Source: a virus
Taxonomy: Duplodnaviria; Caudoviricetes
Reading direction: 5' to 3' (one strand)
IMG/VR virus record: IMGVR_UViG_3300025888_000009
Location: 1 to 34,097 of that record
Length of the DNA: 34,097 bases
Part shown: in pieces, positions 1-34,097 of the stretch
How the letters are laid out: every line of letters starts with the position of its first letter
Position numbering within the stretch: position 1 is the stretch's first letter
Position numbers and translations under genes: made by a program
The notes under the pieces: model-generated
What the model was told of the DNA's origin: nothing
Seen by the model: only the letters and a program-made list of their open reading frames with translations
Databases searched by the model: none

Positions 1-126
1 TTTGCACCTTGGAGGTTTGCATCTCGGAGGTCTGCACCTCGGAGGTTTGCATCTTGGAGGTATGCACCTTGGAGGTTTGCACCTTGGAGGTTTGCACCTC
101 GGAGGTTTGCATCTCGGAGGTTTGCA
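1..126. repeat. Terminal direct repeat (assembly overlap), identical to 33972-34097; indicates circular/complete genome
   Basis: Base-by-base identity of 1-126 with 33972-34097; the gene crossing the junction stays in frame. Confidence 0.9.
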
Positions 127-209
127 TCTCGGAGGTTTGCATCTCGGAGGTATGCATCTCGGAGGTTTGCACCTCGGAGGTCTGCACCTTGGAGGTATGC
201 ATCTTGGAT
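1..209. repeat. 15-bp tandem repeat (TGCA(C/T)CT(C/T)GGAGGT(T/C/A)) encoding pentapeptide repeats; ~16 units including 33944-33971
   Basis: Direct inspection; no spacers between units. Confidence 0.95.
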
Positions 210-302
210 AGCTTCTTTAATAGTATCCTTATTAGATTCCCACAAAACTGAACCATTTATCCAATGTACAATCTTGATTTTTACTTCTAATTTTTTACTC
301 AT
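1..302 (-). CDS. Pentapeptide-repeat protein with C-terminal DUF5758-like domain, N-terminal part (continues across the junction into 33971..33602)
   Basis: Manual translation from ATG at 302: MSKKLEVKIKIVHWINGSVLWESNKDTIKEAIQDAYLQGADLRG...; 15-bp repeats encode A(N/D/Y)L(Q/R)(G/D); start overlaps stop of upstream ORF. Missed by the ORF track. Confidence 0.9.
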   Translation of the reverse strand, partial: MSKKLEVKIKIVHWINGSVLWESNKDTIKEAIQDAYLQGADLRGANLRDAYLRDANLRDANLRDANLRGANLQGANLQGAYLQDANLRGADLRDANLQGA

Positions 303-498
303 CATCTTCATCTTTCATTATCATGACAATGTCAAATATAGTTGAGAAATCATAGTGGTCTGATATTGCTCGTATCATTTCTTCGGCTTTAAATTGAGGT
401 ACAATCTCTTCAAAGTCTATATTGTTTAAAGTTACTTCAATTTGATCGTCTTCTGCTATTGATTCGTACTTGTCTGTGGTTAATGTTATAGTTTCCAT
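295..498 (-). CDS. Hypothetical acidic protein, first gene of early promoter Pe1
   Basis: ORF track; ATG at 498 preceded by AAAAGGA RBS is a better start than TTG at 504. Confidence 0.75.
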   Translation of the reverse strand: METITLTTDKYESIAEDDQIEVTLNNIDFEEIVPQFKAEEMIRAISDHYDFSTIFDIVMIMKDEDDE

Positions 499-533
499 AT
501 TCAATTCCTTTTCTACTAGTTATTGATACTCTA

Positions 534-562
534 ATTATACCGAACGCTTACGCTAATGTCAA
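534..562 (-). promoter_or_regulatory. Sigma70-type early promoter Pe1 (TTGACA-17-TATAAT) with TAGCGTAAGCGT motif in spacer
   Basis: -35 at 557-562, -10 at 534-539, consensus hexamers and spacing. Confidence 0.9.
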
Positions 563-564
563 GC

Positions 565-759
565 CTAATCACGAGGGTCAGGTGACCAGCCGTCTAAATA
601 ATCCACAAACTGTTGGTCGTATTGTACTTCACCGTTTTTAACGGCTAGTAGATACTCTTCAAGCATCACAGGATCGCTCTCATAAGGTCGTTCAGCGTCC
701 GATTGCTCTTTCATGCGCTTAATATCTGTTTCATTAAATAATATTAGATGTTCGCACAT
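565..759 (-). CDS. Hypothetical protein
   Basis: ORF track; TAATG coupling with upstream gene. Confidence 0.6.
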   Translation of the reverse strand: MCEHLILFNETDIKRMKEQSDAERPYESDPVMLEEYLLAVKNGEVQYDQQFVDYLDGWSPDPRD

Positions 760-974
760 TATTTATTACCTTTCGTTATTATGCCTTCGTCGGCTAGTTT
801 GGATGTGTCATAAGTAGTAGTATGGTCAGCATGCCAATTAAACTCTTTATCACAATTACCGCATTCAGCAGTGCCATCTTCGTTATTATTCATTAGATAT
901 TCCCATGAATCTGATTGTTCAGTTTTACAGTAAGGGCATACCATTTCATCATTATGTATTAGTTCTATGTCCAT
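759..974 (-). CDS. Zinc-ribbon protein
   Basis: CPYC...CGNC motifs. Confidence 0.7.
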   Translation of the reverse strand: MDIELIHNDEMVCPYCKTEQSDSWEYLMNNNEDGTAECGNCDKEFNWHADHTTTYDTSKLADEGIITKGNK

Positions 975-1264
975 TATTTTTCTTCTTTCTTATTTAATAG
1001 TTCTGATATGGTATCTTTCAAATCTGTCAGTTTTATATGCACATGACCATCAATAATATACCCAGGTGTAGTGTCTATGACTTCATTAACAGTCTTTGAT
1101 ATTAGAGTGATTAGTTGTTGCTTGGCTTGTTCATGGTAAGTATCGTACCAATAATTCCTTTGTTTTTCGTTTTCCTCATCAGTCTCAAATGGTGAGCCAT
1201 ATATAGCACTGTCAAAACCACTTTGCATTATTTCTGTGACTAATTTATCTAGTTCTTTATCCAT
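974..1264 (-). CDS. Hypothetical protein
   Basis: ORF track; likely start ATG 1264 overlapping the upstream stop. Confidence 0.65.
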   Translation of the reverse strand: MDKELDKLVTEIMQSGFDSAIYGSPFETDEENEKQRNYWYDTYHEQAKQQLITLISKTVNEVIDTTPGYIIDGHVHIKLTDLKDTISELLNKKEEK

Positions 1265-1503
1265 TACAGTAACATCTCCGTTCCTGTCCATATTTGAACA
1301 TCAACTTGTTCTATACCTAATAGCCGTGCAGCTGCCAATCGGTGATTACCGTCAATAGCTACCCATTTAAGATTTATAGTTAGTGGCTCAAGTATGCCAT
1401 TTTGTTTAATACTCTCAAATAGTTCGTCAAACCTTTTGTTGCCTGGTTTCAAGCCAGCATCGGGTGGCCATTCTGCTTTTATAAGTTTAGTTGGTATTAT
1501 CAT
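1264..1503 (-). CDS. Stand-alone ParB/Srx N-terminal domain protein
   Basis: L.ESIKQNGILEPL...IDGNHRLAAARLLG motif. Confidence 0.85.
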   Translation of the reverse strand: MIIPTKLIKAEWPPDAGLKPGNKRFDELFESIKQNGILEPLTINLKWVAIDGNHRLAAARLLGIEQVDVQIWTGTEMLL

Positions 1504-1506
1504 TTA

Positions 1507-1677
1507 TTAATCCTCCAATTCATAAGTTTGTTCAACTATAAAGCATGAGCCAGTCCAAGGAGCTTTACAATTTTTGTATTCTACAGCTTCACTAAAAGTG
1601 TCAAAGAATAAACTAAACCCAAAATCCCTAGCTTTGCCTATATAATATAATCCCCATTGAGTTTTATATTTACTCAT
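1507..1677 (-). CDS. Small hypothetical protein (56 aa, MSKYKTQWGLYY...)
   Basis: Manual translation; fills the gap between flanking genes, GGAG RBS upstream. Confidence 0.55.
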   Translation of the reverse strand: MSKYKTQWGLYYIGKARDFGFSLFFDTFSEAVEYKNCKAPWTGSCFIVEQTYELED

Positions 1678-1944
1678 TTACTTCTCCTCTAACTTAGCTT
1701 TTTGAGATTGTAACTCTGAAATGCGACGATTAGCATCATCTGAATTTAGTGCGATATAACCACGTATTTTTTGGTCATCATATAAATATTTAATTTCTTC
1801 TATCCTAGCTTCAATCTCTCGTAGTGCTTGGTTTTGCATAACAAGTTTCCGTGCTTCATTCCATAAATCCATAGGTAAATGTGCATAAATAAAATTCGTT
1901 AATTCTTTACTAATTTCTTGGTCATTACTTAATGGTGTGTTCAC
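1678..1944 (-). CDS. Hypothetical coiled-coil protein
   Basis: ORF track, AAGGAG RBS. Confidence 0.65.
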   Translation of the reverse strand: MNTPLSNDQEISKELTNFIYAHLPMDLWNEARKLVMQNQALREIEARIEEIKYLYDDQKIRGYIALNSDDANRRISELQSQKAKLEEK

Positions 1945-1947
1945 AAC

Positions 1948-2412
1948 TTACTCCTTATCGTCCCGTAAAACTGCTTTTCTAGCTTCGTCCATAGCTTCTA
2001 ATAGGTTAAGTGTCAGTCCACAAACGGTAACATGCTTAATTTTACTAGATTCTGTATCATGCAACCATTCAAACATTAGCTTTTGGGCTTTAGCTACTAG
2101 CTCAGCAGTGGCTTCAGTACGGTAATAATTGTTTTGGTCATATCTAAGTGAGTCGTGTACGGTATTATTATCTATCGTGTAAATAATTACTTTATGACTA
2201 TCAATCCAATAATATGGGTTACCAACTTCTGCTCGCCAATGCTTAGGCTCTGGGGTGTAGGGTTCGATGAAATGTTGGTTGATAGCATCTTGTATTTTAC
2301 TATCAATAATAATATGTCCTTGTACACAATTATATAGTGAACCTTTACCACTAAATTTTAGTATCGTTCCTACTGGGGCGTTAATGAGTGGACGCAAAAC
2401 TTTATATTGCAT
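1948..2412 (-). CDS. Hypothetical phage protein (WRAE..YYWI motif)
   Basis: ORF track, GAGGAG RBS. Confidence 0.7.
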   Translation of the reverse strand: MQYKVLRPLINAPVGTILKFSGKGSLYNCVQGHIIIDSKIQDAINQHFIEPYTPEPKHWRAEVGNPYYWIDSHKVIIYTIDNNTVHDSLRYDQNNYYRTEATAELVAKAQKLMFEWLHDTESSKIKHVTVCGLTLNLLEAMDEARKAVLRDDKE

Positions 2413-2415
2413 TAT

Positions 2416-2565
2416 TTAAGTCTCCTCTAGTGAGTTATTAGGTTTGTTAATTACCGTAACGATGTAAGTTTTGCCTCCTGAGTTCCTAATCTCTGCGGTA
2501 TGGTCTGTACAATAAACTGCACTAAAATCTTTCAGTTCGCTCCATACAAATATTGGTATTTTCAT
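2416..2565 (-). CDS. Small hypothetical protein (49 aa)
   Basis: Manual translation, AAGGGGG RBS. Confidence 0.5.
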   Translation of the reverse strand: MKIPIFVWSELKDFSAVYCTDHTAEIRNSGGKTYIVTVINKPNNSLEET

Positions 2566-2758
2566 AATCCCCCTTTAAATAATAAAAACAATTAGCTCTA
2601 CAAATATATAAAAAAATGCTATAAATGCTACGCCTATTGTTACTGTCATCAATGCTGCCCAGCCTAAAATTGATAGTAACTTCATGCTAATACCACTATC
2701 AAAGTAAGTAATACTCCGAGTATAAAACCCATTATTGTGTCTGTGTTTGTGTCTGCTG

Positions 2759-2971
2759 TCATAACTGCCCTAACGCCTTTCTTATATTATTAACAAAATA
2801 TTCTGCTTGTTGTCGTTTAATGTCAAACACTTCTGCTATTTCAGAGTACGTACAACCACACTCACGCATCGTGTAAGCCACGATAGGCAAGTAATCCACT
2901 ACATTACCCATTATGTTATAAAGTTCTCGTAGGTGGGCTATATTAGCGTTGTTTTGTTTAGGTCTAGCCAT
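2759..2971 (-). CDS. Helix-turn-helix protein (sigma70 region 4/Cro-like)
   Basis: GCTYSEIAEVFDIKRQQAEY pattern. Confidence 0.75.
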   Translation of the reverse strand: MARPKQNNANIAHLRELYNIMGNVVDYLPIVAYTMRECGCTYSEIAEVFDIKRQQAEYFVNNIRKALGQL

Positions 2972-2973
2972 AA

Positions 2974-3246
2974 TTAAAACGGCTTTGACTGACCTGCAAT
3001 AATACTATCAAGTATAAATCGCATATCTTTTAGTGATTGGTCGTATGGCTCAAGCAAACGCCTGTATATTTCATGGTTTAGTTGTTGAGTGGTAAAGCTA
3101 GATAACTGAGCTTCTGGTGTATTTATCCACTCATCTAGTTCAGCCTGAGATTGTGCCTCATCAAAGCAACCATTATCATCAATACCTGTTTCATATAATC
3201 CGCTGTTATCATTTCTATCTTCCATATCTTCAAGTTGTTTTATCAT
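2974..3246 (-). CDS. Hypothetical protein
   Basis: ORF track. Confidence 0.6.
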   Translation of the reverse strand: MIKQLEDMEDRNDNSGLYETGIDDNGCFDEAQSQAELDEWINTPEAQLSSFTTQQLNHEIYRRLLEPYDQSLKDMRFILDSIIAGQSKPF

Positions 3247-3503
3247 CTTTAGATTCCTCCATTCTGGCCTCGGCTTCTAATTTAGTTATTTCAATTTCAC
3301 AGTATGATATTACGTTCATCAATGCTATTTTCTTTGATAGATTTTCTATTATGTTATAACTCATTACAACTCCGTTTCTAACACTCTTTTAATAGTTTTA
3401 TATAGTGTTCTGTCAATTCTTATACCAAAATACATGACCATTAGGATATCGTTTTAGTTTAACAGTACCAATATTTATATTTTCTACTGGTATACCTTTT
3501 AAG

Positions 3504-3701
3504 CTAGTCATTTAAATGTTCTCCTAGATATTTTATGGAATCGTCTGATATAACCATTTGCTGTAGATGGATATTCCATCCACCACGACCACAGCTACAT
3601 TTTGCAACCACTTTAACATATTCACGCCTATTTTTATCACGATAACTATTAGCTGTTAGTAGCATATCCATATCTTGGTCATATTTTGATGGTATATTCA
3701 T
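3504..3701 (-). CDS. Hypothetical protein
   Basis: ORF track; ATGA overlap with upstream gene. Confidence 0.6.
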   Translation of the reverse strand: MNIPSKYDQDMDMLLTANSYRDKNRREYVKVVAKCSCGRGGWNIHLQQMVISDDSIKYLGEHLND

Positions 3702-3850
3702 AGTTCTATTATCACTTTTTTAACAGTCAATATGCTTCCACCGAGTTCTTTAACGGCTATCGTCCAGTCTTTTACAGCCTTTTTAGTTTTTATAATCTTG
3801 GTCCTATAATTATCATTAGTCTCGTAAATAACTTTATATCCGTATCTCAT
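3698..3850 (-). CDS. Small basic protein (50 aa, MRYGYKVIYE...)
   Basis: Manual translation; strong AAGGAG RBS. Confidence 0.65.
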   Translation of the reverse strand: MRYGYKVIYETNDNYRTKIIKTKKAVKDWTIAVKELGGSILTVKKVIIEL

Positions 3851-3875
3851 ATTGTTACTCCTTATAGGTTAGTTT

Positions 3876-3996
3876 ATTAAGCGTATGGTGCTAGTAGCAA
3901 GCCCGACGATTGCCCCATCAGTTAGCTTTCAAATCGCAATATCTATCCAGCTGATTCATTTACTACCAGCACTACTACGTTTAATTGTTAATGTTA
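3876..3996 (-). ncRNA. Putative structured RNA cassette: boxA-like TAACATTAACAATT plus long closing stem; paralogous stem to 31581-31701
   Basis: GTGCTGGTAGTAA (3960-3972) pairs with TTGCTACTAGCAC (3888-3900) using G-U pairs on the minus strand; outer stem 3976-3985/3876-3885. Confidence 0.7.
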
Positions 3997-4098
3997 AACC
4001 GTTGCGATTGAGCTTATTGTGTTAGTGATTCGCTCTGCACTATTTTATCTTCGCTTTGGTCGATCAATTTCTTTTCTACTATTTGTTGATCTGTCTCT

Positions 4099-4127
4099 AT
4101 ACTAGCATAAGCGTAAGCGATAGTCAA
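4099..4127 (-). promoter_or_regulatory. Early promoter Pe2 (TTGACT-17-TAGTAT, extended TG) with spacer motif in inverted orientation
   Basis: -35 4122-4127, -10 4099-4104; spacer carries CGCTTACGCT; leader has AGTAGAAAAG. Confidence 0.8.
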
Positions 4128-4129
4128 TA

Positions 4130-4612
4130 CTATTTGCTAAAATTGCGATAAGATTTTTGCTTTACCACTGTTAATGTGTCTATACTACTCTCTTGGTTCA
4201 CTTTAGCTTCTAACATTTTCCACTTCATTTTCCAAACATCTGTTTCATAACCTTTTGCCTCATAGTATTCTAAATGACCGTCATTATGGGTAATAATAAA
4301 ATCTATAAAGTAATTAGTTATGTGTTTGCCATACGCCTGCAAGTCAATTTTTACTTGCTTTTGAACATCTTTTATATTGCCTGCTTTTAATCTTAAGTCT
4401 AAATCTTGAGCTACTTGGCTTTCAAATTTACTATCATAGTTATAGCCGTTATATGTGCTTTTTTTAGCTCCGTATTTGTTAAATGTTTTTCCAATCACAT
4501 GGTCGCAATTAGTACAGGTTAGTTTTCCACTTTTTAACATCAATCTTTTAGAATGGCACTTAGGGCATTCGGCTGACTTCATAGGATCGTTATTAGTTAT
4601 TTGTCTATACAT
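4130..4612 (-). CDS. DUF1064-family PD-(D/E)XK nuclease with N-terminal zinc ribbon
   Basis: NKYGAKKS...YDSKFE...YFIDF...EAKGYET motifs; CPKC/CTNC. Confidence 0.85.
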   Translation of the reverse strand: MYRQITNNDPMKSAECPKCHSKRLMLKSGKLTCTNCDHVIGKTFNKYGAKKSTYNGYNYDSKFESQVAQDLDLRLKAGNIKDVQKQVKIDLQAYGKHITNYFIDFIITHNDGHLEYYEAKGYETDVWKMKWKMLEAKVNQESSIDTLTVVKQKSYRNFSK

Positions 4613-4642
4613 AGTTTATCTAACTTAGCTGTTAGTTGTTTT

Positions 4643-4912
4643 TTAGTTTGTGTCACCGCCAACTTTTACATTATTATCTTGCCAAATTACAGTATCGTTT
4701 TTAATAAATCTAACTGATATACAATTATCTATTACGTGGGTTTCGATCTCTACATTGTCATAAGGTGGCTTCTTTTTTAGCTCCTCAAGTTTAATTTCTA
4801 ATAAAGATGGTATAGATTTTGCTATAATCACTACGCAAATTGCACTAATAACTATAATTATTGGTAATAATATTCCAAAAACTATCTGTATTGTTTGATA
4901 AAATGTTTCCAT
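4643..4912 (-). CDS. Hypothetical membrane-anchored protein
   Basis: N-terminal hydrophobic helix; AGGAG RBS. Confidence 0.65.
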   Translation of the reverse strand: METFYQTIQIVFGILLPIIIVISAICVVIIAKSIPSLLEIKLEELKKKPPYDNVEIETHVIDNCISVRFIKNDTVIWQDNNVKVGGDTN

Positions 4913-4943
4913 TACAATCTCCTAACTTAACTGTTCTTTAATT

Positions 4944-5411
4944 TTATTTAATCTGTATATTCTGATTTTCAATTAGCATGACACCGTCAATAATTTCGCC
5001 AACTTTTAGTGCTTTACCAAGGCTAACCTTGTCGGCTGTAACAGTAGTAACAGATTTTTTATACTCATCTGGCAACGTATCCATATCTATTACTTCGACG
5101 CTGGTACTTTTACGGTAAGTAATATTTACTTTAATCGTTCCAAATTTACTGCCATGTAATGAAGTATCAAGATAATTCTTTAAACTTTCGGCTTTAGTCT
5201 TAGCTTGCTTTTCTTTTAATGCAAACGCATCTTTTTCATTCTTGTACTGGTCAGCTTCCGATAACAGGTTTTTATACCACAATGCCACGCTCTCAAGCTT
5301 CTGGTCACGTTCCATTTGCAATTCGTCAAACTTGTCAGTGTCGATTATTTCGCCTGTCTCTTGGTCTATACAGTTTAATAGTTGTTCTTTTATTTCGTAT
5401 AAGTTAGCCAT
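4944..5411 (-). CDS. Siphovirus gp157-family protein
   Basis: MANLYEI...IDQETGEI...YRKSTSVEV...LPDEY...GVMLIENQNIQIK pattern. Confidence 0.9.
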   Translation of the reverse strand: MANLYEIKEQLLNCIDQETGEIIDTDKFDELQMERDQKLESVALWYKNLLSEADQYKNEKDAFALKEKQAKTKAESLKNYLDTSLHGSKFGTIKVNITYRKSTSVEVIDMDTLPDEYKKSVTTVTADKVSLGKALKVGEIIDGVMLIENQNIQIK

Positions 5412-5413
5412 TA

Positions 5414-6121
5414 TTACATATCCTTATTGAACACTAGTTCAGTTAATTTTGCTATCATATCTATTGCTTGTTGGCCATCAGTTATAGTATCAATTTTAGC
5501 GTTTACAATACGATCTTCATAGCCTAATTCTTTACCAAGTCTCTTAATAGTGTCTACGTCGTTCTGTGCTGGCTTATAAGCTTTTACGGTAGGTTTCTTT
5601 GGCTCTGGCGCAATATATTTGCCTAGCGCGAAAACTATATTGCCGCTCTTTAAGTTAATTATCTCTAACTCGTTAATCTCTTTATTCTCATTATATCCAA
5701 TTTTAGTAACACTGAATTTATCATATGTGCCTAATTTACCAGTTTTAGGGTTCTTATATGAGCTATACTTATCAGCACTAATCCAAGTAAATGGGGCTGT
5801 ATAAAGCTCACGCCCTATGCCAAAATTAAACCCTGCACGTTTGAAAGCGTCCGAGGCTTGACCTTTTTCTTTTTCAGCTTGACTCTCTACACCAACATCT
5901 TGTCGGCTTATCCATTCTTTAATCTCATCATCCCATATTGAGATAGTGCAAAACAGATTACCGTTTATAAGTTCGTGACTTCTTTTCCATTTTAGTTCAG
6001 ACTCATCAAGTATATTCATATCAACACGAGCGTCTTTATACAAAAGTAATGTAGCACCTTTCTCGTTTATAGTACCAATACGTACTTCAATTTCATTCTC
6101 TTTTAATAATCTGATATTCAT
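5414..6121 (-). CDS. Sak/Rad52-like single-strand annealing protein
   Basis: LLLYKDARVDMNILDE...EKEKGQASDAFKRAGFNFGIGRELY motif. Confidence 0.85.
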   Translation of the reverse strand: MNIRLLKENEIEVRIGTINEKGATLLLYKDARVDMNILDESELKWKRSHELINGNLFCTISIWDDEIKEWISRQDVGVESQAEKEKGQASDAFKRAGFNFGIGRELYTAPFTWISADKYSSYKNPKTGKLGTYDKFSVTKIGYNENKEINELEIINLKSGNIVFALGKYIAPEPKKPTVKAYKPAQNDVDTIKRLGKELGYEDRIVNAKIDTITDGQQAIDMIAKLTELVFNKDM

Positions 6122-6279
6122 TATTTTAATTCCTCTAATATTTTATTGGTATATTCTTCAGCAATTGCATCTGTCTCTGTATTAGTACTTTCTAACCTTG
6201 CTATTGCAAAAGATAACATAGCTTGAGTGACTAAACTTTTTACAAGTATTTTACTAAGTTCTTTGGTAATATCTTCCAT
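6121..6279 (-). CDS. Small hypothetical protein (52 aa, MEDITKELSK...)
   Basis: Manual translation; TAATG coupling to Sak gene. Confidence 0.6.
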   Translation of the reverse strand: MEDITKELSKILVKSLVTQAMLSFAIARLESTNTETDAIAEEYTNKILEELK

Positions 6280-6280
6280 A

Positions 6281-6367
6281 TTATACCTGCGGATAGATTG
6301 TGTAATCTATTCCATTAACTGTACCTAAATAGTACTCGCTCTTAATTTGTTTAATAGTTATTGTCAT
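6281..6367 (-). CDS. 28-aa peptide, first gene of promoter Pe3
   Basis: MTITIKQIKSEYYLGTVNGIDYTIYPQV*; GAGGA RBS. Confidence 0.6.
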   Translation of the reverse strand: MTITIKQIKSEYYLGTVNGIDYTIYPQV

Positions 6368-6400
6368 ATAATCCTCTTTTCTACTTTGGTTTATGTGTCT

Positions 6401-6429
6401 ATCTTACCACACGCTTACGCTAAAATCAA
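6401..6429 (-). promoter_or_regulatory. Early promoter Pe3 (TTGATT-17-TAAGAT, extended TG) with TAGCGTAAGCGT in spacer
   Basis: Same spacer motif at the same offset as Pe1; leader has AGTAGAAAAG. Confidence 0.85.
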
Positions 6430-6435
6430 TACTAA

Positions 6436-6464
6436 TTGTAACTTTAATATAGTTTTAGTATAAT
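6436..6464 (+). promoter_or_regulatory. Divergent promoter (TTGTAA-17-TATAAT) for the antisense sRNA
   Basis: -35 6436-6441, -10 6459-6464, back-to-back with Pe3. Confidence 0.8.
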
Positions 6465-6470
6465 ACAGAT

Positions 6471-6568
6471 AGATGGTTAGTTTTTTACTCTCGCCTACGG
6501 GCTTTAGTCAATTCACTTTTCTACTAGGCTAACTATCACAGATTGAGACTCGAAAGAGTTTCTTTTTG
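6471..6568 (+). ncRNA. Putative trans-acting antisense sRNA against early-transcript leaders
   Basis: Promoter, stem 6472-6482/6527-6537, C(UACG)G hairpin, loop TCAATTCACTTTTCTACTA, terminator; no ORF. Confidence 0.75.
6545..6568 (+). terminator. Intrinsic terminator GAGACTC-GAAA-GAGTTTC-TTTTT
   Basis: GNRA-capped hairpin plus U tract. Confidence 0.85.
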
Positions 6569-6764
6569 TTTATCCCCTATGTAATTACTACTGTTATTTT
6601 GATATATCCCCCTATAATGGGAGGTACATGTAGTGATAAGTAACCTATACCATTTTAATTAAACCTATGTTATATTGAGGGTATTATAAATAAGTATTAT
6701 CAGTAATGGTATTGTTTAATTATAAGCACCTTATACCCCCTATATAGTTAATTTAACTAGTAAT

Positions 6765-6833
6765 AATAACGCCGTATTTGTGTTGATTACCCTCCACTCC
6801 ACACAGTTACACTACAAGGCGTTATTTTTATTT
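6765..6833 (+). ncRNA. Hairpin RNA/terminator with C-rich (anti-SD-like) loop
   Basis: AATAACGCC/GGCGTTATT stem, inner TGTGT/ACACA, loop TGATTACCCTCCACTCC, T-rich tail. Confidence 0.5.
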
Positions 6834-6846
6834 GGGATTTTTCTTG

Positions 6847-6875
6847 TTGCAAATAATGTTAGTAAAGCTTATAAT
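6847..6875 (+). promoter_or_regulatory. Promoter TTGCAA-17-TATAAT
   Basis: -35 6847-6852, -10 6870-6875. Confidence 0.8.
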
Positions 6876-6928
6876 TATAGCTAACTGATTGACGTATTAA
6901 AGTACTTAAATCAGTAGTATAAGTAGTT

Positions 6929-6956
6929 AAGAAAAAAACCTCTTGCGAGGCTTCTT
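6929..6956. terminator. Terminator hairpin (CCTC-TTGC-GAGG) with U7 tract on minus strand and weaker tract on plus strand
   Basis: AAGAAAAAAACCTC TTGC GAGGCTTCTT between convergent promoters. Confidence 0.65.
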
Positions 6957-6980
6957 CGATTAACGTATTAAAGTATCTTA

Positions 6981-7009
6981 ATTATAACGTACTTAATAAT
7001 CTTATGCAA
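6981..7009 (-). promoter_or_regulatory. Convergent promoter TTGCAT-17-TATAAT
   Basis: -35 7004-7009, -10 6981-6986. Confidence 0.8.
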
Positions 7010-7150
7010 TAGTTATGGGGAGTCGCTGATCTATGCCAGTAAACGTAACTTTAAAACAGTTTACAAAATAGACTCAACGTTTTAGGCTATCGTAAAGCTT
7101 GCTTTATACTGATGAAAGTAAAACACAGCGTACATTAATAATTTGCATCA

Positions 7151-7498
7151 ATTAAAGGTAGTTGAGAGACGATAGAGCATAATCTCAAAGGAGAACACAT
7201 ATGGCTAAACATATAAGCAAGAGTGTCATAGAAGATATAGCTTACGAGATAAAAAGAGTTGGTTTAATTACTAAAGCCTACGAAGATGAAACAGTTAGTG
7301 AAGAAATGTCTTTAAATTTTGGTAGTATTGATGATTTTAATCTTAGTGCTACTCGTACATTAGAGTGGTTAACTGCTAATATCGCAGATATACTAGCTGA
7401 ACATGACCCAACATTCGATTATGATAGATTTAACAAACAAGCATCATTTAATATAGAAATATAATAATAAAATCTATCGTCTCTCACATGCCTTTAAT
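7151..7498 (+). repeat. Inverted repeat enclosing ORF 7201-7464 (10 bp + 2x2 loop + 14 bp), preceded by boxA-like GTACATTAATAATT (7130-7143)
   Basis: TGAGAGACGATAGA 7163-7176 / TCTATCGTCTCTCA 7473-7486; ATTAAAGGTA 7151-7160 / TGCCTTTAAT 7489-7498. Confidence 0.85.
7201..7464 (+). CDS. Hypothetical protein (one of only two plus-strand genes)
   Basis: AAGGAG RBS; 87 aa; C-terminal ..IADILAEHDPTFDYDRF.. Confidence 0.85.
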   Translation: MAKHISKSVIEDIAYEIKRVGLITKAYEDETVSEEMSLNFGSIDDFNLSATRTLEWLTANIADILAEHDPTFDYDRFNKQASFNIEI

Positions 7499-7529
7499 AA
7501 GATAATATAATTAATAACAACCAATAAAA

Positions 7530-7608
7530 GGGGAGTTAATAATAAAAGCATTGTCTGATGTAACTAACTAAGCAACCTAATCAGGTATAGCTTAAATATT
7601 TACTCCCC
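7530..7608 (+). ncRNA. Long imperfect hairpin, putative ncRNA
   Basis: GGGGAGT.AATA/TATT.ACTCCCC outer stem; AAGC..TGTCTGAT/ATCAGGTA..GCTT inner stem. Confidence 0.5.
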
Positions 7609-7678
7609 GCTGTTCTACAGTTAAAAAGAAGGGATAATTTATAGTACCAAAAAATAGTAACTAAGTTATAATAATCAC

Positions 7679-7888
7679 ATGACTGACGAAGAATACAATA
7701 AATATAATAAGCCTAAAAAGAAGTACACATTCGAGGAGCATAGAAACAGCGAAGATCGTAAATGGTCACTTGATCGCCAGCGCAAACACGATGAAGAAGG
7801 TAAAAAGATAATTAGAGCGATAAGTAACAAACATGCAACTATTTACCAAATCAAACAACAGGAGAAGCTTAGAAATGCTGCTAATTAG
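7679..7888 (+). CDS. Small charged protein, probably leaderless mRNA
   Basis: TATAAT at 7667-7672 lies 6 nt before ATG; no SD. Confidence 0.7.
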   Translation: MTDEEYNKYNKPKKKYTFEEHRNSEDRKWSLDRQRKHDEEGKKIIRAISNKHATIYQIKQQEKLRNAAN

Positions 7889-7950
7889 TGTCTAACTCAT
7901 CGCCTGTTGAGTTTTAGCTACGAATTTGAATAAGTACTAGTCTAAACAAA

Positions 7951-7986
7951 TAAAACGCCACAGCAAGTACTGTGGCTTCTTGTTTT
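7951..7986. terminator. Bidirectional terminator GCCACAG-CAAGTA-CTGTGGC between convergent transcription units
   Basis: Hairpin 7957-7976 flanked by A-rich and T-rich tracts. Confidence 0.7.
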
Positions 7987-8048
7987 ATCTACTGCTCATT
8001 CGGGCAAAGTAATTATATCATTTACATCACCGCAAAGTGATTATATTA

Positions 8049-8420
8049 TTATTCTTTTATTCTATGCTCTGAAAATTCTATCAAGTCAAACTTTATTTCA
8101 AAGTCCCACTGTTCTGCGTCGTAGTTAAATATTGCATAAGCTGTAAACATTCCAGTAGACCACTGTGAGTTATCGTAGACATCACCAAGGTTTTTTATGA
8201 TGTCTTTGCCTATAACTATAAATAGCTCATTTATTGTATCCTGTAATTTATATACATTGGGGATTCTATCACCATAATCGTATCCTGTTGCTTGGAATAT
8301 AACAGAAGCCTTAACAGCCGCTGCCATAGTGTATTCGTCTAGATACAGACTATTCCAACCTAATTTTTCGCATATTGGTTCTAATTGTTCCACAATCTTA
8401 TCGTGAACATCTAATGACAT
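8049..8420 (-). CDS. Hypothetical protein flanked by an inverted repeat
   Basis: AGGAG RBS; ORF track. Confidence 0.75.
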   Translation of the reverse strand: MSLDVHDKIVEQLEPICEKLGWNSLYLDEYTMAAAVKASVIFQATGYDYGDRIPNVYKLQDTINELFIVIGKDIIKNLGDVYDNSQWSTGMFTAYAIFNYDAEQWDFEIKFDLIEFSEHRIKE

Positions 8421-8482
8421 ATATGATTCTCCTATCTATATGACTTTGCGGTTATGGGAGATATTTTTATCTCTTACCGATA

Positions 8483-8938
8483 TTATAGCATATGTGAAAT
8501 TGCGTTATACTCTTGCTTCAGCTGTATAATTTTACTTTCTTGTATCTCTTTATATTCAGGGTGTCTAGCACTACCTATTCGTATCAGTCCGCCTATCGCA
8601 TATTGCCTCATTATCTCGTCTAGGGCTTGAACAGGTTTTAATAATTCTGGTGGACCGTACTTACGATGAAAGTAGTCGTGAACATCGGCTGGTTGTTGTG
8701 CTTGAATAGCATCAAGGTTACGGAATGTTGTATAAATTGCTAGCGAACTCATTGTTGATTTGGTAAAGGCATAATGGTGGTTCGTTTCATTATAGTATTT
8801 GCCCTCTAAATGAGTCTCTGGCAGGTCTAGCTCCTCAAATGCTAGACTTATGCCATATTTATCTTTTGGGGCTGCTGGGAGGCACGAGAACGTGTCGTAG
8901 TGAGTTGGCTTTCTACGTCTTTTACCATGCTTTGCCAC
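8483..8938 (-). CDS. Hypothetical protein (His-rich motifs, possible nuclease-like fold)
   Basis: GTG start with GAGG RBS; NHHY...HDYFH. Confidence 0.65.
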   Translation of the reverse strand: MAKHGKRRRKPTHYDTFSCLPAAPKDKYGISLAFEELDLPETHLEGKYYNETNHHYAFTKSTMSSLAIYTTFRNLDAIQAQQPADVHDYFHRKYGPPELLKPVQALDEIMRQYAIGGLIRIGSARHPEYKEIQESKIIQLKQEYNAISHML

Positions 8939-8941
8939 GGC

Positions 8942-9148
8942 TTATTCCTCAAGGCTAATGTAATATTCAACAATATCTTCTAAACGGTCTGTATATTCTT
9001 GCTCCATCATTAAATCATAGTCTGTGACATATCCTTCGGCGTTACATTTATCTTCATTTTCGGAATAGAACGCTAGAAACGTTTCAGTATCTAGCGTATC
9101 AATCGTATTGTGATGGACACGCTCGGTATTTGTTAGTTTTTCACTCAT
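8942..9148 (-). CDS. Hypothetical acidic protein
   Basis: ORF track; ATGA overlap. Confidence 0.65.
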   Translation of the reverse strand: MSEKLTNTERVHHNTIDTLDTETFLAFYSENEDKCNAEGYVTDYDLMMEQEYTDRLEDIVEYYISLEE

Positions 9149-9441
9149 CTTAATAAACCCTCTCGCCTTTCTATTTCATGTTCAATCATGTCGTAATAAG
9201 AACTATAAAGTTCATCGTCTTGTGCTACATCATCGACAAACTCACTAAATTCGTCATTTGATAACTGTGATATTTCTGCCTCTGGGGCATAAACTTCTTC
9301 TTGCTGTTGTTTATATTGTTCCATCGTCTCCCTCTCTCTTAGTTTTACCCATTTTTCTATAGTATCGTCAGAACTTCGTATCGAACTACAAAAAGAGGCC
9401 ACACGTTCCCATGTAGCCTCATCTTCTTGTTTACTGACCAT
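9145..9441 (-). CDS. Hypothetical acidic protein
   Basis: ORF track. Confidence 0.65.
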   Translation of the reverse strand: MVSKQEDEATWERVASFCSSIRSSDDTIEKWVKLRERETMEQYKQQQEEVYAPEAEISQLSNDEFSEFVDDVAQDDELYSSYYDMIEHEIERREGLLR

Positions 9442-9443
9442 CG

Positions 9444-9644
9444 TCAGCCCTTTAGATAGCCGTTGCTAATTAAGAATGGCTTAACTATTGTATTAAATAC
9501 AACTGATAATGCTGCACCGATTACACCACCGATTACAGCCTTATCTAGGCTAAAGTTTGTCATCGCCCAAGCTGCAAAACCTGCTTGACCAAATGTGACT
9601 AAAACGTTCAATAAAATATGGCCAAAACTTTTCATATTTTCCAT
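9444..9644 (-). CDS. Putative holin (2 TM helices)
   Basis: Hydrophobic segments, TFGQA motif, position after endolysin. Confidence 0.65.
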   Translation of the reverse strand: MENMKSFGHILLNVLVTFGQAGFAAWAMTNFSLDKAVIGGVIGAALSVVFNTIVKPFLISNGYLKG

Positions 9645-9676
9645 TATAGACTCCTATTCTATTTTTTCAATACTAT

Positions 9677-9817
9677 TTAGCGTCTTTTATTAATTAAGTC
9701 GACTACAAATATTACTAAGGCAATCACAATTAAAATGTGAATTAGACCATTACCAATGCTGAATGCAAATCCTAGTAGCCAAAGAATGACCAAAATTAAA
9801 ATTATTGTGTAAAGCAT
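9677..9817 (-). CDS. lmo0937/DUF5670-family small membrane protein (46 aa)
   Basis: Manual translation MLYTIILILVILWLLGFAFSIGNGLIHILIVIALVIFVVDLINKRR*; AAGGAG RBS; below ORF-track cutoff. Confidence 0.85.
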   Translation of the reverse strand: MLYTIILILVILWLLGFAFSIGNGLIHILIVIALVIFVVDLINKRR

Positions 9818-9830
9818 GTTATCTCCTTAT

Positions 9831-10493
9831 TTATCCGACTATATATAAGCCGTTAGTTAATTTTTTTGCTTCTTTGTTTGAGTTTGCTGCCTTATTAAAC
9901 CAAACAGCAGCCTCGTTACCACTGTAAAAAGTGACTAGAACATCTTGCCAGCTTCTACCGATTTGATATTTAAACTCACTCTTTGACAGTGACCTACCAG
10001 TCATGTTTTTAAATGTTTGTGATAGTATGTCATAATCATACGTCGTGTCTTCTACCATTGATTTCTCCTCTATTACTTTAGTTCCCTCTACGTCCTCAGT
10101 CCAACCTAAAAATGTTAATGGGTTAGCTTGCGAATAATACTTAATAAGAGCGTCTAATGAGCTGTGATGGACTGCCGTGTTTGAGTTTGATGCACTTGCA
10201 GAATATACGCTACCGTCGCTCATACGCAATGCTACGTGTCCAGCTGGCTCATATGCGAGGGTAAACCAAACAGGCACATCGCAGTTAGGCGGAAATAGGT
10301 AATTAGTATGTTTATATGGACTTGCGTTAAACGAATCGATAGCAGTTCTATATACAGGCTTAGCCCCAAAAGATTTACTAACAAATTCTAAACACCATCC
10401 TGGCCAACAATTCACCATATATGATTTGTTAGTAGAATTGTCATAGTGACTGTATATCACATTTGGATTTGGAGTTATTTTTTGCTTAAACAT
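9831..10493 (-). CDS. Endolysin, CHAP/NlpC-like Cys-His peptidase
   Basis: GWCLEFV (Cys) and AGHVAL (His) motifs; lysis-module position. Confidence 0.75.
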   Translation of the reverse strand: MFKQKITPNPNVIYSHYDNSTNKSYMVNCWPGWCLEFVSKSFGAKPVYRTAIDSFNASPYKHTNYLFPPNCDVPVWFTLAYEPAGHVALRMSDGSVYSASASNSNTAVHHSSLDALIKYYSQANPLTFLGWTEDVEGTKVIEEKSMVEDTTYDYDILSQTFKNMTGRSLSKSEFKYQIGRSWQDVLVTFYSGNEAAVWFNKAANSNKEAKKLTNGLYIVG

Positions 10494-10501
10494 ATGCCTC
10501 C

Positions 10502-10777
10502 TTAACTAAAATATTTATCTAAACCGTATTGAGCTAAAACCATTAAGACTATACCAATTACTGTAAAGGCTACTATTCTATTTTTAATCTTGTCGTTATA
10601 ACTTTCAATGTTTTCAACTCTATGAGTAAGTTCTTGATGCTCTTTTATAGGTACAAAAGCTGTTGGTAAAGATTTGATAATATCTTTGACCTCACAAATG
10701 TCTCTACGCATATAGGCTACGTGGATACCTACTTCTTTGATTGTTGTTGGGGTTTCGATATTATCGTCCATAATCAT
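10502..10777 (-). CDS. Holin-like/XhlA-like protein (coiled coil plus C-terminal TM)
   Basis: Architecture and position before endolysin. Confidence 0.6.
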   Translation of the reverse strand: MIMDDNIETPTTIKEVGIHVAYMRRDICEVKDIIKSLPTAFVPIKEHQELTHRVENIESYNDKIKNRIVAFTVIGIVLMVLAQYGLDKYFS

Positions 10778-10804
10778 AATCTGACTTTGTATTTTGTTGT
10801 CATA

Positions 10805-11317
10805 CTATTTTAGCCATACTTCTATATGAACCGCTATATTAAGATTTGTATTAGTTATTGTTGAGGCTGTTGGGTTTTTTGCAATAACTGGCTTCGTGCC
10901 TGTTCCACCTGCTTCTATAGCTATACCTACATTAAGAAGATACAAATAGTCTGACCCAGTTGCGTTAAGTCTATCTACGTGACAATTTTGACCAAGTTTT
11001 GACCAATTTGTTACACCAACTGGCAATGATAAAATAGCAACTGCTTGTGACCAATTACTGCCGCCAATTACACCAAACGCTGCTAGGCCAGCATTAGTTA
11101 CAGTTTTTCTCCATATGTTATAACCACCATAGTTAAAAACTAACCAGCCATTTGCATCTGTATATGTTGTCAATCCAATTTTATCATTTGTTACTACCCC
11201 ATCATTAAGTCCAGTTCCAGCCGCTAAAGCCTCAACATTAGAAACAATCTTATTTAAATCAGACGCTGGTAATTGGTCGAAAGGCGTAAAAACCATTGAT
11301 GGGTTAGGTAAAGCCAT
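10805..11317 (-). CDS. Tail fibre/receptor-binding-like protein
   Basis: N-terminal F.PFDQLPASDLNKI motif, TDANGW motif; end of tail module. Confidence 0.6.
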   Translation of the reverse strand: MALPNPSMVFTPFDQLPASDLNKIVSNVEALAAGTGLNDGVVTNDKIGLTTYTDANGWLVFNYGGYNIWRKTVTNAGLAAFGVIGGSNWSQAVAILSLPVGVTNWSKLGQNCHVDRLNATGSDYLYLLNVGIAIEAGGTGTKPVIAKNPTASTITNTNLNIAVHIEVWLK

Positions 11318-11655
11318 TAGATTATTTCCTTATAAAGTGTCTCAAGGTATTTGAAAGAACCTTGGTCGTTAAAGTTTATAACTTGTTCGTGTGTGACATC
11401 TTTCGCAACGTTATCGAGATAAAGTTCAATCTTATTAGTGTCGCTTTCATGTGTTGCGATAATCAAAGAATAATCAAGGTCATCACAAACATAGTTTTTA
11501 GCGTACCTGTACATTTTAGTTTTGGCGTTAGATATTAAGGCACGTGAATAAATATCTTTGTACCTATATCCGTCTCGCATTGCCATGACGTCAATTACGT
11601 CGCTTGGTATTGGCGAGTATAGTGCTGGTTTGTTTAATATTGGTTCTACTCTCAT
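11317..11655 (-). CDS. Hypothetical protein with own extended -10 promoter (moron-like)
   Basis: AAGGAG RBS; TGTTATACT at ~11674-11682. Confidence 0.65.
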   Translation of the reverse strand: MRVEPILNKPALYSPIPSDVIDVMAMRDGYRYKDIYSRALISNAKTKMYRYAKNYVCDDLDYSLIIATHESDTNKIELYLDNVAKDVTHEQVINFNDQGSFKYLETLYKEII

Positions 11656-11711
11656 TGTGTTCTCCTTTTATTAGTATAACAATTAGGTTTAATGTTGGTC
11701 TAGGCTTTAAA

Positions 11712-12287
11712 TCATATGTTTGTCGCCCTAGTTACGAACTCAAATTTATGATTGCCAGCATAATATGATGATGTGGTTGGGATTATAACTTTTACACCGA
11801 CAGCCCAATATGTAGGACCTGCTGCAATAAAAGGTAAAGCATAAAATATTACTGCTCCAGCTGATGTGTATTCTGTATAAGGCACTGCATAGCGTATGTT
11901 ACCAGCCCAGCCGTCATCTACGTGTATTAAATTAGCCCTTACGCTAGGCGTTGATGGTACGTCTGTAAACGGTATCAACGTTGCCATATTAGCCGTTGCC
12001 GAGCCACTACTAGCCGTATAATTAACTACAACAGTTTCAGGTCCACTGTAGCAAAACAAGTTAGGATATTTAGAAGTCATTATTTTATTATCATCAGTCG
12101 TAGTTAAAACATCAAAACCAACTTTAGCTATTTCAATTAATGGTACTTCACCAGGATTGCTTACAATGATTAAGTTAGGAATGTTATTCTCATCACGCCC
12201 TATTATTCGGTTATTATCTTGTTCGAATCTAAGTCCACCACCAATTGCGTTGACTGATTGTTGCCCTGTTGAATATATTTCTGCCAT
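11712..12287 (-). CDS. Minor tail/tail tip protein
   Basis: AKVGFDVLTTTDDNKIMTSKY motif; position. Confidence 0.65.
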   Translation of the reverse strand: MAEIYSTGQQSVNAIGGGLRFEQDNNRIIGRDENNIPNLIIVSNPGEVPLIEIAKVGFDVLTTTDDNKIMTSKYPNLFCYSGPETVVVNYTASSGSATANMATLIPFTDVPSTPSVRANLIHVDDGWAGNIRYAVPYTEYTSAGAVIFYALPFIAAGPTYWAVGVKVIIPTTSSYYAGNHKFEFVTRATNI

Positions 12288-12295
12288 GTTCCCCC

Positions 12296-13837
12296 TTAAA
12301 TACCTAACACATCTGGGCCGTCTAATAATGAACTATCCAATTGGAAGAAGTTAAATATTTCCGTATCAACGACCGTTAGTTTTTGCGTAAAATTATTATC
12401 GCCTAATCTGTTTTGTATTCTAATTAATCTATACTCACCTACATAATCATCAACGTCTATATAAAGTATGTCATTAAGCTGCAAGGCAGGGTTGACGTGG
12501 ACTTCTAATTCTAGTTGTCCAGCGTATATACTATATGATTGCAATATAGGTATAGCTAAAGAATCACATTGACTAGTCGACTGAATAAAATTATTGTCTA
12601 TGACAAGTACTTGCTCGCCATACTTATCAATACTTGGTTGATTAATTTCTTTATACCTTATACCTTTATCAATAACTTTAGCAGGTGTTCCCCATACTTC
12701 CATTGCGTCAATTGTAACTTGAAAAACGTTAGGGTTAGAGAAGAATATTGTGTAGGAGTTAGTCTTGAGTGATACGCCTGTGATTGTTGCAGTTGAGGCA
12801 GTACTATCTGATGTCTTTAAAGCTGTAAACCACGAAGTGACTGACGAAAGCCCTAAAGTTGGCGTGGTGACAGTTGTGCAAGGGTCAGTTAAACTTATAT
12901 TGAATACTTTTGAACTATTAGGCTCGATTATAAACGCTGTACCGCCTGTTGTCAGTGTATAAACAGGTTGAAAAACTTGCAACTCACGTATATCAGCGTT
13001 AATCTTTACCGCGTTTATAATGTTAGTATCGCCATTACCTCTAATATCTAGTACATTTGTCTTGTCAAAAGTATAAACGGCGGCATTAACAGTGTTATAA
13101 CGGTTGTTAAATCTAATCTGTCCAGTCTCATCAAGCCATAAGTTACCCATTTCAGCTTCCATGAGGTCTCTAAATATGCCACCAGCGTTAGTATCTGGGT
13201 CGAAAAATACGAAAGGTATGACATTTATTCCAGTATCAAGCGTATATTGTGACGGTAACATACCAAATTGCGTAAATATCTCAACTAATACCTCATCAGT
13301 TGTAGCGTCCTGCATTGAGATTGTCTCGGTAATAGGCATAGTGTAAAGTTCAGACAAGAAATCAAGAGCGTGAAAGGTCGCAGTTTTATGATCTTCAATC
13401 ACTGGTGACTTCTCGGTTATCCCAACAAATTGCGGTATGTTAAGGCCGTTAAAGCCTGCTAGTAATCTAATAGGTCGCTTTGGTAAGATGTACTGGTCAA
13501 TTAGTGAACCTGAGTTTGGCGTAAAGTAATTGTCGGTGTTTTCGAGTTGTATATCTGCCATTGCTGACGATACTGAAAATGGAAACTCTAGTTCACGCGA
13601 CCACTCCATATATATTACTCTGTCTGTATAAGGCGCATAAGTGTATTTATCCCACTGTTGTATCGGGTCGTTATTATCTGGTGCGAGTACGTCGATACCA
13701 TCTAAAACAGAACTATCTAAAGTAAAAAAGCTAACATTATCATCATACGCTTTATCAAATGACATACGATAAGCCCAACTAATAGGCGTAACATTACCGT
13801 CTCTCAGTGTGTCAAACTCTGTAGTAGTTAGTTGCAT
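12296..13837 (-). CDS. Minor tail protein (baseplate hub/Tal-like)
   Basis: Position after Dit; ..GNLWLDETGQIRF.., SIDKYGEQ.., NPALQLND motifs. Confidence 0.75.
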   Translation of the reverse strand: MQLTTTEFDTLRDGNVTPISWAYRMSFDKAYDDNVSFFTLDSSVLDGIDVLAPDNNDPIQQWDKYTYAPYTDRVIYMEWSRELEFPFSVSSAMADIQLENTDNYFTPNSGSLIDQYILPKRPIRLLAGFNGLNIPQFVGITEKSPVIEDHKTATFHALDFLSELYTMPITETISMQDATTDEVLVEIFTQFGMLPSQYTLDTGINVIPFVFFDPDTNAGGIFRDLMEAEMGNLWLDETGQIRFNNRYNTVNAAVYTFDKTNVLDIRGNGDTNIINAVKINADIRELQVFQPVYTLTTGGTAFIIEPNSSKVFNISLTDPCTTVTTPTLGLSSVTSWFTALKTSDSTASTATITGVSLKTNSYTIFFSNPNVFQVTIDAMEVWGTPAKVIDKGIRYKEINQPSIDKYGEQVLVIDNNFIQSTSQCDSLAIPILQSYSIYAGQLELEVHVNPALQLNDILYIDVDDYVGEYRLIRIQNRLGDNNFTQKLTVVDTEIFNFFQLDSSLLDGPDVLGI

Positions 13838-14220
13838 TAACTACCTTGCGGCAATTGTGCCGTCTCTCTAAATGTTACTTGAACGTCTTTAACACCACCA
13901 CAATTATTGTATATGTCTTTTTGGTTGATAGTCATCCTAACAGGTACGTTTGTGATTGTGTAGTAATCAATTGTTAGTAGTGGATATTCAAACAAAGTAA
14001 GTTGTCTATCGTAGAACGCCCTGAGAGCGTCGTAGTTAGATTGTGATAGGTATGACCAAGTATGAACCCATTGTCGTTTTTGAGTCACGAAGTAAGTCTT
14101 TACATCGCCTAGTAAATTCTCAACGTCGGTTGATTTTTCAATTGGTATTTCAGTTAGTGGAACTTCTAGGATTGGCAAAGTTAAAGTTGTCGTGCTGTCG
14201 GTTAAAATTAATTCTATCAT
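13837..14220 (-). CDS. Distal tail protein (Dit-like)
   Basis: Directly after TMP; KRQWVHTWSYL...VTFRE. Confidence 0.7.
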   Translation of the reverse strand: MIELILTDSTTTLTLPILEVPLTEIPIEKSTDVENLLGDVKTYFVTQKRQWVHTWSYLSQSNYDALRAFYDRQLTLFEYPLLTIDYYTITNVPVRMTINQKDIYNNCGGVKDVQVTFRETAQLPQGS

Positions 14221-16067
14221 ATTGCTAGCTCCGTTTTGCCGTTGGCTCTTAGTTGTTCGTTTAGGCGGTCAATTAATCTTTTAGCTAAGGCTCGTTCGTC
14301 AGCTGGTGAGGCGGTCATGATGCCTGATAAATTAAGGCTTATATTGTTGTTCACCACTTTACTACTGCCACCAATCATACCTTGTAAATCTTTACTATTA
14401 ACAATCGTACCAGATGTACGAGGCACAAATAATTCTGATGTGCTGTTGAGTGAACCGTCTGGGTTATCACCTACGAAGTAAGGTGTGTTTGATGAAACTG
14501 CTCCACCAGCAGCTTTATGTGGGATTGAATCACCAGTATTTTTACCACTTATGTTATAGCTAAAAGTGCTACCGTTAAAGTTATTAAGATTAGTTTTGAG
14601 CACTCCAAAATCTTCGTTTTGTTTACGCCATGCTGCAGCACCGTTATAACCAGCATCTTCAATCTTTTTAAGTTCCTTAACTACCGCTTCTACTTTTGGA
14701 ACTTCTGTTATTGCGTCTTTGCTAGCTTTTATTGCGTCTTTTAGCAAACCCTGTTTTGTTGTAGCTGTGTCGGTAGCCACATTAGCTTCTGCTTGAGCTT
14801 TAATATATTGAGGGCTATCCTTACCGTATTGATTAAGCATATCTGTTGCGTGTTGAATAGCTGCAGCTTTGGTTTCTTCTGCAATAATAGCATTTAGATT
14901 TGCTTGATGTTCTGTTATTGCAGTTCCTGTAACATTATCCATTGCAATTTTAAGATTATCTTTTGCAGTTGTTAATCTTTCAGCTGCGCTCTTAGATAAA
15001 TCACTTGATGCAACTAATGTAGCAAAAGCCACTGATAGACCAATTATAGCGGCAGTACCAGCTACATAAGGGTTTAACGCCATAACGGCGTTTAAAGCAC
15101 CTTGTGATATAGCTGCTACACCAACTATAGTGTTATAGGCTACCATTGCAGTTGCTAATCCTGATATAGCAGGTAGATATGTCATAAATGTATTTGATGC
15201 AGTTGTAACCGTACCATTAAGAGCTGCCATCGCACCATTAACTCCACCTATGCTATCAAACCAGTTTAATGATGATGTCACCCAAGGCATAATGCCTTGT
15301 GCAATTGCTTGACCAATACCCTCTTGAACATTACCAAGCCTATTTTTTAGGATTGTTAATTGTCCTGCAAATGTACTACCAGCTGCCGTTGCTGAACCGC
15401 CAAACTCGGTTTGTAATTCTTTTAAGATGATTGATTGTGCGCCAGCCGTATCACCAACTTCAACTAATGATTTAATTAAATCTTTTTGGCTCTCAGTTAA
15501 TCGTACACCAACACGTTGCAAGGCAGTTGCTCCAAGTACAGGGTCTTGTAAGGCTTTACCAACTTGGATAGCGGTAGATTTTAAATCAGTTCCCATTGCG
15601 GTTGACATATCCAGTACAGCTTGAGTAGTTTGTGGAAATACATCTTTGCCAATATTAGTAAACGTTAATAACATATTCTCTGCCGATTGAATGACCTCAT
15701 CAGCATAAGGGGTTACACTCTCAAATGCTGTTGCTAAATCGGTTACTTGTCTTGCAGTTACACCAGCAGCACCAGCTGTAGATTTTAACACTGCCTCAGT
15801 TTGTGATTGAGCAGCTTGTGCTTCTTCATAAGCTTGAACAGATGAAACACCAAAAGCTACGACAGCAGCTCCAGCAGCAACAAGAGCGACTGTTGCTACT
15901 TGTTTAAAGTTAGCAAATGCAGCATTAGCCTTATCTGTACCGCCTGTTATACCTTTATCGAGTGAATCGCCAGTTCTTTTAGCTATAGCGTCTACTTCTG
16001 CGGAGTCTTTACTCAGTTGACTAGAATTAATTTTAGCGTCATATTCAATTGATCCAACATTCTCCAT
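14217..16067 (-). CDS. Tape measure protein (616 aa)
   Basis: Ala/Gly-rich helical protein; AIQVGKALQDPVLG..ALQRVGV; C-terminal AAGGAV...ELFVP. Confidence 0.92.
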   Translation of the reverse strand: MENVGSIEYDAKINSSQLSKDSAEVDAIAKRTGDSLDKGITGGTDKANAAFANFKQVATVALVAAGAAVVAFGVSSVQAYEEAQAAQSQTEAVLKSTAGAAGVTARQVTDLATAFESVTPYADEVIQSAENMLLTFTNIGKDVFPQTTQAVLDMSTAMGTDLKSTAIQVGKALQDPVLGATALQRVGVRLTESQKDLIKSLVEVGDTAGAQSIILKELQTEFGGSATAAGSTFAGQLTILKNRLGNVQEGIGQAIAQGIMPWVTSSLNWFDSIGGVNGAMAALNGTVTTASNTFMTYLPAISGLATAMVAYNTIVGVAAISQGALNAVMALNPYVAGTAAIIGLSVAFATLVASSDLSKSAAERLTTAKDNLKIAMDNVTGTAITEHQANLNAIIAEETKAAAIQHATDMLNQYGKDSPQYIKAQAEANVATDTATTKQGLLKDAIKASKDAITEVPKVEAVVKELKKIEDAGYNGAAAWRKQNEDFGVLKTNLNNFNGSTFSYNISGKNTGDSIPHKAAGGAVSSNTPYFVGDNPDGSLNSTSELFVPRTSGTIVNSKDLQGMIGGSSKVVNNNISLNLSGIMTASPADERALAKRLIDRLNEQLRANGKTELAI

Positions 16068-16399
16068 TATTTTACTCCATTCATATCATCAATATACGGT
16101 TTCATTTGATCATAAAACCTACCAGAAACTACCGCTAACTGAGCTTTAGCATTATCGTATACTTTAGTACTGTGGACTTTACGAGCGCCTAATATTAGCA
16201 TATTCATTTGATCTATTGTAATGTCATCGTTTAAGACTGACATAATAGCATCCCAGCCAAAATGAACTCCAAATTCAGATAATTGCGCCCATTGTTTCGT
16301 TATAATATTTGATATTTCTTCTTTGGTAGCTCTAAAATCAGAAACTTTTTTCAAGTCCTCTGGCGACATTAAATCTTCTAAATTAACTGACTTGCTCAT
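16067..16399 (-). CDS. Tail assembly chaperone (gpT-position)
   Basis: Between first chaperone and TMP; ATG 16399 or TTG 16414. Confidence 0.65.
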   Translation of the reverse strand: MSKSVNLEDLMSPEDLKKVSDFRATKEEISNIITKQWAQLSEFGVHFGWDAIMSVLNDDITIDQMNMLILGARKVHSTKVYDNAKAQLAVVSGRFYDQMKPYIDDMNGVK

Positions 16400-16724
16400 T
16401 GTAGGCTTTATCAACTATTAAGTTCATCTCAGTATCAGTTAGTGACTTAACATACTCATCAGATTCTGGTGTGCCGTCGCTAATCACTCGACGGCTTCTA
16501 ATTTTCAGTAACTCAGTAGATAGAAATGATAGCTTTTTTAGTTGCTCGCTATTTAATATTTGCTTTTTTTCTAGGTTGGATAATTCCTCAAGTTCATTTA
16601 GATATTGATTATAGTCTAAAGTCTCACCGTTACCCATTTTTCTAACTAAACAAACGACATCACCGATTAATACTTTTTTGCGTGTTTTTTCTTTGGTAAG
16701 GTTGATTTTTATTATGTCGCTCAT
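16383..16724 (-). CDS. Tail assembly chaperone (gpG-position)
   Basis: Follows major tail gene; AGGAG RBS. Confidence 0.7.
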   Translation of the reverse strand: MSDIIKINLTKEKTRKKVLIGDVVCLVRKMGNGETLDYNQYLNELEELSNLEKKQILNSEQLKKLSFLSTELLKIRSRRVISDGTPESDEYVKSLTDTEMNLIVDKAYNEQVS

Positions 16725-16734
16725 AGTACTCCTA

Positions 16735-16766
16735 GTTCTATTTATGTTCTAATTATATTATAGCAA
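16735..16766 (-). promoter_or_regulatory. Structural-module promoter: extended -10 TGCTATAAT plus TAGAACATAAATAGAAC
   Basis: Motif shared with 20945 and 24358. Confidence 0.7.
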
Positions 16767-16774
16767 ATGACTAT

Positions 16775-16801
16775 AAAAAATAACCCCACGAATGAGGTTA
16801 T
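16775..16801 (-). terminator. Intrinsic terminator after major tail gene
   Basis: TAACCTCA-TTCG-TGGGGTTA-TTTTTT. Confidence 0.85.
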
Positions 16802-16819
16802 AATTCTAAGCTGTTTGAA

Positions 16820-17359
16820 TTAGCTAGTTACTGGTACGGTTGTCTCAGTAACGCTGTCATAAATTGATTCTTGTGTCAAATTTCCACTGCCTAACCTCCA
16901 TACATTGCCATCAACATCTGGTTGTGGGTACAACGTGACTTCAACACTAAGTGGATCAGTTGGGTTAATCTCACTTGTGAAACTGAACAATGCTTGTGCA
17001 TCGTAAAAGTATATATCGTCATTATCATTGTCATCACACACAAAGTGAATATTTACAGGGCCAGCATCGGTAGCTTGGCATGTGTCAGCGTTGTACACTA
17101 TATTACCTGTAAGTTGTGGTGCTGTTGGTGCATTGTATCGTCCGGGGAAGATGTTTTTTAGGTAATCAATACTTGGTAGGAAAATAGTAAACTTTGCCAT
17201 AGCTGTGTCTAAAAGACCGCTAGGCTCTGTAAACTTTCCGCCAAGTGTTGAACGCTCAATTGTGCCGTCTGTTAGTTCAATGTTAATAACACTTAACAGC
17301 GAAGCTGGTATAGTGGTATTGTTCATCGAGACATCGGCTCGTCCGCTCATTGTTGCCAT
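16820..17359 (-). CDS. Major tail (tube) protein
   Basis: Position, size, strong RBS and downstream terminator. Confidence 0.8.
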   Translation of the reverse strand: MATMSGRADVSMNNTTIPASLLSVINIELTDGTIERSTLGGKFTEPSGLLDTAMAKFTIFLPSIDYLKNIFPGRYNAPTAPQLTGNIVYNADTCQATDAGPVNIHFVCDDNDNDDIYFYDAQALFSFTSEINPTDPLSVEVTLYPQPDVDGNVWRLGSGNLTQESIYDSVTETTVPVTS

Positions 17360-17370
17360 TTTATTTCTCC

Positions 17371-17775
17371 TTATTCTTTATCGTAATACATTGTTGCACC
17401 TAACCTAAAGACAACACGATCATTTTCATCTATTCCTAGATTCTCTATGTTATCCATTGTGGTTAAGCGGCAATTTTTGTATTGTCTATTGCTTATGTTT
17501 GGTACGATTGGCAATGCACAAATATTGTCATAGTTATCTTGAAAATGAAGTTTAATCTTTTCTAGTGTGTCCTTACCAACTGAGTTAGAAGTAGCACGAG
17601 AGTAAATATCAAACCTATAACTTGATAGCCTGTTTTGTGTTTGTGAGTCACCACCTCTTGAATATATAGCGATACCAGTTTTACCAACTGGCAAGACCTC
17701 TGAAAATAAATCGACATCTAATGCAGTGCCAAATCCATGTTCTAGTAAGTATTGAAGTAAGTGTTCTGTAATCAT
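17371..17775 (-). CDS. Tail terminator/minor capsid family protein
   Basis: Position; ..LGIDENDRVVF.. motif. Confidence 0.75.
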   Translation of the reverse strand: MITEHLLQYLLEHGFGTALDVDLFSEVLPVGKTGIAIYSRGGDSQTQNRLSSYRFDIYSRATSNSVGKDTLEKIKLHFQDNYDNICALPIVPNISNRQYKNCRLTTMDNIENLGIDENDRVVFRLGATMYYDKE

Positions 17776-18098
17776 TATAATCCTTTGAGGTATCGTTTTA
17801 TGTTCCTAGCATTATCGTTGCCTGCTCTTTCAAGGTATTTCAACGTGCTAGGGTTTTTCTTATTTTCAAAGTGCCTGCGTAGTGCATATGGTACATTACC
17901 ACCGCCAAATCTCACAGAGTAGTGTCCACTGCCTTTTTTTTCAATCACTGCACTATTTACTAATGCACGACTGGCTTTTGGGGCGTTTATCTTAGCTACT
18001 CGGTCAATATCTGTGGCAAGTTCTAGCACCGCAATATCAATCTTTTGTTCTGTTTCAGTTGTCCACTGCTTTATTCGAGAGGTAAATCTGACGGCCAT
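17775..18098 (-). CDS. HK97 gp10-like neck/tail completion protein
   Basis: AKINAPKASRALVNS...VPYALRRH...YLERA. Confidence 0.8.
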   Translation of the reverse strand: MAVRFTSRIKQWTTETEQKIDIAVLELATDIDRVAKINAPKASRALVNSAVIEKKGSGHYSVRFGGGNVPYALRRHFENKKNPSTLKYLERAGNDNARNIKRYLKGL

Positions 18099-18451
18099 GA
18101 GACAATACTTTCTTTTTTAAGTGTTACTTTGTAAAACTCTAGTTTTCCAGTATCGAAATCCATGCCCTCAACTTGACCGTCAATCCTGTACTCTACAGGC
18201 TCGCCAGTGTTATCAATTGCACGAATACCATGACCAACCATATTACCCTGAACAACGGCTAGAAACGGCTCAGACGGCTTTACATGGATAGTTGAGGTTG
18301 AGTTATATGCTTCCATATTATCAGCCTGAACCATACCATCACGAAGTTTAACTATTCCCTCGGCCGAGAACTCTTTGACAATATAATTACCATCAAAGTT
18401 AGTTCCTAGCTGTAAAAACGTATAAGGTGCGTTAGTAAATAGTTCGAACAT
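18071..18451 (-). CDS. Head closure (stopper) protein
   Basis: Position and size. Confidence 0.65.
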   Translation of the reverse strand: MFELFTNAPYTFLQLGTNFDGNYIVKEFSAEGIVKLRDGMVQADNMEAYNSTSTIHVKPSEPFLAVVQGNMVGHGIRAIDNTGEPVEYRIDGQVEGMDFDTGKLEFYKVTLKKESIVSWPSDLPLE

Positions 18452-19019
18452 GGTGAACCCGCCCGCTATCTATTCTACCTACATTACATTGACTGTATTT
18501 ATTAATCGTCGCTTGGTTAGCGTTAATAAACTCGTCATATGTCGTGCTATCTTTATACGTTACAGAAAAGTCTTCAATCTTTTTAGATTTAACTTGGTTG
18601 TCAGCCGTCTGTTCAATTAAGATGTAACCAAATAACTTAGCAATTAGCATTTGTATATCGTAAGGTATGCAGTCAAAGCCCCATACAGCATCAACAACTA
18701 CTTTATCGCCGTGCATTTTGTCGTCAAACTCAATGATGTTGTACCATGAACCGTTATAATTATTATTCTGTTTAAGTGTGTATTCCGTAGTCACTACATC
18801 ATCAACTGTTACGCTGGTGATTGCTGTGAATGGGTCAACATATAAACTACGATAATTATGTCGGGTGTCATAGGTACGACTGCCACCGTTATCGCATAGG
18901 CTAAAGCAAACTAGTTGCTCTAGGCGTTCGATTGCGATGTTAAGGTACATATCAAAGTTGGTTACCTCCGAGGAGGTGAGAGTACGATTAAGTAACTTTG
19001 CAACTTGTTCTTGTGTCAT
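18432..19019 (-). CDS. Head-tail adaptor/connector protein
   Basis: Follows capsid; WGF..IPYDI, VKSKKIEDFSVTY motifs. Confidence 0.8.
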   Translation of the reverse strand: MTQEQVAKLLNRTLTSSEVTNFDMYLNIAIERLEQLVCFSLCDNGGSRTYDTRHNYRSLYVDPFTAITSVTVDDVVTTEYTLKQNNNYNGSWYNIIEFDDKMHGDKVVVDAVWGFDCIPYDIQMLIAKLFGYILIEQTADNQVKSKKIEDFSVTYKDSTTYDEFINANQATINKYSQCNVGRIDSGRVHHVRTIY

Positions 19020-19036
19020 CTCGTACCCTCCTTAAA

Positions 19037-20890
19037 TTAGCTTACTACGTCTGTTGTAACGATACCAACTGCGGCTTTACGGATTGACAATGCGCCACCC
19101 TTGTAAATTTCTTGTAGGTATTCATTTTCGTTTGTTTCAAGCTTAAAGTTAGTAAATGATTCAATTGAGTTGTCGCCAACTGTTTTGTAACCACTAAATA
19201 CAACTAGGTAAGCATCAAAGTCTGGGTCTGTAGCGTCGTTAAACCATGTTGGCTCAAATTTGCCAGCAAATCCCATAGCTCTAGCGACATCAGTTCCAGG
19301 GGCAAAAATGTAGCCACCGTTGACACCAACTTCAAGCATTAAGTCTGTTAAATAGCCTTTTTTAGCGACTAGGTATATAGGGCCTTCAGCTTCTAGCAAG
19401 TCCATAGCCTTGATAAGAGACTCGTATTTGCTTTCAGAAAGTGCAGGTGTATAAGTAGCACCAAAATCATTAACAGCAACAACGTCATCTTTAATAGGTG
19501 TGAACTTAGTAATGTGTCGTTTGTTACCAACAATACGGCCATCACCAATAACAACTGCTCGTTCGATTTCACGAATAATACGGATAGGTAATTCATTCAA
19601 TACGAATCGTACTAATGCACCAGTTGAACGGTTTTCACGAATAGTCTCTTTATCAAGTACAAGATATTTGTAAATGTATTGAGCGCGGATAGTTCGGTCA
19701 TCAAAGTCAAGAACTTGCTCGTCTTTAGTATCAGCTTTAACGTGTCCACCTGCTCGGCTAGTATCAGTATTAGAATCTGTGTCATCCCAGACAACCTTGA
19801 ATACATCAAGACCTGTGTGGTTTAAGAGATTGTAAATACCGCTAGTTTTAACAGCATCTTCGATTTGAGTAATAAGTGGCTCAGGCAATGCAAAGTAAGT
19901 AGGGTCAGTAAGACCGTTCTTTACAAGCATGTCTTTCCATGAATCTTTTACATCTTTGGTAGTTTTGCCAGCATTAGCACGTAGTACTTCTGCAAAATCT
20001 TCCATCGACATATCAGTCTTTAGGTAGTCAACAGTTGCTTTTGGTGTAACGATAGCTTGGTCTTTTGGCTCTATAATAGTAGCCATTGCTAATTCTTTGT
20101 CCATTTCTTTTGTTTCCTCGGTCTTATCGACCTCATTAGGTTTAATTTCTTCGACAGTTTCCTCAATAACTTCGGGGTTAACCTCTGGTACTTCAGGAAC
20201 TTCTTCTACTTTAGGCTCTATAACGATAGCTTCCTCTTCCGAGTTGGCAACCTTTGATAGATAGCTTTTCATAGATTCTTTTGTAGCTGACATGCTAAAT
20301 GCAAAGTTTCCACTGAAAATGTTGGCTGGTGCAGAGTCGGCTTCTTTGATCTTGGTTGCTTCATCAGCAAAACCAAGTTCAACCGCTTTCTCTGGTGACA
20401 TCCACGTTTCAGCTTCTAGCATTTGTTTTACAGCTTCCTTTGTCTGGCCTGTACGCTCTGAGTAGATTCCAATAATACCTTCCTCTACTGTATCAAGCAT
20501 CTCGATGGCTTTCTCAAGGTCTTTAGCGTTGCCTATTGCTAGCATTGAGGCACGATGAACCATCATAGTACTTCCTGGAGACATAATAATCTTGTCTCCT
20601 GCCATTGCAATAACTGACGCTATTGATGCTGCAAGCCCGTCAACTCTAACTGTGACATTCGCATCTAGTTCTCTCAAAGCGTTATAGATTGAAATACCCG
20701 CCCAAACATCACCACCAGTACTATTAATAGATACTATTAGGTTTTTGCTTGATATTTTCTTAAGTTCATCACGGAATAGTTGAGGCGTAACCTCATCTCC
20801 CCACCATGACTCAGAAGAAATAGGGCCATCAAGTATAAGCGTTGAATCAGAACTATCAACCGAATTTGTCAATTGCCAGAATTTATTCAT
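19037..20890 (-). CDS. ClpP-type prohead protease fused to HK97-fold major capsid protein
   Basis: INSTGGDV, DGLAASIASVI, MMVH, ETWMSPEKAVELGFAD; acidic linker; capsid-like C-terminal ~350 aa. Start ATG 20890 (AAGGA RBS). Confidence 0.9.
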   Translation of the reverse strand: MNKFWQLTNSVDSSDSTLILDGPISSESWWGDEVTPQLFRDELKKISSKNLIVSINSTGGDVWAGISIYNALRELDANVTVRVDGLAASIASVIAMAGDKIIMSPGSTMMVHRASMLAIGNAKDLEKAIEMLDTVEEGIIGIYSERTGQTKEAVKQMLEAETWMSPEKAVELGFADEATKIKEADSAPANIFSGNFAFSMSATKESMKSYLSKVANSEEEAIVIEPKVEEVPEVPEVNPEVIEETVEEIKPNEVDKTEETKEMDKELAMATIIEPKDQAIVTPKATVDYLKTDMSMEDFAEVLRANAGKTTKDVKDSWKDMLVKNGLTDPTYFALPEPLITQIEDAVKTSGIYNLLNHTGLDVFKVVWDDTDSNTDTSRAGGHVKADTKDEQVLDFDDRTIRAQYIYKYLVLDKETIRENRSTGALVRFVLNELPIRIIREIERAVVIGDGRIVGNKRHITKFTPIKDDVVAVNDFGATYTPALSESKYESLIKAMDLLEAEGPIYLVAKKGYLTDLMLEVGVNGGYIFAPGTDVARAMGFAGKFEPTWFNDATDPDFDAYLVVFSGYKTVGDNSIESFTNFKLETNENEYLQEIYKGGALSIRKAAVGIVTTDVVS

Positions 20891-20944
20891 GCTTTTCCTT
20901 TTCTTAAAGTTTACAAACATTCATATAACGTTCTTATGAACTTT

Positions 20945-20976
20945 GTTCTATTTATGTTCTATATTCAGTTTATCAA
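20945..20976 (-). promoter_or_regulatory. Structural-module promoter: TGATAAACT plus TAGAACATAAATAGAAC upstream of capsid gene
   Basis: Shared motif. Confidence 0.7.
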
Positions 20977-20996
20977 TTAAAGTGCTATTGTGTCTA

Positions 20997-21533
20997 TCAC
21001 AAATAATTACTCATATTAAGCTCTGATTTTAATTGCTTCAAAGGTATTACTTCGTCAACTCTAGCTGTAATGTCTTTTGCTAGGTAATAACTTTCATAAC
21101 CAGCCTTAGTAATAGTAATAACAAATGGGTCATATCTAGTAATTGTTTGCACTCCAGCCGTATCATAAGTTGTTTCTCTATAGTAGGCTTCTGTTTCAAC
21201 CACTCCACTAGCATCAGTCAAGTCATTAAATAACTCTGTGCCAACACTATTTTTAATAATAACTCTGGCGTTTTCAAGTGGGTTTTTGTTTAAATCTTCA
21301 ACTGTGTATTTGAAAGTCTTAATGTCTCTTATCCAGCTATCTGTCGAAGTTCCTGAGTTCCATTTAGACCTAGCGTCAGGAGTGGAATCAACAAGCGATA
21401 CTTGCCAATCATCACCTAGTGTTAATACTTCACCGCTAGATGCACGACCACCACGATAATTAACTAATCTATACCTTGAGCCTGTAGCTGTTTGCAAAGA
21501 ACGTGAGACATTATCAACAAACACGTCTATCAA
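20997..21533 (-). CDS. Beta-rich virion accessory protein fragment with carboxypeptidase-regulatory-like (Ig-like) domain
   Basis: NPLENARVII...TDASG...ITITKAGYE; frame open upstream to 21593 without a good start. Confidence 0.6.
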   Translation of the reverse strand: MIDVFVDNVSRSLQTATGSRYRLVNYRGGRASSGEVLTLGDDWQVSLVDSTPDARSKWNSGTSTDSWIRDIKTFKYTVEDLNKNPLENARVIIKNSVGTELFNDLTDASGVVETEAYYRETTYDTAGVQTITRYDPFVITITKAGYESYYLAKDITARVDEVIPLKQLKSELNMSNYL

Positions 21534-21744
21534 CGTTCCTATACCATATCTTAAACCAACATCTGATTCGCTTAATGCCAGTCTGGTTAAAGTTTATAGT
21601 ATTAGTTACTTCGCTAACTGATATATTATTTAAAGTCTCACCATTTATTGTAATGGTTGATGATACTTCGTTTAATATTAAATCAACCCTATTATCAACA
21701 ATAGATATATTATTATCTTTAGTTATAAGGTTGATTTCGTACAT
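21514..21744 (-). CDS. N-terminal part of a probable frameshifted/deleted virion accessory gene
   Basis: TAATG-coupled start; composition changes abruptly after ...FNQTG. Confidence 0.5.
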   Translation of the reverse strand: MYEINLITKDNNISIVDNRVDLILNEVSSTITINGETLNNISVSEVTNTINFNQTGIKRIRCWFKIWYRNVDRRVC

Positions 21745-22070
21745 TAACTAACTACTTCTGTATCGCCTAATGATTCTGATATTATAAAATCTGGTAAATC
21801 ACTGTTACATTTAAGTGGCTCAGGAAACTTTTTGAGCCGTCCATCTGTAAATGATACGTCTATTTGATATTTATAAGAGCCTAACGGTATTTCAGTCTCG
21901 GCTGGCAACAATGATAAATCAGCAACACCAGCAACAAAGCTAACAGTTTTAGTTATTTTTAGTAATTCGCCAGCTAAACCTACATATAAAGTAGCTGTAT
22001 CTGCGGTTATGTCATCACTATTAGTCGTTAGCTCAACACTTGCACCATATCTTGTGTTAATTGCTTTCAT
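21744..22070 (-). CDS. BppU-N-like virion accessory protein
   Basis: LSLLPAET..PLGSYKYQIDVSFTDG pattern. Confidence 0.6.
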   Translation of the reverse strand: MKAINTRYGASVELTTNSDDITADTATLYVGLAGELLKITKTVSFVAGVADLSLLPAETEIPLGSYKYQIDVSFTDGRLKKFPEPLKCNSDLPDFIISESLGDTEVVS

Positions 22071-22248
22071 TTACTATCTCCTTAAATTTATATCGCAATT
22101 GCTCGTCAGTTGATTTTGAATTAACAACTTTGATTTGATTATCTTTTTTGCACTTACTGTTTGAACATTTGATGACTGCTATTAAAGTATCATTAGCCAT
22201 ACCTAGATAACGATTGCAAAACTTACAATGAAGCTCAAGTGGGGTCAT
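22057..22248 (-). CDS. Mu Com-like zinc-ribbon protein
   Basis: LHCKFCNRYLG...IKCSNSKCKKDN; ATG 22248 overlaps portal stop. Confidence 0.7.
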   Translation of the reverse strand: MTPLELHCKFCNRYLGMANDTLIAVIKCSNSKCKKDNQIKVVNSKSTDEQLRYKFKEIVNESN

Positions 22249-24344
22249 TTTACAATCTCCCATGTTGCACCACATTGGCAGTTCGGGTGACTGTGAGCTA
22301 TATCCATGTCAACAAAGTCATTATTCAATACTCCGCCATCCTCGCCTTGGATAACGCCGTCTTTAGGTACGAATGGGGTGTTGACTGAAACAACAGTTCC
22401 GTCCATCGCTCGACAAAACTCACAAGGATTACCACCGTAAGTATTCCATATTTTGTTTATTGCATAACCTGTCTCACCTTGTATATTCTCCATAGCAAAT
22501 AGCGAACCATTACCACCAGCTCGAACAGTTTCAGTTCTTGCTATTCTAACTGTTCGCCACTCTTCTAAATTAGGAATAGTCTTTAGTTCTTTTTTTAGTT
22601 GGCTTGCGCTCAAACCATTTGCGTTGCCATTATCTAAGACTTTGCGGATAGCGTCTTTAGTGTCTGAGGCGTAACTCTTACCTACATTAGTTAGATATGA
22701 TTTGTAGTTGTTAATTTCAGCATCGGTTAAACTAAATTCGCTTAACATATCAGCATTTAAGCCGGCATCTAAGATTAGTTGTATGCCTTCTTCGTATTGG
22801 ATAGTGCCATCGGCTATAAGTAAGGCTGTGATAGGTATTAAAGCGTCATCAACAAAGGTTTCAAGGTCGTTATTGTCGTAATCGCCTTGTTCGTTTTTTG
22901 TTTCATCATCGACTTCATCAACAGCCTTATCAACTTGAGTTTGCATAAACCTAGCAGCTGCTTTTTTAATCTCGTTATATTCGACAGTCTCAACTACTGC
23001 TTTTGGGTTTTGGCAGCCGCAACCTCCATCATGAAGTTGATTGACAAAAGTCTCAATTTGCTTAGGGTCAGGGCTTGCGTTTACTTCACCACCTTCATCG
23101 ACATCACCCTCATCAATCTCTTTTATGGTGGCAGTTTCCACCTTCTTAAGTTTTTTATAACTTTCAGGTAATTCAAAAGCATCAACTACACTCTCTAACG
23201 AGTAGCCGTTAAGATCAACCATGTTAGTAATAATAGATTGGTTGAGTACTTTAGTCTCTGATTCAACTTTGACAGCATCAGCTACGGCAGGGATAGCATA
23301 GTCAAATACAATTGCATAACCTAGGCCATTAGTAATTCGATTTAACTCATGAGTGATTGTAGTGTAAATTTCAATTGCCATTGGACGGACTGCACGTTTA
23401 GCAAATCCAGCCTCAGATACTTGAGCCGTCGCATAAGTTGAAGCGTCATCTACTCCCTTAACAACTTGTGAGACACCAAATGCCATGTCAGTACGTTTGT
23501 TAGTTTGCTCGAATAAGTTTTTAAAGTCAATGTCTTTATTAGATTGTGCGAATGGTATCCATTCAATCTGGGCGTGGGCTTCTTTGCCTGTGTTCTTGTC
23601 AATTGGTCGAGGTGTATAAACCACGTTACCGTTCTTGCCAGCTCCTCTATGAGCTTTTTGCATTTCAGTAACAGTATCTTCATAGTCTGTTTTTTTAGCG
23701 GTCGTAATAACGAATGTACCGGCAGGGATTGCACCATTCTCAAAGAATCCAGCTTGAAAAGCAGCGATGTAGTCATCTAGTTTAGCCCAACGCTCGGCAG
23801 CTTCTCGTGATGAATAACCTCCATATAAGTTATCAGGGTTTACGCCACCAGGAATGACAATCACTTCATCTTCGGTAAATGAACTTGAGCCTAATGTATA
23901 GATAGTCTTTCCTAAGACAGTTGAGACGCTTGGGTGTTCTAAGAATGTATAACCAGCTATGTTATTAGGTGTGATATCACCAAATGGTACGGCTTTACTG
24001 CCGTTTTTGCGCCAGACAAGTAGATAAGTTTTACGATGTGTGAGTTTAGAGACGGCTAGTTTCTTAAAGAATGAAGCGGAACTATCTATTTTATTAGGGT
24101 GATATAGTGCATCGACAGCCATTGATTTGACAGTTTTACCAGTCTTATCAATCGCATAAGGTTTAATCTGCATAAATTCATCAGATATTGCTCTAACACT
24201 TGGGTGAATAGTGGCGTATGAATCAGATGTTAGCTTGCCATGTAGATGGTTAGGACTCCATGTGGCTAATGAATCACGTCCAGTATATAAATTGTTGACA
24301 GTGAGGTTTCTAAATATGTTTTTTATTGCGTTAAAAGGTTTCAA
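22245..24344 (-). CDS. Portal protein fused to Mu gpF/SPP1 gp7-like head morphogenesis domain
   Basis: FFENGAIPAG, AFGVSQVVKG (HK97-type portal); RIARTETVRA...CEFC..MDG...HPNCQC (Mu F). Confidence 0.9.
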   Translation of the reverse strand: MKPFNAIKNIFRNLTVNNLYTGRDSLATWSPNHLHGKLTSDSYATIHPSVRAISDEFMQIKPYAIDKTGKTVKSMAVDALYHPNKIDSSASFFKKLAVSKLTHRKTYLLVWRKNGSKAVPFGDITPNNIAGYTFLEHPSVSTVLGKTIYTLGSSSFTEDEVIVIPGGVNPDNLYGGYSSREAAERWAKLDDYIAAFQAGFFENGAIPAGTFVITTAKKTDYEDTVTEMQKAHRGAGKNGNVVYTPRPIDKNTGKEAHAQIEWIPFAQSNKDIDFKNLFEQTNKRTDMAFGVSQVVKGVDDASTYATAQVSEAGFAKRAVRPMAIEIYTTITHELNRITNGLGYAIVFDYAIPAVADAVKVESETKVLNQSIITNMVDLNGYSLESVVDAFELPESYKKLKKVETATIKEIDEGDVDEGGEVNASPDPKQIETFVNQLHDGGCGCQNPKAVVETVEYNEIKKAAARFMQTQVDKAVDEVDDETKNEQGDYDNNDLETFVDDALIPITALLIADGTIQYEEGIQLILDAGLNADMLSEFSLTDAEINNYKSYLTNVGKSYASDTKDAIRKVLDNGNANGLSASQLKKELKTIPNLEEWRTVRIARTETVRAGGNGSLFAMENIQGETGYAINKIWNTYGGNPCEFCRAMDGTVVSVNTPFVPKDGVIQGEDGGVLNNDFVDMDIAHSHPNCQCGATWEIVK

Positions 24345-24357
24345 TTTGTAGTTCCCC

Positions 24358-24389
24358 GTTCTAATTATGTTCTATTATTAGTTTATCAA
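24358..24389 (-). promoter_or_regulatory. Structural-module promoter: TGATAAACT plus TAGAACATAATTAGAAC upstream of portal gene
   Basis: Shared motif. Confidence 0.7.
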
Positions 24390-24399
24390 ATAAAGTTAT

Positions 24400-25608
24400 C
24401 TAGCGTATACCCCAATACTCGACAGGTTTATATCCCTCTTTATAAGTTATAAAGTATCTTATTGCGTCCATTGCATGATTATAGGCATCAATCGGAACAT
24501 TAAGGGCTTTGTCTTCTCTATCAAACTTCCAAGCATAGTTGTAATATTCTTCCTCTATGTTGTGAGAATTAGCAGTGTAATAAATCTTAACACCCTGTAG
24601 CCTTTGAATACCGTTATTAATACTGTCTTTACCTTTAACGCAAGGAATGATTGATATACCATGATCTGATATTTCTTGGATACTTTTTGGCTCAGCACTA
24701 TCACCAACTGTTAACTCATCACCTAATTTATCAATATTAAGTTGTAGCAATTCGGCAATTGAACTATTACTTAGTTTTCTTTGGTAGCATATCTCATCAA
24801 CTATATACGAATTGTTCCACTTATAGATATTAATAATAGATGTAGGGTCATTAGTATAGCCAAAGTCTAACCCATTGCCTAAGTATTGGGCTTCTTTTGG
24901 AACTGTCTCTATCTTTTCCCAATTAGTGTATACCTTACCAGATTTACTGGCTGGCTCACCTAACCATTTGTGTTTAAATATCTGTGGTCGGTTTTCTCTG
25001 TCACTTTCCATCTCATCAATTAACGATCTGGACATCCAACCATACTTTAAAGCAACATCGTAGTTTAGATTAAGTAATAGAGTATGTGGTCGTCCATCAA
25101 TAACTAATCGTTTGTGAATAGCGTCTTTTTCAGTCAGCCGGTTATAAGTATAGAATAATTGCGATCCCTCTTTGCGTACTGTTGGAGTTAATATCTCAAG
25201 GCTAGATTCTGTTATAGTCTGAGCCTCTTCTACCCAAGCCTCTGTCATACCCTCGATAGATTTAACACTCTGAATATTATTGTGTAAACCTCTAAATATA
25301 AAGTCATAACCTGTCTTAGTATTGATAATAGAATCATTTGTTATTCTAAAGTTAGGTAAGTGACAATCCTCAATAACATCTTTTAACAATGAATACGAAC
25401 TATCGGTAATGGAGTTCTGATATTCACGAAAGCAACCACAACGGCCACGTTTATTGGATGCTCTGATTAAAAGTATTCTAGCAACAGTACCAGATTTAAG
25501 AGAGCAACGACCACCATATATAGCAGCCTCACGCCAATCAGTATCAAACAACCTAGCATATTCGCTAGGTATTAATACATCATTCTTGTTTTTTTGGTCG
25601 TTCATCAA
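24400..25608 (-). CDS. terL: Terminase large subunit, PBSX family
   Basis: YGGRCSLKS Walker A variant, WVEEAQ Walker B, GLDFGYTNDPT, DSAEPKSI, NHAMDAIRY. Confidence 0.95.
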   Translation of the reverse strand: MMNDQKNKNDVLIPSEYARLFDTDWREAAIYGGRCSLKSGTVARILLIRASNKRGRCGCFREYQNSITDSSYSLLKDVIEDCHLPNFRITNDSIINTKTGYDFIFRGLHNNIQSVKSIEGMTEAWVEEAQTITESSLEILTPTVRKEGSQLFYTYNRLTEKDAIHKRLVIDGRPHTLLLNLNYDVALKYGWMSRSLIDEMESDRENRPQIFKHKWLGEPASKSGKVYTNWEKIETVPKEAQYLGNGLDFGYTNDPTSIINIYKWNNSYIVDEICYQRKLSNSSIAELLQLNIDKLGDELTVGDSAEPKSIQEISDHGISIIPCVKGKDSINNGIQRLQGVKIYYTANSHNIEEEYYNYAWKFDREDKALNVPIDAYNHAMDAIRYFITYKEGYKPVEYWGIR

Positions 25609-25969
25609 TTATTCTAACCGTAGGAGTCAATGAACCATCAGGGTTGCTAATCTCTTGCTCGGTCTTATCTTTCCAGCCATAGTTATTCTTTAAATTAAAT
25701 ATTGTCATAGTTGGGTTAAATTTACCTTTTAGACCACCAATATTAAGTCTCGTTTCGAAAATAGACTTTATTCTTTTTATAGATTCCGAAATCTCTTCAT
25801 CATCACTAAACTTGTCTTCCCATTCACTGAACCTTTGAGGTGAGTAATCTCTATCACTAAACAGTTCACCAAGTACTATTAAATCATCTTGTTCTTTTAT
25901 TGCACTAAGCATATTAGATAACTCTAATAGCACAAATTTCCTTGTATATTTCTCTGGTTTCGTAATCAT
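25580..25969 (-). CDS. terS: Terminase small subunit (P22 gp3-like)
   Basis: IFNLKNNYGWKDKTE motif; directly upstream of TerL. Confidence 0.85.
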   Translation of the reverse strand: MITKPEKYTRKFVLLELSNMLSAIKEQDDLIVLGELFSDRDYSPQRFSEWEDKFSDDEEISESIKRIKSIFETRLNIGGLKGKFNPTMTIFNLKNNYGWKDKTEQEISNPDGSLTPTVRIIDERPKKQE

Positions 25970-26403
25970 GATTTTAATTCTCCATGCACTTCTCTATCAA
26001 CATAGAATATTCTTATTGGTAAATTATATTTATCAACTATTTTACACCCTATATTATGGGTATCAGATGTTATTAACGCTAAAACATCAAACGGTTTATT
26101 GACTTCATCTGCTAATATTGCATATGACAGAAGTTGTGATATAGACCTAGATGTCTCATGAAATGCCTGTTTAGGGTTTTTACACTCAATACCTATTCTT
26201 TTACCGCTAGTAGTCTCTAATACCATATCAATTCTAGGTTTATTAGCTCCAAATGCTCTATATTGTATTGTCTGGTCAATTTTTAAAGATTTTACTGAAT
26301 CATTAAAGAAGTCTTTTGTTATTTTGTCTATGTTTATAGTAATATATTCAACAAATTCTTTTTCTGTCTGGAACTTCAATGGTCTACCACCTGCATGTAC
26401 CAT
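25966..26403 (-). CDS. PD-(D/E)XK nuclease-like protein with TerS-like N-terminus
   Basis: AGGRPLKF N-terminus; RIDM...IECK...QLLSY motifs. Confidence 0.7.
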   Translation of the reverse strand: MVHAGGRPLKFQTEKEFVEYITINIDKITKDFFNDSVKSLKIDQTIQYRAFGANKPRIDMVLETTSGKRIGIECKNPKQAFHETSRSISQLLSYAILADEVNKPFDVLALITSDTHNIGCKIVDKYNLPIRIFYVDREVHGELKS

Positions 26404-26615
26404 TACTCAACCCCTAAACTATCTAAACTTTCAATAGTAGCCTTGACATTAACATCATCTATAAATAAGTCATCAATTATAAAATCTACATGAGCGGTAA
26501 CAATTCCGTCCATTACTCTAATATCAAGAGGTTCTAATATACATTTGTTAGGTATCTCTATGCCATCAACAGTTAGTTTAAATGTTTTATCTTTAAATTG
26601 GATTGATGAACTCAT
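26403..26615 (-). CDS. Hypothetical protein
   Basis: GGAGG RBS. Confidence 0.65.
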   Translation of the reverse strand: MSSSIQFKDKTFKLTVDGIEIPNKCILEPLDIRVMDGIVTAHVDFIIDDLFIDDVNVKATIESLDSLGVE

Positions 26616-26759
26616 GATTTAACCTCCAAACTATTAATAAACTCAATTAACTTACCAGCTTCTACAAAGTTGCTCATGTGACACACTCCATTTTTACATT
26701 GGGCTGTTTTGATTGGTTGCTTATTAAGGCTTATGTATTTTGTGATTAGTTTTTTATCT

Positions 26760-27464
26760 TTAGCGTTCATATTCTGATTTCTCCTTAAACTTACTTTCTA
26801 TTATACTCTTTACGTTACCGTTGAATGCTTGGTCTAGGGTACTTATAAAGGTCGTGTCTGGTATCTTATCAGTTGGGGCGTATAACTTTACATCTTTCAT
26901 TATAATACTAACGTCGTAGTAAGTGTTACCGTAGATAGTTCTTGGTAAAACAACCTTGCCTCTTCTTAGTAGTGGTAATATCTCGTTGCTTAATTCTAGC
27001 CTTTTTTGTTTATTCATTATCATCGGTACGTGTAGTTCATACGAAAGTAAATCGGTTAGTCCCTTTTGTAATAAATAATCCCTAGTAGCCATAACGTGCT
27101 TTGTGTGGCGTTGGAGCATTGGGGTTTGGCGTTTACTTATAAAGGTATCAATATCGCCAGCATGATAGTTTAGTAGCTCTTTACACTCTTTAAATATAAA
27201 AAAGTCATCATTCATATATACAAAATCATCACTTAACCTATCGTCTAGCAATGCAAGTCTGAGGTTTAGTTCACAATCGTGTTGTCTGTTTTTGCCTCGT
27301 TCTGTTCTTGGTAAATATATGACTTTATCAGATATAAAGTCCGGCTCATCACCACATATAAAAATCCGACGGCAATTAATGTTTTTAAGTGATCGAAGAC
27401 AATATCTAAGCTCATCTGTCTTACTGTGGCAATAGGGTATTACACAATCTATTTGTGACGCCAT
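26760..27464 (-). CDS. Stealth-family-like sugar phosphotransferase/glycosyltransferase
   Basis: DELRYCLRSL, FVYMNDDFF, YELHVPM motifs. Confidence 0.75.
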   Translation of the reverse strand: MASQIDCVIPYCHSKTDELRYCLRSLKNINCRRIFICGDEPDFISDKVIYLPRTERGKNRQHDCELNLRLALLDDRLSDDFVYMNDDFFIFKECKELLNYHAGDIDTFISKRQTPMLQRHTKHVMATRDYLLQKGLTDLLSYELHVPMIMNKQKRLELSNEILPLLRRGKVVLPRTIYGNTYYDVSIIMKDVKLYAPTDKIPDTTFISTLDQAFNGNVKSIIESKFKEKSEYER

Positions 27465-28825
27465 AAAGAAGTCTCATTAGTTTTATCAAAGCTTTTGAAA
27501 ATCGTCGAGATGTGACGGCCGTAGTCTAGTAACTTTGGCATCTCATGTCGTGCTACATAATTAAATAACCCCATATCAGTTTGACCGACATTTGCTCGCT
27601 CATCGCTGTATATTCTGACCATTTGGTGGACAAATTCTAGGACGTTATCATAAGAACCACCGAGTATTCCGGCATTAAGTAAATCTGTATTACGACCTTG
27701 CCGTATAAAGTTAGTTAAGAATGCAGGCTTATGGTGGTTCATCATCCACTGACAGAGTAGTTTAACTGGTTCATCGCCTGTATAAATGTGTTTATCGTCA
27801 ATAGTTTCAAATGGGTTGCGTAACATCTCAACATCAGTACTATCAGTTATCCAGACAGCATCGCATGGGTTATCTCTTAAATATTTGTAGTAACTAATCC
27901 ACCTTTGAAAATATGGGTTAAGATATGTTTCAACTTTAATTAACTCAACATTTTTAGGCGGCGTGACATCATCAAAACAGTTATGTAATATCACTAGCTT
28001 TTGATTACCAACTGATTTAATCAATTCTGATAGCATATTAAAGTCTGTCTCTAATGAGCCTCGGCCTTGTGTGTCGTCCATACCTGTAAAGTAAGATGTT
28101 AGGATTATGTTATTCTTAAATTGCTTTTTTGCTTCTGGTTTATAAGGGCAATACTTTTTTGACATATAGCTAGCGTCCATTATTGGGCGTACTTCGTTAA
28201 GGTATTTTCTGCGGGTTGCAAGGTCGACTGTTGACGTAACTTCGAGTTGTTCATCTAAGCTGAATATCAATTTATCACTATTTGGGACATCCATATACCT
28301 AAAAGAGGTCAGTCCTGAATTAAAAATGCGGTTCGAAAGATCTAAGTGCTCCACGCCCCAAGCCTTATAACGTGTCTCCATTCCACCTACAATATCAAGG
28401 CATTTGTGATTCAAGTAAAGCATACAACCCCTTGGGTGTGTAAAAGCTTCAATCTTACTATCTTTGTACAATAAGTGACTATCGCCAACTTCTCTCTCAT
28501 TTATATATCTTATAAATATGTAGTTTAAATGCGGTTCTTCACTTTCTATGTATGGTTTCCACCAATCAAAGCATAAGGGAAAACAATCCGAATCAAAAAG
28601 GAAGATTTCATCGCAGTCATCTAATAATTCAAGGCATTTATTCTTAGCGTTATTTATCCCGACGGTTTGTTCAAATCTAAACGTGGCATCTGGTACTGGT
28701 ATAGCACTTCCGTCGTCGACAATGACTAATTTTGCACCATCGGGCATATATTTTCGTATTTCAACCATAGTTCGTTCATAAACTTCTGGTCGATCCTTTT
28801 CAGTAACCCCTATACCTATGCGCAT
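27449..28825 (-). CDS. Two-domain glycosyltransferase (GT2 GT-A domain plus second GT-A-like domain)
   Basis: VIVDDGS, GINNAKN, FLFDSD, WGVEH.DLS.R; second domain WITDSTDV...NPF...LNAGILGG...DMGLFN. Confidence 0.85.
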   Translation of the reverse strand: MRIGIGVTEKDRPEVYERTMVEIRKYMPDGAKLVIVDDGSAIPVPDATFRFEQTVGINNAKNKCLELLDDCDEIFLFDSDCFPLCFDWWKPYIESEEPHLNYIFIRYINEREVGDSHLLYKDSKIEAFTHPRGCMLYLNHKCLDIVGGMETRYKAWGVEHLDLSNRIFNSGLTSFRYMDVPNSDKLIFSLDEQLEVTSTVDLATRRKYLNEVRPIMDASYMSKKYCPYKPEAKKQFKNNIILTSYFTGMDDTQGRGSLETDFNMLSELIKSVGNQKLVILHNCFDDVTPPKNVELIKVETYLNPYFQRWISYYKYLRDNPCDAVWITDSTDVEMLRNPFETIDDKHIYTGDEPVKLLCQWMMNHHKPAFLTNFIRQGRNTDLLNAGILGGSYDNVLEFVHQMVRIYSDERANVGQTDMGLFNYVARHEMPKLLDYGRHISTIFKSFDKTNETSLWRHK

Positions 28826-29337
28826 TTTGCTATTCTCCGTTTTATTTTACTATATTCTCTCATGTAATCACGTTTACATTGCATACAACTTCTACCAACG
28901 CTACCATTTTTTCTACGCTTTATTTGTGTATTATCGACGCTATATTCATGACCTTGTGGGCAATGTGTTTTTATTAGATTAAATCTATGGCTATTACCAG
29001 TATGAAGATTTTCTTTTATAGTGACAACTTTTAAATGAGCAGGATTGACACAAGCCCTATGTTCACAACTTCTACCGCCAACACAAGTATCACGCTCTTT
29101 ATTATGGCAAGTATGGTCTAATAACATATTTTTTTCTATTTCCCCATTAAACAACTCATAAAAAGCTCTATGGGCAAATACTTCACGCTTATTTACATTA
29201 AATCTATTGTATCCATCTTGATTTTTTGCACCATTAAAAGACCAACAACCATTTTGTAATACTGTTATTTTAGATAGTAAATGTTGTATACGACTTATTG
29301 TTAGTGTTTCTATATTAGTTGGTTTTGGTAGACCCAT
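28816..29337 (-). CDS. HNH (zinc-binding) homing endonuclease
   Basis: GCW...AHR...LDHTC...CVNPAHL...EN; KTHCPQGHEY...C..C; likely start ATG 29337 with GGAG RBS. Confidence 0.9.
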   Translation of the reverse strand: MGLPKPTNIETLTISRIQHLLSKITVLQNGCWSFNGAKNQDGYNRFNVNKREVFAHRAFYELFNGEIEKNMLLDHTCHNKERDTCVGGRSCEHRACVNPAHLKVVTIKENLHTGNSHRFNLIKTHCPQGHEYSVDNTQIKRRKNGSVGRSCMQCKRDYMREYSKIKRRIAKCA

Positions 29338-29350
29338 TATTAACTCCATT

Positions 29351-29426
29351 ATTCAGCCACCCCACGACAAAGTGGCTGAATGTTAAAGTTAATAAGAGTG
29401 TCGTGGCTCATACCTATATTATAGCA
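29351..29426 (-). promoter_or_regulatory. HNH-dedicated promoter (TGCTATAAT) and structured leader (hairpin/pseudoknot)
   Basis: -10 at 29418-29423; stem 29351-29360/29372-29381; loop complementary to 29399-29406. Confidence 0.65.
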
Positions 29427-29431
29427 ATAAC

Positions 29432-30166
29432 CTACCATGTCCGCCAATTCCTTAATGATTCCTTTACGTCAATATTTTGTTCCCAGCCGAATGCCTTTTT
29501 TAATCGTGAGTTATCACCATCTAAAATATCCGCCTCTGATTCGCCTCGTTCGTTCATAACATAGTTGACAGCTGTAATACCCATTAAATTAACCACTTCT
29601 CGTACACTCAGTGCCTCATTAGCGCATAAGTCGTATGTTCCAGTCTCTTTGCTTTCAACTGCTCGTACAAAGGCTTGTGCGACGTCATCTACGTGTATGA
29701 AGTTACGAATCATTTCACCGTTATTATAAATTGTAGCATTGCCACGCATTAAAGTTGGTATTAATTGGCTTTCACTTTGGCCTGTACCAAATGGGTTGAA
29801 TATCCGAAAGGCTACTGAGTTTTCGGGCAGACATTCCTCAGCTAGTTTTTTGCTCATCATGTATGGGTTATAATCACCATAAATAGCGGCAGTTGAGGCT
29901 AATATTATCCGTTTATCACGATCAAGTAGAGCAGTTGATAAGGTATTATTTATAAAGAACTTCTCTGGGTTGTCGAAACTATCTTGAATGCCGATTACAC
30001 CTGCTAAGTGGATAATAGTATCAACTGACTTTGCATCAAATCGTTTAGTACAGTCATTACCGTCTGATAAATCAAACCGTTCAACTTGATGTCCTTCATT
30101 TTCTAAGGCTTCAACAATATGTCGGCCCAAAAATCCGTTAGAACCTATTACTAATATTTCACTCAT
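29432..30166 (-). CDS. NAD-dependent epimerase/dehydratase (extended SDR)
   Basis: GSNGFLG, IHLAG, STAAIYG, YMMSK, RNFIHVDDVA. Confidence 0.93.
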   Translation of the reverse strand: MSEILVIGSNGFLGRHIVEALENEGHQVERFDLSDGNDCTKRFDAKSVDTIIHLAGVIGIQDSFDNPEKFFINNTLSTALLDRDKRIILASTAAIYGDYNPYMMSKKLAEECLPENSVAFRIFNPFGTGQSESQLIPTLMRGNATIYNNGEMIRNFIHVDDVAQAFVRAVESKETGTYDLCANEALSVREVVNLMGITAVNYVMNERGESEADILDGDNSRLKKAFGWEQNIDVKESLRNWRTW

Positions 30167-30459
30167 ACCAGTATTTTAACCTTACATTGCCTTATATCAT
30201 AATTTATACAAGGCGTAGACCAAATAAGCCCCGGCCTTGTGTAACTTGCCAATTCATCTAAAGTTCTAATCTCGCCTATTTGTATCATTAATCTAATGAG
30301 TTTTAACCTGTGACTAGTAAACCCCGGTTTCCAATAATAGTTTGAGGTCAAAAAAAACGTCTGGTTGAGAGACGTTTTAATGATTATATCTTTACCCTCT
30401 AGAATGAAGGTTAATTTGTTACATTTAAATACTGGTGTTTGATTGTTTAGTTTTACCAC
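30163..30459 (-). CDS. Hypothetical protein
   Basis: ORF track; ATGA overlap with epimerase. Confidence 0.55.
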   Translation of the reverse strand: MVKLNNQTPVFKCNKLTFILEGKDIIIKTSLNQTFFLTSNYYWKPGFTSHRLKLIRLMIQIGEIRTLDELASYTRPGLIWSTPCINYDIRQCKVKILV

Positions 30460-30668
30460 TATAATTTAAATATATACTAGTTTTTATTTTTTGGATAGTC
30501 TTTTTAAGATTAATCTTTGGATCCAGTTACTTCGTCTTATTTTACCTTCTAAAACTATCTCTGCTACCTCTTTATAGGTTTTTGTTTGGTTAGTAAATGA
30601 TTTATCTTTGTTAAGTCTCTTAGCCATTTTTTACTCCATTTAAACTATCAATGTATACTATGATTATA

Positions 30669-30992
30669 TCACTTGCAGATTTTAACAGATGCTACAATTG
30701 GCTCAACTGCTGGCTCTTGTGGAGTCTGTGATGGTGCAGGTTGCTCGTGTTGCTTAACAAAGGAATCAATACACTGTTTCTCTGTTTCTTGTGTCATAGA
30801 GGCTTTCATGCACTCTGGTACTGCTGGGTCTGAATTATCGCAACCGTCAACTGGATTACTCCATCTATATGGATACTGACAATTACTATGATCAAATGGC
30901 TTACTTGTTTCAGCTAGTGAAGTATTCAGTGCTACTAACGACCAGCCAGAGATGGCAATTACAAATAGTATAATGATTGATATTCTTTTCAT
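30669..30992 (-). CDS. Secreted/membrane-anchored Cys-containing protein with Pro-rich tail
   Basis: Signal-peptide-like N-terminus; GGAG RBS. Confidence 0.7.
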   Translation of the reverse strand: MKRISIIILFVIAISGWSLVALNTSLAETSKPFDHSNCQYPYRWSNPVDGCDNSDPAVPECMKASMTQETEKQCIDSFVKQHEQPAPSQTPQEPAVEPIVASVKICK

Positions 30993-31243
30993 TTCACTCC
31001 GTTTCTTTTATCCCTTAAGTCTTGTATAAATCCACCGTGTTCTTCTGTATAAAGATAATCTTCCCAATCTTGTAATCTCTGGGCTTCTATAGCTTGATAT
31101 ACAGGGTCGTTAGCATTTCTTTCAGCTATCTGCCTCTCAATGCTAGCTATAATCATTCTCATACCGTCAAGATCTGGTACGGAGTGATCGTCTAATTCTT
31201 CTTGTATTTTAGCGTATTCTGTGAATGTTAATTTCTCACTCAT
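30989..31243 (-). CDS. Hypothetical protein
   Basis: AGGA RBS; ORF track. Confidence 0.65.
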   Translation of the reverse strand: MSEKLTFTEYAKIQEELDDHSVPDLDGMRMIIASIERQIAERNANDPVYQAIEAQRLQDWEDYLYTEEHGGFIQDLRDKRNGVK

Positions 31244-31368
31244 CTGATCGTCCTAAGTTTTATATCTTTTTTAATTTGGTTTAATTGTAAATCGTACTCG
31301 TATGATAATTTGAAACTATCTAACTTTGATTGTTTACTAATATTAAATCCTTACTTTTAAATGATATT

Positions 31369-31579
31369 AGTTATACATGGGTAAGGTCTAGTAGTAGAGT
31401 TGGACTTGAACCAACGACCTAAGCACCAATAAAAATCCTTTTGAGATTTTCTAATGCCACATTCTAACCAGCTGAACTATCCACTACTAGCTTTGGATAG
31501 CAATTGGGCTTCAGCATTTGCTTCTTTAGTGCCGCTTATTAAATTGCTATCCTTATCCATGTATAACTTTTAAATGTGC
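31369..31579 (-). ncRNA. Structured RNA cassette: boxA-like GCACATTTAAAA plus 18-bp closing stem enclosing a hairpin domain and the tRNA-like element
   Basis: 31551-31568 pairs with 31369-31386 (one mismatch); GGATAGCAATT/AATTGCTATCC 31495-31505/31542-31552. Confidence 0.75.
31388..31490 (-). tRNA. tRNA-like element with canonical D and T arms, elongated anticodon arm, 11-bp acceptor stem and no CCA; isotype unassignable
   Basis: CTAGTAGTGGA TA GTTC AGCTGGTTA GAAT G [39-nt arm] AGGTC GTTGG TTCAAGT CCAAC TCTACTACTAG. Confidence 0.75.
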
Positions 31580-31580
31580 T

Positions 31581-31701
31581 AATTAAGTATGTAGGTGCTA
31601 ATAGCAAGGGGGTCTAATCTTAACCCATAGGCTCAGGACTCAAGAGTGGTGACCTATGGAGAACCTTACTACCAGCATTACATACTTAATTGTGAATGTT
31701 C
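31581..31701 (-). ncRNA. Structured RNA cassette: boxA-like GAACATTCACAATT plus 13+14-bp stem with branched top
   Basis: 31679-31691/31581-31593 perfect; 31664-31677/31596-31609 with G-U pairs; inner CCATAGG/CCTATGG. Confidence 0.75.
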
Positions 31702-31710
31702 TAATTAGGT

Positions 31711-31793
31711 AGTTGCCATAACCGAGTGGGTGGTTATACGGACGTTATGTGATCTCGCAATGAACATAAACGAGCAACTTTTATTTAATGTAC
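31711..31793 (-). ncRNA. Structured RNA cassette: boxA-like GTACATTAAATAA plus three-way junction
   Basis: AGTTGC/GCAACT closing stem; ATAACC/GGTTAT and TTATGT/ACATAA hairpins. Confidence 0.5.
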
Positions 31794-31812
31794 ACCGTCA
31801 AGGCTTAATAAT

Positions 31813-31818
31813 ATTATA
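31813..31818 (-). promoter_or_regulatory. -10 element TATAAT upstream of ncRNA array
   Basis: Intergenic, ~20 nt upstream of first boxA-like motif; no clear -35. Confidence 0.5.
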
Positions 31819-31836
31819 CCTTATTTGCTTTATTCC

Positions 31837-32196
31837 CTATTTCTCCTTTGCTTTTAATTGGTCGATACGGTCTAATGTGGCAAAATATAGTTTGTATTTT
31901 AATTCTTGCTGTGCGATTACGTTTTGCTCAAAAACCTTATATTTATATGACGTAGTATTGTTCATATATTCTCTAAGTTTACGAACAAACCACAGGAACT
32001 CATCGCCACGACTAAGCTTGTCTTGCTCTATTTTTGCTTTCTTAACCTCGCTCTCTAATAGGGATAGAATAGATTGCTCGGCTTTATTAAGTCTTCGCCT
32101 ACTGTCATCTAACGAGTCATAAAATGACCCTCTTTGCAGTTTAGCAATAATAGTCTTTATTTTTTTATCTAACTCATTATCTAGTGTAGGTGTCAT
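31837..32196 (-). CDS. Hypothetical protein
   Basis: AGGAG RBS; ATGA overlap. Confidence 0.65.
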   Translation of the reverse strand: MTPTLDNELDKKIKTIIAKLQRGSFYDSLDDSRRRLNKAEQSILSLLESEVKKAKIEQDKLSRGDEFLWFVRKLREYMNNTTSYKYKVFEQNVIAQQELKYKLYFATLDRIDQLKAKEK

Positions 32197-32483
32197 AGTT
32201 GCTCCTGTAATTTACCTATTTGAACATTTATTTCTTCAACACGCATATCAATAGCACTGGATAAGCATTTTCGTAGGTTACGAGATAATGGCTCTTTATT
32301 AAACGTATTGTCCCAAAATATTATATTCTTATACTTCCTACGTTTTAGAACTGGTGGATATGGACCGAATACAGACTCTTTATTAAAACTTAGTTCCTTT
32401 AACTCTTTTCGCAATCCCTGTATTTGAACAATAATATTTTCTTTATCTAGTGTAGGGTTACTGGTTTGGGGTGTGTTATTCAT
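32193..32483 (-). CDS. Hypothetical protein
   Basis: ORF track; ATGA overlap. Confidence 0.6.
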   Translation of the reverse strand: MNNTPQTSNPTLDKENIIVQIQGLRKELKELSFNKESVFGPYPPVLKRRKYKNIIFWDNTFNKEPLSRNLRKCLSSAIDMRVEEINVQIGKLQEQL

Positions 32484-32704
32484 AACTTGCCTTTCTTTGC
32501 TACTAAAATATCTCGGATTGGTATATTGAAATAGTCAGTGCTATCCGACCAAGAGAGTGAATGTATTTCATCGTCAGCATATAAAACAGATATGTAAAAA
32601 TCTTTGAACTTTATTACTGCCTCATCAACAGGTTCGCCATTGTTTAATACTTCAATATCTGACCCAGTTCGTAATTTAAACAGTTGTCTTTGTAGCCAAT
32701 TCAT
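32480..32704 (-). CDS. Hypothetical protein
   Basis: AAGGA RBS. Confidence 0.6.
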   Translation of the reverse strand: MNWLQRQLFKLRTGSDIEVLNNGEPVDEAVIKFKDFYISVLYADDEIHSLSWSDSTDYFNIPIRDILVAKKGKL

Positions 32705-32960
32705 CTCGTATCCTTTCTAATTGTGTATCCATTAAGACCATTATTCTAAAAATCATCTCGTCTTGGCTTATAAGTCTCCTATAAGAAGTTGCACCGTCGT
32801 GGACACCAAGACGTGAATAAGTTTTGACTAATTCTTGTTTGTTAAGGATAGATTTAAGCGAACTCTCGACATTAGTAACGTCTAAATGCTTAAAATTATT
32901 ACGCCAATCGCCCTCAGTAAATAATCGGTATGCCGCAATCTTTTTAGGCAAGTCACTCAT
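32676..32960 (-). CDS. Hypothetical protein
   Basis: ORF track. Confidence 0.6.
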   Translation of the reverse strand: MSDLPKKIAAYRLFTEGDWRNNFKHLDVTNVESSLKSILNKQELVKTYSRLGVHDGATSYRRLISQDEMIFRIMVLMDTQLERIRDELATKTTV

Positions 32961-32961
32961 C

Positions 32962-33228
32962 TTACACTACCTTTCTTATCTTAGTTCTCTCACCAGTAGT
33001 CTTACTAACATAGTATAAATGTGTTCGAGTTTCCTTAACTAATTTAAGTCCACGTCGGCTTTTACTGCCGCCAATTTTACCAATTTGTGCAGCTAGTTCA
33101 GGGTTGTTATAAACTCCACCATTATTTGAGTTGCGGCCACCAATAGCACCCATCTCTTTAAAATGGTTAGGATTGTTAGCTAATATCTTTTTAGTTGATT
33201 TTCTTGCACCTTTTATAGTTTGTCCCAT
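32962..33228 (-). CDS. KGG-motif (general stress-like) protein
   Basis: HFKEMGAIGGRNS...ELAAQIGKIGGSKSRR; ATG 33228 has AAGGA RBS. Confidence 0.75.
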   Translation of the reverse strand: MGQTIKGARKSTKKILANNPNHFKEMGAIGGRNSNNGGVYNNPELAAQIGKIGGSKSRRGLKLVKETRTHLYYVSKTTGERTKIRKVV

Positions 33229-33239
33229 GGTTTTATCCT

Positions 33240-33602
33240 TTAGACTTTCCAATTAACTTTGATAATATTCTCTGGTAGTTTTTCAAATAAAGGTTCTATC
33301 TCATCGAATGTAAATCCTGCAATGCCAGTACCAATAGGAGTAAGGTAAAATATTTTATCTGGGTTAGATCGTGCAATAATTTCAAGTTCGCGACGTTGTT
33401 TCTTTATAGCCTCGATTGAAACTTTTTGCATATCAGCATCTAGGGTAACTATTCCGTAGGATTGACCACCAATACAGCCTCTTGATTGACCTATTAATGC
33501 TCCAAAGTTCATATATGCTTGTCTGGCTGCTCCACCATAATGGAGACCTAGAGCATTAGTCCCTACTACAATATATCCATTAGGTTTGAGTTCGTTTATC
33601 AT
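33240..33602 (-). CDS. A1S_2505-family phage protein (macrodomain-like)
   Basis: VVGTNALGLHYGGAA...GQSYGIVT...FYLTPIGTGIAGF. Confidence 0.8.
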   Translation of the reverse strand: MINELKPNGYIVVGTNALGLHYGGAARQAYMNFGALIGQSRGCIGGQSYGIVTLDADMQKVSIEAIKKQRRELEIIARSNPDKIFYLTPIGTGIAGFTFDEIEPLFEKLPENIIKVNWKV

Positions 33603-34097
33603 TAGTATTTCTCAGCTTCTATTTTACTGATAAAGAAATGAATACCGTTAGAACATTCATCTTGCCAATTATCATCGAACTTATCTGGCTTAACTGTTTC
33701 ACCAACTTTATATATAAAATTATTATCGTTTTTACTGATAGCAGTTTTTAACTTACGGCTACCTTTGGTTATTTCTAGTACCTCAGCATATTCAGCACGA
33801 CATTTACGACCGAAAGCATGTGATCGCTTAGCTTCTTTTGGTATTAAAAGTTTAACTATTTTATCATCAACACATTTTTTATAACCAATAATATCTCCCT
33901 CTGGTAATATTCGTGTTAATGCTATAGCATAATCCGCGTCTTTTGCATCTCGGAGGTTTGCACCTTGGAGGTTTGCACCTTGGAGGTTTGCATCTCGGAG
34001 GTCTGCACCTCGGAGGTTTGCATCTTGGAGGTATGCACCTTGGAGGTTTGCACCTTGGAGGTTTGCACCTCGGAGGTTTGCATCTCGGAGGTTTGCA
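33602..34097 (-). CDS. Pentapeptide-repeat/DUF5758-like protein, C-terminal part (whole protein ~223 aa after removing the overlap)
   Basis: ...[47 protein letters not shown]...[36 protein letters not shown]; TAA at 33602-33604 overlaps next ATG. Confidence 0.9.
33972..34097. repeat. Terminal direct repeat (copy of 1-126)
   Basis: Identical to 1-126. Confidence 0.9.

Follow-up and report, generated by a model that had tools for sequence, protein, structure and literature searches.

The DNA analysed here, referred to below as the window, is a tailed-phage genome of 34,097 bases with a completeness rating of 100%; since one ORF spans both genome ends, it is probably circularly permuted. Nearly all of its genes lie on the minus strand. 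Besides the early operon described below, these include terminase, portal and tail genes, a capsid protein fused to ClpP, an endolysin, enzymes that modify sugars, and small early ORFs. On the plus strand, a short island (6436-7980) carries a candidate RNA gene together with two small ORFs. None of the cultured phages is close to the window, and GenBank phages included no close relative; two records that are 100% identical to it (L176, L392) were excluded from our counts. The island begins with a compact unit at 6436-6568:

6436-6464 (+): predicted small-RNA promoter, TTGTAA-17-TATAAT, scoring 10/12
6470-6568 (+): predicted 99-nt small RNA with closing stem, inner hairpin, antisense loop and terminator
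6472-6482 with 6527-6537 (+): closing stem of 11 bp, three of them G-U
6493-6502 (+): inner C(UACG)G tetraloop hairpin
6508-6527 (+): antisense (seed) loop, complementary to three leaders
6545-6568 (+): intrinsic terminator with a 7-bp stem, a GAAA loop and a U run

The -35 box of this promoter is 6 bp from that of the minus-strand early promoter Pe3, and the RNA would start 75 bp from the Pe3 start, with transcription directed away from Pe3. The transcript contains no ORF with a start codon and Shine-Dalgarno (SD) sequence. Its predicted fold reaches -28.7 kcal/mol (z -4.36; none of 200 shuffles was equally stable), and seed positions 6509-6522 are mostly unpaired, with probabilities of 0.54-1.00. 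Sigma-70-like sites occur in 1-9000 at chance frequency (39 found, 39.8 expected), so that the promoter calls rest on a motif shared between promoter spacers, on geometry and on relatives. An earlier, preliminary description of this DNA had proposed a promoter back-to-back with Pe3, an ORF-less RNA of ~100 nt with these stems and a GAAA-capped terminator, and a leader copy within the RNA that is not itself a fourth leader. We recovered every one of these signals at the same coordinates, and found no minus-strand promoter upstream of the leader copy.

Beyond the RNA gene, the island shows further features. Three copies of a GGGGTATAA-like motif occupy an AT-rich gap just past the RNA terminator (6570-6750); the motif also recurs past the terminator in G003, G004, G026, G030, G034 and G039, and is found again at 24413 and 24436, between terminase and portal. 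It is possible that it represents an origin, a packaging site or a late-promoter element. Convergent promoter-like sites at 6847 (plus) and 7009 (minus), with a hairpin and U run between them near 6935-6960, possibly mark another small RNA or the leader of the downstream gene for an 87-aa protein. This ORF (7201-7464) has 18 homologs but belongs to no family, and lies inside an inverted repeat (7134-7515, plus strand) whose 43-nt arms are 74% complementary; by eye, complementary arms also flank the homologs in L175, L177, L178 and L179. The mRNA may thus close into a large loop or form a processed cassette. The protein itself is modelled as four helices (pLDDT 89.7) and gave no match in Pfam or PHROG, none in PDB or BFVD at E 0.001, and only unnamed clusters in the Atlas. 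It had been considered as a repressor and was set aside, being present in only two (G004, L177) of the 11 other element-bearing records.

On the minus strand, the early promoters and their leaders are arranged as follows:

6401-6429 (-): Pe3, the first early promoter, TTGATT-17-TAAGAT with TG; spacer motif at 6411-6423
6363-6385 (-): target 3, with a 10-bp core at 6376-6385; pairing -13.5 kcal/mol
6121-4130 (-): early-operon genes for an Erf/Rad52-like annealing protein, Gp157 and a resolvase
4099-4127 (-): Pe2 promoter, TTGACT-17-TAGTAT with TG; spacer motif at 4109-4120, in reversed orientation
4062-4091 (-): Pe2 5' hairpin with a 6-bp stem and an 18-nt loop, holding target 2 (4064-4081; -11.4 kcal/mol)
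3851-4061 (-): remaining long, partly structured Pe2 leader, preceding the first SD-led ATG (3850)
534-562 (-): Pe1 promoter, TTGACA-17-TATAAT, scoring 12/12; spacer motif at 544-556
501-519 (-): target 1, 19 bp with one bulge, -17.2 kcal/mol, covering the SD of a 67-aa ORF (ATG 498)

Pe3 scores only 8/12 and was missed by the sigma-70-like promoter scan. Its target lies beside and over the SD of a 28-aa ORF (ATG 6367) that heads the Erf/Gp157/resolvase operon, target 1 is located in a weak 5' hairpin, and the first SD-led ATG behind Pe2 comes after 244 nt. Pairing with the RNA includes 12 consecutive strict Watson-Crick pairs at Pe1, and comprises 11 + 7 bp at Pe2 and 10 bp plus an extension at Pe3. 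The shared 10-mer occurs four times against 0.18 expected from base composition, for a motif chosen post hoc. When the loop was compared with 6,812 segments covering both strands of the whole genome, its own complement excluded, the Pe1, Pe2 and Pe3 leaders ranked 1, 2 and 4. With the RNA taken in full length and accessibility penalised, the mean for start regions of the window was -5.2 kcal/mol, although some of them reached -10 to -15 kcal/mol, and the late start of ORF 8942-9148 (minus) attained -15.2 kcal/mol, the third-best value among 70 start regions and leaders and above those of Pe2 and Pe3. Its partner is the inner 5' portion of the RNA, and it may be a chance match or a fourth target reached through a second seed. 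Intrinsic terminators were not detected in the three leaders. The pairings first described for Pe1 (19 bp with one bulge, over the SD) and Pe3 (10 bp next to the SD) were thus reproduced, the latter with an extension and an overlap with the SD itself. Pe2 also pairs, by 11 + 7 rather than the 11 + 6 bp originally given, yet its site is followed by no start codon and is no ribosome-binding site. Of the three leaders expected to rank top, Pe3 came fourth across the genome, and the late start outranked both Pe2 and Pe3 among start regions and leaders.

The second half of the Pe2 leader (3860-3990, minus) folds into a 13-bp stem around two hairpins. Similar structures bounded by CTAGTAG/CTACTAG recur in L179 and flank a tRNA-like element of the window (31391-31486, minus; Rfam RF00005, 42.5 bits) whose anticodon arm is enlarged.

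Relatives were gathered through the Erf protein, a tail protein, the 87-aa plus-strand protein and the capsid, which has about 340 relatives, and whole records were fetched. Ten of them (G001, G002, G003, G004, G005, G026, G030, G038, G039, L177) carry the unit, always at the head of the first early operon. The layout is divergent in G001, G002, G003, G004, G026, G030, G039 and L177, with a gap between -35 boxes of -4 to 29 bp in nine divergent cases besides the window; in G005 and G038 the RNA gene stands in tandem just upstream of the early operon. Its orientation is therefore free, as expected of an RNA acting in trans. Long forms share the plan of the window RNA, i.e. closing stem, inner hairpin, seed and terminator; in short forms (G004, G005, L177, G038) the seed is folded into one stem or a small hairpin. 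Fold z-scores range from -2.6 to -7.2 in 11 of 12 RNAs and amount to -1.6 in that of G038. In every relative with the unit, the leader copy is transcribed as its complement and lies in an open loop of a folded, terminated RNA.

A more distant phage, G045, was found among the control loci and has a hairpin-seed-terminator version with two matching leaders. Only the Erf gene is common to it and the window among five proteins compared, and it possesses HTH_3 genes but no integrase. At the locus in question (G045 35777-35890; L055 1810-1990), a hairpin, an anti-leader linker and a terminator diverge from an early promoter, the second leader being at G045 1087. As for records in which the unit was not seen, G027 and G036 have the promoter motif but no clear RNA, and none was evident in L178; L179 and many fragments end short of the operon head. 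Broader scans added little: an exact leader-pattern scan of viral contigs gave 93 single matches, none in relatives as defined by protein search; a promoter-motif pattern scan of these contigs returned G001 twice along with six unrelated or chance loci; and an orientation-free scan found G045 and several GC-rich chance pairs but missed G002, G005, G038 and G039. Scanning GTDB with the terminase yielded zero matches, and with the Erf alignment 80 loci in Bacteroides, Lachnospiraceae, Clostridium and similar taxa, which served as controls. Four peat metagenome runs, all of DNA, were considered, one of them being possibly the source; contigs from the other three left the RNA gene uncovered, hence close variants were not obtained.

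The strongest argument for base pairing comes from the joint change of seeds and leaders. By blastn, only the RNAs of G030 and G039 are alignable among 11, and of 28 compared pairs in these two, 3 are compensatory. We therefore asked how well each RNA pairs with its own and with foreign leaders, using whole RNAs with an accessibility penalty and leaders selected by the spacer motif, poor pairers included. In a first cross-test (9 RNAs, 23 leaders) the own RNA was best for 18 of 23 leaders, and the true assignment was the best of 362,880. Enlarging the set to 11 RNAs and 29 leaders (G030 omitted as a near twin of G039) gave 20 of 29, a result equalled by 0 of 200,000 label shuffles. Values of -10 kcal/mol or below were reached by 20 of 29 own pairs but by only 6 of 290 foreign ones, and mean pairing was -10.6 kcal/mol with own leaders against -4.6 kcal/mol with foreign leaders having similar SD cores. 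Nine leaders did not prefer their own RNA, and several are weak pairers, such as G001 33486 and 22329, G004 6292 and G038 33845. Selection by eye, with the pairing known, of five members (G002, G005, G038, G039 and an initial look at four more) inflates these figures.

Because several RNAs had first been spotted by eye with pairing in view, we ran a pairing-blind detector whose sole requirements are a pair of divergent promoters and a folded RNA ending in a U run. Pairing with the divergent leader at or below -10 kcal/mol was found for 7 of 21 candidates from 44 family records (a set leaving aside G033 and G035, with 37% capsid identity and likely other hosts), as compared to 3 of 100 from 251 control loci (Fisher p 1.6e-4). 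One of the three control matches is G045; the remaining two, L195 and L219, have no SD-type leader. Upstream of the paired block, across the promoter, identity falls to 27% (196 of 728 positions), so that the match is confined to the seed and does not stem from promoter duplication. Within fixed flanks there was no excess of G-U over A-C oppositions (23 vs 31, p 0.89), whereas at single breaks inside helices G-U prevailed (15 vs 4, p 0.01), a weak count as it was defined afterwards. The compensatory change of loop and leaders that the preliminary description had suggested looking for in related phages thus appears as a preference for the own RNA across molecules that mostly cannot be aligned, and its central proposal, an RNA acting in trans on several early leaders, is supported by covariation across phages and by a match that stops before the promoter.

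Not every target is a ribosome-binding site. Promoters lacking a start codon behind the target, as in Pe2, occur once each in G001, G002, G004, G026, G039 and G030, the last one cut by the contig end. In these Pe2-type leaders the target is held within a 5'-terminal hairpin. Over 30 nt, such hairpins had z-scores of -2.3 or lower in 6 of 7 cases, whereas leaders with a start codon had z-scores of -2 or lower in 4 of 19 (p 0.012 with G030 and G039 counted once); the Pe2 hairpin of the window needs 32 nt and is visible in longer folds rather than in the 30-nt fold. The duplex predicted at these leaders occupies the loop and 3' arm and frees the 5' arm. As the Pe2 site is no ribosome-binding site, ribosome blocking cannot be the whole mechanism. 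Whether or not a start codon follows, the target core of almost every leader starts near transcript position 10, and the RNA therefore seems aimed at the 5' ends of transcripts and not at ribosome sites alone. The Pe2-type arrangement suggests that decay, attenuation or a decoy RNA is involved, and the candidate processes at Pe2 include opening of the 5' hairpin, refolding of the leader, block of a standby site, and titration of the RNA by a decoy.

Taken together, we consider it highly probable that the RNA pairs with and silences the early leaders. Its open loop would recognise about +10 to +28 of the three predicted early transcripts, while the stems would stabilise the RNA and hold the seed open. 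Host sigma-70 polymerase would synthesise it from a promoter that, in a cI-like position, might compete with Pe3. At Pe1 and Pe3 the duplex would cover the SD of the first ORF and keep ribosomes off, with a polar effect on the rest of the operon. Pairing at Pe2 (and Pe1) would start in the loop of the 5' hairpin, where the seed would displace the 5' arm; this could leave the transcript open to decay or change the fold of the leader.

A second, DNA-level control likely exists alongside. The spacer motif common to the three early promoters is a 6-bp tandem repeat used in either orientation; each relative has its own version of it, shared by 2-5 promoters per phage where enough sequence is available, and most leaders behind such promoters carry a target of the RNA of the same phage. 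The sharing of the motif implies that a DNA-binding regulator probably exists. A protein with a weak helix-turn-helix in the early operon (2759-2971; Sigma70_r4_2, E 5e-4) is a candidate to bind it; host LexA was also considered, and the 87-aa plus-strand protein is a poor candidate. In line with the preliminary description, which had seen no recognisable CI or integrase, our searches of the window for HTH_3, S24 and integrase domains were negative. Besides, no antirepressor family was found among its 68 ORFs, nor was a replication initiator identified.

Some relatives are temperate: a tyrosine integrase is encoded in 8 of 37 records and also in G046. The integrase-bearing relatives searched had no HTH_3 or S24 domain, and the detector found no divergent unit in them. 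Six relatives (G008, G044, G047; G012, G022, G046), of which the integrase search covered G008, G012, G022 and G046, have instead a short RNA led by a strong promoter that is complementary over 16-24 nt, through its 5' part, to a hairpin preceding the early genes; where the distance was measured, it was 2-3.4 kb. Examples lie at G022 21454-21520 and 23450-23500, and at G008 590-660 and 30830-30880. In G047 both the RNA and the hairpin copy have changed. Alternatively, these pairs may represent an inverted repeat at the DNA level.

That the antisense action also serves immunity or dormancy, with the RNA as master repressor, is a view we hold tentatively, at just short of even confidence. As each phage has its own seed, an incoming phage of the same kind would be silenced in a cell that holds the RNA, and a resident genome could be kept quiet without integration. 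Dormancy is favoured by the specificity of the seed in each phage, by the location resembling that of cI, and by the parallel seen in temperate relatives that lack CI.

A lytic timer is a real, if somewhat doubtful, possibility. Here, the RNA would be made from entry onwards, accumulate, and shut the early operons in favour of late genes, with the Pe2 hairpin setting the threshold. Integrase, resolvase and ParA as persistence functions were absent from the window and from the element-bearing records searched, so that no means of being maintained through cell division is apparent; a ParB-like fragment of 79 aa is the only partition-like item in the window. This favours a timer, as does the near-consensus host promoter of the RNA, which should fire at once, and the weak helix-turn-helix protein could bind the spacer motif and thereby free the RNA promoter. 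However, seeds that differ completely between related phages suit self-recognition better, a similar pairing of RNA and target occurs in temperate relatives that lack CI, and no separate late promoter was identified in the window, so that silencing Pe1 could also cut late genes. Going beyond the master-repressor reading, one might envisage an all-RNA lysis-dormancy switch in which the small RNA takes the part of CI, the Pe2 leader, with its target in a 5' hairpin loop and no start codon, serves as anti-repressor decoy and overlapping promoters provide mutual exclusion. A clan of Patescibacteria phages, both integrating and non-integrating, would then have exchanged protein repressors for reprogrammable seeds, each of which would define an immunity group; we regard this full scheme as rather unlikely.

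Readings without antisense silencing fare worse. If the shared sequence were a protein-binding site, be it a DNA operator or a RegA-like RNA site, the copy at 6508-6527 would be an operator or decoy. A regulator probably does exist, given the second motif in the spacers of the three promoters, and the negative G-U test in fixed flanks is compatible with a protein site. Yet the copy is transcribed as the complement in an open loop, where a decoy RNA would have to carry the sense strand; the match puts up with bulges and G-U pairs; and the specificity of the protein would have to change in each phage, which makes this reading improbable. Still harder to credit is a general anti-SD RNA that lowers host or global translation and matches the leaders incidentally: seeds are indeed pyrimidine-rich and overlap SD-like purine runs, with the stronger start regions pairing as noted above, but the distance between own and foreign leaders, the weak average over window starts and the Pe2-type sites devoid of start codons speak against it. 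A decayed promoter/leader duplicate or chance match devoid of function, to which the AT-rich region and the chance frequency of promoter-like sites might lend themselves, is barely conceivable in view of the low upstream identity, the stable fold (z -4.4) and the recurrence at the same place in ten relatives.

How, then, does the preferred antisense repressor relate to known systems? Rfam gave no match in the window RNA, and the c4 model (RF01695) none in the window at E up to 5 or in 19 small sources around the RNAs at E up to 10. Together with the absence of the defining features of both, this agrees with the initial impression that the RNA does not resemble P4 CI or P1/P7 C4 RNA. Citron and Schuster reportedly found in 1990 that c4 represses in trans through single-stranded loops, with immunity specificity arising from matched changes in RNA and target. 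The c4 RNA is cut from the operon that it controls, ahead of the antirepressor gene, and silences the antirepressor under a protein repressor. Like it, the RNAs described here present antisense segments in loops that change together with their targets, as judged by computed pairing; unlike c4, the window RNA has its own promoter and terminator on the opposite strand and would act on two to four operons apart from each other, in a genome that shows no evident protein repressor.

Lambda cI/cro provides a likeness of layout, in that the repressor gene stands back to back with the first early promoter and controls several early promoters; it differs in that the repressor here would be an RNA acting after initiation, HTH_3 and S24 domains being absent. 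The plasmid countertranscript RNAs (CopA, RNA I, Inc RNA) initiate pairing by their loop with the loop of a target hairpin and fall into specificity groups by loop sequence, but are encoded in cis and address one replication gene, whereas the window RNA would act in trans on a genome in which we identified no replication initiator. By contrast, it shows the features of trans-encoded base-pairing sRNAs: a stand-alone gene with predicted promoter and terminator but no ORF, and an accessible seed that is predicted to pair, briefly and imperfectly, with a number of distant mRNAs.

According to the part of PMC4825925 that treats it, the P4 CI RNA confers immunity where other phages use a repressor protein, pairs with seqA and seqC to cause premature termination, and is processed from the regulated leader, with targets on either side. 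The window RNA might likewise stand in for a repressor protein and act on leader RNA, but it comes from a gene of its own, as far as 6 kb away from targets that lie on transcripts of the other strand. P4 CI is the sole immunity determinant; in the window, the lack of HTH_3 and S24 would fit such a role, and the shared spacer motif points to an additional protein. P22 sar and lambda OOP and aQ are presented in PMC12197685 as small RNAs of phages by which the translation of a switch gene is blocked or its transcript sent into decay; they are cis-encoded and fully complementary to one target, whereas the window RNA overlaps no target and pairs partially, over 10-19 bp, with several. The literature we searched, which lay mostly outside subscription journals, contained no description of this RNA family, and a member might already figure, with no function assigned, among the candidate RNAs in the supplements of PMC10690425. 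Most likely, it is an undescribed family of multi-target, trans-acting antisense RNAs that would function like c4 and P4 CI but belongs to neither.

The host is likely a Saccharibacterium, as indicated indirectly by one link through the relative G031. This phage, with 46% capsid identity to the window, carries an integrase, and the 90% cluster of this integrase includes a protein labelled Candidatus Nanogingivalaceae, which we take to be a family of Saccharibacteria. The window endolysin (9831-10493, minus) has its closest cultured relatives in Arthrobacter phages (44% over the catalytic part), a likeness that would be notable if the host were a Saccharibacterium living on Actinobacteria.

RNA-based repression in phages is known from few enterobacterial cases, P1/P7 c4 and P4 CI, in which the RNA is cut from the controlled operon. 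In the present phages, which have no recognisable repressor protein, a stand-alone RNA in the position of cI appears to control every early operon directly. As its architecture is kept and its sequence discarded, Rfam and alignment screens miss such a family, and the phages would be filed as having no regulatory module. The about a dozen natural RNA-leader pairs, largely orthogonal in computation, could potentially serve as compact gene switches. If the host inference holds, they would also offer an account of how phages of tiny episymbionts set the timing of their cycle or halt it, and how they distinguish self from non-self.

What the first reader, a model, noticed from the sequence alone, without database searches (positions are those of the whole stretch)
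7130..7498. A whole protein gene packaged inside a boxA + closing-stem cassette
Seen in the sequence: GTACATTAATAATT (7130-7143), then a 10-bp + 2x2 internal loop + 14-bp inverted repeat whose arms lie just outside the RBS and just after the stop of ORF 7201-7464. This is the same architecture as the ncRNA cassettes, but the cargo is an mRNA, on the otherwise nearly gene-free plus strand. Inference: the mRNA could be excised as an end-protected (possibly circularised) stable species, suiting an immunity, exclusion or anti-defence protein. Alternatively the arms are recombination ends of an exchangeable gene cassette.
Basis: partly seen in the sequence, partly recalled or inferred. Interest (0 to 1): 0.8.

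Follow-up and report, generated by a model that had tools for sequence, protein, structure and literature searches.

The report
Phage mRNA clamped like pre-rRNA
A small phage, likely of Saccharibacteria, places an 87-codon gene behind a ribosomal-RNA-type boxA signal and between two complementary arms that recur with changed letters around the gene's relatives, so the host's ribosomal-RNA machinery likely makes this message and cuts it out as a stable, end-paired unit.

Summary
Observation confirmed. boxA-like 7130-7143 is followed by a 10-bp + GU/CA loop + 14-bp helix (7151-7176 with 7473-7498) around ORF 7201-7464. It is the strongest long-range duplex found in this 34-kb siphophage genome. 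Four related loci (about 40% protein identity) all keep a closing helix, with different letters; three keep the boxA. The motif matches the boxA of Saccharibacteria rRNA leaders, and a Saccharibacteria genome carries this phage's head/tail module, so that is the likely host; NusB and RNase III occur in 5 of 5 such genomes. A sister arm pair encloses 32 different cargoes in other phages, two of them unrelated ORFs. Best reading (0.6): a mini pre-rRNA unit, Nus-assisted and likely cut by RNase III into an end-paired monocistronic mRNA. Cleavage is untested: no RNA data were available. Circularisation and site-specific DNA recombination are unsupported. The acidic four-helix protein has no known family; an early host-takeover or anti-defence role is a guess. 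New here: the 5'UTR and first 15 codons look like a second conserved RNA domain. This scan noted the same cassette design before on other DNA; ten paper searches did not find it in print.

The parts
7060..7101 (+). Predicted host-rRNA-type promoter: TTTACA (7060-7065), 17 nt, TAGGCT (7083-7088), then AAGCTTG (7095-7101)
   Evidence: Same layout as promoter-like sites before five Saccharibacteria 23S genes (by eye). Not listed by the sigma-70 scan. Inferred.
7099..7121 (+). 7-bp hairpin just before boxA (position of boxB in rrn leaders)
   Evidence: Predicted fold; conservation not tested
7130..7143 (+). boxA-like motif, predicted NusB/NusE site
   Evidence: Third best of 68,166 sites for a profile built from 24 Saccharibacteria 16S/23S leaders; ranks 1 and 2 are the two other boxA cassettes
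7151..7176 (+). Left arm: 10 bp + GU + 14 bp
7175..7245 (+). Conserved 5'UTR and first 15 codons; predicted nested helices, SD at 7190-7193, start codon paired
   Evidence: Synonymous conservation, consensus fold and pair counts; only partly the minimum-energy fold
7201..7464 (+). 87-aa acidic (pI 4.4, net -9) four-helix protein of no known family
   Evidence: no family or fold match
7473..7498 (+). Right arm: 14 bp + CA + 10 bp
7530..7608 (+). Next stem-closed element (about 80 nt); a relative's contig rejoins here
3875..3996 (-). Sister cassette A: boxA plus the widespread arm pair around a ~57-nt non-coding cargo
   Evidence: arm family
31580..31701 (-). Sister cassette B: boxA plus stem around a ~52-nt non-coding cargo
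31368..31569 (-). Stem enclosing a tRNA-like gene (31390-31487)

Best explanation
The gene sits between a host-type rRNA boxA and a 24-bp helix that joins its two untranslated ends, a layout that likely lets the host's rRNA transcription and RNase III machinery make the message and cut it out as an end-paired single-gene mRNA. Shown: the boxA match to host rRNA leaders, the helix, its conservation by paired changes around homologues, and the reuse of this design for RNA and ORF cargoes. Inferred steps: (1) host RNA polymerase starts near 7095 from an rRNA-like promoter, so no phage factor would be needed; (2) NusB/NusE bind boxA and hold the left arm near the polymerase, as in rrnTAC; (3) the right arm pairs once the ORF is transcribed; (4) RNase III cuts or nicks near the 2x2 loop, leaving a ~325-nt mRNA closed by ~14 bp, shielded from RNase J and 3' exonucleases; (5) the small acidic protein is made early and most likely acts on a host target (takeover or anti-defence); this last step is a guess.
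For: Helix stronger than any other found in the genome and than 500 of 500 shuffles at each of five loci. The four family ORFs in the window, L001, L003 and L004 rank 1-4 of 126 ORFs for an enclosing duplex. Own-arm pairing (-27 to -46.5) mostly beats cross pairing (-7 to -28), so the arms change together. boxA-like motif upstream in 4 of 5 loci. 19 of 19 Saccharibacteria 16S leaders and 5 of 5 23S leaders have the anchor TTnACARTT, followed by leader-trailer helices. The three best sites for that profile in the window are the three boxA cassettes. A close relative changes this boxA toward the host consensus. NusB and RNase III are adjacent genes in 5 of 5 such genomes, with RNase J in 5 of 5. 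Ten or more head/tail proteins match, in order, a stretch of Saccharibacteria genome G088 at 33-51%. Sister arms enclose 32 distinct cargoes of 29-423 nt, 2 of them ORFs with SD; 186 of 192 cells at six unselected outer positions pair, with 9 G.U against 2 A.C. A chromosomal non-coding element between mraZ and rsmH has the same build. Internal loops can limit RNase III to one cut and leave protective stems (PMC1540722, passages); paired termini stabilise RNA in E. coli (PMC1635301, passages).
Against: No transcript, end-mapping or cleavage data exist for this DNA. In the engineered paired-termini RNAs, RNase III did not alter the RNA's size or amount (PMC1635301, passage), so a clamp need not be cut. 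L005 has no boxA-like site and a weak outer stem. In L001 the boxA is 100 nt from the ATG, not next to the arm. Sense-strand pairing beats antisense in only 3 of 5 homologous loci, two of them marginally. Only 17 of 32 sister cassettes have a boxA-like site within 70 nt. In host rRNA the boxA itself pairs in the helix and the stem has no 2x2 loop at that place. The arm letters differ from the host 16S and 23S stems. The host is inferred from 1 of 151 genomes for the tail-tube query, and the cargo gene was in 0 of 401 genomes of that class. The homologue set is five loci.
Confidence: 0.6

Rival explanations
1. The helix is an uncut clamp. It protects both ends of a primary transcript, or only insulates the cargo's folding, and boxA serves antitermination alone.
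For: Engineered paired termini stabilise RNA independently of RNase III (PMC1635301, passages). The loop differs among cassettes: 2x2, 3x2, 1x2 or 1x1.
Against: The helix length (about 10-11 bp + loop + 13-14 bp) is kept in phage and host copies. Arm sequence is nearly invariant across 32 sister cassettes, which suggests a protein reads it, though the searches selected for that core.
Confidence: 0.2
2. The pairing is a translation switch, as in type I toxin mRNAs: the message is held shut until it is complete or processed.
For: The 5'UTR and first 15 codons are conserved beyond protein need and can pair over the start codon. In several loci the end of the left arm can pair with codons 14-15 as an alternative to the right arm.
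Against: The predicted cost of opening SD-to-AUG changes by 0.9 kcal/mol or less between the transcript ending at the stop and the full one, in both directions, and is within the range of 24 other phage genes. The closing arms do not cover the SD. The protein is acidic and soluble, unlike type I toxins.
Confidence: 0.1
3. The arms are DNA recombination ends of an invertible or exchangeable cassette.
For: One 261-nt contig of a relative (run X4) runs from the boxA at 7138 to 7530 with 73 other letters instead of the cassette. Cargo varies between constant arms. The gene lies on the otherwise empty strand.
Against: No phage-integrase or resolvase match in the genome. Arms differ between homologues yet pair within each. 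T.G at an unselected position in 24 of 32 sister cassettes, with no A.C in the inner 13 positions. Gene, SD and boxA have the same order in all five loci. The relative without the gene also lacks the left arm. Cargo exchange may simply follow homologous recombination between repeated arms, helped by the phage's Erf-like protein (inference).
Confidence: 0.06
4. After cutting, the ends are ligated into a circular mRNA.
For: The helix brings both ends together; archaeal pre-rRNA is circularised from such stems (recalled).
Against: RtcB in 0 of 5 likely-host genomes. No RNA-ligase family match in the phage, and none over the cut-off in 4 host genomes. The loop is not a bulge-helix-bulge.
Confidence: 0.04

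Closest known systems
Bacterial rrn leader: boxB-boxA plus leader-trailer helix cut by RNase III (E. coli rrnTAC; PMC10250234, abstract and introduction read)
   Same: Hairpin, boxA, then a long helix (24 bp; more than 17 bp is needed for 16S) formed by sequences flanking the cargo; the boxA matches the likely host's own rRNA boxA.
   Different: The cargo is a protein gene in a phage. The helix has a central 2x2 loop and other letters than the host's 16S and 23S stems. Cleavage is not shown.
T7 early-mRNA RNase III sites such as R1.1 (PMC1540722 passages for loop-limited cleavage; the T7 gene layout is recalled)
   Same: A phage would use host RNase III to cut single-gene early messages; an internal loop lies in the helix.
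   Different: T7 sites are local hairpins between genes with no boxA; here the helix spans the whole gene and would pair both ends.
Lambda nut sites and the N-leader RNase III hairpin (nut: PMC10250234 introduction; the N-leader hairpin is recalled)
   Same: Phage boxA followed by a helix that could be an RNase III site, upstream of a small early gene.
   Different: No N-like gene was identified; the lambda hairpin is local and lies wholly in the leader.
Paired-termini RNAs: engineered PT antisense RNAs and processed hok mRNA (PMC1635301, passages)
   Same: 5' and 3' ends pair and stabilise the RNA.
   Different: No boxA and no rRNA-like unit there. hok encodes a membrane toxin under antisense control (recalled); this protein is acidic and soluble.

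Membership tests
rrn leader (boxA + leader-trailer helix) | boxA matching the host's rRNA boxA | tested here: met
   Rank 3 of 68,166 sites for a profile from 24 Saccharibacteria rRNA leaders; the host is inferred
rrn leader (boxA + leader-trailer helix) | Long helix between sequences flanking the cargo, kept by paired changes | tested here: met
   24 bp; kept at 5 of 5 loci with different letters
rrn leader (boxA + leader-trailer helix) | Cargo is an rRNA | tested here: not met
   Cargo is an 87-aa ORF; no Rfam match at E up to 1 in 6280-7700
rrn leader (boxA + leader-trailer helix) | NusB and RNase III available in the host | tested here: met
   5 of 5 Saccharibacteria genomes each
rrn leader (boxA + leader-trailer helix) | NusB/NusE binding and RNase III cleavage of the helix | not testable with these tools
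   Needs biochemistry or RNA end mapping
rrn leader (boxA + leader-trailer helix) | boxB hairpin before boxA | tested here: inconclusive
   A 7-bp hairpin is predicted at 7099-7121; conservation not examined
T7-type RNase III early-mRNA site | Local hairpin between genes | tested here: not met
   The arms are 296 nt apart and span the ORF
Invertible or integron-type DNA cassette | Site-specific recombinase in the element | tested here: not met
   No PF00589 or PF00239 match in the phage record; a host enzyme is not excluded
Invertible or integron-type DNA cassette | Both orientations or excised circles in DNA | tested here: inconclusive
   Only assembled contigs could be laid; no strand-switch joint was listed, one replacement joint was
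Type I toxin mRNA with 5'-3' pairing | Small hydrophobic toxin | tested here: not met
   pI 4.4, net -9, four short helices
Type I toxin mRNA with 5'-3' pairing | 3' end controls access to the ribosome-binding site | tested here: not met
   Predicted opening cost changes by 0.9 kcal/mol or less with the 3' arm; prediction only
Type I toxin mRNA with 5'-3' pairing | Cognate antisense RNA | not tested
   Not examined
Stem-derived circular RNA (bulge-helix-bulge / RtcB) | Bulge-helix-bulge motif and a ligase | tested here: not met
   2x2 loop; RtcB in 0 of 5 incomplete genomes; no RNA-ligase match in the phage
Known anti-defence, exclusion or immunity proteins | Sequence or fold match to a described family | tested here: inconclusive
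   No match in Pfam, PHROGs, PADLOC, PDB, BFVD or the Atlas's named clusters; absence does not exclude

The most novel reading that the evidence does not exclude
Saccharibacteria and their phages share a standard pre-rRNA-like expression cassette, boxA plus a protein-read 24-bp stem, into which any small RNA or ORF can be dropped. Here the cargo is a dual-function RNA: a stable, RNase III-excised mRNA whose 5'UTR and first 15 codons form a conserved protein-binding fold, and whose product is a new class of early anti-host protein.
Probability: 0.3. Interest if true: 0.85.

Novelty: new variant of a known kind. Interest (0 to 1): 0.68.

Why it matters
boxA/Nus complexes and leader-trailer helices are treated as tools for making ribosomal RNA. 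A phage that frames an mRNA this way, and reuses one arm design for tRNA-like RNAs, unknown RNAs and ORFs, would widen their role to selective mRNA maturation and stabilisation. It would give a short natural substrate for testing whether Nus factors chaperone end-pairing. It would also mark, by sequence alone, the genes and RNAs that phages of hard-to-culture Saccharibacteria invest in most, and offer a compact stabilising cassette for these hosts. The same motif points to an unannotated conserved host RNA between mraZ and rsmH.

Tried and rejected
Protein function: no Pfam, PHROGs or PADLOC family; no fold match with E up to 0.001 in PDB or BFVD, best VIA Z 5.6 with poor rmsd; Atlas neighbours are unnamed viral clusters; no match in annotated phages; 0 of 401 genomes of the likely host class. 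No complex prediction was run, for want of a candidate partner. Expression: no RNA holder listed. The single-protein scan of viral contigs found nothing. The window's own right-arm variant matched 9 viral loci, none with a convincing partner arm (best -21.8). The UTR motif matched 4 loci, of which 3 are unrelated. The 65 boxA-plus-arm hits were mostly chance matches in coding DNA; six, with duplexes of -29.7 or better and the expected arms, were taken as real (the output was cut in the middle). Of 146 left-arm matches only 60 had a right arm within 1150 nt; the other 86 were dropped. The idea that the phage arms copy the host 16S or 23S stem letter for letter was rejected. The arm pattern in 301 Saccharibacteria genomes hit 12 genomes against a similar number of control hits; only 4 were true cassettes. 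Sigma-70 promoter hits in the region were at chance level, 11 against 13.8. A completion-triggered translation switch was tested and not supported. No Rfam match at the gathering score for any cassette cargo searched. Cassette A resembles a hammerhead core by eye but the spacing does not fit; not pursued.

Full report
Setting. The window is one whole virus record of 34,097 bases, rated 100% complete, with terminase, portal, protease-capsid, tape-measure, lysis and Erf/Gam-like genes almost all on the minus strand. It has no phage-integrase or resolvase match. Its best DNA holder is a peat metagenome, possibly the source. The likely host is Saccharibacteria: the tail-tube protein matched 1 of 151 genomes of that family, and in that genome (G088) ten or more head and tail proteins match in the same order at 33-51% identity. 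The arms of sister cassette A also occur in a record titled Candidatus Saccharibacteria (L081) and as true cassettes in 4 of 301 genomes of the family. One copy lies in a record titled Flavobacteriales (L077), which speaks against a strict host range or reflects binning.

The observation. The helix is the best long-range duplex in a genome-wide scan and the longest of 463 inverted pairs. None of 500 shuffles reaches it, and the region folds at z -4.3. The arms leave the SD (7190-7193) and the stop outside the helix.

Conservation around homologues. The protein has 19 database members including itself, at 37-82% identity; a profile search over 1.8 billion representatives found 8 proteins. I obtained DNA for four independent loci, L001, L003, L004 and L005, at 39-42% identity (L002 is the window's own record and L006 repeats L001). 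All four have a closing helix at the same place, with different letters: -32.1, -30.9, -46.5 and -27.0 kcal/mol, each beating 500 of 500 shuffles. Among 126 ATG ORFs of at least 50 aa in the window, L001, L003 and L004, the four family genes rank 1-4 for an enclosing duplex. Left arms pair best with their own right arms; the exception is the L005 left arm, which pairs as well with the window's right arm because the two share an arm type. Against this: pairing on the sense strand is stronger than on the antisense strand in only 3 of 5 loci. L001 keeps the window's position between the Erf-like gene and the lysis genes; L003 and L004 do not. In run X5 a 6.3-kb contig covers 7076-7507 at about 86% identity; the 40 of 56 differences that were listed include none between 7146 and 7247 and 35 between 7248 and 7392, and two of them turn the boxA into GTACTTTAACAATT. 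The 16 unlisted differences leave the right arm unchecked. In run X4 one 261-nt contig goes from 7138 to 7530 with 73 other letters that do not begin with the left arm, so a relative lacks the cassette at this site; this rests on one contig.

The boxA is the host's rRNA boxA. All 19 Saccharibacteria 16S leaders examined and all five 23S leaders hold TTnACARTT (I chose this anchor after seeing the leaders), followed by long leader-trailer helices. A profile from those 24 sites scores 68,166 window positions; the top three are 31701(-), 3996(-) and 7130(+), the three boxA cassettes. L001 and L003 score higher still, L004 modestly, L005 not at all. Upstream, TTTACA-17-TAGGCT followed by AAGCTTG resembles the sites before host 23S genes (by eye), and a 7-bp hairpin precedes the boxA. 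NusB and RNase III are neighbouring genes in 5 of 5 host-family genomes, RNase J is present in 5 of 5, RtcB in 0 of 5. The phage arms are not copies of the host 16S or 23S stems, in which the boxA itself pairs with the trailer.

A reusable cassette. The arm pair of cassette A matched 39 and at least 119 viral loci from its two sides. Across those 158 loci there were 146 left-arm matches; 60 had a right arm within 1150 nt, giving 32 distinct cargoes of 29-423 nt. Seventeen of 32 have a boxA-like word within 70 nt. Two are ORFs with an SD, of 64 and 60 aa and unrelated to this protein (L119, L123), and L164 from a Saccharibacteria genome shows a third, read by eye. Others are tRNA-like or unknown RNAs without an Rfam match. 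At six outer positions outside both search patterns 186 of 192 cells pair, with several pair types, 9 G.U and 2 A.C; at an unselected inner position 24 of 32 are T.G. The invariant core was selected by the search and is no evidence on its own. The window's ORF cassette has the same geometry, with UA-GU on the left and CA-U on the right of the loop, though its inner letters differ. The host chromosome has a related element between mraZ and rsmH: matches in 39 of 61 genomes and a closing stem in all 10 of the 15 fetched loci where my core motif was found.

A second RNA domain inside the gene. Where residues are identical, codons are identical in 37 of 51 cases in the first 15 codons against 35 of 89 in the rest (window against four loci; Fisher p 0.0002, sequences not independent). 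A consensus fold pairs the UTR with codons 4-15 and buries the AUG; one helix shows changes on both sides, one of which swaps Ser8 for Thr (96.5% of cells paired, 1 of 500 shuffles as high, 9 of 500 for covariation score). With five sequences this is suggestive only, and the consensus is 4-6 kcal/mol above each minimum-energy fold. The predicted cost of opening the ribosome site does not change with the right arm, so a completion switch, a lead from note e1-10199673, is not supported. A protein-binding operator is a possibility.

The protein. AlphaFold gives four helices at mean pLDDT 89.7. It is acidic, as are its close relatives (pI 4.2-4.9), and has no family or fold match. Its nearest Atlas clusters are unnamed viral proteins. 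A host-type promoter and a soluble acidic product fit an early protein acting on a host target better than a repressor or a membrane exclusion protein, but this is inference.

Mechanism and rivals. I commit to a mini pre-rRNA unit that is Nus-assisted and cut by RNase III into an end-paired mRNA (0.6). An uncut clamp (0.2), a translation switch (0.1), DNA recombination ends (0.06) and circularisation (0.04) follow. It works like an rrn leader by every sequence test I could run; it is not a member, since the cargo is a protein gene.

Literature. I read the abstract and introduction of PMC10250234 and keyword passages of PMC1540722 and PMC1635301; no supplements. The T7 gene layout, the lambda N-leader hairpin, hok biology and archaeal circularisation are recalled. 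Ten searches of the open-access library (listings only) showed no description of boxA-plus-clamp cassettes around phage ORFs; subscription journals are not covered. Earlier notes of this scan report the same design in other phages but none for this protein or this arm sequence; they are unchecked and are not counted as evidence.

Verdict. Real, conserved, RNA-level, and part of a reusable phage and host cassette design not found in print. Processing and protein function are untested. New variant of a known kind; interest 0.68.

Noticed in passing
L086 / L174-L188 (Saccharibacteria chromosomes, between mraZ and rsmH): A conserved ~170-230-nt C/A-rich non-coding element with anti-SD-like CACCTCCC words, closed by a long stem and often preceded by boxA; matches in 39 of 61 genomes; L086 has no Rfam match. 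The gene names come from reading the flanking frames by eye.
   Followed up: partly
window 8024-8457 (-): ORF 8049-8420 is also enclosed by a shorter stem (10 bp + 3 bp) without boxA; next best enclosing duplex after the four family genes, but the whole fold is not significant (z -1.5).
   Followed up: partly
window 7530-7608 (+): An 80-nt stem-closed element right after the cassette; relatives in runs X4 and X5 keep its start.
   Followed up: partly
window 31390-31487 (-): tRNA-like gene with an odd anticodon arm (ARAGORN '???'); its acceptor stem resembles the cassette arm motif, and it lies inside a further long stem.
   Followed up: no
G015, G042, G012, G004, G050: nusB lies directly upstream of rnc (RNase III) in all five Saccharibacteria genomes checked.
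   Followed up: no
L131-L146: Saccharibacteria 16S genes are followed by a trailer and a terminator-like hairpin, and the 23S gene has its own promoter-like site and boxA.
   Followed up: no
L120 / L061 and L088: Sister arms enclose a 268-nt RNA that starts like a tRNA D-arm, and a 144-nt tRNA-like RNA with an insert; neither has an Rfam match.
   Followed up: no
L005:520-640: A second small cassette after the gene, with a T-arm-like hairpin between arm motifs.
   Followed up: no
window 6880-7010 (+): Three copies of a 20-nt AT-rich repeat (ACGTA..TAA core) in the divergent promoter region; possible operator sites.
   Followed up: no
window 1-261 and 33882-34097: A 15-nt tandem repeat at both ends of the record, reading as pentapeptide repeats next to a DUF5758 domain; the ends probably join within this gene.
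   Followed up: no
window 26760-30166 (-): A sugar-modification cluster: glycosyltransferase, nucleotide-sugar epimerase and an HNH gene.
   Followed up: no

Follow-up and report, generated by a model that had tools for sequence, protein, structure and literature searches.

The minus strand of the phage genome analysed here carries a tandem array of stalk-closed RNAs that acts like an rRNA leader–trailer module; the features tested identify it neither as an rRNA operon nor as a tRNA, Y RNA or mobile DNA element. With moderate confidence, the array is read as a chassis on which exchangeable RNAs are folded and excised in the manner of rRNA, which would work through host Nus factors and RNase III. 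The argument is built on features observed directly, namely the folds, a stalk family whose arms covary, a boxA match at a fixed spacing, the exchange of the enclosed RNAs (cargoes) between relatives and the presence of NusB and RNase III, with no Rho found, in the genomes of the likely host class. The array is real and is bigger than a first-pass annotation, made from the sequence alone, had seen; overlooked there were a tRNA-shaped module in unit 3, two further boxA-headed stalks (3876–3996 and 7130–7498) and a conserved 33-codon frame (Table 1).

Table 1. Features of the array, of the related stalks in the same genome and of the nusB–rnc neighbourhood in genomes of the likely host class.
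Feature	Position	Strand	Description
−10 hexamer of likely promoter	31813–31818	−	Read from sequence; position kept in related phage G734
A-rich motif before unit 1	31780–31793	−	Poor boxA match, −1.7 bits
Unit 1	31711–31779	−	Small leader domain; 6-bp closing helix; interior unconserved
boxA-like motif before unit 2	31688–31701	−	15.0 bits; rank 1 of 68,168 window positions
Unit 2	31581–31691	−	Family stalk: 13-bp outer helix, 1×2 loop, 14-bp inner helix; cargo about 55 nt
Weak boxA-like motif before unit 3	31565–31579	−	3.7–4.4 bits; rank 84
Unit 3	31369–31568	−	Stalk (12 bp plus 3–5) closing a three-way junction
Side hairpin of unit 3	31495–31552	−	11-bp base
tRNA-shaped module in unit 3	31387–31490	−	Rfam tRNA, 42.5 bits, E 6e-6; ARAGORN tRNA-???
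Fourth A-rich motif and purine-rich stretch, then conserved 33-codon frame (31240–31341)	31240–31365	−	Frame without AUG; boxA score below 0
Second family stalk copy	3876–3996	−	59-nt cargo, unrelated; boxA-like motif ranks 6 (11.8 bits); fold z −3.68
boxA-headed stalk round an ORF	7130–7498	+	10+14-bp stalk, different in sequence; boxA-like motif ranks 2 (13.5 bits); fold z −4.53
nusB–rnc neighbours, example 1	G103:C4:76028–77561
nusB–rnc neighbours, example 2	G026:C1:221097–222463

The window, that is, the whole stretch of DNA that was analysed, is an entire virus record of 34,097 bases with genes for terminase, portal, a protease–capsid fusion, tape measure and tail proteins. Since both contig ends (33602–34097 and 1–311, minus strand) lie inside one pentapeptide-repeat gene fused to DUF5758, the window is probably a circle opened within that gene; the related phage G734 is broken at the same spot. 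The array occupies a gap amid small genes on the minus strand. In scans of 46 and 39 of the 95 listed ORFs, nothing was recognised as an RNase, ligase, reverse transcriptase, Cas protein, Ro60, integrase or transposase. Directly upstream of the terminase genes, the minus strand (26760–30166) encodes a nucleotide-sugar epimerase, a glycosyltransferase and a Stealth-like gene product, with an HNH gene in between, and a divergent promoter region with repeated palindromic words at 6700–7010 is a candidate regulatory switch. DNA reads of four runs, one of which is possibly the window's own source, revealed no variants when mapped on 30900–32300.

Predicted folds bear out the three units that the first-pass annotation had placed on the minus strand, and no shuffle out of 100 was as stable as the whole region (z −5.56). 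Unit 2 is strongly folded, with a z of −6.55 on the minus strand versus −3.79 on the plus strand, and its 27-bp stalk is a long flank-joining helix; the stalk of unit 3, which has a z of −5.75, is borderline in this respect at 15–17 bp. Unit 1, described earlier as a structured domain, is by itself no more stable than chance (z −1.34; 27 of 200 shuffles as stable), and its 6-bp helix falls short of a long flank-joining helix. It stands where rrn leaders have a 5′ hairpin, and its closing helix recurs with different interiors in G734 (z −2.85) and in one further locus, L149. A scan for this helix together with boxA returned 58 loci, 45 of them distinct; only that of G734 is real, and the others look like chance occurrences in coding DNA. 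No motif of the A-rich type precedes the unit 1 counterpart in G734. The TATAAT hexamer proposed as a −10 element is present and kept in G734, but it has no −35 partner and was not listed by a promoter scan. The bias of G–U pairs towards the minus strand is seen in the predicted folds of units 2 (3 versus 1 on the plus strand) and 3 (9 versus 5), but not of unit 1 (1 versus 2). No intrinsic terminator was found 3′ of the array; the sole match is inside unit 2 and at chance level.

A matrix for boxA was derived from the motif that precedes 16S genes (16 of 21) and 23S genes (10 of 10) in the likely host class. A pattern served to anchor its centre, and the other five 16S leaders yielded no such anchor. 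The 26 host sites score 10.3–19.9 bits on this matrix, and their consensus differs at 3 of 14 positions from the E. coli rrnB boxA (the E. coli consensus being as given in PMC13753749). The motif before unit 2 matches this host motif, which sustains the earlier comparison with rrn boxA. A boxA-related motif had been claimed before every unit; the claim stands for unit 2, is weak for unit 3 and fails for unit 1 and for the fourth motif. The presence of only one strong boxA within the array counts against its reading as a chassis. Over all positions of the window, ranks 1, 2 and 6 each head a stalk, and ranks 3–5 have no clear stalk; of the boxA-headed sites listed, those of ranks 1, 2 and 6 and that of unit 3 give the four strongest duplexes. 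A degenerate pattern for the shared word matched the window eight times versus 3.8 ± 1.8 expected, and 4 of 100 shuffles reached as high a count.

The two additional boxA-headed stalks differ in kind. The ends of unit 2 recur at 3876–3985 round an unrelated interior, with a sigma-70-like promoter before this copy and a ribosome-binding site after it. The stalk at 7130 encloses a conserved ORF of 87 aa (7201–7464), one of the few plus-strand genes, with 18 homologues besides itself and no Pfam domain. The cargo of unit 2 has no known relative.

Search patterns built from the arms shared by unit 2 and the 3876 copy found 12 and 38 viral stretches, 7 genome contigs and 118 metagenome stretches, the number of the latter being estimated at about 170. 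Both arms were present in 119 of the 205 loci examined, and 86 held no two-arm cassette. Antisense twins were dropped from the family counts, as were L129, L224, L315, L324 and one long L366 pairing, all judged to be chance; L266, which is the window's own contig, was also dropped, and hence the 3876 copy is outside these counts. The resulting family comprises 91 distinct cassettes, whose cargoes of 16–272 nt fall into 87 unrelated clusters. About 10 bp of outer helix, then a 3×2 internal loop and 13 bp of inner helix make up the layout shared by 83 of 87 representatives. Outer pairs 4–10 are paired in 573 of 581 cells, as compared with 425 ± 8 when arms are swapped between cassettes, and G–U outnumbers A–C by 34:1; the pairing filter favours paired arms, and these pairing counts and this ratio are upper bounds. 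In a 20-sequence alignment, two-sided changes are found at 6 of 7 outer pairs, which answers the call for a covariation check positively for the outer helix of the unit 2 type. The inner helix shows one-sided variation only in the same alignment, with no two-sided change, and this counts against the chassis. The constancy of the 5′ arm was partly built in by the exact-match searches and is likewise an upper bound.

Two properties of the family do not depend on the pairing filter: for 60 of 66 cassettes the downstream gene is co-oriented, and 21 of 70 have a promoter-like site upstream, versus 3 on the opposite strand. A boxA above 8 bits, a motif absent from the two-arm search patterns, occurs upstream of 37 of 86 cassettes, as against 2 of 70 control windows and 0.7% of shuffles, and in 28 of these 37 it is placed 10–11 nt from the inner arm. 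The remaining 49 of 86 cassettes have no boxA above 8 bits, which is a point against a boxA-dependent chassis. The terminase of this phage was not found in the five other carriers searched, one of which has head and tail genes in common with it, and therefore the family spans unrelated phages; a terminase search gave five short loci, with the array in none.

Tandem arrays of two to five stalk-closed RNAs, with several stalk types, were observed at L136:2970–3700 and in L131, L139, L306 and L137. At L145:3300–3700, in genome G004, a family cassette follows boxA-like words in a chromosomal setting with no evident prophage; the genes preceding it are presumably recG and rsmD. Two ordinary tRNAs excepted, Rfam searches of 12, 7 and 20 loci of the family gave no match for the stalk or the cargoes, and the GOLLD, ROOL and ribozyme models had no match in the window, the family loci or the G734 array. 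The stalk word is also absent from the six supplementary files of PMC10690425 that were searched.

Near-constant inverted ends, unrelated interiors, dispersed copies and exchange at one genomic place are also what might be seen if the arms, as DNA, bounded a MITE- or attC-like unit, be it a small mobile element or a recombination cassette, with RNA folding as a by-product. Such an origin is very improbable. Target-site duplications of 3–8 nt are not above chance in 86 cassettes, the strand bias goes with transcription and boxA, the arms covary within copies and the phage ORFs scanned include no recognised transposase or integrase.

The exchange itself was observed between relatives. The 34-kb phage G734 has, in the same genomic place, the same −10 hexamer, a unit with the 6-bp helix of unit 1 and the same downstream small gene. 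Its array consists of two stalks, each with a strong boxA (17.2 and 18.1 bits); the cargoes are unrelated and longer, the two stalk types stand in reverse order, and no Rfam family was matched by this array. At the site corresponding to 3.9 kb, the same stalk encloses a 133-nt cargo in place of the 59-nt one. The same layout with different cargoes means that the layout of the array is conserved between these relatives and its contents are exchanged.

The closing stem of unit 3, reported earlier as 18 bp, is really 12 contiguous pairs, a mismatch and then 3–5 less certain pairs (pair probabilities about 0.5). Its 5′ arm is similar to that of the first G734 stalk. An 11-nt direct repeat is found on both sides of the unit (31357–31367 and 31565–31575, minus strand); such a duplication is not typical of the stalk family. 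An exact-pattern scan with the side hairpin detected no homologue, its one match being a chance one in a coding region, and an alternative pairing of this hairpin with the anticodon hairpin was rejected at a cost of 9.3 kcal/mol.

No single Rfam family covers the region; the sole match is a partial tRNA within unit 3. In this module, the 7-bp acceptor is extended by 4 bp into the three-way junction, the D arm (31461–31477) and the T arm (31399–31415) possess the conserved elbow bases, and a 29-nt hairpin (31426–31454) replaces the 7-nt anticodon loop. No CCA is present at positions 74–76 and the acceptor end is not free; trimming and CCA addition may follow processing. An exact-pattern scan with the acceptor gave no matches, and nhmmer searches with each unit against the loci collected gave weak tRNA matches only. 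The 120 viral loci recovered with a generic D-arm/T-arm pattern are tRNAs, tRNA pairs and long-armed look-alikes, none of them homologous to unit 3. No tmRNA was reported by ARAGORN or Rfam, and the combination of a tRNA-like domain with a tag frame was not found. Tentatively, unit 3 might display a tRNA elbow, with neither an anticodon loop nor a chargeable end, to tRNA-recognising proteins; this is the weakest step of the scheme.

A tRNA-like domain on a closing stem, with D, anticodon and T arms in the order known from D. radiodurans Yrn1 (according to PMC4201824), also recalls a Y RNA binding Ro60. For unit 3, that identity is largely refuted: TROVE/Ro60 is absent from the phage ORFs scanned and was found in 0 of 121 host-class genomes, which are possibly incomplete, no Y RNA model matched, and inspection by eye revealed no Ro-binding motif close to the 5′ end such as PMC4201824 describes.

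The stalk could also be regarded as a tRNA-precursor-like handle, on which a cut leaves a CCA end on an 11-bp helix to be treated as an acceptor by RNase P, the CCA-adding enzyme or a synthetase. CCA does end the inner helix in 79 of 87 cassettes, there is a subclass in which the last 7 bp form the acceptor stem of a D/T-arm RNA, and unit 3 is arranged alike, with a G at −1 opposite C73. All three array units and the 7130 stalk, however, are without that CCA, the CCA of the tRNA-shaped subclass lies several bases past positions 74–76 and no T arm is found in 79 of 87 cargoes, which makes a handle of this type improbable.

As a set, the cargoes fold like shuffles (median z −0.12; 1 of 78 below −2), and this, too, counts against the chassis. 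T arms occur in 8 of 87 cargoes versus 1.3 expected (maximum 5), GNRA or UUCG hairpins number 30 versus 15.7 ± 3.7 expected, two cargo pairs have 2 and 5 compensatory changes within the cargo, and two cargoes contain short ORF-like stretches. In a targeted scan, 8 of 11 matches were tRNA-shaped RNAs with the stalk inner helix as acceptor stem and an enlarged anticodon region; two of these eight were already in the collection and one is cut by a contig end. Unit 3 follows the same plan with a different D arm. Matches to the phage's own genome in antisense are at most 10–13 nt when perfect, inside the shuffle range. Some cargoes look selected, the evidence being mixed. A putative role as decoy or sponge is favoured for the cargo.

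In L473–L478, L480, L481 and L284, tRNA-Leu-like RNAs were noted whose anticodon arm is replaced by a large variable insert and whose acceptor stem is the family stalk; several have an extra hairpin inserted in the T loop. Two cargoes (L413, about 14410–14440, and L142, about 1180–1200, both minus strand) contain the same short hairpin, flanked on its 5′ side by an A-rich stretch, and it is also found in L099 beside a tRNA-like element.

The variety of the cargoes admits another explanation, namely that the product consists of boxA and stalk, which would be made in abundance as decoys to titrate host NusB–S10 and RNase III away from pre-rRNA, and that the loop is mostly free filler. Having 87 cargo clusters in 91 cassettes, down to 16 nt in length, shuffle-like folding and several copies per genome behind promoter-like sites would all suit such a function. 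Filler is hard to reconcile with cargoes that include conserved proteins, with tRNA-shaped cargoes that use the inner helix as acceptor and with compensatory changes in cargo pairs; the explanation is fairly unlikely.

Another possibility is a cis role on phage messages, in which boxA speeds or protects transcription of the operon and RNase III cuts set message stability or translation, with T7 sites and the lambda N leader as parallels. A ribosome-binding site and start lie no more than 60 nt behind 22 of 66 cassettes, as against 5% in shuffles; the 7130 stalk wraps a gene, a small gene stands 3′ of the array in both the window and G734, and an RNase III site is present on most T7 transcripts (PMC3867540). 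Tandem stalks with no gene between them (the window array, G734, L136, L137 and L306) and the lack of any Rho found to be resisted argue in the other direction, and a cis role as the explanation is unlikely, although it and the chassis are not mutually exclusive.

The frame downstream of the array bears on the fourth A-rich motif, for which a role in starting translation is likelier than one as boxA. In G734 the 33-codon frame is kept at 56% identity, with differences distributed 8/8/14 by codon position, and it was found in five further distinct contigs. Three homologues have an in-frame AUG; the rest have none and would need a non-AUG start.

Four of the seven genome matches of the family stalk are titled Saccharibacteria. 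A fifth genome has 16S pieces resembling those of Saccharibacteria, the sixth match is a phage contig in another bin and the seventh has no 3′ arm. The capsid–protease gene was matched in 1 of 301 genomes of that phylum, G103, where a prophage shares terminase (46% identity), portal and capsid (about 40%) and most tail genes with the phage; it adjoins ordinary chromosomal genes and an integrase-like ORF, the gene labels being the authors' own reading. From this 40–46% protein identity to one prophage, the host is likely a member of Saccharibacteria, of the class labelled here Saccharimonadia (the label used for the class of genome G004).

NusB was found in 40 of 41 and RNase III in 118 of 121 genomes of this class, and Rho in 0 of 121, all of these genomes being possibly incomplete. 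In 11 of 11 genomes listed in both searches, nusB and rnc lie on one strand within about 1.2 kb of each other (examples in Table 1). Antitermination, which had been suggested earlier, is thus left unsupported as a role against Rho, no Rho having been found in the 121 genomes searched. The likeness to an rRNA operon proposed at the same time holds where it is testable, in the boxA of unit 2, the covariation of the stalk and the NusB and RNase III of the host class, but does not extend to a boxA of its own for each unit.

The host's own rRNA stalks were compared with the inner helix of the family. At up to 5 mismatches, there was no match in the stalk flanks of 10 23S loci, and three chance matches were found elsewhere in these loci. 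A 9-nt word is common to the inner helix and 8 of 21 16S leaders, where it is about 5 nt closer to boxA, and a helix of 4–7 bp is common to several 23S stalks in the opposite direction; both were noticed after the fact. Judged by sequence, the constant inner helix does not appear to be copied from a host stalk, a point against the chassis. The stalk as a core host gene was also considered and rejected: 62 of 401 class genomes matched at up to 2 mismatches versus about 51 for a control, 2 matches were exact and both arms were present in 2 of 30 loci fetched. In the host 23S flanks (L192–L201), each pre-23S stalk arm is also able to fold locally into a hairpin by itself, possibly as a folding switch.

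The E. coli boxA is where a complex nucleates that keeps the 5′ arm anchored; the complex has been proposed to deliver this arm to the trailer, forming the RNase III site (PMC8632103 and PMC10250234), and 30S requires a helix longer than 17 bp in E. coli (PMC10250234). By analogy, the array would be transcribed in the likely host, NusB–S10 would bind the boxA and RNA polymerase modified by host Nus factors would keep each 5′ arm in place until synthesis of its 3′ partner. Host RNase III would then cut the stalk near the central loop, freeing stable, end-paired small RNAs. According to PMC3867540, a substrate of RNase III has about 22 bp, the cut being flanked by about 11 bp on either side, and cutting can be limited to one strand by loops at the site; the family geometry of about 10 bp, a loop and 13 bp is consistent with such a substrate and with the predicted cleavage. 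Since Rho was not found, boxA would more likely serve folding and hand-over to RNase III than antitermination. The distal box of RNase III sites is not conserved, according to the same paper (PMC3867540), and because the constancy of the inner helix exceeds this requirement of the enzyme, another reader of that helix may exist.

If this scheme is true, phages reuse rRNA-type co-transcriptional folding and excision as a portable module, into which arbitrary RNAs and small genes can be placed. A host class in which the NusB and RNase III genes adjoin and no Rho was found would make it possible to split the debated chaperone role of boxA from antitermination, on a substrate of 110 nt. The family would provide 87 phage RNAs as yet uncatalogued, might mark phages of Saccharibacteria and would offer, in the stalk, a natural design for stable RNA expression. 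A bolder version, speculative and unlikely, would have these phages run a plug-and-play RNA factory: a constant stalk, read by host Nus factors and RNase III and exchanged through recombination in its arms, would turn almost any sequence into an RNA that is abundant and protected at its ends; the helix left by the cut would, in most members, be acceptor-like and end in CCA, and the cargoes, some of them mimics of the tRNA elbow, would be fast-evolving tRNA-like decoys against the RNA-targeting defences or the translation control of the host. The cassette layout was not found in the published literature searched.

The leader of lambda N has an RNase III site. The RNase III sites of T7 (PMC3867540, PMC1540722) and the lambda nut sites (PMC10250234) resemble the present stalks in the use of Nus factors or RNase III by a phage and in a helix–loop–helix of about two turns. 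They differ in being short hairpins within messages, and the N protein and boxB are required in lambda; the stalk described here encloses an exchangeable cargo, and no gene resembling N was recognised. The Y RNAs YrlA and Yrn1 (PMC4201824) also place a tRNA elbow within a larger closed RNA and also occur on phages; YrlA has a closed acceptor loop that lies between its T arm and D arm, according to PMC4201824, whereas unit 3 has an enlarged anticodon arm. GOLLD, ROOL, other phage RNAs of Rfam 15 and the viral candidates of PMC10690425 are likewise structured phage ncRNAs, some of them tRNA-like, and differ from the stalk and cargoes, which have no Rfam match.

The boxA elements before CRISPR arrays and suhB (PMC13753749) also stand on a non-ribosomal, largely non-coding transcript of repeated units. 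There, according to the same paper, boxA counters Rho in Proteobacteria, the units are repeats and spacers and no closing stalks are present. The rrn leader and spacer, with NusA/B/E/G, SuhB, S4 and RNase III (PMC10250234, PMC8632103 and PMC13753749), have boxA at a short fixed distance before a long end-joining helix, as in the array, and in both cases there are several units per transcript, a leader hairpin in front and a tRNA-shaped element inside. In contrast to the rrn operon, the array has no rRNA match, its likely host has no Rho found and the sequence of its stalk does not appear to be that of the host; it is located on a phage, encloses 16–272 nt of unrelated RNA or a small gene, and its stalks also stand singly elsewhere in the genome.
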